Assembly (NCBI GenBank): GCA_021613535.1
Contig: CP075497.1
Location: forward strand, 620,001-684,000
Source: Adineta vaga
Lineage: Eukaryota > Animalia > Rotifera
Direction of reading: 5' to 3'
Length of the DNA: 64,000 nt
Shown here: piece after piece, positions 1-64,000 of the stretch
Position numbering within the stretch: position 1 is the stretch's first letter
Layout of the letters: the number at the start of each line of letters is the position of its first letter
The notes under the pieces: model-generated
Databases searched by the model: none
What the model saw: the letters and a program-made list of their open reading frames with translations, nothing else
Told to the model about the DNA's origin: nothing
Position numbers and translations under genes: made by a program

Positions 1-23
1 TACGTGGCGATATCTATCAACAC

Positions 24-2831
24 ATGAACAACTTCGATGATGCTCTTTTCTATTTAAACAAATCAGTTAATTTATGTCGTTCTCACATGCCTAACAATCA
101 TCCTATATACGTCAGAATATATCTTACTCTCGCCACCATATATGAAACTATATCAGATTACAAGAAAGCTCTCGGATTCTACAAATCCGTGCTCTGCCTT
201 CTACTACAGATTGTATCAGAACATCATCCGGATATAGTTTTTGCATACGAACGAGTTGCTGCGATGTATATTAATTCTGGTCATTATGAGTTAGCTATGG
301 TTTATTGTCAAAAAGCATTAACGAACATAAAAAAATTCCAAAATGATGAAGATACAAATAAATATATAAATCCGATCGTCCCTATTTTCCTTTATAGTAC
401 TGTAGGAGCCCTTTATGCGCATCATACCGATGTGGCAAATGCTTTGGATTATGCCAAAAAAGCAGTCAATGAGTATATTAGATATGAATATATGATACCA
501 AAAACTTATCCAATAATAGAATCCATTTACAACAGCTTGGGATCAGCTTATGATGCAGTTGGTGATATAACTTCCGCATTAGATACTTACATAAAAGTTC
601 TTGATCTTCCGGTAAAAGATGTAAGTGTTCGAATAATGACACTTGGAAATATAGCCAACATGTATCTAAAGAGAAGTGACAGAGAAATGGCTTTAACATA
701 TTTGTACAAATCATATGACCTTATTTCCGAGATACCTTCATGTCTTATTAATTACAACCATCTCGCAAATATTATGTTTGGACTTTCCTATGCATATAAA
801 CATAAAAATGACTTTGAGACAGCTTTATCTTTCGCTGAAAAAAGTTTACAACTTCTACTCATTTCGCCAAAACAAGATTCCATTCGTATTGCAGGCGCGT
901 ACTCTTGGCTCGGTCTACTCTGTCCAGACAAAATGAAAATGTGTTGTGAAGAAATGATCAAGCTTATGTTGAAAGATAACTTTCCTGCATTACAAGGATC
1001 GATACATAACACTACTATTGGATGGTATTTTTATGAACAAAACAATTTCTCTGATGCAATAATTTATTTTCAAAAAGCATTAAATAAAATAATCGCAATC
1101 ATTCCAGTTTGTTACTCCGATTTGATGAACGCACACCAACGTCTAGCTTTGACGTACGTTAGTATGAAAACTACGGATTCAAATAATGCATTAATTCACT
1201 GTGAGGCAATCCATGATATTTATCTACAACTTGTAAACATGAAAGAAATTCCGTTAAAAGATAAAGCGAAAATGCGAAACATTGATGGCTTATTGCTGCC
1301 CGATGATATAAAACAAAGTTACTCGCATACGAGAAGCATTTTTAGTAATTATAGGACAATAGGATATATTTATAATCAAAGAGATGATCATAAACAAGCG
1401 TTGAATTATTTTCTAAAATCAGAAGAAATATTAACAGAGTATTTAGGTAAAACAGAATTAAAAGGCATAGAAACTCTTTATGGTTCAATCGAATGTGCAT
1501 ATGTCATGCTCAACGAATTTGATCAAGCACTTCATTATTGCGAGAAACGTTTCCAGCAGGAGTTAATAAATCAGCGAGATTATGGTAAATATTATGCTTC
1601 AATTGCTTGTTACTATTATCAGAAAAAAGAATATTTAGTTTCATTATCAAAATATAAAATAGCATTGACTTTCTTACATAATACAAAATCGAAAAATTAT
1701 AAATTATTGTCAGAAGCATATTATTATGTAGCATCTATATATATGAAGTTGAACAATTATGATTATGCTTCAATTTATCAAAAACTAGCGATGAATAATG
1801 CTTTGCAATGTGATCCAATAGATTATAAACACCTCTCAAATATGTATGATATGCTTGGATTTCATCTTTCTCTTTTGAAACCGTTTGATTGTGACGAGCC
1901 ATTATACTATTATCTGAAAGCAATTGAACATTCAAAACACCCAGTCAGTATTTATTCAGGCATTCAATTGCTTTATTTGACCAATGGTCAGTTCAATAAA
2001 GCAGATGAATACACAAAAAAGATCCTTGATATCAACCTCAATGAGATAAATGTAAACTATATAGATATTGCATCAACATACGTCACGATGGGAATTATTA
2101 ACTATAAACTTGGTAGATACAAAATGGCTCGAATATGTTATTTAACAGCTTTTTCAAATCTTGAAAAAAGCCAATGTAATAATACACACGCATATTATGG
2201 CAAATTTTATGATTATACTGGAATGATCTATTACGAGTATGGCCACTTGATAGAAGCCCGAAACTGTTGCCTCAAAGCTCGAGATATTTTTTTTTCGCAT
2301 GGAAATGAACCATTAATGGCTATAAACACATACATACATCTGGGCCTAGTTGAGTGTAAAATGGAAAATTATTATGATGCTTTAGATTATTTTGGACAAG
2401 CAATTGAACTTATATACAATCAAAAACTTCTCACACATGTTGCTGAAAGGATAATATACAATCATATTGGTTATGTCTACTATAAACTCGGTCAAACACA
2501 AGTAGCTATGAAAAATTATTTGAAATCGTTATCAATGCATAATAAATGTCTTAATCATCCCGATCTTGCTCAGGTATACAAAAATATTGGTTTAATACAT
2601 GAACATGACTCACAAAATTATCCGCTTGCATTGTCATTTTACAAACAAGCTGCACAGCTCGTCATAGATATTGAACATCCCCACAATATTTTATATAAAA
2701 GTATCATTCAAACACTCAAATTTAAAATGATAATGACTACAATTAACAATTTCATTCAGTCGATCAGCAGACTTTTTTTTTTAGGCGAAGCAGTCGAACA
2801 AAATATTGACATAAATTTGATTAATCCTTAG
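24..2831 (+). CDS. Tetratricopeptide repeat (TPR) protein, probably 5'-incomplete
   Basis: 935-aa ORF made of TPR-like units (e.g. YNSLGSAYDAVGDITSALDTYIKVL, YNHIGYVYYKLGQTQVAMKNYLKSL). The frame stays open to the window edge upstream of position 24. Confidence 0.85.
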   Translation: MNNFDDALFYLNKSVNLCRSHMPNNHPIYVRIYLTLATIYETISDYKKALGFYKSVLCLLLQIVSEHHPDIVFAYERVAAMYINSGHYELAMVYCQKALTNIKKFQNDEDTNKYINPIVPIFLYSTVGALYAHHTDVANALDYAKKAVNEYIRYEYMIPKTYPIIESIYNSLGSAYDAVGDITSALDTYIKVLDLPVKDVSVRIMTLGNIANMYLKRSDREMALTYLYKSYDLISEIPSCLINYNHLANIMFGLSYAYKHKNDFETALSFAEKSLQLLLISPKQDSIRIAGAYSWLGLLCPDKMKMCCEEMIKLMLKDNFPALQGSIHNTTIGWYFYEQNNFSDAIIYFQKALNKIIAIIPVCYSDLMNAHQRLALTYVSMKTTDSNNALIHCEAIHDIYLQLVNMKEIPLKDKAKMRNIDGLLLPDDIKQSYSHTRSIFSNYRTIGYIYNQRDDHKQALNYFLKSEEILTEYLGKTELKGIETLYGSIECAYVMLNEFDQALHYCEKRFQQELINQRDYGKYYASIACYYYQKKEYLVSLSKYKIALTFLHNTKSKNYKLLSEAYYYVASIYMKLNNYDYASIYQKLAMNNALQCDPIDYKHLSNMYDMLGFHLSLLKPFDCDEPLYYYLKAIEHSKHPVSIYSGIQLLYLTNGQFNKADEYTKKILDINLNEINVNYIDIASTYVTMGIINYKLGRYKMARICYLTAFSNLEKSQCNNTHAYYGKFYDYTGMIYYEYGHLIEARNCCLKARDIFFSHGNEPLMAINTYIHLGLVECKMENYYDALDYFGQAIELIYNQKLLTHVAERIIYNHIGYVYYKLGQTQVAMKNYLKSLSMHNKCLNHPDLAQVYKNIGLIHEHDSQNYPLALSFYKQAAQLVIDIEHPHNILYKSIIQTLKFKMIMTTINNFIQSISRLFFLGEAVEQNIDINLINP

Positions 2832-2857
2832 TGGAGGAGGGGGCGTGTGGTGCAGGT

Positions 2858-2907
2858 TTGAGGGTGTGAGTGTGGGTGTAAATACAAGAGACCCACACCC
2901 ACACCTT
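2858..2907. repeat. Telomere-like hairpin element (TTGAGGGTGTG...CACACCC)
   Basis: TTGAGGGTGTGAGTGTGGGT, a short spacer, then ACCCACACCCACACCTT, located about 26 nt after the TPR stop codon. Confidence 0.7.
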
Positions 2908-3442
2908 GCTGCTGTTAAGATAGCTTTTTCTACTTGTATATGTTTTTATTCAATTTAAATCTACAATACCTTCATGATGATTTTCTGGTGTTGATAATAA
3001 TTCAAATCGATTCTGTTGGAGAAATAGCTGACGAGATTAAAGAGATGTTGCACTGACAAAGCTTATTAATACTATTGATTGACGTATTTTCCATTGAATA
3101 CGATTGATGAACCGAAATAGTTTCAATAAAGAATTGTTGATATCGAGGTAAAATCAAGGATTTTGAAATTTTTACCTTGAGGTTAACACGTGCATTTTTT
3201 TTTCGAAGTTCGATGTACTGAATACCTATTATAGAATGTAGATAGGAATGATACACTTTTTTTTGCGTTGTAAGTAAGACTTATTCAAATACAAAAGAAA
3301 GATAAAATAAATGCAGAACAGTATTTTTTTTCTCTTTTCTTTTTTCTCTCTATCGTCCTATTTAATATTTGTGCATTACATTTAGTCAATAACATTATAC
3401 TTTTATACTTGATCATTTCAATACAAAATTATCGTTACGATA

Positions 3443-4757
3443 ATGACCGATGGTAAGTATAAATAAAATATTTCAATCTTTTATTTCATTAAAATTCATT
3501 CGTATTTTTTAGTACCATCATTTCCAATGGAGCGTACTTCACCTCTTCGTCCACCACCTGAATATACTAAATTGCGCAAAGAAAATCCAATATCAAAAGC
3601 AAAAATTTGGGATGGTAGTTTAGTTTGGTTGATAACTCGACATAATGATGTACATACAGTTCTTATTGATCCAAGATTCAGTAAAGTGCGTACACATCCA
3701 GGTTTTCCTGAAACTGGACCAGGAGGTAAAGCCGCAGCTCGTGCAACAAAACCAACTTTTGTTGATATGGATCCTCCTGAACATACGCGTCATCGAGGAA
3801 TGGTTGAACAAGATTTTACAATAGAAAAAATTGAATCAATGCGTCCTCAAATTCAACAAATTGTCGATCAAGTTATCGATAATATGATAAATAATCTGAC
3901 ACAACCAGTGGATTTAGTTGCTTCATTTGCAATGTCTGTTCCTACACTGATTATTTATAAAATATTAGGTATTCCTTATGAAGATCATGAATTTTTACAT
4001 AAATGCAATAGTATTCGTACTAATGGTAGTGCTACTTCAGCTGAAGCATCTGATGCGAGTAAAGATCTCATGGATTATCTTGGACGTTTAGTAAGTCTTT
4101 GTAAGAAATACGATATTCTACAGTAAGAATGTTTATCTTTAGGTGACAAAGAAAGCGAGGGAACCGAGTAATGATATTATTAGTCGTCTTGTAACTGAAC
4201 AAGTTCGCACTGGTCAATTAACTCATGAGGAACTTACTGCCATGTCATTTCTTCTTTTGGTTGCTGGAAATGCAACAACAGCAAATATGATTGCACTTGG
4301 TATTCTTACACTTCTTCAACATCCTGATCAACTTGCTGAACTTCGTCAAACTCCATCTCTTATTTACGATGCAGTTGAAGAAATCTTACGATATCTTACT
4401 GGTTCACAATTTGCTACACGTCGAGTAGCTATCGAAGATGTTGAAGTTGGTGGAACATTAATTAAGAAAGGTGAAGGTGTATGGGCTTTGAATGCATCAG
4501 CCAATGATGATGAAAGTATCTTTTCTAATCCAACACAATTTAATATTCATCGAAAACCAAATCCTCATTTATCATTCGGTGATGGTATTCATATTTGTGT
4601 TGCACAACATTTAGCACGTGCCGAAATTCAAATTGCTATCGCTACTCTTATTCGTCGTTTACCCAATCTTCAATTAGCTATTTCACTTGATCAAATACAT
4701 TATGTTACAGATTCATCACGCGATTATGCCGTCACTAATTTACCTATTAAATGGTAA
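3443..4757 (+). CDS. Cytochrome P450nor (CYP55-family NAD(P)H-dependent nitric oxide reductase)-like; exons 3443-3452, 3513-4090, 4143-4757
   Basis: GT-AG introns 3453-3512 and 4091-4142 give MTDVPSFPMER...LPIKW. CYP55 signature segments are present: FSKVRT..GFPE, PTFVDMDPPEH, IRTNGS, FLLLVAGNAT, and the heme motif FGDGIHIC. There is no N-terminal membrane anchor. Confidence 0.9.
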
Positions 4758-4858
4758 ATAATCAACTGAAGTATCTTAATTATTATTAGAACTATATTTA
4801 ATAAATAAACATAATTAGATTTCTTTTCAGTTATAATAATAAACTAGTTTGACTCTTG

Positions 4859-5711
4859 TTATCTTAACCAAAATATTTCGTATTCTAGATTGATGGGCTT
4901 CTGTTCTTCCATATAAATAACACGACAGATAGAACCTTGTTGCTCTTTAATGGTCGCTATTCTCGCCAATGTTCCTGGTAAGATAATATATTCCTTCTCT
5001 GATGGCATAAAAGAATACTCTACAATTGATCTTGCCGATATACTATCCATCCAAATGATTGTACAATTGAGACCATCACCTTGACCAGCAAATCTTTTAC
5101 ACACTTCTATATCACTAGAGAATGACATAGATAGCTAAAATACAAATTGATATGGTCTGACATTATATCGCAATCCAGACTTACTGTACGAATCATCGTA
5201 TCTTCGCGACCATGTTTTTCCCATGTTTGGAGAGGCAAATTAACGCCACGACAGATTCGAACCGTTGAAGGTTGCAATCTTGTGATGGCAATGTGGAACA
5301 ACTATAAAATAATAAATAAATTGTGGTAGACTATATATTAGAGAAGAAGTTCAAGTGTAAGATCGATACTTTGAGATATGGTGCCCATGTTGTGAGTGCT
5401 ACTTCATTTAATGATCGTAGAGCCTCATTGACCAGTCTTTGAAGAGGAGAATTTGTCGTATACAGAGCTATTGCACCTTTTTCATTTATATCAAGTTGTG
5501 AGTATATTGTCATTGCTGTAAAAAGACTTTTTATCACGAAACGTCGAGGTACAAGTGTGCCTGATTTGTTGTCATCGGTAAGGAGACCATTTAGAGCATT
5601 GGTAAGATTGACAAAATATGGTTTATCCAAATAGAATTTGGGTATATCATCGTGGTGTAGCTTAGCTAATACAATTCCCAGACAATAAAAGATGAGAATT
5701 ACGGAGCTCAT
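4859..5711 (-). CDS. Secreted R-S-E (ARTC-type) mono-ADP-ribosyltransferase; exons 5711-5370, 5301-5185, 5134-4859
   Basis: Two in-frame GT-AG introns join three ORF fragments. It has a signal-peptide-like N-terminus, AIALYT..LVNEALR, the catalytic R (ICRG), the S-x-S motif (MSFSS) and ExE (SEKEYIILPG). Confidence 0.8.
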
Positions 5712-6367
5712 AATTTAAAAGCAAATTTTATAATATTGAAACATGAATACTACACAGTACTTTTTCTCGTGAATTTATACTTCGCCTTTTTTTTCAATAC
5801 ATCAATAGATGCATGTTGAAAAAAGGAAGTAGCTGGAGGTTATCATACTTAAATATTTGAGAGTATATGTGTGGGTTTGTTAAAGTACATATCACAGTAT
5901 AAGCATCAGAGTAATATTTATTCATCATTCATACTCGCCTACTCGATACAGTTATGTTTAGCTTTTTGTAATTCATTTTCCAATGGCGCAATGTAATGTT
6001 TGACAGGTTTTAGAATACTTTTAGAAGTTCTATTTTTATATTCGATCATTCTGATTGATGATTTGAATAACTATAATACTATGCAGTTGATATTAGTATA
6101 CACATGATAATATTTAATTGCATCTTTGTGTATATTCATATCCTATTTTCAATGTTACTGTGGGAAATTTATTCATTCATATGAATAGCAAGTTGCAACA
6201 GAAGGAACGAAAGAAATACACGAACTACTTTGAGTTATATGAGTGCCGTACATTTGCGACAGAGCAAAAGAAACGAGCGAATAGAGTGAATGATTTTTTG
6301 TTTTCCACTTTTTATTTGATAAGAAGAAAAATCCAAGACGTATACGTCTACATTATATTGATAACTA

Positions 6368-6421
6368 GAGGGTGTGGATGTGGGTGGCAGAAGTTAGGAG
6401 CACTCACACCCACACCCTCAA
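6368..6421. repeat. Telomere-like hairpin element
   Basis: GAGGGTGTGGATGTGGGTG...CACTCACACCCACACCCTCAA. Confidence 0.75.
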
Positions 6422-6469
6422 AATGTGTGAGTTAAGAGCATAGGCTGATATTTGAATGAATATGATGTG

Positions 6470-7191
6470 TTAATGTGAACACCATAGAATCAAAGCTATA
6501 CAAACACCACAACAAATAAATAGTCCAATTAATGAGTATTGTGCGAGAAGAGTCCCAAAAGTAAATTTATATAAAGTGTCTGAACAATAAGTGCTTGAGT
6601 TCATATCATTAGATTGGAACACTGTACGAACTGGAAATACCCAAACGCTACCCTAAAATATAAATGTCTACAATGATCAAGCTGTTTTGTCTTCAAGATT
6701 TGTATACTTACCGCAATCAGCCATGCAAGAAAAAATAACATCAATAAACATAGAAAACACGCACTTATTCCAATACCAATTTCATTATCATCATCAGAAC
6801 GACAGCAAATTGACACCACCATCTATAAAAAATACTATCATATAATCATATCATGAAAAACTATAAATCTTACTACGATGGTTGAAAAGCCAAAAACTGC
6901 CAAACCAACAGCGCCAAAGACAATCATCCATTGTGGTATCCATGTTTGAATTGGACAATCATTCTGATACATTTTTCCGACAGTCAGTGTTGCAATAGGC
7001 AAAAATGTTAATAAAACAAGAACAACGATAGCTTTTATTGCAGTCGTCTTCTGATTTTCATTTTCATCTTTTGTGAAAGTAGGTAAAGCCTGAGGTAGGC
7101 GCACTGATCTAATTCTCTGTGTGTTTGCGGTTGAATCCCATGCCGGTTTTACACGATTAGTTTGCTCTACATAATTTAAAAAGCATTTCAA
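6470..7191 (-). CDS. TMEM272-like multi-pass membrane protein (3 exons visible; true start uncertain)
   Basis: The spliced product contains CPIQTWIPQWMIVFG, WLIA|GSVWVF and YCSDTLYKFTF, with four hydrophobic segments and a stop at 6470-6472. Confidence 0.65.
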
Positions 7192-7491
7192 TCTCTATTT
7201 ATTTTAATAGTGTTAGCAACAGTGCTCATACATTAGTTATATTGCATGAGTTATTCTTCATTTATGTGAAAACAAACATATAAATGAAATTTCGTATTCT
7301 GCGTTTCAGTGAAAAAATATTCTAGCTATCATATACTAGTTTTAGAAAGAAAATTTGATTAGAACAATTTGTTTTACTTCTCGCTATCTATTCATTTCGT
7401 ATTGTGGCACTTACGTGGCGGATTGCTTGATTTCAAAGGAACAATTATCATTTCAATTCCTTGCATATTATTTTTTGGTATGATATCATGG

Positions 7492-8322
7492 TTAGGCTTC
7501 TCTTTGTTTGCTATTAGGATGAAAATAAAAATTCAACACTATTATATTTCTCAACCTACCGGATTCTTTCGTAGTAGATTTCATTTCAGATGAAGACTCT
7601 GATGATAATTCAATTGGTTGATATGGCGGTGATACTTCTCTCAAATGAATCATGTGAAGTTCATTGGCCAGATCTGTTTTACTCTTTCCATGAAGCCATG
7701 TGCCAGGTACCAGGATAATTTCTTCTTCATGATCTTGAAAATATGAATGTGATGCTATTTTTTTACCCTTTTCAGTTTCAATACAGCACATTGTTCGCAT
7801 CCCGTGTTTTCCCAAGAATTTGTCATTTTCAAGAACTTTCAGATCAAGTGTACAGGAGCTAACACCCCACCAAGCAATATCGGATCCTGTTTGATATTGT
7901 GAACTTAAATCTACGTCTCGTACACCACGCCAGACAATTGCTTTTTCAGAAGGAAGTTTACACACAGCGGTATAGAAAAGTTTCAAGTACAACAGCCATG
8001 GTCGAAGCGTTTCACGTTGTTCAGATCGTAATACTAAATTAAGTTCTTGATAAAGAGAAGGAGGAGGATTAAATTCCATGGTGTACAAATGAATTGATGC
8101 AGATTCATCTTGTGTAAGACCATCCTTTGGGTTTTGACAGTTCCTTTTAGCAATATATACGTAATTTTTAAGAGATTCAAATAAGTGATGTACTAGTTTT
8201 ACTGCTTCTTCCAGTGAAACCAACGGCGTCTGTTTTAAACCTTTGATCGGTGTGAGTAGACGAACTGGTTCGTTTTGTAGATCAAAAAAACGAGAAGGAA
8301 TTTTTTCGTTACTGTTTGACAT
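7492..8322 (-). CDS. Intracellular NAD:arginine ADP-ribosyltransferase domain protein
   Basis: Motifs ESASIHLYT, VWRGV (R), WWGVSSCT (S-x-S/T) and EEEIILVPG (ExE). A probable splice donor after KESG (about 7559) makes the 3' end uncertain. Confidence 0.8.
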   Translation of the reverse strand: MSNSNEKIPSRFFDLQNEPVRLLTPIKGLKQTPLVSLEEAVKLVHHLFESLKNYVYIAKRNCQNPKDGLTQDESASIHLYTMEFNPPPSLYQELNLVLRSEQRETLRPWLLYLKLFYTAVCKLPSEKAIVWRGVRDVDLSSQYQTGSDIAWWGVSSCTLDLKVLENDKFLGKHGMRTMCCIETEKGKKIASHSYFQDHEEEIILVPGTWLHGKSKTDLANELHMIHLREVSPPYQPIELSSESSSEMKSTTKESGRLRNIIVLNFYFHPNSKQREA

Positions 8323-10240
8323 TCTTTGCCTAATTCATTCGAAGATCCAATACGTTTAAATCGACACACTTTGAAATAAAAATAAAAAAACTAATACTGT
8401 TCAATGATTACAACTTTTTCCTAAAGGACAATATGATATATATAGAATCAAACTCACTAAAAATGAAATAATCCACTTGAGTCACATCCTTACATCTCCA
8501 CAGAGCCGTACATAAATGTTCTGATAACTTCGTCATGTCAAAAGAAAGAATCGAACTTTCTTATCTCTGAACTCAGATATATATATAGAACCACTACATC
8601 ATCCGTGATCCTATAGATGAGATATTTAAACCTTTCTGTCCAAAGCTTTCGAGGGCTTGCCATGATTGTAGTGATTGCTGTAAAATGATTTATGAAGCAA
8701 AGAAAACAACGTTAGATACCTCTTATGGCGCTGGTATAAAATAGTTTTACATACACACGGAAAAACAATGTAAAAGACGATATATTAGGAAGAAAGAAAA
8801 TATTATCATTGCACAAAGTGGTAAACTACTATGAAAAATTTCCAACTAAATAACGTAGTAACAGGAGAGAAAAAATGAACATGAGACAGAAACGCTGCAG
8901 ATGATGAAAGGAAAAAAAAACGTCTAGTCATCTTCGTTTCCGAGACTTCTCAAACAGACAGACTTGTAGAAAATCGCGTAAGAACGCGCAAAATATATAT
9001 TAATGGATTGATTGACATTCGATAAATTGAAAATGCTGTTGATTTGTTTCGTTGAACGACATGATTCACATGATTTAAGTCCAGCTTTGGGTGCAGCTGC
9101 AGAAGTCGTTGTAGTAGTTGATAGTGTTGTTTGTCTTTGAATGAAGATGATGTGAAATCACAATGGCGTAATTAATAATTGTAAGAGGTGGTAAGTGGCA
9201 TTTCCTATACACCATAAGAATAACGATTTCTTATCGTCGTCTTTCTTCATGTGGTTGACTTTAAAGTAAATACATCTCGTCACCATAATCTTTTGGTTAG
9301 AGAATAATGTATTATATTCTCTACAATGGTAAGATTGTTTATAAAAATAAATATTCAATTTTTTCTCATCTATTTTAGTCTGTTCAACATATGGCTTTTT
9401 CGGAACAAGGTATACGATATGCAGCTTTTCTTCATTTGAATAAATTGCTTGTGAGTTCAATTGATTGAAATCATAAATGGATATCAACGCAACACTGAGC
9501 ACATTTTTATATTTATTCAATGATGATAATTAGACGTATTTTATAAAACTCGCATATCTTGAGAATCGATGAGAGATGAACGTATGAGTGAAAATAAACA
9601 ATAGTACAAAAATAACCTTGATTATATCTATTAGCTGATAATGGCATCCATTTGCAACAACAACAGCAATCAGTTTAAGTTTTTATTCTTTGATTGGAAC
9701 AGTATAATGTTTTTCGATCTCTTAAGGAAGTAACGAAAACAAATACATACATATTCGTATCATAAAATAATCTTGACATCCTTGACATTATTATATTACA
9801 ATATTATCATCTTATATTTTCAAGAATATGTGCACATTGAACAACGTTCTTTATAGCTTATGTATATCTATAACTTGTATTACTGTACGTATAAGAATCT
9901 TCAACAAAAATGATCTGCAACTTAATTCTTACTCTATGATAATGATAATATTATAAAGACTATATGACTTACCGTTGGTGATAAAGCAATAAATTTGAAG
10001 CGCTTGCAATTTATAATCTTTTTCAAGAGAGTAAAAAGATATTTGAAGCTTTTTTTCTCCCTCTAATCTTCATAAACATGTATATAAACATTAACCAAAC
10101 TATATTAAACATTTCAATTTTGTGATAGACATACGAACAAATAACATCAACTACAACCACATTTCTGTCTATTTAATTCATTTATTGTAAGTCGATGTTT
10201 ACATCAAGTCGTTCACAAGATCACATGATTTTGTGGTACT

Positions 10241-10597
10241 TTGTGCCCCATGGATCACCAGCTATGTATCATGAAATATGATGCTTGGAGTGGATATCAG
10301 TACACTTCGCCATTTCCTTTCTGTTACAATTCATTATATCAAGCTTGTTTGAATAATACGCTTTGTAATTCTCTATCTCAAGTATGCAACGGACGATGTA
10401 TGGGATATAATCAAGTTTGTGTTAACAATGTCTCAGTTTGCAATGTTACCTTTAATTACTATAACTATCAACCTGATCAAATAAAATTATGTAATGGTGT
10501 ATGTTATGATTCAGCAATTCAACAGTGCGTCGGTGAACATTCTGTAAATTGTATTCGCGATCCTTTCACTCAAGAAAGTATTGGTGAGAATACTAAT
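10241..10597 (+). CDS. Small cysteine-rich protein fragment (CNGxCY..xQxC repeats, possibly a carbohydrate-binding module)
   Basis: Repeated CYNSLYQAC, CNGRCMGYNQVC and CNGVCYDSAIQQC units. Both the start and the 3' end are uncertain. Confidence 0.45.
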
Positions 10598-13463
10598 TAC
10601 ACCCACACCCACACCCTCAAGAATTTATGTTGTCCAATTTCAACTGCACGTTGGTAGAATGATAGTGCTTTAGAAAATTGTTTCATTTTCTGATACACCT
10701 CTCCAATATTATTGTAATATTCAGCTAGATATGGATGATTTACTGGAAGAATTTTCTGAGTAAGCCCGACTGCTTTTTCAAAAAAGTAAAGTGCTTTCGA
10801 ATATTCGACTATTTTTGAATAGGTCTCACCAATCATGTTGTATATATAAGACAGGTCCTTCTTATTGAATAGAGAATATTTTTCTACAAGTTTCAGCGTC
10901 CTGTCATAAAACGAAAGTGCCATTGAACATTTACCCATTTGTTTATAGACAGTACCCATAATCATATATGATGAACTAAAACTGATATGATTGGGAGAAT
11001 AAGTTTTTCGCTGAATTTCAAGTTCTCTGTTACAAAATTCAGATGCTTTCGAGTATTCTCCAAGGTACCCGTATATAAGACCAAGTGCCATATAAGAAAT
11101 GCTTACACTGAGTTGGTTGATGAGAGAATTTTTTGCTCAATTTCAATTATTTTTTCATATGATTCAAGTGCTTTGAAATATTCTCTAAGTTCTAAATATA
11201 CTGCAGCAAAGTTACGTTGTGTAAAAGTAAAATTGTTAAGATCGAGTGGAAGTGTTTTCCGTTGAATTTCTAAAGCTTTTTCGTAAAATGAAAGTGCTCT
11301 GGTGTATTCTCCAAAATGTTCATACAGGTTACCTATACGATTATAGTCAATCGCTATCAGTGGATCATTCAGCGGGAGATTGACTTTATTGATTTCAAGT
11401 GCTTTTTCATAAGCTAAAAGTGCTTTTGATAATTCTCCCATCTTCTTATAGATATCACCGATGGAAAGGTAGTAAACAGCAAAAATACTATGAGTGGCAG
11501 AATAATTTTTCTGATATACCTGAAATGCTTTACCATAAAACCAAAATGATTTTGAATAATCGTTGATATTACTCGACAGTTTGCCAAGCTTTTCATAGGC
11601 GATAGCCCATTCATCATTATATTCAGAGTATAATTTTTCATACATAGGAAGTGGTTTTTCTGCAAATAAACGTGCTTTTTGAAATTCTCCTTGTTCACTG
11701 TATATCATCGCAATATCGATGTAGTTATTTGCTAAATCTTGATGAGTTTCTGAAAGAGTTTTTTCGTTAATTTCAATTACTTTTTCATGGAAAAAGATTC
11801 CTTTTACGTATTCGCCTAAATTGTAATACGCATTAGCCATGTATGTATAGTCCGAAACTAAGTTTGGATGATGAGAAGAAAAAATTGTTTTGTTCATTTC
11901 AAGACTCTTTTCCAAGAAATGAAGTGCTTTCGAATATTCGATCATCTCAAAATATATAATACCCATATTACTGTATATTGTAGCCAGAGTAGGATGAATT
12001 GAAGGGAGAATTTTCTGATAGATCTCAAGTGCTTTCAAGAAAAACGCAAGCGCATCTTGATAACTGTTGCTTGTCAGTTTCTCACTTCCAAGAATTTGAT
12101 AGACAAATGCTCTGAATTTATCATCCGATGGTTGATTGAGTAAGTTCCTATATATTTGTTCGCACCTGACAGTTTCACCCAGTTGTAACAGTAAATTACC
12201 CAAACGATCCCATCCTATCAAGTTGTCAGTTTTTTCTCGTAAAGATGCAGTTAAAGCACTAAGTTGTGTGTCATTATCAGCTGTAAGAACAAGTTTTACA
12301 TGCCATAATCTGTTGTTTCCATTAATTTGTTCGATATTACCAATACGAAAGACAGTGTGCATAGAAAAGAGAATCTCCTGTTCTGATCCATAACGACTAA
12401 CATTGGTCAGAAGTGCGAAAGGAGTTGTAGATACTATTGGATCAATCATTATTGTGAAAAATATACCCATCATATCCGGATTCAACAAAGCACGACGAGC
12501 AAAACGCTCCGATACCTGTGGATTTTTGCTGGGCGACAAGAAATTGTGAAAAGACAACAGTCCTCCTTTGGTATACATCAATGTTTCAAAAGCTGTCTGT
12601 GTCATTCCTTGTCCTCGATAGACAGTAATAGGTTGCCATTGTCTCTCATTTGATTGTTCGAAATAGAGTTTTTCGATTTGTCGATGAAGGCATTGAATGA
12701 AAAAACTCATCTTCAGAATAGTTTCTACTTCAAGATTGCACAATGCCTGATTAAGCATTCGATAGAGAAAACTTTCATAAGTGTACCACCAAATAGGCGT
12801 ATGATTATGATAATCTCGTTCAAATTCTGCTATTTTTTCTAATTCACTTTGTTTGTTAGCATATTCATTACGACAATAAGCAGTAAGTTCTTTAACAGCT
12901 TGTACATCATCATAATCTGTTTCCAATAGGATTTCTTTAAATAATTGTGTATACATAAAAGTTTGATCTAACTGATTTAAATTTTGAGTAGACGTTGAAC
13001 TTGTTGTTGCGGAGACAAAACTCATCGAGATTACATCTTGATCACATTGTTGCACAGCTTGCTTTATTGACTCATATAGAACTTCAACTTTGATAAAGAC
13101 ACCTCGAATTTTTGTCCATTGTTCATGATAATCCTTGTTTTGACAGAAAACGAAGATAGTTTGAATCTGAGACATATCATGGATTTCTGGTACAATCTTT
13201 TGACTGAACCTATCGGAAACAATTATGAAAATATATGCAGTTTTATTATCACGAAGGAAATTAATGCATTGATCAACATCAGTAAAGATTTCGATGTTAT
13301 TAACAATCTGACGGAGACGAGAGAGAAAATAACGAAATACATCTTTAGATTCGTCAATATTGACATCCAGCCAGACGAGTCGAAAATTCTGCAAGCTACG
13401 TTTTCCTCTGATGCTGATATCTGTAGTCAATTGTTGCATTGAAACATTGCCGTTTTTATCCAT
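10597..13463 (-). pseudogene. Receiver-like domain + ADP-ribosyltransferase + TPR array protein, frameshifted at about 11103 and 3'-truncated
   Basis: N-terminal LVWLD...IFIIVS...IFVFC domain, ART motifs VYRGQGM / FLSPS / SEQEILF, then TPRs. ORFs 11103-13463 and 10597-11091 are one base out of frame. The C-terminus runs into a telomere-like motif (RVWVWV*). Confidence 0.75.
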
Positions 13464-13931
13464 ATGACGTGTATGTGTCTATAATTATCGACTGAAATAT
13501 AAAATAAAGTAAACGGTTTTTTTCGATTTCTTAAATTAATTGAGGGTGTGTGTGTATAGATGAAGTTCTAGATCGTAAAACCCATACCCTCACGATTCAT
13601 TTCATAGAAAAAAACGAATGAAATTGATAGCGTTAAAGTATCGTTGATTCGACGGAAGTAAAAAAGTGCTTACAGATAAGTCATCTGACACTATCATTAC
13701 CTTATGTGTATATTTTTGTTTTCTTTTATCATACAAAATATGTATATTTACATGTGTTTAAATACAGCTTGAAGGTGGGAAAAAACAACGTAAGTAATCT
13801 ATGAAGTATGACTAAGATTAAATGAGAAAGGAAGGATAGGTAAGTAAAATATATATTATTCCCTTTTCTGAAAGACAGGGTTATAATGGATGTCAATCAT
13901 ATTGTTTATTAAATCAAATCACATGTTTATA

Positions 13932-15108
13932 TTAAATCAATGCATAACTAGCCATTGATGCAATACCACATTGATTATTTTTATTTCTTGCCATGAAAAC
14001 ATAACCATCCATACCCCATTTTGTTGTCCATTGATTTTTAAGAATATAATAATCTTGATTATCTGATGTTGTATCATATCCAATAGCCAAGAGTGAAAAA
14101 TCTAAATTTGTTGATGAACAAGCTTGTTCAGAATAAACACCTGATGAATAAAAACGAAATGAGTCATGACTTGCATCCATTGCAACTGCTATTGGACCAA
14201 TATTTGCAAGTGCATCTTGAAAATCACTTTCAGACCCAGCTTTGATATCAACATAGTTCTTAAAAGAAAATACGATAAGAGAATAATCTTTATTTGAAAT
14301 AAGAAAGAATAATTCAACTTACATTGACATCAGTTGCAATAGTTTTAACATTAAATCGACATTTTCCATCAATAGCTTCATATGGATAACTTACATTTGT
14401 GTCAATTCCATGATTATCAACAAGATATTTATATGAATTATCCATTAAACCTCCACAACATCCATCATTTCCATAAGATTGTGAACAATCAACAAGTTGT
14501 TGTTCAGATAAAGTAACCAGTTTTTGTGTCTTTTTAGCAATTTGTCCTTCTAATGTACCAGTAGTAGAAAAAGCCCAACATGAACCACATTGTCCTTGAT
14601 CTTTTACAGGTGTTACATATCCTTTTGTACGCCAATCTAAATTATAATAGAAATAAATAATCAATTTACACTATAGAACAAAAGTTCGTTTTACCAACAG
14701 ATGTTGGAAGTTTTGTATTTGATGAAATATGAAATTTTTGATTTGTTGTGATTTCTGAGTTTACTTTTAATCCATTCATTTGTTTAACAAATTCACCACG
14801 TGTCTAAAATAACTCAAATGAAATTAAAAGTCAATTTATAGAGAAGGACGAACAAGATCCGCAAATTGATTAACTTTCATTGTGAATGTATGAAGACCTA
14901 AATCAGCTTCTAAATTATGTTTTTGAATCATTCGAACATTATCTTCCCAAATATTTCGTCTATGTTGTTCTTCATTAATTGAATAATATTGTTTTTTATG
15001 AAGATTTTGAAATAATTTCCATGCTTGATCTAATGATGATGCTCGAAGACTCGAACAAAAACTGATAAAAAAGGTAAAAGTGAAGAATAGAAAAACGGTT
15101 TTATTCAT
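13932..15108 (-). CDS. Cathepsin L-like papain-family (C1A) preproprotein with catalytic His replaced by Phe; exons 15108-14854, 14803-14695, 14636-14323, 14258-13932
   Basis: Signal peptide, ERFNIN-like propeptide ([20 protein letters not shown]), [30 protein letters not shown], then [10 protein letters not shown] and KNQW. All three GT-AG introns keep the frame. Confidence 0.9.
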
Positions 15109-15582
15109 TTTGTTTTAATGAAATTTTATGTCGTTAATCTATTCTTTTTATATTCAAATATTTTCTTGTCATGTCATAATAGAATGATAATGCATTTGAT
15201 AAGAATAAATATATTTTTTTATATAAAAATCTATGACCTGAATATACGTCATTATTTATCTTTTCAGTTTGAAAATACGCAGCAGGTTTTTTTTTCAAAA
15301 TATGGAATGTAATAAATATAAATCATTCATTTAGATATTTATTAATACTTGTATTCACTGATGTTCAGATATTAGGTTTGAATAATAACACAATATGATC
15401 ATGTGAAAAGAAAAAGTAACGATTAATATATATTCTAAATGTTGTTTCATTTAACATTCTTTGATATCACTCGCTTTCTTAAAGGTGTGGGTGAATATCT
15501 GACAGTCACCTTCCCCATCCTCAAGACACATATCGGGGGAAAACGCGGTTTTACGCCTTGTTTTTCACTGCTTATCTGCCAT

Positions 15583-15643
15583 CTTGAGGGTGTGGGTTAA
15601 GGTATCTCTTCTTCTCCCACACTCACACCCTCACCCGCCCCTC
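15583..15643. repeat. Telomere-like hairpin element
   Basis: CTTGAGGGTGTGGGT, spacer GGTATCTCTTCTTC, then CCCACACTCACACCCTCA. A second degenerate copy lies at 15483-15524. Confidence 0.75.
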
Positions 15644-15770
15644 AACTACCCATATATATATATAGATTGCACAAATTTACTGTTTCAACGTCACACTCTG
15701 TAATCATTAGACATTCATGTTTGCCAAATAAAATCAACAAGAGAAAAAGAAGTTAAAGGATAAATAAAAA

Positions 15771-17741
15771 TCATTGAGCAATCGTAGGAAATGAAGTAAT
15801 ACGAAGTCGTGCGGAGCCCATTGGTATCAATGTAAGTATTTCATCAGGTTGATCACTTTTAACAGGTGATTGCGGTAATAATCCGATTACATTTTGACTG
15901 TCTGCTTTCCATTCTGGAATACGACGACCTCGAGCTTCAATATTAAGTGGTACTGTATTTGTTGTAAAATGATTTTCTGAATTAATCTTATTTTTATTAC
16001 GTTTAATGACCCATTTGTCAACACTTGATAAGAGTAAACCATAATTCCAATTTGATTCTGTTGTTACTTGATATTCGGGCCACTCGTCTGTACCACTTAT
16101 GCGAGTATATTGTTCGTTCAAAGCTAGAGAAAACGTTAAAGGTCCATAATTTACAGAAACAGCATTATGATTTGATGTCCAAGTTTTCGTATCTAATTGC
16201 ATTGGTAATGTCAATGATAAAACATCATTATTCATCCAAAGACGATCAAGAATAATGAATGAACCATCGCTTGGCGTTTGTCGATTAAAAATAGGTATTC
16301 CATTTAATGTAACAATTGGAGATTTCACACACCAACGTGGTACACGTAAATAAAGTTTAAATTGTGTTGATGTTGACAATTGAAATCGAAACTGAATCTT
16401 TTCGTCAAATGGATAATCTGTTTCTTCAATAATTGTTACTTGAGTTCCATCGTTGGCGCCAACTAATGCTGTTACTTGATTCGATACATATAATGCAGCA
16501 CATAAACCACCATCATACGTAGCTAGCCATGCTTCTTCACAATAATATGGCCATCCTATACCATAATTGTGTGGACAACAACGATACTGATACACTCCTG
16601 GTTTATAAGCAAGCAATGCCCATCCATTATCTTCAAACTGATTTTGAGTTTTAACTTGATCATCAAGTTGAATAGAATTTGGACATGTTATATAATGTAA
16701 TCCACGAGCTACAAATGGATCAAATGCAGCTGGTAATGAATTAATTGCGAGTGTTTCACATCGATCGAGCCATAAACCATCGCCTGTAACACGTGCGAGC
16801 ATTTGAAATGTATGCATAAATTCGACAATGCCACATGTTTCAAGACCTTGTCGAGGATCAGAATAACCGGGACGACAATATTCATCACCAGCAATACTTC
16901 CACCCGGAAGTTGTCCATATTGATCAACAAGACTTTGATACTGGTTATAGGTAGCTTGGACTAATCGAGGATCAGGTGGATTAACAAGAAGAGAATAATA
17001 TGCTGGTTCACGAAATCCTTGAGCAAAATTCACATTATGTAATGTTGGTGTTGTATTAACCCAATCTACTGAATTAGCATGAAATTTATGCATTAAATCA
17101 AGTAGCCAATCTGTATTAACTGTTCGATTGTACAACCAAATCACTGTGTCGATACCCTCAGCCCATCGGGTACCACCCCATCCGCGAGTAAATACGGCAA
17201 CTGGTTGTTGACTAACAAACTGAAACCATTTCAAAAGAAATGGAATAACACGTGCATCACCAGTACATTCATACAATGAACGAAAAATATTTGCAAACAG
17301 CATTGCTGGCCATAAATCAGCAACACCTTCAAGCGATGTTCGTAAGGTATTCGGCCCAAACCATCCATCAGCTTGCTGAGTAGCTATTACTCCATCGATC
17401 CAACGATGAGCTAAGTTTAAAACAGTCTGATCGCCAGTAACGAGACCGAGTTCAGTATATCCACGTAACCAATACGGTAATTCTTCCCATGCTTTCTTAG
17501 TTGAATCAACCCAACCACATGTATCATAATCAAGATATCTAGATATTTCAGAAAGTCGCCCATTCAAACCATTTAATTGAAGATTTATTTGACCAAGTAA
17601 CCAACCACCAGGTTTAACTGCTCCAGCTGGAAGTTTCTGAAATGGAACTGGTTGAATTGGCGCTCGATTTTGAACATAATGACTATTTTTTATATCATCT
17701 GTTGATGATATTTGTACACGACGAACAAGACGCACAGTCAT
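15771..17741 (-). CDS. GH127/GH146 beta-L-arabinofuranosidase-like glycoside hydrolase (DUF1680 type)
   Basis: 656-aa intronless ORF with VKPGGWL, WEELPYWLRG, LHNVN, GDE, ETCG, RCCPHN, ETDYPF and LRVPRW, matching the Zn/Cys-nucleophile glycosidase pattern. Confidence 0.85.
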   Translation of the reverse strand: MTVRLVRRVQISSTDDIKNSHYVQNRAPIQPVPFQKLPAGAVKPGGWLLGQINLQLNGLNGRLSEISRYLDYDTCGWVDSTKKAWEELPYWLRGYTELGLVTGDQTVLNLAHRWIDGVIATQQADGWFGPNTLRTSLEGVADLWPAMLFANIFRSLYECTGDARVIPFLLKWFQFVSQQPVAVFTRGWGGTRWAEGIDTVIWLYNRTVNTDWLLDLMHKFHANSVDWVNTTPTLHNVNFAQGFREPAYYSLLVNPPDPRLVQATYNQYQSLVDQYGQLPGGSIAGDEYCRPGYSDPRQGLETCGIVEFMHTFQMLARVTGDGLWLDRCETLAINSLPAAFDPFVARGLHYITCPNSIQLDDQVKTQNQFEDNGWALLAYKPGVYQYRCCPHNYGIGWPYYCEEAWLATYDGGLCAALYVSNQVTALVGANDGTQVTIIEETDYPFDEKIQFRFQLSTSTQFKLYLRVPRWCVKSPIVTLNGIPIFNRQTPSDGSFIILDRLWMNNDVLSLTLPMQLDTKTWTSNHNAVSVNYGPLTFSLALNEQYTRISGTDEWPEYQVTTESNWNYGLLLSSVDKWVIKRNKNKINSENHFTTNTVPLNIEARGRRIPEWKADSQNVIGLLPQSPVKSDQPDEILTLIPMGSARLRITSFPTIAQ

Positions 17742-19207
17742 CTGAAAATATACAAACTAAATTTACTTGTCATCTCAAATTCAACCACAATCTTTGACCA
17801 TGCTACTGTTCAAAAAGATAACAGTGCTTTTTATTCTAAAGCAATATGTTTCTACATGCGTTCCAGGATTATAAACCCCAAAACAGACGATCACATAATT
17901 ATTTCTCGACCTTTGCCCATCTTTCAAAAAGTATTGAAAAAATCTTATCACAAAGTTAAATAGCTAAAGTAAGTACATTGAATGTGAATGGAATATCCTA
18001 CTTTTTACCACCATATCTGATGACTACCATTATCTCTTCTAGTTAAAAGACATTATTTTATTGAAAAAAACTTCGTAGACCTTGTTTATTTTAAAAATTT
18101 TGAGAGAACTTTTGTGGCGTCAGATTGACCATCGTCTTGTTACGCCTAGGAATAAATGTTTGAAAAAGAAATATGTATAAATATATAGTGATGATTTCTA
18201 AAGTGGTGTAGAAAAAAAACTTTGCATCGTAGATTTCCAGTGCGGTCCCGGGATGTCCTTACAATTCTTTATGATCTCATTGTACTTAGTACATAATCGG
18301 CTTTCAAGGAATGTATAGGATTCGAAATTCGTAGAGTTATATTTTCATTTTCTCTTCTGCTCTAAACAACAAAGGTATCGCAATATCCTACCAGTAGATT
18401 CCGTAATAACTCGTTTTATAATGATTCTCCTCAATAAGCTCAGCGAACGCTGCCGCTGTGGACATCTCTACACAATGCATATCACTTCAATCTGCACGAA
18501 TTCAGCAAGCATAGAGTCTTTACGTGTTGCTGAAATTCAAATAACTTATCTCATTATGATTGACGGCGTTGTCCTAAAAAACAATTTTTTATTCATCTAA
18601 AGTGCCATCCGTATGAGTAGATGCTGATAAGAAAACAACCGATGTCTGTAGTGTTTTCTTTCAAGATGATTACTTCGCTTTTGGTTCACTAAGATAAAAG
18701 CACGTTAAAATAAGTTACAAAACTCACACGCACACATACGATAACGTTTTCTTCATATAACTATTTTGGCCATCCTTTTTATCTAGATATACGCACATAT
18801 AGTATCAGGTACATAAATACGATCACTGGTTGAATACCTGCATCAGAATGAGAACGAGAATGTGGATGTGTTTGCGGCGATGCACGAGTAAGTATTCACA
18901 TTTGGCTAATTTCTCATCCGCAATTCCAGAAGAATCTTACACCAATTGAGACAAACATGTACATAAAACTAGAGAACATCAAAATGATATTAAATGTTTA
19001 AAAGAGTATACTAACGGCTGTAGGTATCTTCTCTTGAGATGAAACTGATACTATCTGCGAAAGAGCCTGAGAATATATATTCAGGTAGATAAGAAACACT
19101 CCAAAACTCTCTTTTTTTGCGCAGCAACATTTGCTGTCATGGTTAAAAAGATAATTAAAGGATCGAAGAAACTATTTATAACATTTTTGTACCTACAATG
19201 TTCTTAA

Positions 19208-19439
19208 CCCTTTGGGGACGAGCGTGGTATATATACCATTTCGAGTATATCTCACATATCGGGTACCGCAGAGCTCTCCGGGACGAAACATGATCTCACG
19301 CGATACGTGACAGGATGAGACATGATCTTCTGTAACAGAGGCCGGGCCGAGACTGATCTCGCGACTCGCGAAGCTCTGCGATACCCAATTTTTGAGATAT
19401 ACTCGAAGTGTTATATATATCACGCCCATTCCCAAAGAG
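19208..19439. mobile_element. piggyBac-like MITE (about 232 bp)
   Basis: TTAA flanks at 19204-19207 and 19440-19443. Ends are CCCTTTGGG...CCCAAAGAG, with about 65-bp imperfect inverted arms (TTCGAGTATATCTCA / TGAGATATACTCGAA). Confidence 0.8.
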
Positions 19440-19481
19440 TTAAAGGCGCTAAATCTAGAGTTCAACGACATATATCAACTG

Positions 19482-19850
19482 ACTTGAGGGTTGGGTGCAG
19501 ATAATAAAATCACACCCATATTACCCGGACTTCTCAAGGAAGAAATATATATATCTAGGCGAAGAGAATGATGGACACTAAGCGAATGATGGGGTGTGTG
19601 TGTATAGCGACAGAAGACAATAATATATATACCCACACGCGGGACCACTTTGCGGTTCTCTAGGTGTGGGCATAGATGTTATTGTCGTCTATCGCCATAA
19701 TACACACGCACCCTCATTCGCTTAGTGCACCTCATACGAATAAGTCACATGTCATTCTCTTCTTCTGGACATACATATCTCTTCCTTAAGAGGCTCGGGT
19801 AGTACGGGTGTGATTGTACTGTCTGCACCCAGATCCTCAGTCTCACATAA
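19482..19850. repeat. Long imperfect palindrome (foldback element) of about 370 bp
   Basis: Arm pairs GGGTGCAGATAATAAAATCACACCC / GGGTGTGATTGTACTGTCTGCACCC and CACTAAGCGAATGA / TCATTCGCTTAGTG, centred near 19650. Confidence 0.8.
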
Positions 19851-20057
19851 CCACCGTCACCCTCAAAAAATTGTTAAAATCCGTCTAGGCAAACAGAAGT
19901 TAATAGCGAAATACACCTAAAATCTCAATTGTACCAAAAAAGTAGCAATACATTCATATATTCATTACCATCGAATTTTTTCTCCATGGATTATTACTCT
20001 CCAAATTTCTTAATCTTTTATCAAACAAAAGTGAAATGAGATAAGTTATGAGTCTTC

Positions 20058-20728
20058 CAGTGATGGGATCGGTTCGTGTTTTTGCAAAATCGAACCGAAA
20101 TATATTGTTCCTCTCAAAGACTAAGAGAACCATATCAAAAACATCTGTGTTTAAAAATGTTTTTGAGCACTTTTTTCGGAACCTTTTGGATCTTTGCCAT
20201 AGCCAAGTTTAAAAAATAATTTAATTTTGAAGTTCAAATGTGTTCAAAATTAGGTCCATAATCTTCTGGAGAAAGTTTCAACGGGACTGAAAACTTGGAT
20301 ATTTAAATTATTTAAAACTCATACGACACATTAGCAGTTACCTCCAAATATTTCTAATATGGAAGGAGATTACAAAATTCTATGCAGTAAAGAATTATAA
20401 GTGATCCGTTGAAAAATTTTTCGATCGTTGATTTCCCTATCGATAGTGATAAATCAAAAATTCATTCCACCTAGGTAACTAATTCGACCGCCAAATAATT
20501 TGAATTATTTTTAAATTTTACAATAAGAAAAACTTCTGTAAAGAAAACATATAAACATTGTTAATTTTCCACTTTCACATCGTTTGTAATTGAATTACAA
20601 GACATTCTAATTGGACGACATCTTTTTTATTCTGACTATATGTTTCTCTGTTGCTCTTATTAATCGACGTCAAAAAAACAATGTGTTCACTTTACTTTTT
20701 CAAATGTTTGGAACCGATCTCATCACTG
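20058..20728. mobile_element. Non-autonomous hAT-type DNA transposon (671 bp)
   Basis: TIRs CAGTGATGGGATCGGTTC / GAACCGATCTCATCACTG with a perfect 8-bp TSD GAGTCTTC (20050-20057 and 20729-20736). Confidence 0.9.
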
Positions 20729-21285
20729 GAGTCTTCATATTTCTATATAATATCTATTTTCTAAAATGAAATAGAAATTAAATAAATCGTTTCAGTTATT
20801 CTACGATGCCTCCAATATATTAAGTGTTTTATAATCACTCATATTTGAAAACAACGCAATTTTCTTTTAAAAAACAATCTTAAAACTTATTTTTCTAATA
20901 TTTCATGTCGGTAAAAATTCCTAACTTTTGATAAATCAATATACGAAAGTCCTTGAAAATCTTTCCATTTATCACTCTATGTACTAAGTTCTATTGAGAT
21001 ATTTTGAAGGTTATTTAGAATACTCAACGATGTAATTATATAACTTATCTTTTTTATTGTCTATGATAAAGTATACACTTGGAGAATGATAAATGTGAGT
21101 TATTTTTGTCTTTCTATACAAAACTCAGTCTTTAATATATTAGATATTTAAATTAAAATTTTGAGTTTGACATGTAGTGTAGATTCTCAAGATGAAGATT
21201 TAATTATTCATTGATTAAAATAAAAGAAGAATTAATATTATGAGAATAAAAAAGAAAATTATTGAATAGTTAAATAAAAGTTCTT

Positions 21286-22348
21286 TCAACTTGATGATTT
21301 TGAACGAATGTTTGTTTTAACTGATTGTCTTGAATTTGATAAATTGTGTCTTCTTCGACGAGGATGAAAAATAATTTGAAATGTTTTTGTTCGTATAACT
21401 GAACTTGTCATTAATAAAATAGGAAAATGTGAACAATGATGAAGAATTTCCATTAAATCTAATATAATTGATATATTATTTGTTACCATTTTATGATTAT
21501 ATATTGTTGACCAACCATTTAACATTCCTATTGGTGTTGTTAAAATAATAAATGTTATATTTGAAAGAAAAACATATAAAATAACACTTTGTTCTCTCCA
21601 ATCATAAGTTTTTCTTGTACCTAAACGATTTCGACGTTGATAAGAACGAGATTTTAAACCAATGATTAATATTATATTTGTTATTATGATTAATATTGGT
21701 AAAATTAAATTATTTAAACCAATAGTTTCAATAAATATTAAATCACTTAATGAATATTTATAACCATAAGATTTATAAAAAGCATTATCACATGAAAATA
21801 ATATTGATAAATTATTTAATTTAATAAAACAATATGAAACATTATATGGAATAAATAAAAATGGATGATCATAAATAATAATAAATATTATTATTAATAT
21901 ACTTATTAATTGAGCACGTTTACGACTTATTAAATAATTACGATTATTTGTCCAAATTTTTAAATTACGTTCAATTCCTTTAAATAAAAAAAATAAAATT
22001 TTATTTTTAGTTTTTAGTTTTTTTTACTTTACCTAATGCCCAAAGAAATGAATAAGATAAATTTTCAGTTGTTAATGTTAAAAACCATGTTATTGAACAA
22101 ACAAAAAATGGATGTTGAATATATAAATAAATAATATGTAAAACATATTCAGATAATAATTTCATTATATCGGATACTGATAATGCAATTATAAATATTC
22201 CATATGGAGTTTTACAAAGAGATTTTGAACGAATAAATAATAAACATGAACAAATATTTAATAAAATACCAATTATTGTTAAGAAAAAACCAATAAAATA
22301 AAATGAGATAATTAAATTTTCATTTACATTTTCACATGAAGAATTCAT
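21286..22348 (-). CDS. Rhodopsin-like 7TM GPCR; exons 22348-22033 and 21977-21286
   Basis: TM1 GILLN, TM2 ALSVSD, an IER at the DRY position after splicing, further hydrophobic helices and a basic C-tail. Confidence 0.75.
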
Positions 22349-22871
22349 TTTTAGAAATTTTATCAAACTTACTTTCTACAAGAAAAAAAAAGAATAAAGT
22401 CATTTCTCATTATGGGTGTGTCAATAAAAGTAAGAAAGAAAGCGGATGTTCAACAAGAACTTGAAAAAACTAGGCTTATAAGATCTTTAATGTTAATAGT
22501 GCATCCCTGAATATTCATAAAGTCTCATTAATATTCAAATTACTTTTTCTTTTGAACATTGCTTTTTCCTTTTGATTAATGTTATTAATAGAAAATCATG
22601 TTTTTTATCTTTATCAAGCACTTGTCATTTTATATTACATTAGTTTTTCTTCGTTCTATTACATTATTTATGATAATCAAATATTTATATATAGATAACA
22701 ATGTCACATTTATAAAATCATCGAACTCAAATATTTCACATCATCAAGGGTGTGGGTGTTCAGTCTTCACCTCACACCCTCAAAAAATACAAACAATTTT
22801 TCAGTAAAATCTGATAGAAAATACTTTTATTCGATATTATTCATGTTTCAATAAAAATATAACGTTAGAAA

Positions 22872-23929
22872 CAGGCTTGCCAAATGAAAATTTTAGAAAT
22901 CAGGGATTTTTGAAAAAAAAACAGGAGCTTATCAGGAGAAAAACCAGGAGATTTTCTTTAGATGTACAAGTTACGCTCATCTAAAAACTTGCTCAAGTGT
23001 TTCTGGTAGAATCTATGTTCTTTACTGTTACTGAACTTTTTATTCACCCAGTTTGCAAAAAATTGACCTTATATTCGAGCTCCACGACTTCAACTATTCG
23101 TCGGTGAATCCTTACCAAAAATGATTATTTTTTCATAGAAGCAAAGATGTTTTTTCATCCAAAACAATAGGACCTATTATTTTCAAACTATTTTCAAATC
23201 CAGATTTCCTATCTTCTATTACCCTTTAGTCAAGTTTTAGGTTAAATGGTCTCTTTTGTTTTTATTTATCTTCTCATTAATCAGTAAAATGCGGCCACTA
23301 AACATGTAAACAATTTATTCTAGCAAAAATCCTTTTCTATCAGAATCAGAATAATATTTAACTTTTGCCTTAGTATTTGCCTATACCTCTATACAGACGT
23401 GTCACTCTTCCATGACAAAGTAACTATAAAAGAATTCCATGTAACTAAAGAAAACTGAAAGAAATGCTCATTTCACAAAATTTATTTCTATAATTATTAG
23501 TAAATGAATATTAACTTCTCGATTAATATAGAACAAAACATAAAGCAGAAATTATGCAATTAAGTAATTACTATTAAATTGGTGGCTTTTTTCAATGAGA
23601 CTATATTTCTCTGAGTATATTCGATTTAGTGAACACATAAACATAAAACTGTAGATGTCAAATGGGTGTTCATATAGCTTGGAATTCTACTTCAGGTAAA
23701 ACATGTGTCATCTGGTTTCTGATTGTTGTCAAAAAAAACATCATGTATCTAAAAACTGATTTAGAAAAAGCATTCGACACAGAAATAGTTAATAAAATCT
23801 ATTGAATTCTGCTTATTTTCTCGTTTTCTCCACCAAATTTGTATAAACGAGAATGTGTCTGTCAATCTCGACAAAGGAAAAACAGAAATCAGGAGAAAAT
23901 GATGAAAATCAGGAGGTTTGGCAGCCCTA
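22872..23929. mobile_element. Non-autonomous hAT-type element, copy 1 (about 1.06 kb)
   Basis: Ends CAGGCTTGCCAAA / TTTGGCAGCCCTA, a near-perfect 8-bp TSD (GTTAGAAA / GTTGGAAA) and subterminal ATCAGGAG repeats. A colinear second copy lies at 58470-60522. Confidence 0.85.
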
Positions 23930-24504
23930 GTTGGAAATATGATCTTGTACTTTTTTAATCTGAGTGAGAATGCTCAGTGCTAATAACTGATATAGTAAAA
24001 TAACTGAATGAATATTTGAATTTAACTTTTGAGTTTGATATTATTGAATAATACAGGAGTGAAGTGGATGATAAAGATTTATAGAAAAAAATAAAACAAA
24101 ATCCATCACATTTCATCAATGATGATTTCCATATATTTAATGTTAATTTTATCTTACGAATTCTTTTTTTTACTAATAGAACATTTCTGTTCTATAACGA
24201 CAAACTGCGTATAAACTCAATTGAATCGTTTTTTCTTTATGATTGTTTAATTTCCGTCACATAAATAATCATTTATAATTGTTTACCATATTGGTCTTAG
24301 AAGAAGAAAAACTAGTTTATTTCAATAATTACAAGCCTTATCAAGCATATTCTAATATTTTCTCAGTATAAAACTCGCTTTATCATTGCAATTTCATATT
24401 ATTTTTCTTAAAAATAATAACGTATGAATCGATGTTTTTCTAAAGTTTTTTAGTTTCAATCAATATCTGTGAATTTCTTCATAATACAACAATCTATTAT
24501 TACA

Positions 24505-25924
24505 ATGAGACGTGTTCTAAAAATTACTTTGATCGTAGCATTAATCGGTATCGTAGTAGCAGCAATCGCTACTGGATTAATACTTCATTTCAAGCAAAAA
24601 TCTGATTCAGCCGCCATCTCATCAAGTAATGATCCTTTATTTCGATATATATTTATCTTAACATTTTTCTCTTGATGTCTGTTAGATCAAACAACAACAA
24701 CAGTAATACAACAAAGTACATCAACAACTACATCATAAATTTATTGACATCGATTATTATTGTAGATATTTCAACAAGTCGAATGACTACAACGATTTAT
24801 CGTTCAAGCAGTGTTATTGTTACCAATGCTGCAACAACAACCAATAGTATAATCACTACTCGAGCTAGCACAAGTACAACTCGTAGTGCGACAAACAATC
24901 TAACAGGTTTGATATTCAACATATTTTAGGTATGAATATTTTTGAGAATAAATAATAGAAATTCTAAATCTACTTATTATTGATTGAAGACAACGAAATC
25001 GATTCATATCAAGAGAGTTTAAGTGATATTTTTTTTAAATAATACTTTCTTTCTTTATGATAGTTACTCGAGTATCGTCAGCTATAACCTATGATAGTCA
25101 AGCTTTCTGTCCAAGTGAAGATTGTTCGATCTCACCGTATTATTTCGAAGCATTTCAACTGAATGTGACTACAACTGGCTTTTATATCATTAAATGCAAT
25201 GGTAGTACCGATATGTATGGTCTTCTATATGCTGGTGTTTTTAATCCTTTTACTCCATCGATAACTTTAATTCAAAATGGTTATGATGTATATGATGACA
25301 GTTATCAAGGTGTGCTTAATATGACTCTTCAAGCATCAATACAATATATCGTTGTAGTAACCACATACGACAGTTATACGGACGGATCTTATGTACTTAC
25401 TTTGACTGGGCCGGCATCGGTCCGGCTTTCTAAAATTGTTGGAGCAGGTGAGAAAAGCTAAAAGTTTTTTTTGTCTATTCAAAAGAATTAATCTTATATA
25501 ATCGTAGAATAATTTTGTTTTATTATTAAAAGGTTTACAATCACAACAATCAATATATTCATCTTCTCTGACTAGAAATAATCCATCATTTTGTCAATTT
25601 TCGAGTTGTGACGCCGGTGAATTTGCTTACTTTGCAGCATTTAATGTCAATGTGAGTATGGATACAACATATCTTATTTCATCCAGTAGTAATTTTGATA
25701 CCCTTGGATATTTTTACCAAAATTATTTTAATGCCTCTAATCCATCTCAAAATATTATTGGTGCAGATGATGAAAGCGCTGGTTATAGTCAGTTCGCTCT
25801 GAGTTTGTATCTTAGAGTTGTATCACGATATATATTAGTTTTTACAACGTATAGTTTTAATCGAACAGGCTCATTTTCATTATTGGCAGATAAACCAGGC
25901 CTGATTAGTTTAACTCCAAGATAA
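24505..25924 (+). CDS. Type II membrane protein: N-terminal TM, Thr/Ser-rich stalk, two related beta-rich (PPC-like) extracellular domains; multi-exon
   Basis: TM ITLIVALIGIVVAAIATGLIL and Thr-rich exons, then two homologous domains (..GFYIIKCNGSTDMYGLLY..FNP..YIVVVTTY and ..TYLISSSSNFDTLGYFY..FNA..YILVFTTY). Confidence 0.7.
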
Positions 25925-26160
25925 CCATAATCATATTTATTTTGGAAATATGAATTCATTCAAATAAGTGAACACTTATTCTATATCTTTTACTCAATAA
26001 TTTTAAAATATTTATCAAAATTTTGCTTTCAATATGCTTTGCTTTATATTTTCTTTAATTGCTTTTCTGCATGGATTGTTTCGAATAAATCTATTTAAAA
26101 TAAAATTCGTAAGAGTACGAGTGAGAAAATAATAATTACTCTCATCTTCAACATATTATT

Positions 26161-26234
26161 AGGGTGTGGGTGTGGGTGTGGGTGTGGATGTGGGTCAAAC
26201 TATCTCTTCTTCACTCATACTCACAGGCACACTC
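26161..26234. repeat. Telomere-like hairpin element
   Basis: AGGG(TGTGGG)3TGTGGATGTGGGT, spacer TATCTCTTCTTC, then CACACCCACACTTCAAG. Confidence 0.75.
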
Positions 26235-26427
26235 TCACACACCCACACTTCAAGAATTTTACTTTTCAAGATAGAGTCAAATTTCTTATTATCGCGAAAT
26301 ATCATCGCAAGACATTTGATTTCTATGTAACAATATAAAAAGCAAACGATTAAATGTCAGTTCTTTGCAATTTGTATAATATATGATTTAACATGATTGA
26401 TAGTATGCATTCATCATGTCTTTCAAT

Positions 26428-29400
26428 TCAATTCTGGGCTATCCATGGTTGAACTGCTGTACGCCGCGTTTGTATATAGCTTTTGATTGCTCGGTAAAGT
26501 AACATGACATTCCAGACAAGAAATTTTAAACCAACAGTGAGTCCACCATATACAGAAAGTAATGATGTAACCACATATAATCCATCATTTTGCTGGACGT
26601 ACTCGTATCGACATACACTTGGCCTACAGGTAGCATAATAATTCTCATATATACTTGCACTAGTCCACTGCTCAATGAAAATTTCGTCAATTAACGTACC
26701 AATTGCGGTATTCGGAGTAAAGCGTGAAGATATCGTCTTATTCAGTGGATTAATAACTAAAGAAGGTATACTGGGTAAGGTGAAATTTACAGGTGGTGAT
26801 CCGTCCATTTGTGTAAAGTAATCGAGATAATTAATAATTGTGTTAACGCAGCTTTGTGAAAAAAAACATTCCAATGTTGACATGCGTAAACCATGGATAG
26901 GCCAACAACCGACGACAAGACCAGGTAAAACAAGTTCGGATGGACCAATTCGCATGGAATCATTACAAGCATTCGAAACAACACAATTGCAAGTACTGTT
27001 GATAAATTTTCGTGGCAAGCTGCGTAATAAGTAATCGTTAGAGAGATTTCCATATTCCAATGACCAATCAGTATTAAAAAACGATGGAATTACAGCTCCT
27101 GCTGATACCTCAATGATTAAAGTGAATAAGCGTCGAAAATTAATTGGTGTTTGTTCGGTAAGTTGTCTGATAATTTCGGCTGTTTGTGATACGAACGAAG
27201 CTCGAGATATTGCCATAGAAGTCACTAGCATTGTTTGATTAAAGTTTGATATAGCATGATCTACAATTATTTGAATTTCTGAACAAAGCCAACCCATCAA
27301 TTGATGTTGTCTGCTAAGAACAGGTCGGTCAAGTTGTGCATAACTGTTGACTGTACTACCATAACCGTAGAGTGATGTAGTCCATAAAGTTTTGACAAAA
27401 TCACTAGTGCATATCTAAATGATAAATAGTATATATGTAAAGGGGATCAGTTTGAAGAAGTTTTTGTGAATTTTAACAAACATTTCATATAGTATGTAGA
27501 AAAATGACTCACCTGATGAAACGAAGGCGAAACCAAAAGAAAGGTACCATACGGTATTGCAATTTGTTGACATAAACACGAAATAGTCGTTGCATACGCA
27601 TTATGCAGTTGTTCGAAAGTAGCAACCGAAGGCGATTCTATTGTAACAGACACGTTCGTTTCTCTTAAGCTATTAAAGAGAAGAAGTATGAGCACGCTAC
27701 CAATGAGTAAAATGAGATAGAATCGAGTTGCTATGATGGCCACTTCATTAACATTCTCTATTTGACTAATAGAACTTTCTTTCTTAAATAGATTCATCGT
27801 AACTAGCTTCTGTTTGATATTGAACGGTATATGTTCTGTTGGATGTTGTTGATCTAAAAGATGAAAATAAATAAAAAATGATGTTTTTTACATTAATTTA
27901 TGTAGAAGAGAAATGACTAATTAAACGATTTTGACAACCTTTTCTTATATCAACTAAAAATACGTTCCAATTGATTTTATATATAGAAAAACTTTATACT
28001 ATATTGTAGATATTACATTACCTGATTGTTCTTCAATATTATCAACATGACGTTTACGACAATAAACGAATAGCCAGTGTATGAATCGTGCACCCATAGG
28101 AATGATGAGACGAAAGATAACCAAAAGACCACCGATGAGACCGGCAATGGTTGCGACTACATAGAATATATCTAGTCGTTGAGAGTAAGTATATGTACAA
28201 ACAGCTGGTGCACAGATTTTGTAGTAATCTTCAAAGTTACCCTCTATATCCCATGTATCTACCATAAGTTGATTTAATATTGTACCAAAGGAGTCATTTG
28301 CCGAGAACCGCGAAGGAACCGAATTGTTAAGTACCGGAACAGCCAGTGTAGCAACTGGTAATGGAAGTCGTGTTGGCAGGTCAACATTGTACAGAGAGCG
28401 AATCATGTCAAGACATGTTTGATCGAAAAAGCAGCGTAATTCAGTATTGAGCATACCACCTAATCTGAGACATGAGCTGCGTATACCAGGCGTTGCCCAA
28501 ACGCTAGTACCCGCCGGACAATTATTTCCTTTTACGCAAAAAAAGAAACCTGCGGGTCCTGGACAATCAAGTGACACACTGCAAGCGCATGTACTCAAAT
28601 TGGCGGGTGCCGGAGAATAGCGACGAATCGATGGTGTACTATTTATCATTAGTGGCTGATAGGCCATTCCACTCTCTACTCCAGATCCTGCAAGAAAAAT
28701 ACGCATCAATGCCAATAACATTGCAAAAATCTGTGTTGTACGAGTCTTGAACGTGGAGATCAGTGGCTCTAAGCGTGCTTTGAATTCTAATCCTACAAGA
28801 AATAATAAAGAATACAATATTCACTCTCACATCACACCCTCAAGTTCAGCTCCAACTTGTACGAATTTAATAAATATGAGTGTTAACAGAAACTTCCTCT
28901 CAAACCTTCATCCACACCTTCAAGATGGTATTTAAGAAAACATTCTTTCTAAAATTTACATACGTGAAAGTGCTTGAGCGGTAACAAATTCATCTTTCAT
29001 AAACACAGCTGTAGCTTTTGCGACCGTATCATTTGAAAGTTGACAAATAGTAAGATAATTACCGAACGAGTAAATACCATTCATTCGCATATCAGTAAGT
29101 GGTAAAGAGTATGTTTCTGAACTGTTCGCAAATCTTATCGTGAAATAACCATCGAACCAAACTGGTTCCAAGAACATGCTAGTGCAAATCTACCAATTAT
29201 AAAATTAAGATAGTTAAAGCAATATATATTGAGGGTGGGTGTGGGTATCCCTTTTACATTCAGATCTTCACCCACACGCTCAGATATTTAGTTTGTTCTT
29301 AATACTATACTTCGTACCTGATGATAGCGGGGAGACGATATTGTAATCATCTCAGCATTAGGTGTAGATACTTGTGAACATGGACAGGAGAGTGTTACTG

Positions 29401-31693
29401 AATAATCATTATGTAGACGTTCAAAAGTGTTAGACGATGGTGCCAAGACTGTTACCGTGCGAGTATGAACTGTAAGCGATGAGTAAAATGCTAGAATGAT
29501 GACGCTCATTATAACTAGAACCACGTGAACACGCGTCGCACGAATTCCAGTTCGTTGATCACTTAAGTCATGCTAAAATATACAAGTTTTATCATTTTGT
29601 TGAATGGAAGAAAATGTGATGCTTTAAAATGATAAAGGTATAACATCAGAGGTTATTTGAGATTTACATCCATACTCTAGGTAAACTTACTTCGAATAGA
29701 TTCAATGAGACAACATTTTGTTTGATAAGAGTTAATATTCGAATAATTCGAGTGTACCATGTTTCTAGATTAAAAAACAATTGTAGAAAAATCACGTTTA
29801 AATAGAATTGGAGTGTAGGGTCGGCGTAGAAAAGAGATAAATATTCGTACTCACACCCTCATCCAATACGAGAGTATCTATACCTGATTGCGTTTGTTGA
29901 GGTTGAGGTTGACGTTGAAGGTCATTTTTTTTCGTGAGATACGCATATATATTATGACCAAATTTAACGATGAATGGTGCTAAAATTCGCAGAACTACTG
30001 TGAGACCGCCATACAAACCGATCAACAAAGTAATTACATAGATAAAATCATTCCGCTGTGTGAATGTATAAGTACATTGAAGCGGCTCACAAGCATTGTA
30101 ATACTTTGAGAAATTTTTCACAGTAATCCATTGTTCAACCATTAAGTTCTCAAATATAAGAGAAATTTTACTGTTGCGTAAAAAACGTGATGATAATGAG
30201 CTATTCAGAGGTTTAGGCCAATCATTGATTGGTAGATTCGAAATCAATTGAGTTGTGATATTAAGACAGATAGGATCAAAAAAGCATTCGAGCGTACTTT
30301 CTTTGATAGAATGGAAGGGTTCGCATCCGACATGCATTCCATTAACATGAAAAATAGCCGGCGGTTGTGGAGTCATCATTCCTATAAGTGATCGTTGGTC
30401 TGCTCCCCAAGCATAGATACCTGCTTGATACGTTACAACACTGAATGCATCGCAAAAGGCAAAATTGTCTTGTAAATTCTATGACATAGAAATAAGCAAA
30501 CGGTTCTTAATTCTAGACGAAGAAAAGATTTCATAAAATTTTTCTTATCATTCTGTTGAATGCTAACGTTGTAACTTATCATTCGTCTACACTTGTGCAA
30601 TATAACTTTCATGTTAAAACAATTTCCTTTCTCCTTCTTCTTCTCCTCTTTGCCTTAGATTCATTTTATTGAATCAGTCTTATTCTGTGTAGTTAAATCT
30701 ATCACTCCAACTGGATTTTGATATATACTGCTGTAATATTCTCATAGAATTTATCTAAAAGACTTACATTGGTGAACGTAGCATTGCTGTATCGAGGATA
30801 AAAGTTAGGAACAGTTTGATATTGATTTGAACCAGGTATACTTAATGTAAACCCATTGTTGTGAATAGCTGACTGAATGCCACTATTGATAATGGTGAGC
30901 ATAATCATGTCAGCCGCATTGCTTGGTGTTATTGACATTGAGAGCGTTGCATAAAATTTATCGACAATGGACTTAATTTGGGTATCGAAAGAAACATGTG
31001 ATAATAATTGAACATTCACAACTTTCCCATTGATAAAATCGTTTCGAATCTCGTTTATCATTGACATGGACGAAGTGCAGAATAATGATAGCAGACGAAA
31101 TTGAACTGCAGCCGTAAGACGAAAGTCCAGTGGAGTAATGCGCGAAGTTTCCAAGTCGAACAATGATGCGATCCATTGCGATGATATAAATTCACTTGAA
31201 CATATCTAATACAGAAGAAAAAAAGTTCATTCATTTAAAATCTTGAGGGTGTGGGTGAAGAAGAGATACCTCAAACCACATCCACACCCACACCCACTTC
31301 ACCCTCACACTCTCACCCACGCCCTCAAGATTGTCTGTAGCTACTGATTTGAGAAAAGTGTTTTACTTGATGATAGGTTGCAGTGATTGAGAGAAAGGAT
31401 GAGTAAGATACAGCCACTTGTCGACATGGACATGATAATGTGTCCGGATATTTGGCTTGTAGTTGTTCAAACAAAACCAACGAAGGCTTGGGCACTGTTA
31501 CCGAAATGTTTCTTTGCATCAAAAGTGTTGTAACGATAAGAACGCAAAGAATTGTTAACAAGAGAACGATATATACACGTGTGGATAGTACTTGATTCCG
31601 CAAAACTTCTTTATCCTTCTTCCGTATCGTCTCTGCGTCGGCGAATAAGTTAAGTTGCTTTAACTTTGAAATTATTTGTCCGATGATCGGCAT
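26428..31693 (-). CDS. 1337-aa membrane protein with three tandem TM1 / Cys-rich ectodomain / TM2 units; exons 31693-31367, 31205-30768, 30478-29884, 29764-29691, 29572-29318, 29189-28964, 28792-28022, 27853-27513, 27414-26428
   Basis: All eight introns are GT-AG and phase-compatible, and the exons sum to 4014 nt. Each unit repeats (L/M)NLF..TR-TM1..PS..FE.L...Y..T.SC.C..HQ|IC.S..L.CFF...C..SRF..W..YY..C.P..C.Y..TM2 with GGL. Confidence 0.8.
31242..31329. repeat. Telomere-like hairpin element (intronic)
   Basis: CTTGAGGGTGTGGGT, spacer GAAGAAGAGATACC, then CCACACCCACACCC...CCCTCAAG. The spacer is the reverse complement of the one at 15601-15614. Confidence 0.8.
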
Positions 31694-32689
31694 TGAACTA
31701 TTAAAACAGTCAAAAGACCATCAAATATAGCCAATGCTTCGAACTTACTCGATAATGACAGTAACTTTTTTCTTAAATTGAACCTTCTTTAGTTCTGTAC
31801 TTTCTTTCTGAAAAATCTAAAAATCATTTGATATATCTTGAGAGTGAGAGTGGCTTTGTTCGGACATGGAAGATGCAGATGCGGGGTATGAGTTATCTTT
31901 CTAAAGAGATGACGTATAACCATATGTATATAAGGTATGTCCTTATGAATATTGCGTGACCGGCATCTCCAGAGCTGTCCCCGATCCGCAGGATATGTGA
32001 CACCTCTTCTCAATGAAAGTTAAGTTTACAGTTTACAAATCTTACAGTTTGTTCACTCTCAATATGTGTGTTTCAGTAGTAATGAACAAAGAAAATGCGA
32101 AAGAGAAAAACTATTGTGCCGGTTATGCGCGGAAGTATTCCTGCTAATGAAAATTACTTTATCACAACAAAAGCTTGTTTATAGTCACAAATTGTCATGT
32201 TTTTTTTTATCACATCTCGGTCACAATTTTTTGCGTACTTAGAAGGCGTCTATGAGAAAGAATCTGTCACTGTATCAAACGTTTTAAATGAGTACTTTTG
32301 AAAGGCAGGTTCGATTGTCATGAAAATTTCTGAAGAGTATTATTTAATCAATATCTATGCGGGCTTTGAAGTGTGTATTGGTGTGGGTCTTTTTTGTCCG
32401 CACTCACTCCATCCACATCCTCAAAAAAATCAGAATTATAACCTGTAACGCGATTATATCTATTCGCATAGATATTAATAATAAATTACGAAGAAAAAGA
32501 AAGCACATGGTAAATGTTTTATTGTTATAAACAAATCTTACTGACGTAGTTTACATTTTCTTTTCTTTTTTCATAAGATTTAAAAGAAAAAATAACTAAA
32601 GTTTTTCTTTTGATTAAAAGAAAAGTTTTCTTTTAAAAAACTATGATATACAATGAAGTTACTTGAAATGTTTATTTTAATTGATAATT

Positions 32690-33486
32690 TCAATTTTTTT
32701 CTAAGATTTGTTCCGCTGTTTCTAAATCACAACGAGGACATTCTGGACATAGTTTTCCATTGGTTGTTGTTAAACTATCTTGAGGATTTTCACATGCAAC
32801 TGTTAAACAATTCAACTTTGGACATTGTTCAGGACAATAAGGACATCCAGGACATTTTTTTCCATTGATTATTGTAATACTTGTTTCAGGATTCTCGCAT
32901 GATAATGCTATTAATGGACAAATTGGTGTTGGACATTCTTCAGGACAAAATGGACATCCAGGACATCTTTTTCCATTAATTATTGTAATACTTGTTTCAG
33001 GATTTTTACATGTCAATCCAATTGCTGGACACAGTACTGGTGGACATTCAGTGGGACAATATGGACATCCTAGACATGTGTTATTACCGTTCGCTATAAA
33101 AGTTGGTTTAGGATTTTCGCATATGGGTACCGCACACTTTATAGTTGGACATGTAGAAATACATTTTGGACATGCTTGACATAATCTACTATTATATTTT
33201 ATATATGTTGGTATTTTATATTCACATTCGAATGGTGCACACAAAATATGTGGACATCGAGGAATCTATTGATAGAAAAAATATATATAGAATTCAATTG
33301 AAATAAAAGAGACAATTTACTGTTGTAATGTCTTTAATTGAGAGCTGATCTTCTGATGTGTATGATGCTAAAAAATATTTCAAATCAAATTGATAATAAT
33401 CTTTTTTCTTATACAAAGAATTTACTTGGTGCACCATATACATAGAAGATCAAACATAAAATATAGAAAACGTGTATTATTATCAT
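32690..33486 (-). CDS. Secreted six-cysteine repeat protein (antistasin-like spacing); exons 33486-33426, 33367-33321, 33265-32690
   Basis: Signal peptide MIIIHVFYILCLIFYVYGAP, then five repeats of about 32-34 aa such as CPPVLCPAIGLTCKNPETSITIINGKRCPGCPFC. Confidence 0.75.
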
Positions 33487-34952
33487 TATATTATCGTGTA
33501 AATGTTTTTGATAGAAATGAAATCGATTTGTACAGGCTTTTTTATATAGAAATCAAAGAGTGCAAATCTGATTAGAATAAAATATAAATAGAAAAGGTAA
33601 AACAATGATTACACGTCACATGTCCAAAGATATTATTTCAATGAATAGAAAATTATTATTAAACGATGAATGACGCCAATGGGAAAGTTACGTAGATTGA
33701 TATTGTAAAACGAATAAATAGATTTACGTTATAAAATTAGTCATTAACTGTGACATATGAATATTTATTGGTGTATTTAAAATAATTCTATCAAATGGAT
33801 TATTATGTTTTTTTTATTGTAAATCACAACCTTAAAAAGAATATTTAAGGACAAAAATTCGGACATACTATACCACTCCTCCCAGTATAATGTATAACTA
33901 TACAGATAATCAGATACGAATCAGGATGGACAGATTAAATCAATCATACAATCAGAGATAAAAAAAACTTTGAAAATAAGTTTACTGTAAGGAACCCTTC
34001 AGAAGACGTTCACTATAGGATGTGTTCAATTATATAGAGACTTTGCATTAAATCATCGTTTACATTTCTTTAGTGCATAATGAATGTTACAGAATATGAT
34101 GAGTGCGTACTGTTCCTATAAGAATTTTTTCTAATGAATGTTTCTAATAGAAAAGTCCTTCTTTCACTCATTAAACATGTTTATTAATTCTTTAATAAAA
34201 TTTTGAATAATCATTTGTATATTCACTAATCTATAGTTCCTGAGTGAATTCATCATACAGATTTTGCTTCTTGACAAATTTTCATTTGGATCATAATGTT
34301 TTTTTTTCTATTCTTTTTCCTCTTGATTAGATTAGATATATTAATAATCGAGATCTTCTTTTCGTCAATTACTATACGAAACAAACTTTTATCCTCTTAT
34401 TTCATATATACAAGACCGTCACTAAGTTCATTATATAGACATCGGAGGAGTTGTAACGTGTTTTCATTAAGAAATAAGAGTGGATCAATTGACTTAACCT
34501 AAAATTAAGTCAAGTGATTCACCTCTATACTAAGAAAGGTCTTGCTTTATTTACTTTTCAAAATAATATCAAAATATCCGATATCGTTCATTCTTTTGAA
34601 TATCTTTATCACATGTACATTAAATGCCGATCGTTTAAAATTTAGATCTCACATGGATATCATGAAACATCGATATTGAAATAAATCGACGCAATAACAT
34701 ACACATCAAAATAGACATAAATGAGGGATTTACGTGACTAATAGAATGTAATCTATGATGGATAAAATTCAAATAAATTAATGTCTGAAGTCATAATATA
34801 ACTACGCCATTACCTGGAAATGAAAGATAATTATAGACCTTTTTTATATATTCTTTATTTCAAATAACGATGAAACTAAAATTAAAAGGATCTTTATAGA
34901 TAAAAAGGAAATTAAATGTTCATATTTATATACGTGTAACATAGATAAGAAC

Positions 34953-35977
34953 TTATAATTGTAATGGTAATATTTGATTTGTTCCTGCTCGTTGTTTTCG
35001 ATTGGAACGATGATAAAAAATAACATAAATGAATTGTTGACGAAATCGTTTTGAAACGCAAACATAGATATAAAATGGATACTAAAAATAAACATAAAAT
35101 AATTTATTATAAACATATAAATACTTACTGCAGAATTGAGATAATAAATACAAGCAGTAGCATTGATTGTTATATTAAAAGTAGCGGTACTAATCGGATC
35201 ATTATAAACATTTGTTGTTACAGGTATAACACTTGTAATAAGATAAGGAAAAAGAACAAAGAAACTAAATATTATATGAATTAAAACCATATTTGTTAAT
35301 TGTTTATCTAATTCTCGTCGAACAAGTGGTACTGTTCGATAAGCTATTTGTCGAACATTTTTAAAAGCTAATGTTCCAAATAAAACAGATATTGTAAGTG
35401 GTAAAATACCACGTAAAATAATAATATTCATATAAGTATGATATTGTCCAAAATTTTCATTTGAAAATGTACAACTAGTTACACCTGTTGTTGAAGAAAT
35501 AGTTAAATAATAATAAAATAAATATGGTATACAATAAATACTCCAAAGTATTGTTGATAATGCACATAAACGATAGGCTATTTTGATATTACTCCATTGT
35601 TGCCATTGAATGCGAGAACAAGTGGCAAAAAATTGATCTAATGTTGCAAAACATAAACAAGTTAATGAAATTAAAGTAAATAGTTGAAGACTAAATGGTC
35701 GAAATTTACAATAAAATAATGATGATTGTGTAAAATCCATATTAAATCCTGTAATCATAACACGAGTCAATTGACCTGTTATTAAATGACCAAGATTAGC
35801 AAATGACATTAAAATCAAATAAAATGTACAAGAATTTTCTCGAAATGTTTTTAAACTAAGAAATATTATTATATTAAACATATTTCCAATAATACCAAGA
35901 ATAACCGTAGACATACCCATATATAAAACCATTGATTGTACAATATATGTTGAATAAGAAGTAATTGACGATGACAT
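34953..35977 (-). CDS. Rhodopsin-like 7TM GPCR; exons 35977-35129 and 35081-34953
   Basis: GIIGN in TM1, CKFR, an LDQF at the DRY position, and a spliced TM7/helix 8 SA|YPFYIYVCVSKRFRQQ. Confidence 0.8.
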
Positions 35978-36508
35978 CGTTTAAAATTATTAATTATGAA
36001 TCTATTTTATTCAAAAAAACAAAGTCTCTACCAAGTATTTATTCTATTTATAAATATGAGATCTGATGACAACTCATTAAACACAAATTTTTAAAAGATT
36101 TTATTAATATCATGTCCTTTGTTTAATTGAAAGTTCAAAGTTCTAAATAATCAAATTAAATCTTATTATTCCAAAGACTTTTATTTTTTTTAATTGATAA
36201 CAAGAAAATATTCTTAGATAGATTTATTTTAAAATTTCTCGAATAAATTATTTGATTATACAAAGAAAAGTATCAAATGTATTTTAGTTTTAATTGAAAT
36301 AATACAAATGGTAAATTAATATTGTAGTTTTTGTCAAAAGATATTTTATTACAAGTTTATAAATGTAAATAATAATTACTTTTTTTTTTCTTTACAATAG
36401 TCAACGGATAAAATATTGTTGTTTTAACAAATATTTTTTGATACATGATATTTTAATAAAGAAGAAGAAAAAAAACTCAACGTTCATTTCTCTTCTTTTT
36501 ATTCGACA

Positions 36509-38594
36509 ATGTGGATCATTTTATTGATAATTATTCAATCGATTGTTAATGTAGAATCAAGTAAAATAATTTGGAATTTTAATTTCAATCATCTAGATTT
36601 GTTTTTTAGTTATCTCTTATAATCTTCCAAACTTCTGTCCAAACGTGATTTGGAATTTGAATGCGACAACTGTTGTAAATGAATCAATGATTGAAGACGG
36701 GCGAAATAATATTTTTATTAGTATTAATAATACTGTTTATGTAACAGATTTTAAGAATCATCGTATTTTGGTGTGGTTTCAAGGAGATAGACAACCGACA
36801 CAAATGAAAATTGATGGACACAATAATCCAAGCAGTTTATTTGTTACAATAAACGGTGATATTTATGTTGAAAATGGCAATAATCAGCGCGTTAATAAGT
36901 GGATATTAAGTACAAAAAGCAGTACAAAAGCAGTGACAGTCAATGAAACATGTTATGGTCTATTTATCGATATAAATAATATGCTTTATTGTTCTGTCTA
37001 TAATCATCATATAGTTGAACAAATATCACTTAATGATAGCATAAATAATCCGAAAATTGTTGCAGGGATATATGGCTATGCTGACAGCACTTCTGATAAG
37101 TTGAGACTTCCTTGGGGAATATATGTTCATACTAATCTCAGTTTATATGTGGCTGATTTTGGAAATCACAGAATTCAACATTTTCCATTAGGAGAAACAA
37201 ATGGTATAACAGTTGTAGGAAATCAAAAGATAAACGGTGTTTCACTTAGCGGTCCAACTGGAATTATTCTCGATGTTAATGATAATTTATTCATTGCAGA
37301 TCAGAACAATAATCGTATTATCAGAACAGGACCGCATGGTGTTCGATGTTTATTTGGATGTTTAAATCAACGAAATTTAACAGCCAATCAACTTAAGCAA
37401 CCAAATGCTCTTGCTTTTGACAATAAAGGAAATATATTTGTTAGTGATATGATAAACAAACGTATTCAAAAGTTTGATTTAATATCAAATAATTGTAGTA
37501 AGTATTTATAATGATTTTAATGATATTTAAATGATTTTTATTTTTTATTTAGATGAAAGTATATCATCACAAGAAATAACAACATCGATATTACAAGAAA
37601 AAGAAATAACAACAGTTAAAGCAACTTCATTAGTAGAATTTCTAAGTAATTATAATTTCTTTTTAAATATGTTTTATAATAATGATATATTTATATTTGA
37701 TGATACGTATAGGTTTAACATCAATTGAAACATCTATTACAACAAAAGAAACTTTAAGTAAGTACATTTTTTCATTAGTTCTTATATATATATCATAGTT
37801 TAATAAATATTCAATTGATTTATCTTTATACAGTTGAACATTTTAATTTATCTTTTATTCCTAAACAATGTAATGATACGAAATATATTGGTTCTATTTG
37901 TAATATTTCAAATAATATTTGTATTACATCTAATCCATGTCAAAATAATGGTACATGTATCAATATCAATAATACCAATATTCTTCATTTTAATTGTTCA
38001 TGTTTATCAGGTTATAATGGTACTTATTGTGAATTTGATCATCGACTTTGTAAACCATATACTTGTTTAAATCATGGTCAATATATATTTCTTTTTAAAA
38101 AACTCCTAAACTCATTTGTTTTATTACATTTAGGTATATGTAATGAATCATCATTAACAAGATTTAATTGTACATGTAATGATGGTTGGCAAGGTATTCA
38201 TTGTGAATCTATGATTAATTATTGTTTATTTAAAAATATAACATGTTTTAATAATGGTATTTGTCGACCATTATTATTAAATTATACATGTGAATGTCTT
38301 GGTAATAATTATTATTCTGGTCGTCATTGTGAAATCAAATCAAAGAAAATATTAATTTTTAAATTTATTTCTAAATCATTTTCTTATATTGTAATTATTG
38401 CTTTAATTATTGTTGTTATGTTTATTGTTATTATGGATATATTAAAATATTGTTTTGGAATTGATCCAGTTGATGAAGAACGACAAAGAATTCGACGACA
38501 AAAACAAATAACAAAACGAAAACGAATCAACATAGCATTGCAATCGCAATCAACTAATATTCCACGTATAACTGTGACAAAAGTAACTGTTTAA
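36509..38594 (+). CDS. Type I membrane protein: signal peptide, NHL-repeat beta-propeller, Thr-rich linker, EGF repeats, TM; multi-exon
   Basis: NHL motifs (LRLPWGIYV..LYVADFGNHRIQ; PNALAFDNKGNIFVSD), EGF motifs (NPCQNNGTC..CSCLSGYNGTYCE), TM YIVIIALIIVVMFIVIM and a basic tail. Confidence 0.85.
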
Positions 38595-39058
38595 CAAAAA
38601 TAAAACATTACATTTTATCATCCATATATTCGAAATATTTTTATTCTCTTATGATTTTTCTTTCAAATAAATCTATTATTTATTCTTACTATAAGCATGT
38701 GGTTATTTTGCCATCTTGAGAGTGTGCATTCACTCACACCCACACCTATACCAATGAAATAATTCAAAAATATATTTTTATCGAGAAAGCGAATCTTATA
38801 TTTGGAGAATTTCACTGTTTTATCTTACTGCTACTATACCAGGTATTTTTGCTGTTACTCCTGATTTATGTAATGCAAATACATCTTTAAACGTCTTAAA
38901 AAGGAAAGAATGTGATGATTCAATTCAGGATGAGTGAAAATATACAATACAGATCCATTTCACTAATCATACTCACACTGTCAAGCAGAATTTCTTAAAA
39001 AGATGTATCTTTTGATAAAGTTATTAGAACAACCGTTCAAATCTATAAAAAAGTCAAT

Positions 39059-39684
39059 TCATAATTTTCTGTTCTTTTTGATTTGACGTTTCAACATGAA
39101 CTTAAACAGTTTTCGATGAACACGCATATAGCACATAATAAAACAGTCAAGATTATGAGAGCACCTATAATAATACCTATCAAACTGGATGTTGAGTTTG
39201 GTTTTTCCCATTGAACTTCTTGGTTATTTATTGAATTATAATGACAAACATCCGACGAGTTTAGCTGGAAAAATACATTAATTCAGATTAGAAGAAAACA
39301 ATACTTAAAATTGATGATGATTGTGCTTACCGGATGTTGTATTAGTGCTGTCTGAAATGCTTTTTCACACGAATCAAATCTCCGTGAGTCATTGACATAA
39401 GCATATTTGATTTCTGTATGATTATTTTCAATGTGAAAGTGAACATACCATTGGAAATAATAACATGTATATATGTAATCCACATTGTCAAGATTATAAG
39501 AGCAGATATCCTTAAAACAGCTTGTAATACGTTCAACAGTGCATAAGGAGGGCCTATAATATCTTTCTCTCCATCTTTCGTGAGAATAGTTCATCGAAAA
39601 GAATACCACAAATCCAATGCCGAAAGCCAGACACATTAAGAAGTAGCAAGAACCGCCCAAATAATGAGAATCGCATTTACCCAT
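39059..39684 (-). CDS. Two-TM membrane protein with Cys-containing extracellular loop (BK-beta/TipE-like topology); 2 exons
   Basis: TM1 FLMCLAFGIGFVVFF, a loop with several Cys, an intron at about 39265-39330, and TM2 LIGIIIGALIILTVLLCAI followed by a basic tail. The family assignment is tentative. Confidence 0.55.
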
Positions 39685-42600
39685 GACAAAATGTACAGTT
39701 CTTTGTCTGATCAAAGTTTTAAAAGTTGTTTCATGGTAATTTATATTTATAGCCTTTTTTTTAAAGAAAGTAGATACTTAATGAGTCAGTTTATTTTACT
39801 TATGCGATATCAAGAATTTTTCTCTAATTTGCGCACATCTATTTTAGATACTTTTCAATTCTTATCATTATATCTATTCGTCGATCAAACAGAAATGACG
39901 GCAACGTTTTTGAAAAAGAAAAACGAGTAGTCTCTTGTTTTGTTTTATCAGGATGAAGAATGAAACAAAAATGAATATTTTTCATACCTTTTATAATTTC
40001 AATTAATAAACTGTAAATTTCAATGATAAAATATCTTGTGAACATATCAGTCTGCATGCACATATGGCTTTAGAGAATATGTATGTGTGGTCTACTTTTC
40101 AAAAATAGGTTTAATCACATAAAGCGATCTAGAAAAATGATGCTCTAATTACAAAGATGTATTCAAATATAAAATTAGAAAACTTCAGTTAATTTCTTAT
40201 TTGTTTTGCTGAAGTATGTATTCTCAATTATATACTACAGAAAACAAATCCAGATCTATCTCAGACGCTGATATAGTTCGCAACAATTGATTGAACACAA
40301 CGACAAGAAAAATAAGAAGAGTAACTAATTTATGTAATCAACAAACATTATCAATTGATTACTAATCATCTATAGAGTCAACTGACCTATACAACAATTG
40401 TGATATCATTTAATTCGAACAGATAACAAACGAAATCAAACAAAAGTAAACAAAACTACTGGTATTATGATATTCTCAAAAACCTTTTCGTTCATGGAGT
40501 GGAGAATCTCAAATTGTTACCAGTTTTCAAATACTCTATGTAAAAGTTTTCGCAATTTCATATTCTAACTGAGAGTTTACTTGCGTTGAGAGATGTTCGA
40601 AAATTGTCATCTATTAGGAAGAATCAGTGTTTTTCTCAAGTTCTTTCATATCTTAAATATTAGATATTTACTTTTCGCTGAAGATTTTGAAGTGATAACA
40701 ATTCTGTGCATGACAAACATCATTGAAGAACACCATTTAAAGCAGTAACACTCACCAATCGTTGTTGCTTCAGCATCTTCAGCTAAAACTAAATATCTTA
40801 TATCTAATATCTGCTGACTATTTTTCTCCATATAAAGGTGTAACTATTAGTGGCTTATTCACTATATGTGGAAATTTGAAAGTTTCATAAAAAGGTAAAT
40901 ATTTGATATCTGGATATCTACTAAATTGTCAGACATATAGATAGACAACTATCATCGATTTATTCGCTCGACAATTGAAATGGAAAATTTTCATAGAAAT
41001 GTAAATATCTAAACTATACGATCTGCGACGACAGTTTTCAAGAAGCAAGCCAAATGAGTGATTTCTAGCACGATGTGAAATATCAAATATAAGGCTGTTC
41101 GCGAAAACTCGTAACAGTTTGAGGTTCCCCACCTCTTCATTTCGTTGATCACGTACATATAAGTGCATGTAACCTTGATGCGATTCTTTCTCCAGATCTG
41201 AGTCAATTATGTAGGATGTCGAAATGAAATTTTAGAACAATTAATCGTTTTTCATAGGAGTAAGCCATCGAAACAAATACGTGTTTTCATATAATTCCTT
41301 TAACGATTCACTCTGATCCAAATACACGTAATATTCGATTTTAAACAAATCTTTTTACGTATAAAATCATGATTAAGAATGATCTGGTCATAGTTTGCAA
41401 GGTTTTAATAGTGGTATAGATGGTGATTGTTTTCTAACTCTAACATACATTCTGGAAAATATACATGTACGTGTGGATGTGGGTGTAGATGAAAGTATAG
41501 AATTCATGCCCACCTAGGGTCCGATTGATCCTATATTTTCTGAAATCTTCTATCCGTTGCGTATATTTTAGTCAGTATTGATATATTTTTTAGAGCTTTG
41601 AAGGGCTCTATCGACATATAATCAAAAATTGAAAATCGACTGAAATATGAAAGAAAGGGTTAGACAGCGTTAGAATCATCGGCTTGAGATGTAAAAAGCT
41701 TGTCATTCTGTCCTATCCAATCAGAATTCACTATTCTATAAGCTCGTAAAAACTGATCTTAGTCGCCGTAAAACGTTTCGCCGTAGAGTAATCGTAGTCG
41801 AGGAACACGAATCTGACGTTAGTTTTACTTAATTACTTATTAATTAAGTAGCTAATTAGCAAATGATGAATTCTAATATTTCATATAAAGTTCGACAAAA
41901 GGATAATCGAGATCGTGGGATTGAAATCCTTTATAGTAATACAAAGTCAGTGCCTTTTGAAGAGAAGACCAAAGGAAATTTACTTATTCGTTTTGGAAAT
42001 GAATCAAAAGTGAACGAAAGAATGAAGGCCGATGAATGACTAGACGCTGATTTAGAGAGTGATACTTCAGAATAGGGATATGAATGACTTTCATGTGCTT
42101 TGGACGTTTCTTCGAACGCACTTAGTTGATGATCTACGAGAGCGAATCCGACAAAGTTCTGTTCCCTGAAAATGAAAATAGAATTTACACTAGAAACGAC
42201 GCGATCATGCAAATTTTTAAGTTTTCGGTTATGAATTGATCTACTATGATGAGCGAATCTCTCACATTACACTCATATGATTGAAAGGAAAATAAGTATG
42301 GGTAATGCATTTTTGAGGAGTATCAAGTGATCAGATCCATGAATATTTACAAACAGCACTTGTTTTTGCTTTTCTGTTTCAATAAATGATTTAATGATAC
42401 TTTGAAATGGTGAAAAGATCAAAAAACACTTTTGAAAAAGTTTATGCATAAAGTTCGCTTAGCCCGAGATCCGGTCAAGTCTAGGTCTAGCTTGCGGGTG
42501 TTGCTGAGCACTATTTTCATTTTAATGGAATGGAAAAATTTTCAAGGATTCCCATTAAGAATTCGGAATTTGTTCCAAAAATACGGTGTGTGGGGCTACA

Positions 42601-42812
42601 GGGTTTGTATACCTATATTTATTTGTTGATACTTTTTGTTTTTCTAAAATGATATTGAAGAAAATAGAAATTTGTTTTTTATTCAAGAATTCCGATATGT
42701 TCGATTTTGTTCGTTTTATTATTTAAAATGATATATGGAAAAAAATTGAAGAAAGTCATTGTGTCATATTATCTTACGATGAATTCAACTTTTTAATTTT
42801 AAATTAAATTAT

Positions 42813-43798
42813 TTAACCATTGAATTCAATATTGAATTTTTGTACTCGATGATTTTCGTTATCGACGACATAGAGATTACCGTGTCGATCGAATGACAAA
42901 CCCACGGGACCATTCAATTGGTTTGATTGACTTCCTCTACCATTTCCACCAACAATCACACTTCCTTCTGTGGCTCCTTTTGACCAACGCATGATTCGAT
43001 CATTCACCATATCAGCCACATATACAGTGCCCAATTGATCGACAATGACTCCTCCAGGATATGATAATTGTGTAAGACCATTTCCTTTATCTTGACCACC
43101 AGCCACAACAATGCCTTGTTTTGCACCTTCTATCCATTTCATCACACGAGCATTTCCCCATTCAGACACGTAGACTGAATGATCTCGATCGACAAATATG
43201 TAGTGTGGGTTAGAGAGTTGATCGAGACGATTTCCATTTCCATTGCCACCTGCAACCACTCTTCCTTCAGATTCTCCTCTTTCATATCGTCTCACTTCAT
43301 CTTTTCTATCATCAACAATATAGAGAGATCCATTCTTGTCCATTGTCAAACCCACACAAGCGATATTGGAGATGATGATTTCTCCACTTGTTCCATTTTG
43401 ACAAGGCCATCGAATCACTCTTCTATTCGAATGGTCGCAGATGATGAGACTATCTCTCTCTTTATCAATAATCACATCGAGTGGGTTGTAGAATTGATGA
43501 TCTCCACTTCCTTCTTGATTTCCACCGGCAATCACTTGGCCACTCTTTGCACCCGATTTCCATTTCACAATACGGTGATTTGATGATCAGTGACATAGAC
43601 ATTTTGATCATCATCAACATACAAACCCAATGGATATGAGAGTTGATTGATTCCATTGCCTTGTCCATTTCCTCCAGCAACAGTAATACCATTTTGTTTC
43701 CATCGAGCATTTCGATGAATATCAGTTGAACTTGCGCGTAATGGAATAAATTCTATCATAATAAGAAGAATACAGAATAAAATTATTATTATTATCAT
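42813..43798 (-). pseudogene. Secreted NHL-repeat protein with a 1-nt frameshift at about 43583
   Basis: A signal peptide and the first NHL repeat lie in ORF 43565-43798, and the remaining repeats in 42813-43568. Adding one T restores VTDHSNHRIVKWK. Confidence 0.75.
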
Positions 43799-43997
43799 CG
43801 AGTTTTAAAATAATATAAATATAATAAGTAGTATACTATATATATATATATTATCTTTTTTTATTTATTTATCTATTGTTTTTTTCTATTATGCTATCGT
43901 CTCTAGAATGAGAGAAGAATAAAATGGATGCATATATATATGAAATTTTTTTATGAACTTTCTATTCTTTTCTCATAGAATATAATACGTACTTTTT

Positions 43998-44508
43998 CCC
44001 TCGACTGTAACGAGGGTCATATGAAATAAAATAGTTTGTCTGTTTGCACGGGGTCAAAGGTCAAACACATATTATCGCACATTTTGGTGGTATTCATGGG
44101 TTCTCGTAAGGCGCATTTTAGGGGTATGCACGGGTCTTCAAGTCGCGCAATTTCGCGGTATCCATGGTCCTTATGTAGATCATTTTCCGGGTGACCAAGA
44201 ATCTTCATGTCACCCACTGTGGGTATGCTGATGGATCCCCATGTGGCCTACTATTGTCGCACCCCGGGGTCTTTATCTGGCGCATTTTGAGGGTACCCAC
44301 AGATCCTCAAGTCCTATACTATGGGGATATCCATAGGTCCTCATGCGGCGTGTTTGGGGGATACACAGCAATCGTTGAATCGCATTTTGTTTCGAAAATC
44401 ATAATTTAAATTTGAACAAAATTTGAATTGTGCCTTCCTACAAAGATGCTAGGCTAGTTCGTATTAGCATCGAGACAGAAAACTAGTTCTTTGTTACACA
44501 GTCGAGGA
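43998..44508. mobile_element. Putative MITE with imperfect TIRs
   Basis: Ends CCCTCGACTGTAAC / GTTACACAGTCGAGGA, with a GC-richer interior carrying repeated CGCATTTT motifs. No clear TSD. Confidence 0.45.
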
Positions 44509-44788
44509 TGAAGTGAGTCGCAATGACGAACGTTACTTGTAGTATATGTTGTTATTAATGTTATTGATTCTAAATTTTCAAATAAAAGTGTAGATTTGAA
44601 ATGTGCCTGATTTCCTCAATGCTTCCATAGATTGTTACAAATGGCAGAAAAAGGAGATACGAAACTCTCGTTGCCATAGAACAGAAGGAAAAAACTTAAC
44701 GCCATATATTATGTCTAATCAGTGTTGCAGGAGCATGACGTCTTGATATATTACGGCTTTGCTGGAAAATCCTTGGAAAACTAATTAT

Positions 44789-44870
44789 CGAGGGTGTGGG
44801 TGGGCATGAGTATTCGCCTGATTCTCACTCACATGACACGCTCACGTCCACCCACACCCACACCCTCAAG
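44789..44870. repeat. Telomere-like hairpin element abutting the 21-bp minisatellite
   Basis: GAGGGTGTGGGTGGG...CCCACACCCACACCCTCAAG. Confidence 0.75.
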
Positions 44871-45338
44871 ATAGATTTCACCTGGATTACGATGGATTTC
44901 ACTCAGATTACGATGGATTTCATCCGGATTTTGATGGATTTCACTCAGATTACGATAGATTTCATCCGGATTTTGATGGATTTCACTCAGATTACGATAG
45001 ATTTCACCTGGATTACGATGGATTTCACCCGGATTTTGATGGATTTCACCGGATTTTGATGGATTTCACCTAGATTACGATGGATTTCACCTAGATTACG
45101 ATGGATTTCACCTAGATTACGATGGATTTCATCCGGATTTTGATGGATTTCACTCAGATTACGATGGATTTCATCCGGATTTTGATGGATTTCACTCAGA
45201 TTATGATAGATTTCACCTGGATTACGATAGATTTCATCCGGATTTTGATGGATTCCAGCTGGATTTTGACGGATTTCACTCAGATTACGATGGATTTCAC
45301 CTAGATTACGATGGATTTCACTCAGATTACGATGGATT
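44871..45338. repeat. 21-bp tandem minisatellite, about 22 copies
   Basis: Unit GATGGATTTCACTCAGATTAC with variants GATGGATTTCATCCGGATTTT and GATGGATTTCACCTAGATTAC. Confidence 0.95.
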
Positions 45339-45339
45339 A

Positions 45340-45605
45340 CACCGGCATTCCACCATTAATCCATTGGATTGCACCATTAAGTTGCACGTGGATTGCACCA
45401 TTCATCGGTTGAATTGCATCTGGATTGGACCATTCATCCGTTGAATTGCATCTGGATTGCACTATTGAACCATTGGATTGCATCATTAAGTTGCACGTGG
45501 ATTGCACCATTGATCCAATAAATTGCACCTGGAGTGCACCAATGAACCATTGGATTGCACCATTAGGTTGAACCTGGATTGCACCATTAGTCGATTGGGT
45601 TGCTG
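45340..45605. repeat. Degenerate tandem repeat of GGATTGCACCATT / TTGCACxTGG motifs
   Basis: Roughly ten GGATTGCA(C/T)C-type motifs directly follow the 21-bp array. Confidence 0.75.
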
Positions 45606-46765
45606 TAGAAATCTTGATTAGGCTGAGATTGTAGAATTGCCAAAGCCACCTCTATATATATACCCCTCGGTGCAATCTGGATTGGATTAAGATTATTGAA
45701 TTAAATGGATTTTTCTTCGGTATTTGGATTGGAGATTTTTGAGAAAATTATTTACCAGTATTTGTCGTTTGGCGTGAACTTGATGGATGAATAGTAGATG
45801 ATTTGTTTGAAAAAGGGAAAGTATTTAAAAGAGTGTTTTTTAGGTAATATGCAGTTTGTTTCAAGGTAGGTTTTGGATAGTTTTTCTGACGCTCCCGCAG
45901 CAACGTATTGGATATTGTGAAAATCAAAATATCTATTAAGTATTAATGAGGATGATGCTATATGGTAATATTTGAAATGGGTTTGTTTTTTATTGGAATA
46001 GTTATTTTAATCTAGATTGACTCGAAGATTTCGTGTGTTTTGGGAATTACAGTTTACATCGGATGTTGACGATGTGACTCATGGTTGGATGCTTTTTATG
46101 ATGAGAGTAGTAGGGTATTCTCTGATAAGATTGTAAAATATAAAATTTAAACGTGTTTGATTGAATGAATTTGTAAAACAGAACGGTTACGATCATACGT
46201 AAAAATGGATTAACAATCCTTACTTTAATCATATTCTTGGTAATTTAGAATGCGGTAAAAGCGATTTGTCTTATATTAATAAATTGAAACAAACTACCTC
46301 AGATTAATAATTGGATTATAAGCAATCAAAAGTAGCAACTTAATCAAATCTATTCTTATGTGAAACTTTATCACAGACTGAATTGTTCAGTCTAGGACTT
46401 CTTTCGAACAATTGATTTTAATCAGAATATCAACGTTTTCCTTTCTTTGACTGAGTGTATTGATACACAACTCTGGTAATACAGAGACATCTGTTGTTTT
46501 AATGTATACGTATTATTTTATTTCCGTTTAAGAGAAAATTAAGTTTTGTGAAAAAAGACTCATTTTCATTTGGTTTCAATTAAAACTTGTGAAAATTTCT
46601 GATGATTATTAATCATTAACCTCCCCCGATTTTCTCGAATGATAACTAATTCGTCTATCGGAATCAAGAAATATACTCGAATAGTGTAGTGATACGTATT
46701 AGAATTTTCTTTGTATAGCTATAGACTTCGTCTTTTAGATTGTTTCATTTAAATCTTTATTACCA

Positions 46766-47722
46766 ATGGTTCGTAAAAAACTTATTAAAAGAAATTTAAT
46801 TGATGAAGAAAAAGAAAATAACAATCAACATCTTGAATTAGAAAATAAGATAAACTATGTTACAACAGGTATAATTTCAAATTTTTTCTAATAAACTTAA
46901 ATTTATAAATGGATTTAGAACGTGAAGTTTCTGGTGGTCAAAAACGACCGATTGAATTAGTTGATTTAAATTTGATGGACGAAAAGGATGCGGAAATTAT
47001 CAAGTTAAAAAAACGATGTTTTGATTTAGAACAACGTATTGAAGTTTTAGAAAAAACTTCATTAGGTAATTTTATCAGTTCGAATTCTATTGTAATTACT
47101 AGTTTTTGTTTTAGTAATTCCACAAGATATGAGTATTAATCAAGAATTGTTTGGTGATATTTCACTCTTTTCAAATGATAGTAATAATAATATTATGATT
47201 GTCGATAATACTGATTCAATTGTAGCTAATGTTGATAATACTATCACATTCAAGGACGACATTAATTTAGTTAATAATGATGATGCTTCAAAAATGAATA
47301 GTAATATTTCATTGAATGATAGTGATATGATGACAACAAATAATAATGATGAGAAAAAGGAAATTCTTCCTACAACATTTATTATTGATGATGTTACATT
47401 ATTTTCATTAAAACAACAAAGTGCTACATCTACTGCTCGTTCTATATTGAAGTATTTGTATCCAAATCCAGAGATTGATTTTAATTTATCAAATTTGAAG
47501 AAATCACTGATTAATGAAATCATTGGTTAGTTCATTTTTTTTGTTTTTATAAACTATTTGTTTTTTTAAAATATAGATCGTGTATTGAAGTTACATTCAG
47601 ATGAATCAACAACAACGACAAAGATTAAACATGCAATGTCGAATTATTTTGGTTCACTCAATTACCGGAAGAGAAACAATTTAAATAAGACAAAGAAAAA
47701 TAAAAAAGTCAAAACTTCTTAA
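46766..47722 (+). CDS. Coiled-coil + BEN-domain-like protein (probable transposon accessory gene); exons 46766-46868, 46919-47065, 47115-47525, 47577-47722
   Basis: Three phase-1 GT-AG introns give a clean ORF with a coiled coil (EIIKLKKRCFDLEQRIEVLE) and a C-terminal SATSTARSILKYLYP...LINEII|DRV...KIKHAMSNYF..YRKR helical pattern. Confidence 0.65.
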
Positions 47723-48661
47723 AGAAAGATAAGAATGATTTTATTCATGTTTTGAAATTTGGAAATGCTTTTCTTTTTCTACTTTATATCCTTATCAATA
47801 TCTATTGGTTTTCTTATTGAAATTTCTTAGAAGAATGATCACAATGTAAATTAGATTGTTCTTCTAACTTCTTCTATTCATTATGTTATTATTCCTGTTT
47901 TACTTTTTTTTTCTTTATTCGTCGATGGTGATGTTTATTGTACTTTTCTTATTATGCATCATTAGATGTTTTTTTAAACTCACATAAGATTTATTGAAAA
48001 TATTTGCATTCCAGAAGTGATTGTTTTATGAAAAGAAAGCATTACAAGTTTAGAAATAAAACTTTTAAAAAGTCAAGACTTTAATTTCGTTATTTTGCAA
48101 TATTATCAATATATGAGATAACATTATGTTTATATATTTTTCTTCTATTCCCTCACCTCAGTATTGAACTGTTGATTCTTTGCTGGTTCATTCTCGAATT
48201 CATTGTATTATTAATCTGACCAATATTAAAAATAAAATTCATGTAGAATAAGACTAAATGTATAATCGGCAAAGTAAACATTGAGATGAGAAAAAGAAAA
48301 AGTTTATAGATCAAAGAGACAATTTGAACTAATATTTGTTTCCATATAAAACCTATAGTTTACTTTAAATTGTTAAATAATTCATGCTCGCTTAATTCTC
48401 TATTGATTTATATGATAAACTACTGGTTAGTCAATTCAATATCTTGTCCTAAATTACCAAAAGAGTTGATTTCTTTGATTAAAAATATATGTTAATGATA
48501 GACAAAAAAAGAAAAAAACGGAAAAACTTGAAAATCAAATTCATATTCAACATAATTGAGCAGTGCTTATATTAATACAAGCAGATCTTCTTGATTATCT
48601 AGAAGAAAAGTTTCCAAGAAGATCAATAATAGCTCAATAATAATTGAATATAAGAAAACCA

Positions 48662-50930
48662 TTAAATGTCATTGTTTATATTTTGTTCTTGAATTTGTAT
48701 TAATTTTTTTGCCAGTGCCTTTTTTTGTCTTTTTCGTTCGTCAATTAGGAAATCACACATTCTTGGTCGTATTAATTTAGAATAGCAAGTATCATAATGT
48801 AGGACAGATATTCTGTATTTAACTCGAACAGCTTCTAAAGAAAAAAAGACGTTCACAATTAACAATCTTTATTAATACATTTGCGATTTGTAACATAGAA
48901 TATAGCGAATATTTAAATCTCCTGAAACCGTATTGAATTAAGTAAAGTCATTCCTTCCACAACCAATAACTAATTAAAACAATATTATCTTATTCGCTTT
49001 TAGTTAAACTTTTAATGAAAATATTCGTTAAACGCAATTTTTGAGAACTAAATCAGTTAGTAACTATAAGATAATCTATTAAAATTACTCTTCTCATGGA
49101 CTTTTTTTGCATTGAATTCTATGTATTTTGAATATTTTTGTTTAAAAATGCTCTCATATTCAATTGAAACTACATACCATGAAATATTCCAAAACGTTGA
49201 GGATCCAACGCTGGTCGTGCTAAATGACTTCTATCAGGTGGTAAAATAGAAGAACTTAATTCTTCTGGTGTATATAAAACTCCTAACACCTGTCTTCCGA
49301 AATCATAGATATCTCTCCCTCGACTCTCTAAAAGATTTTTATCTTTATACATCTAAAAGAAACAGGATAATTCATCATTAAAAAACAAATATAAAAGAAC
49401 CCTTACGACTGTAGTAGGAAAAACTTCGTTTTTCTCTCGATAACTATCCAAATTTTGATACACCTAAAGTAACAAAAATATATTGAATTCAGCAGTCTCA
49501 CGATTGTGTATTATTTACTGCACAAGGAATTAACTGATCTAACTTTCTGGTAAAATTAGAAAATTTCTTTTCCATTCTTTGTAAAATCGTCTGATGCATG
49601 TCATCAATTGTTTGATACATCAATCGAGCTAGAAAATATACAAAACAATTCCAAAAAATAAATCCAATAGTATTAGCTTTAAAATGATTAAATAATAACA
49701 TTATGATTGACAATCCAGCTTGAATAGTTACACATACTTTGTATAGTTTCATTTTCTTCATTATTCTGATTCTGATTGACTAAAACGTCATCTAAAATGT
49801 AAATTATGACTATATTAATGCATATAATTAAATGACAGTTTTACTTCGAACAATAGAATTATCAGATAAACGATCAGATTCTAAATGAAGTACATTATAT
49901 TTATATTTAAAATCATCATGAAAACATTTACTTGTTTTTTTCTTTGATACATCTTTTTGTGTTTTGGAACTAGTGATGTTTTTTACAAGAGAATTTAAAT
50001 AATATTCTTTACAAATTTATTTCTTATTTAAAGTACATATATAACTGTTTTGTCATTATAAATTTTATTTTCTACTCGAAAGAAATTATATTTAATATAA
50101 ATCTTTTCTCCAAAGAAATACCTTCTTCAATATATTTACCATCATTATCTTCGACTATCAATGAAGAGAGTTTTCTTTTTTTTGTTACAATTGGTTCTTC
50201 TATATAAAGGAAATGGAAAAAATTATTATTATCATTTGTTTAAGAAACATCAACATACTGGGTATTGCATCTGGACTCTTACTTTCATTCATTTGATCAT
50301 CATCTTCCTCTTCTTGATCATTGATTTGATCTAAAGAATTGAATGCAAATATTGGATTATCATTAGAAAAAAATCATAATGCTTGTGATGTAATCAAGCA
50401 AAATGATATAAAAACTATTACTTTCTTCATCATCATCATCATTTTCTTCTTCTCCTTTTAAATATTCATACATATTATTACATTCAGTATATGTACCTAT
50501 GATCAAAATAAAAAGTTCTATTAATTTATTATGATTTTCAATAGAATAAAAATACGTGCGTGACATAAGAATTTAAAAATCTAGCTTAGAAATTGTGCGA
50601 ATATTACTTTTTAAATATAATTTAATATAGGCATATGAGTACGATGCAACTTAATATTTAATTTTTCGTATAATTCAATATTACCACTGACTTTTTTCAG
50701 AATGATAAAATCCATCTCTTACCTTTAGCTTCAATTGTTGCAAATCGACGTTTCGAACCTGTCCCAACAATTGCTTTATCTTCAATGATTGATCTAATAC
50801 TTGAACGTTTAACAACAACTAATTCATTATTATCTTCAAAACGTAATAAATAATTTTCTTGACTGTATAGAGTTGGTTGTGATGGTGAATACTTGTGAGG
50901 TGCATTTTTTACACGAGGAGATCGAAGCAT
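48662..50930 (-). CDS. Multi-exon protein with acidic low-complexity middle and C-terminal BEN-domain-like region (probable transposon accessory gene)
   Basis: The 5' exon begins MLRSPRVKNAPHKYSPS. C-terminal exons read DIYDFGRQVLGVLYTPEELSSSIL...RPALDPQRFGIFH|EAVRVKY...IRPRMCDFLIDERKR. Internal exon boundaries are not fully resolved. Confidence 0.6.
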
Positions 50931-51412
50931 TTTTTTATTAATCAGAAGAGTTTAAAAACAATCTAAGTAGATATAAAATAGAATGAAATTTTAATAAGAT
51001 TTATTTGATTTCCTATTTTAAATAGCTTAAACGTTATACACGTCCATGGATCCGTTTTAACACAGTATTATATATTAACATCCCAACGTGATAGGGTTTT
51101 TCCTTTTTTTCTTTTTTCTCTTTTCTGTTCTCCCTTCTCCTTTATTACGAGGTATTAATGTATACATACACGTGTTTATATTATCGGTGCTTTAGCTATA
51201 TAGAAAAGCGTTTCAGGTTTAAACTGGCTAAAATGATGCATAAACATAATATAATCATGTACATCCAATGATTCGAAAGTAAAAAGAATGCATAAAGAAT
51301 TGGAAAGAATTCTTCTCGCATAATGAAACGTGATTTCTATAATATAGTTTTCTACTTTTATTTTTTTTTTCAAATAGATGAAATAAAAAGTTCATAACAT
51401 AAAAAAATACTT

Positions 51413-54400
51413 TCAGTCGTGCTCATGGTATGCAGATACTTCTGTTACAATTAATTGTTGATGAAATTCAAATGTAATACAATGTTTCAGAATATTATTG
51501 ACATCGATAATATCAATTAGATCAGATGATTCTTTAGACAACAAACTAAAAAATTTATCTAATGGTTTTTCTAATAAAGAGAAATATGATGATGTTTCAA
51601 ATAGTGAACTAAAGTTATCATCTTGTATGTAACGTTGAAGAAGGGCATAATTACTGTTAGAAAATGTAAAAAATAATTTAATTCTTCCAAAATGTTGATT
51701 ATGATCATTTGATGATTTGTAGTAAGATACAAAGTAACTATTGGATTTTCCTCTTTTGTTATAGATTAATGAATGAAACATGTTATTACGAATAAGAAAT
51801 CGTCGATAAATAGAAACACAACTTAAAGGATTTAAACATGTGCATATTTTGTCGTGATATTGTGTAACAATAGGATAATTATTAAGATTAATATCAACAT
51901 TGAGATCTATAGGTTTTGAAATTGTTGTAAATTTTGCATGAGCAGTTTGTGCATACAAATGAAAATCAATAGAATAATAATGTACTATAAGATCAGAATA
52001 ATAATTAGAACCATGAATATTTTTACTTATATGACCGATGAGGTCTTCTTGATGAAAACAACCAATATTTGCTAATGAACCATAATTGCGATATTGTGCA
52101 CCAAAATGCCGATGTAAATGCAATACAAAATTTTGAATACCAGTATAAAATAATTCATGATCTTTGTAATATTGATCAAACAATGCATCAGCTATCGTTT
52201 GTGTTTGATTATCAAACATTGAAGGCTGTAAATGATACAATCGTATAGAACAAACAAATAAAGCAAAGTGAGCAAGTCTCTCAATATCAATAAGACCCAA
52301 TAATGAAGGCAGACATCCGTAGTACAAAATATTTCTTAATTCTGTTGCTTTTATAAAAGCAAACTCTGTAAAAGGCTTCATTTTACGATGAAAGAAATGT
52401 GGAAAGGATTGCAATCTTAATTTATTATTGAGTTGTTCACGTTTTGATGGTTTAAGCAGTTTGTAGATCTCGTTTAAAACAGTCTTAGTGTGACGTAGTA
52501 ACGTAACATGTTGGTAATCAATCAGAATACTATACGGTAATGATATATCAAGTATATCTTGTAGAATTGAAATTCCTATAATAAAGAAAATTTGTATGAT
52601 TTAAATAAGACAGTTAAATCTGCTTTTCTTCGATAGATCTACTTCTAACAGCTTTTTAATAAACTTTAAAAGTAATTCAGAGAAATATTGTAGTTTAAAT
52701 TTAGTGAGCAAAATCTACAAGGATATTTTTCATTAAATATTAGATCTATATATAGATTGTATAGAGAAAGATTTAGATTTCTATGTTTAAATATCTTTAC
52801 AACCTCATAATCTTTATACGACCATTTGAACTATGTCTCAACAAATTCAATTATTATCAGTGAATATTTTTCAAGATGATGCCTTAGAATGAATGTTTGT
52901 ACCAACAATTGACCTTTATGTCCATATACGATTTCTTTTGAAGATTCAGCGTCTTCAGATTGTTTGTGATATTTTTCTGGATTACGTAAAAATAATTTTT
53001 TTTCATAAAAGTATTGCCTTTTTTTTTAATATTAATCCCACGGATATAACAAAAGTGACAACAATAGTAACCATTATGTCCATTAAAATGAAGTATTTTG
53101 CTCAAAGCTGGTGAATCTCCAGTAATAGCAAGAAATTTAACTTCAATTCGATGATTTTCATTTATTAATATTCCTAAAAAAAATAAAAGAAAAATGTTGC
53201 AAGCTCCATCATATCAAATACCACACTATGAAGCTCGATAATTAATTAATTTCCATCTGATTCTAAATAAATAATTTAAACGTCTAAACAAGTACAAACG
53301 AATAAGAAAATGAACTCATTCAGAACGATTATTATTTCACACACATCTGAATTCTTATTAATATCCTTGAAATCTATCTAATTTTTGTCTTATTATTCGA
53401 TTAATACTGAATACTTATTATCTATTCATATATATAAATAATAACAAAATCTTCTATTTTTTCAGTATATTTTATATGAACTAAACACGAGTTAATCATT
53501 CTTTGTTTCTGATTTTTTACTCCTAATAATCGTTTATTCAGTCTATACATATGTACATACAATCTAAGAAAAGAAGCATATATTCTCATAACGATATTTG
53601 TACTATTATATTTTCATCGAAGATTAAAAGAATGAATCAAATACAACATATTGTACTGTAGATTTTTTTGAAAGCAATGCATTCAATCATTAAATCTGAA
53701 AACAAGTGCTCAAATTATATATGTATGTCTATATTACCTTTTGTTTTTATCAATTTAATCGTATCTCTGCAGTTGTCTAACCATATTCTTGCAACAGGTT
53801 CTTTATAGCTAAACCAAAACGAAAATAATACATTATTATAACGATTATCTCGTAATTGAGGTCTTAATTCAATTATTGATCCAGAGAACAACCACATCTT
53901 CATATTAGATGATTTTGATAATTTAATGCCATCAAGATGTAATAGAAATGTAATGAAATTAACATTGGGATTATTTTTCAATAGCTGTTGATAAACATTG
54001 TTGAATCCTATATCATTAGTTTTGTTTTTATCATTCATAATTCGAAGTTCATGTTGATACTCATTTATTTCTACCTTCAATCGTGTATAAATGCTTTTAA
54101 TATATTCTTCAATATTCATATCATAGATATATGCAAATGTTTTAGAATTACTAGATTGACATTTGACACAACATTTTTTATCACATGATAAATTACTATT
54201 ACAACTGGTACATAAAATACGTTTTTTTAAAGTATTATTTTCAATTTCTAATAGTGTTATCAGGTTCTTCATATTCTTTGGTACATTATTCGGTAATGGA
54301 AGTGTTGAAGAAATAAATGATAACAAATGATTTGCATGTGATTTACATATATTCGATTTTCGTAGTAAATTCAATAAGTTTGAACAAAATTCTTTAGTTG

Positions 54401-54791
54401 ACATATTCGTGTAATTATGTAATAAATTTTTGGAATCAATATTAAGATCATCACAGCACTCTAAACCATCGGATAAATCACCAATAATATGAGTATCATT
54501 GATATTGAGATTTTCCATTTGATAAGTATCGTTAAGATTGTCTTCATATTCCATAAGATTTTCATTCATTTGGTTTTCTAATAAATAATCATTCTCTACA
54601 TTTGTTGTAATTTTATTTTGTACATCGGTATCAGGTGTAAATGAGGAAATAACATCCGGTAATTCATTATCATTTGGTGTTTGTTCATAATGAAGTTTTC
54701 GTTTTTTCATTTTTCTTTCATTATTTATTATTGATCTCTTTGAATTTCTGCTTGTAACAAAATCAAGAGCTTCGCTGAAATCAAAATCCAT
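51413..54791 (-). CDS. CMC/EnSpm (CACTA)-type DDE transposase, 3 exons, with a frameshift in an A9 run near 53023
   Basis: Motifs LHLDGIKL..MKMW, GDSPALSK..HNGYYCCHFC, GHK|GIS, LIDYQH, KATELRN, VLHLHRH and CFHQED, plus an N-terminal CxxC..CCxxC Zn finger. Confidence 0.8.
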
Positions 54792-55954
54792 GCAGATAAT
54801 ACGATAAAATCTTTTAGCTAAACAATACTCTAAATTAAAACTACTTTATTATTAATATAATAATGTTTAAAAGATTATAATAAATTTTTAAAAAAATATT
54901 CAAGTTAGCACGGAAAATCTCGAACTTTTCGTTGTAGAAACATATGGAACATTTCCAAATTTCAAAGAAAACATATCTTACAATCAATAGACGGTGTACA
55001 GATGTCCTTAGCTGAAACGAACGTATCTTGAATAAAAACTGTTAATATAGAAAATCCTTTCATAAATATTGTATTTTTTCAAATCTCCTGTTAGAAATCA
55101 ATACAATAATAGCTGAAATTTTCTTATCATGAATTATCGAAGAAATAATCTGTAAAACTTTACAATGGGCGACACCAATCTGTAGTGCAAAAAACAATGT
55201 GCTCGAATATAATTCAAATACACCGTCTTGATCATATTTTTTAGCGACAGTCAATTCATAATTATCCAGTATGAGGCTTAAGAACAATTTTCAGAACGAT
55301 TAAAAAACATTATTTGTTTGATTACATATTCATTAGAAATGCATTTTATAAGTTAAATATAAACACCATTTTTATCGGATGTTAATCTTCTCTCCTAAAA
55401 TTAATATAAGATTTCGTCTTGTTTTTATTAGTTTTTAATATATTTTAAATTATTAATATTATTAGTTAATTCAGATTAATTTCTAATGATTTAATGGCAA
55501 TTGGGAAGAAGTTTTGTTGATTTATCTCGCTGTATAGTAATAGCAGGATTATGAAGAGAGAAAAAGCAATATGACTTGTATTGACATAAAACAAATCGAA
55601 TTTCTTTTGTTTAAATTATAGACAATTATTAGATTTTTTCCGATGAAAAAATCAATTTTCTTCACGTCATCATTGCACAAAGGTTTATTTAATTTTAACA
55701 GTATATTTTGTCTTATTTTTATTGAAACGCACTAAATATTTCTTGACATAGACCCACCATCCGTCGTCAATCAAATCTAATTTGTTTCTATCTTTCGAAT
55801 AGAAATATTATCATTTCAATTAGTTGTTGAATTTCACTCGATAGGACATAGCTAAATGAGTTTTCATTTTAAGAGTGAAAGATTAATTCTTCAACAGTAT
55901 GTTGGCCACATCGTTTAGCTGCATACACAGTTTTCTGATTATTTCCGATGTAAA

Positions 55955-56352
55955 CCCAGTCACCGATTCCGATCGGATCTATGTTCATGTTACATGAAAA
56001 AATCCAATGAACGGAAATCCTAAGTACTTGTATGATCCGACCAGTTCCGATAGCAGTCAATGGATGGTTTTATCACGGAATCCTGTCGATGAGAACCTGT
56101 CAATTCCGATTATTTCTGATGATCGGATTATGTGGAATAAGATCGGAAATGATCAGATCCTGTGATCGGATTCGGGCGGTTCCAGTTGCATGGATCCGAT
56201 TGGAACCCGTCGTATCCGATCATCGGATATCAAAGGCAAACGGCGGATTACATCGGAATCCGACAAGGAATATCCGACTGGATCCGATCATCCAGATCAC
56301 AACGGATTTTGCATCCGTCCGGTAGGATCCGATGTACCCATTTCGACCTGGG
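55955..56352. mobile_element. Non-autonomous CMC-like MITE with CCCAG...CTGGG ends
   Basis: Starts CCCAGTC and ends TCGACCTGGG. The interior is dense in ATCCGAT/ATCGGAT motifs in both orientations. Confidence 0.6.
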
Positions 56353-56459
56353 CAACTAACAATACACAGTAGCATCTTGTATTGTTCACTAGGAACCCTT
56401 AGGTATCTACAAAACATATTTACTCTGTGTTTGAAAGAGCTGTTCTATAAAATACCTCA

Positions 56460-56540
56460 CCTCTCTATAGTGGACACCTCTTTACAGTGGACACTTTTGA
56501 ATGGGCCCGAGAGTGTCCACTACAGAGAGGTTTTACTGTA
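56460..56540. mobile_element. Tc1/pogo-type MITE remnant
   Basis: Inverted pair CCTCTCTATAGTGGACAC / GTGTCCACTACAGAGAGG ending in TTTTACTG-TA. The left terminus is decayed. Confidence 0.55.
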
Positions 56541-57116
56541 ACTCAAAGTAAGTCTTGCGAAATTAACATCAAATTCTTCAACAGCAAACCTCATCCAACT
56601 CATTTTACTTTTCCACAGAAAACCACAACAACACAAACATCAACCATTGAAGACAACGCAGCGCGCAGACGCAACGGCCCAACAGCACTATTATCAGCCA
56701 CAACGAAACATATACTATTACTACTGCATTCGATTCCACAAATTGAACTTTCACGCGTCTATCCTTACTAAATGTAAACTTCTAAATTGCTCTTTTTCCA
56801 CCCGAACATTTAATATCCAATATACCGATCATATAACATTAATAGATAAAATCTAGATTATGGAAGCTAGTCACACCCACAGTCACCCACACCCACTCCC
56901 GCAAGGTTCTAAACGATCGTCGTCAGTAGTTTGGATATTTTCTTCGAAAATCCACCCTCAAGTTGATTAAAGCAAGACATTCGTGTTCAAATACAGTATT
57001 TGAGGAAGAGACTAGTCATACCGAAAGTTAGAGCTGTGTATATTTTTGGTTCGTTCGAAGTATCTTATTATTTCGCAGTCCCAAAACATAGCATTATGGC
57101 GACCATTAACTAACCA

Positions 57117-60100
57117 TTATGCATTTCCTGATACTGCTGCGTCGTACTTCGTCCAAGAATTACCCATCTCGTGGATATTTGATGAAGTTTCTATTGGAGG
57201 AACATACAATTCGGCGCTTGTAAGGATGCCCTTATCATCGTCACCACTAAATCCACCAGTAACTAATACTTTTCCATCCATCAATGTGGATGCTCCATGA
57301 ATATATCGAGCGTCATTCATGTTGCTACCTAGTGTCCAACTGTCCGTCGATGCATTATACAACTCCGAACTATTTATAATATAAGAATTGCAACCTCCCG
57401 CGACTAGTACTTGTCCATTTGATAATACAGATATTGTGTGATAAATTCGTTCCTCGTTCATGCTAGCACTATTTACCCAAACTCCTGTCCTTGGATCGTA
57501 TAGCTCAGCACTTTTTAAAAGAAGCTCATTATTAACACCGCCTGTAACTAATACTTTTCCATCTGGTAATAAAGCTGCTGCGTGAAAACTGCGATGGTCA
57601 TTCATGCTACCAGTCGCTGTCCAAACTCCTGTTGATGGATCATACAGCTCAGCACTATTTTGGACATTATGATAAAATCCTCCGGTAACTAATACTTTTC
57701 CGTCTGTTAAAACGATTGCTGTGTGAGAGAATCGAGGATTATTCATGCTACCGGTGGATGTCCAAACTTCTGTTAATGGATCATACAACTCAGCACTTTT
57801 TAGAATGAGTCCATCACCCATACCGCCAGCTACTAATACTTTTCCATTCAGTAATACGGATGCTGTGTGCACAGTTCGCGCGCCTCCCATACTACCAGTA
57901 GTTGTCCAAGTTCCTGTTGATGGATCATATAACTCACTACTGTTGTGTGCACTCATGATAGATATGTTTTCGTTTATTAAAACTGGTATCTTGATATTCT
58001 TGCGTGTATTATTCATTATATTGGTCGTTGTCATAATTTTCGGCGGTGGTAGACATGATTTCTCACCTCGCACACTAGTCACGTCATCAGTTCCACCTGT
58101 AATCAACACTTTTCCATTTGACAATACGGATGCTGTATGTTCATATCGCTCTTTACCCATATTACTAGCCATTGCCCAACTCCGCGTTAATGGATCATAC
58201 AACTCAGCACTACTCAAAAGAGAACCATTAGTACCACCAGTAACTAAAACTTTTTCATTAGTTAATAAAGATGATGTATGATCAGTTCGCCGTATATTCA
58301 TGCTACCGGTATAATACCATCCTAGAGAAAATTATTTGAATATATTTAAGACAGAGAGTTCATGAAACCACCGACATTATGAGCACTTGAAAACTTTTTT
58401 ATGCGATATTTTGGCATAAGATGAAAGAGCATGCTGAGAAACCTACACGCCCAAAATTTCAGTCCTACCCAGGCTTGCCAAATGAAAATTTTAGAAATCA
58501 GGGACTATTGAAAAAAAATCAGGAGCTTATCAGGAGAAGTTTTCTTAGAAATCAGGAGAAAAATCAGGAGGTTTTCTTTAGATATTCAAGAACGTTTATA
58601 TTATTTTTACTGTACAAGTTACGCTCGTCTAAAAGCTTGATCAAGTGTTTCTGGTAGAATCTATGTACTTCACTGTTACTGAACTTTTTATTCATCTAGT
58701 TTGCAAAAAATTGACCTTATATTCGAACTCGACGACTCCAACTATTCGTCGGTAAATCCTTACCAAAAAGCCTTACTTTTTCGTAGAAGGAAAGATGTCT
58801 TTTATCCAAAACAATAGGACCTATTATTTTCAAACTATTTTCAAATCCAGATTTCTTATCTTCTATTACCCTTTAGTCAAGTATTAGGTTAAATAGTCTC
58901 TTTTGTTTTTATTTATCTTCCGATCAATCAGCAAAATGCGACCGTTAAACAAGTAAATAATTTATTCTTGCAAAAATCCTTTTCTATGAGAATCAGAATA
59001 ATATTTAACTTTTGCCTTAGTGTATGCCTATACCTTTACAGACGTGTCACTCTTCCATGACAAAGTAACTATAAAAGAATTCCATATAACTAAAGGAAAC
59101 TGAAAGAAATGCTCATTTCACAAAATTTATTTCTATATTTATTCTATGAATAATTATTAGAAAATGAATATTAACTTCTCGAATAATATAGAACAAAACA
59201 TAAAGCAGAAAGTACCCTAGTCGAACTTTTTTTGGCAAGCACATGCACATCTTGACCTTCTTGACCATTTGCAGACAATCTTTTAGTATTTATGTCTAAT
59301 CATGTTCAAGCGCTGGCCATGCGCAGGTCATGCACAGGCCATGCGCTTGAAAGAGTGCATATATTACTTGATTTTTTTTTCTTATCTTCAGAATATCGCT
59401 ATAGATGTCAATAGTTAGCAATGTTTTCATATTTCTTATAGTTACAAAACGTGAATAAAAGAAGATAAAGAAATAAAACATATGATTGACGCGCATAACG
59501 ATAGAGATTTAAGTTAAAATACGATAGGATAGGATATGATCATTACTATAACAAAAGCGAAAGAAATAAACAAATAAGAACTGATATTATACTAGTAGGA
59601 GCTAACAAAGGAAATTTTGCTATCCGTTCGAGATTAACAAACACGAGCAATGCTAAATGTCAAAATATTGACAATAATATGTGAAACATTGAAAAAGATA
59701 TCCGTTGTATTTTAATTGTGCCTTTTTTCATATTTTTAATGGACATTTATAATTAATTGGTTTATATAATTAAAATTAAGTTCAAATGTGATCTTGATGC
59801 TCAATAAACGAGATTTATCACAGTTACTTGAGCTAGAAATATTAAACGTACAGTTACCTATGGTTGATTTACCTGCTATCAGATACTCCAGTTCTTGTGA
59901 TCCTCAGGTATTCCAAATATGATATGCGTTTTATCTGCGCATGTCTCAAGCAAGCGTTCTAGCGCTTCTCAATGGTAAGAAACCCCAGCGCTATGGACAA
60001 ATCTTGATGCAAGTCTGGTTCAAGCGCAGACAAAACAAAGTTCGACTAGGGTATGTAATTAGGTCATTACTATTAAATTGGTGGCTTTTTTCAATGAGAC

Positions 60101-62882
60101 TATATTTCTCTGATGATCGAATTTCTTTGAGTATATTCGATTTAGTAAACAAAAACAGAAAACTATAGATGTCAAATGGGTGTTCATATAGTTTGGAATT
60201 CTACTTCAGCTAAATCATATGTCATCTTGTTTCTGATTGTTGTCAAAAAAAAACATCATGTATCTAAAAACTGATTTAGAAAAAGCATTCGACACAGAAA
60301 TAGTTAATAAAAATCTATTGAATTCTGATTATTTTCTCGTTTTCTCCACCAAATTTGTATAAGCGAGAAGGTGTCTGTAAATCTCGACTGGGGAAAAGCA
60401 AAAATCAGGAGAAATCAGGAGAAAATGATGAAAATCAGCTCCTGATTTCAGGAGATTTTCAATCAGGAGAAAAGGTGAAAACCAGGAGACTCCTGATCAA
60501 ATCAGGAGGTTTGGCAGTCCTGGCCCTACCGGGCAAGATCTGGGAGAGCTATTCCTGTACGAACCGTCGAAAGATCCGAATGGTTCGCATGAATCCATCG
60601 ATTTTTCATCACAAACAATTTTTGACCGATTTGTGCGCAGTATCTCCAAGGTAACATCGATTATAATACGTCGAAAGATAGAATATTCTCCTCTATCGAT
60701 CTCCAGAGACAGCGCTTCCTTTTCCAAAGCATGTTCGAACGAAAAAACTCGGTTACCAGGCTCAAGTAAACGAAAAAAAACGTGTTTTTTGGCAGTTTTT
60801 TTTTACATTTTCCGACATTTTCCCAATGAAACATGGCTTGGGAAAGGTGAGCTCCAATTTTATAATTTCAGATTCTGATAGAGCGTCGAAAACTGCATCG
60901 AATAGTGTATTTTCACCTTTATAACTCGTTAGTCCGATGTTTAACTGATGGATGCAATTGTACGAACTGCCGTCACTTTCGGTAAAAATAGGCACTTTTT
61001 CGCATGGTACATTAGAAAATTGACTTTGCTGATTGGGAAACATTCTTATAGTAGCTTCCCATCGTGTGCAGAAATGAGTCAGTCATCGATTATATTGCAT
61101 TATTCATGAAAATGGATGATAGTTGATGTTTTCGTAGCATCATTGGTGAATATTGATGAAAAAGGGTCGTAATAACGCATTTTGTACTAATGATCGCCAA
61201 TGGTTCTACGAAAACATCAACTATCATCCATTTTAATGGAAAAATGCAACATAATCAATGACTCGCTCGATACATGGACACGATGGGATATGCTTAGACG
61301 GCCACAGATGATCATGCTCATCCTTGACACATCGCGTTCGTCGATTACTTATTGTTTGTTGGTAATTAGGCATGACCAGTACCATCCGCCTGGGTACCGG
61401 TCGAACTGGCTTTCGATGAGCTGATTTAACAATTTTTTAAAGTTACTTAAAACCTCCGGTCTCTAAGTACAATATAATTATTTCACTTCTGAATACCTAC
61501 ACGACCCTCAAGACCAGAGATTTTGTGCTAGTTTATGCATTTTTCACTACTATATTAACGAAAAACAACGAATTAATGCCGAATCTCTGCTTCTTTTACA
61601 GTGGTTCAAGCATCGGAAAGTTAGGCAGCGATGATATCTCAAGGCGATAGGTATTTTCGAAAATAAAAAAAGTTTTTTGTCTATCCCCTGAGAACCAGTC
61701 GGATTGGGTGACCAAACGGACTGGGGCTGGTGGATGCCTATTAGCAATATATGTACGTCAGATTGTACGCTAACGTACGATGCAAAAGTAATGGCATAAA
61801 TGTCCGAGTCTGCTGTGTTTGACCAAATGTGATAGACAGCTGATTCTCTCACGATTCGAAAGAGCAAAGCGTTCTCTGTAAAACGCATCTCTTTAAAAAC
61901 CTTTTCAATAACTTTAGGAAATTCGAAAAACTGAGTTGTAATACAATACATAAAAAACGGGTATTCACACAATTAACGACCGAATCATAACAAATTACAG
62001 ACTTAGTATTTTACATATTTTTCCTGCCTTGCACACCATGAAAAGGAATTTTTTACAAACAGATTGCTCCTTGAAATCCGTACAAACTAAGATGTTTTCA
62101 TTGTCTTTAATTCCCTTCCTTTTTGCGCGACATGCGATGCAGATCGTTAGTCCAAAACGCGCAGCTTTCAAAGCCACTATTTTTCCAATTCGGTTCGCTG
62201 CATGACCGTTGAATTACTGACTTCAACACGAATTTGCAGAGATCATCGACTGGAATAGGTTCACACCGGTACGGTAACGATCGAAGGATTAAAACATGCA
62301 GCAAACCGAATTGGAAAAATACTGGCTTTGAAAGCTGCGCGTTTCGGACTAACGATCTGCATCGCACGTCGCACAACCAGGAAGGGAATTTTAAGACAAT
62401 GAAAACATCATGGTTTGTTTTCATTCAATGCCAAAATATTGCATGAAAAATTTTTCCAAGTGCTCACGCTATCCCGAAAAGGTGGGATTCTGGTGCACCG
62501 TTTCTTAAACCACTTATAACAAAATCATTGATTCTTTAGGATAATTTTCGGTTAGATAGAAACTAACATTGCATACATGACATTCATCAATGTGTATAGG
62601 CTTTTAAAATGAGCGCCTAAGGAAGTTTGCTGTATAGCTGTAGAACTTACCTGGCTTCTGCATGGTAGTGGTTGTTGATATTTTTGTTGTCGTCGTGGTG
62701 ATAGTGCTGTCTGGCTTGTGTGGAGCGAGAACAACAAATTTTAACACTACAGCTAGAATGATTGCTAGAACCGTGAAAGCGGCAACAGAGACACAGATGA
62801 ATTTAGCCCATCGATGACGCCACCATGTGCGTACTCTGCTGTTTTCAGGAAGAAGTTTAAAGCAAGACCAGTTCATATTCAT
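57117..62882 (-). CDS. Type II membrane-anchored kelch-repeat protein; exon 1 62882-62651, exon 2 58321-57117, 4.3-kb intron
   Basis: Exon 1 (TM + Thr stalk) ends CCA G|GTAAGT. The acceptor CTCTAG|GA at 58322 gives [11 protein letters not shown], in frame with the kelch ORF (SMNxxRxxHTA..[18 protein letters not shown] repeats). Confidence 0.8.
58470..60522. mobile_element. Non-autonomous hAT-type element, copy 2, interrupted by a nested MITE
   Basis: Ends CAGGCTTGCCAAA / TTTGGCAGTCCTG, TSD GTCCTACC / GCCCTACC, colinear with 22872-23929. Confidence 0.85.
59215..60051. mobile_element. Tc1/mariner-type MITE (837 bp) nested in hAT copy 2
   Basis: TIRs CCCTAGTCGAACTTT / AAAGTTCGACTAGGG flanked by TA. 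hAT copy 1 shows the empty site (GCAGAAAT-TA-TGCAATT). Confidence 0.9.
61057..61288. mobile_element. Palindromic MITE (about 230 bp)
   Basis: Ends TCCCATCGTGT / ACACGATGGGA and internal arms AAAATGGATGATAGTTGATGTTTTCGTAG / CTACGAAAACATCAACTATCATCCATTTT. Confidence 0.75.
62082..62418. repeat. Inverted-repeat (foldback) element with arms of about 120 bp
   Basis: TGCGATGCAGATCGTTAGTCC..GCAGCTTTCAAAGCCA..TTTTTCCAATTCGGTT is mirrored at 62296-62418. Confidence 0.85.
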
Positions 62883-63642
62883 ATGACTTTCTGAAAGAAA
62901 CTATATTGAAAAACCACTCAGCACAATCTTTACAGCATTCAAAATGTGAAACACGATGTCCCTTTGAACATCGTATATTAAACGGGTGTGGTTTGTCAAC
63001 TAAATATGTCCGACAGGGGAAAAAGGCGATCTAAAGATTCAGTTTCGATTTTGGGACTATTTAAATCAGCGTCTTCTCCTCCACTCGTTGATGTCTGACG
63101 ATCTTTGATACTTTGGCAATCGTTGGATGAATCTTTGATACTATTTGGGTGACCATTAGTGACTACCTATGATTTCGAAATCTAAAGGAACATGTGGGTG
63201 CTACAAAGCACTTATTGTCTCATACGCAATAGCGTAAAGTTTTGTTCAATAATTATTTCTTTGCAAGAAGCACTAGCTAGTATTCGTTTTAATAGATGAC
63301 GCTTTAGCTTTGCCCCATCCATCACAAACGCACACGTTATCACAGACAACTTTAATGCTGAAATCTTTATATAAACGAGTTTTGCACGCGAAAGCGTTGT
63401 AAGCAAGAGCGGCTTTAAAGAATAGAAGCAATCCTTCGCTCTTTCTCATTCTAAAAAGACGGTCTATATTGCTGAGAAAACCGGACGTAAAAATGTATCC
63501 AGATTACCATGAATCTCCAAAAAGTGATTCTCAGCGAAATTTATTCTCTTTGTACTCTTAAAACTCGAAGTTCAACAGTGCTTCTAATTTATCTGATGTC
63601 TGTAGAATATACGAAGACCCACGAAGATCATCAAATCAAGAA

Positions 63643-64000
63643 ATGATTCTCTTGGCAGATAGATCTCGGCGAAATAACCCTACGAAGATCCACATTTTTC
63701 GCTGGGTTATAGGAGCTAGTCGATTTGTATGTGCCCTGAAAATTTTGGCTTCCTGTATGCCTCCTGAAGAAAAATAGCACGGATCACACTTTCTTACATA
63801 TGAAAGCTTACGCACTTTAGTGTGATTTTTCTATCACTGAGAAAGTGTGGTCCGTAGTCTTTTTTTCTGGTGGTATATAGAAATCTGAAACTTTCAGAGC
63901 ACATACAACTGAACTAGTACTAACCAACCAGCGAAAAATTTGGGTCTTCGTGGATCTTCATAGAATTATTTCGCCGTGCTCTACCTGTCTAGGGAGTCAT
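63643..64000. repeat. Long imperfect palindrome centred near 63818, possibly extending past the window
   Basis: Arm pairs CGGCGAAATAA / TTATTTCGCCG, TTTTTCGCTGG / CCAGCGAAAAA, TGTATGTGC / GCACATACA and CACACTTTCT / AGAAAGTGTG. Confidence 0.75.

Follow-up and report, generated by a model that had tools for sequence, protein, structure and literature searches.

The bdelloid rotifer Adineta vaga carries, with a probability that we put at roughly three in four, a functional gene of the CYP55 (P450nor) family that is one of two paralogues, came from a eukaryotic donor and likely serves in the removal of nitric oxide (NO). The finding places a known enzyme family in a host lineage that is new to it, and the structure of the gene is informative. 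Fungi and algae owe their production of nitrous oxide (N2O) to P450nor, and a conserved, expressed copy in an animal would extend the enzyme to the Metazoa; such an animal may make N2O with an enzyme of its own, a question that is directly testable in a culturable organism. In a survey of RefSeq as of 2016 (Higgins et al., 2018; PMC6161760), p450nor turned up in fungi and in three green algae and nowhere else. Our literature search returned no paper joining P450nor or CYP55 with a rotifer or with Adineta, nor “nitric oxide reductase” with a bdelloid, and the match reported below between the intron sites of the rotifer gene and those of green-algal and fungal CYP55 genes is new here. Such matches are a rare means of tying an acquired gene to a eukaryotic donor through its gene structure and not through a tree only.

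The gene lies about 624 kb into contig C6 of a chromosome-scale assembly of six contigs and 100.8 Mb, within a stretch of 64,000 nucleotides (C6:620001-684000) that was analysed as a whole and is referred to here as the window. Its three exons of 10, 578 and 615 nt add up to 1203 nt, or 400 codons and a TAA stop, and encode a soluble P450 of 400 amino acids (Table 1). The junctions can be read directly as ATGACCGATG/GTAAGT...TTTTAG/TA CCA... and ...CGT TTA/GTAAGT...CTTTAG/GTG ACA..., and the mini-exon fits the orthologues derived from bdelloid transcripts, which start M-x-[DE]-V-PSFP. Contigs of the public run X1, mapped on window positions 3200-5000, cover only 3411-4764 and contain two GT..AG joints, 3452/3513 (60 nt skipped) and 4090/4143 (52 nt skipped); the second joint is also spliced in contigs of run X2, and the contigs of both runs are all 100% identical to the window. 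The two runs are taken as RNA because their contigs are spliced and exon-only. The DNA run X17, by comparison, is continuous over 3200-5000, introns and flanks included, with zero joints. The A. vaga gene is transcribed and spliced, and transcript-like Logan contigs of other bdelloids encode orthologues of 399-400 amino acids. Since the 400-residue product has neither a membrane anchor nor an evident targeting extension, it is probably cytosolic. Among public A. vaga proteins the window copy has no match, only its paralogue on contig C1 being returned; the public annotation may lack the window gene or hold a different model of it, perhaps owing to the 10-nt first exon.

Table 1. Features of the CYP55-type gene, in positions of the window; residues are numbered as in Fusarium CYP55A1.
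Feature	Position	Strand	Basis
CYP55-type P450 gene, three exons	3443-4757	+	
Minimal 5' UTR	3411-3442	+	Record 1 of run X1 (RNA-like contig) starts at 3411 and continues into exon 1
Exon 1, 10-nt mini-exon, ATGACCGATG	3443-3452	+	Direct reading; spliced to 3513 in X1 contig
Intron 1, 60 nt, GTAAGT..TTTTAG, phase 1	3453-3512	+	Absent from X1 contig, retained in DNA run X17
Exon 2, N-terminal half, B' helix and NADH-binding residues	3513-4090	+	Match to CYP55A1 chains (scores in text)
Exon 2 codons K62, R64, E71, G73	3683-3685, 3689-3691, 3710-3712, 3716-3718	+	Alignment to Fusarium
Exon 2 codons G75, D88, R174	3722-3724, 3764-3766, 4016-4018	+	Alignment to Fusarium
Intron 2, 52 nt, GTAAGT..CTTTAG, phase 0	4091-4142	+	Absent from X1 and X2 contigs, retained in X17
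Exon 3, C-terminal half, I helix, proton-relay residues, haem loop, TAA stop (4755-4757)	4143-4757	+	Match to CYP55A1 (score in text); Pfam p450 90 bits
Exon 3 codons T243, S286, R291	4275-4277, 4404-4406, 4419-4421	+	Alignment to Fusarium
Exon 3 codons C352, R392, D393	4596-4598, 4719-4721, 4722-4724	+	Alignment to Fusarium
Putative 3' UTR, AATAAA at 4800-4805 and 4804-4809	4758-4809	+	X1 contig extends to 4764; poly(A) signal from the letters alone

Judged from its sequence, the gene is a member of the CYP55 (P450nor) family. In searches, alignments and trees, exon 2 (window:3515-4090) and exon 3 (window:4143-4754) were entered as separate rows. Against solved structures, exon 2 scored 205-210 bits (E about 1e-60) with chains of Fusarium CYP55A1 versus 143 bits with the next P450, and exon 3 scored 193 bits with CYP55A1 versus 176 bits with the runner-up; the Pfam p450 domain is seen in both, with exon 2 alone at 19.6 bits, below the 22.8-bit cut-off. 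P450 families are named by an identity of at least 40% to named members, and the two large exons reach 52-59% with the CYP55 proteins of fungi and algae. Fusarium oxysporum P450nor (CYP55A1; PDB 1ROM, 1CL6, 1XQD and further entries), likewise a soluble P450 of about 400 amino acids and about 54-58% identical, can be aligned end to end with the rotifer protein, except for a single additional residue and a deletion of two in exon 2 and indels of 2 and 1 residues in exon 3. The two have in common the residues of the NADH pocket, salt bridges, proton relay and haem loop, including the Ala after the Cys ligand; the host here is an animal. Green-algal CYP55 proteins, from Chlamydomonas reinhardtii (CHLRE_01g007950, which we take to be CYP55B1), Myrmecia bisecta and Trebouxia, are about 52-54% identical and carry the same signature residues. 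The next-best matches after CYP55 are actinobacterial proteins of the CYP105 type (P450 SU-1, MoxA) and TxtE-like ones, of the same soluble P450 fold class and 35-42% identical; CYP105-type hydroxylases use ferredoxin partners and oxygenate organic substrates.

The residues set the rotifer protein apart from these bacterial relatives. In Fusarium numbering (P0262), the window copy keeps Lys62, Arg64, Glu71, Asp88, Arg174, Thr243, Ser286, Arg291, Cys352, Ala354, Arg392 and Asp393, that is, the whole set of NADH-binding and positive-cluster residues (Arg64, Arg174, Lys62, Lys/Arg291, Arg392), the Glu71-Arg64-Asp88 network and, at aligned positions in exon 3, the proton-delivery residues Thr243, Ser286 and Asp393. 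In the haem-thiolate loop, FGDGIHICVAQH, the Cys ligand is followed two residues on by Ala (position 354), as is CYP55-like, a position taken by Gly in the bacterial P450s compared. All eight tabulated rotifer sequences, although only about 70% identical overall, keep K62, R64, E71, D88, R174, T243, S286, R291, C352, A354 and D393, and position 392 is Arg in seven of the eight, with His in one Logan transcript; the tabulated algal, chytrid and basidiomycete CYP55 proteins also keep the signature residues, except at position 392 (Lys or Ala). By contrast, most CYP55-specific residues differ in the bacterial sequences compared, which were five CYP105-like proteins and, from actinobacterial genomes, the seven closest hits examined (identity no higher than 42%): the sampled CYP105 and TxtE-like proteins lack most of Lys62, Glu71, Asp88, Arg174, Ser286 and Asp393 and have Gly in place of the Ala that follows the haem Cys. 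A few of these relatives keep individual residues, for example Arg64 or Asp88, Ser286 and Asp393 are substituted in every one compared, and Thr243 and Cys352 are generic P450 residues.

Two IQ-TREE runs under LG+C20+F+G4, with 10-12 bacterial P450s as outgroup, separate CYP55, bdelloids included, from the bacterial P450s at 100/100 in both trees, and unite the bdelloid sequences, with both window exon rows, at 100/99. Fungal and green-algal CYP55 fall into one clade (100/100 in the first run, 100/99 in the second) in which Chlamydomonadales branch first, then a chytrid group, a group containing the trebouxiophytes Myrmecia and Trebouxia, and Dikarya; the rotifers are joined to neither algal group. 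All sampled fungal and algal CYP55 together are the sister group of the bdelloids, in trees whose root is insecure because the outgroup branches are long, and the rotifer gene appears as a deep, separate CYP55 lineage nested in no sampled donor group. Because of this sister position, the donor is taken to lie outside the fungi and algae sampled. A green-algal donor, which the intron pattern described below would fit, finds no support in the protein tree: when constrained to group with Chlamydomonadales, a grouping chosen after the tree had been seen, the rotifers gave a tree 29.5 log-likelihood units worse, which rejects it weakly (AU p 0.036). The trees and the signature residues together rule out a CYP105 hydroxylase. 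A sequence-only reading of the window had described a P450nor of the CYP55 kind, with three exons encoding a soluble protein of about 400 amino acids and with R64, E71, D88, R174, T243, S286, D393 and the haem Cys in place, and had named RNA mapping of the splice junctions and a phylogeny with CYP55 and bacterial CYP105 as checks. It is borne out on these points by the structure matches, the residues at their aligned positions, the 400 codons and TAA, both joints in the RNA-like run X1 with the second also in X2, and a place inside CYP55 at 100/100.

The two introns offer evidence on origin that is separate from the trees. Exact exon junctions of public genes were mapped onto a single alignment, in which fungi are represented by three genes (Fusarium, Collybia, Quaeritorhiza). 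Intron 1 lies in phase 1 in the codon immediately before P-x-F-P, a site and phase also occupied in Myrmecia bisecta, the chytrid Quaeritorhiza, the basidiomycete Collybia, Rotaria sordida and the A. vaga C1 copy. Intron 2 lies in phase 0 between Fusarium residues 198 and 199, at a site and phase common to Myrmecia, Chlamydomonas, R. sordida, Didymodactylos and the A. vaga C1 copy and empty in all three fungal genes mapped. The Myrmecia gene thus has introns at both rotifer sites and phases and the Chlamydomonas gene at that of intron 2; the first exon of the latter is also 10 nt long, and its phase-1 intron is 2 aligned codons off the rotifer site. The Fusarium gene, by contrast, has seven introns against the rotifer two, with neither rotifer site among its seven, and algal CYP55 genes have 9-10 long introns where the rotifer gene has two short ones. 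Seven further sites are common to three to five non-rotifer genes, and the rotifers lack all seven. The chance of two matches out of two is about 1e-4, a rough figure that takes about 12 distinct sites over roughly 1200 site-phase combinations and ignores proto-splice-site preference. As both introns stand at the site and phase of an algal or fungal CYP55 intron, both were most likely inherited from the eukaryotic donor, and gain in the host is rejected as the simplest reading. The “host-style” introns of the sequence-only reading are so in size (60 and 52 nt) but not in their sites and phases, which are those of algal and fungal CYP55 introns.

Residence in the rotifer genome is clear from several sides. 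DNA contigs of X17 cross both gene borders uninterrupted, GC3 is 0.13 in the gene against 0.27 in a flanking TPR ORF, and the introns are 15-27% GC. The gene copies are under purifying selection, with dN/dS (NG86) against a bdelloid transcript (L024) of 0.08 for exon 2 and 0.10 for exon 3, at a dS of about 1.2. Orthologues are annotated, as unnamed P450s in public databases, in A. ricciae, R. sordida, R. socialis, R. magnacalcarata, Rotaria sp. Silwood2 and Didymodactylos carnosus, so that CYP55 is found in every sampled bdelloid genus; Adineta, Rotaria and Didymodactylos represent three bdelloid families. Among the best 120 hits in either protein search there was no animal other than bdelloids. 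The gene has the marks of horizontal acquisition by bdelloids, namely nearest relatives that are non-metazoan, bdelloid-wide occurrence, integration and expression. The public D. carnosus model (284 aa) is truncated and has a doubtful 81-nt intron; in the DNA of that species both large exons are intact (L023 2743-3327 and 5945-6577).

The neighbours in the window are TPR and TPR+ART proteins, a cathepsin-L-like gene (I29 and C1 domains, with introns) and a GH127 glycosidase. The large TPR proteins lie at 11103-13463 (-) and 24-2831 (+), one of them with an NAD:arginine ADP-ribosyltransferase domain; such TPR and TPR+ART genes are presumably of a kind expanded in bdelloids. An intronless ORF of 656 amino acids at 15771-17741 (-), with GH127 beta-L-arabinofuranosidase domains and in a stretch of raised GC (0.37), is a further candidate for an acquired gene. 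The “metazoan-type” setting seen by the sequence-only reading therefore holds for the cathepsin-L-like gene, which is animal-like, but not for the GH127 gene, which looks foreign. Interstitial runs of TGTGGG, which we take to be the bdelloid telomeric repeat, occur at 10602-10619, 26165-26194 and 44851-44868 (5 matches with 1 mismatch allowed; 0 expected); interstitial telomeric tracts are typical of foreign-gene-rich regions in bdelloids.

Two other accounts of the gene’s origin have to be set against acquisition. Contamination by a fungus or alga, or an assembly chimera, could be suspected from the fungal and algal affinity of the nearest non-rotifer relatives, but is next to negligible in probability and is rejected by the six-contig, chromosome-scale assembly, the continuous DNA contigs over both gene borders, a GC3 more AT-rich than that of the flanking host ORF with introns of only 52-60 nt, the paralogue on another chromosome, and orthologues from independent genome projects that form one clade in the trees and are only 52-59% identical to any fungus or alga. 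Vertical inheritance of an old eukaryotic gene, lost in other animals and with the shared introns as ancestral ones, has in its favour that the intron sites are common to rotifers, green algae and fungi and that bdelloids branch as sister to the rest of CYP55 instead of inside a donor group. It is nonetheless very improbable, since almost every opisthokont and plant lineage would have to have lost the gene, the best 120 hits of each search contain no animal proteins but bdelloid ones, the survey cited above records none outside fungi and three green algae, and the window has telomeric repeats at interstitial sites as well as another gene that is likely foreign. Horizontal acquisition, which the sequence-only reading had proposed for a domesticated gene in an animal genome, accords with the foreign relatives, the expression and splicing, the purifying selection and the host codon usage, and its concern over a contaminant is answered by the DNA contigs across the borders, the paralogue and the clade of bdelloid orthologues. 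A eukaryotic donor would have passed the gene, as intron-containing genomic DNA, to an ancestor that the sampled bdelloids share; the gene would later have lost all but two introns, the survivors shrinking to host size, and acquired host codon usage.

The second A. vaga copy, at C1:4333945-4334547 (I4U23_001377; P0173), adds to the sequence-only reading that the window gene is not a singleton. The two copies are 69-74% identical over the two large exons and agree in both introns and in the signature residues, and the public model of I4U23_001377 has the same exon 2/3 junction as that read in the window. The C1 paralogue differs in its long tree branch (0.30-0.33) and in a Ser/Arg-rich N-terminal extension of 32 residues that lacks acidic residues until its end and is encoded by a first exon (L002 706-801) longer than the 10-nt exon 1 of the window copy; this extension resembles a mitochondrial presequence. 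No sign of a block duplication was seen, as the C6 and C1 loci have no neighbours in common when about 20 kb on each side of the C1 copy are compared with the first 30 kb of the window; the loci of R. sordida and Didymodactylos likewise gave no shared neighbours.

If it works as Fusarium P450nor does, the enzyme would reduce NO to N2O. Its ferric haem would bind NO, NAD(P)H held in the distal pocket by Arg64, Arg174 and the Lys62/Arg291/Arg392 cluster would transfer a hydride directly, and a second NO would then give N2O and water, with protons supplied via Thr243, Ser286 and Asp393 and no redox partner required. The window copy has Gly at positions 73 and 75, where wild-type Fusarium has Ser at both, and the top-scoring PDB matches of exon 2 are 1ULW and 1XQD because these chains are also Gly/Gly there; both are, we assume, engineered S73G/S75G mutants with gained NADPH activity. 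The pair Gly73 and Gly75 therefore predicts use of NADPH besides NADH. As to the source of NO, the copper nitrite reductase (NirK) that makes up the fungal denitrification module with P450nor was not found in the genome as a whole, where TIGR02376 reached at best 42 bits against its 296-bit cut-off and its top matches were generic multicopper oxidases, and no NO synthase domain was detected in the genome. Without either enzyme, a denitrification chain and an NOS-derived substrate are both unlikely, and the likely role is removal of NO, which the sequence-only reading had named beside N2O production, by an activity predicted from sequence. The NO removed would be external, or would come from non-enzymatic and mitochondrial nitrite chemistry.

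It is rather unlikely that a true rotifer CYP55 gene has instead been turned to another use, either an NO-dependent nitration or small-molecule step of secondary metabolism, as with TxtE, or a monooxygenase fed by a redox partner. Links between p450nor and secondary metabolism are described for some fungi (Higgins et al., 2018; PMC6161760), nitration with NO is known of TxtE, a related P450, bdelloids make use of biosynthetic genes that they have acquired, among them a P450 adjacent to a PKS-NRPS (PMC11258130), and the bdelloid clade is a deep and separate branch of CYP55. Nearly all the residues for partner-free use of NADH are, however, kept across rotifer sequences of such modest overall identity, and a biosynthetic cluster is rejected for the window, whose 64 kb hold zero PKS- or NRPS-sized ORFs and no other biosynthetic neighbour, with neighbours conserved neither between the A. 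vaga copies nor with the R. sordida and Didymodactylos loci.

Within the preferred reading of NO removal, a bolder proposal concerns the two copies together. Fungi have both mitochondrial and cytosolic forms of P450nor, and by analogy bdelloids might run a two-compartment system, with a cytosolic Gly73/Gly75 form encoded in the window and a mitochondrial form encoded on C1, through which the animal would convert NO to N2O with its own enzymes. The proposal is speculative and, on balance, unlikely. If true, bdelloids would turn NO into N2O, for example during hypoxia or on rehydration after drying, no animal before them would have been shown to release N2O through an enzyme of its own genome instead of through gut microbes, and the gene would document a eukaryote-to-animal transfer with surviving donor introns.

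The intron-site mapping also shows that most positions are common to fungal and green-algal CYP55 genes. The genes of Fusarium, Collybia, Quaeritorhiza, Myrmecia and Chlamydomonas (L015, L016, L018, L019 and L022) have most intron sites and phases in common, with four sites in all five, two in four and one in three, plus the N-terminal site, and this sharing implies common descent or an intron-bearing transfer between the groups. In the trebouxiophyte-like CYP55 group, two members are intronless on their contigs (L020 301-1515; L021 301-1602), one with a downstream gene overlapping by 7 nt and the other filed under the MAG of a lichen fungus (Pleopsidium flavum).
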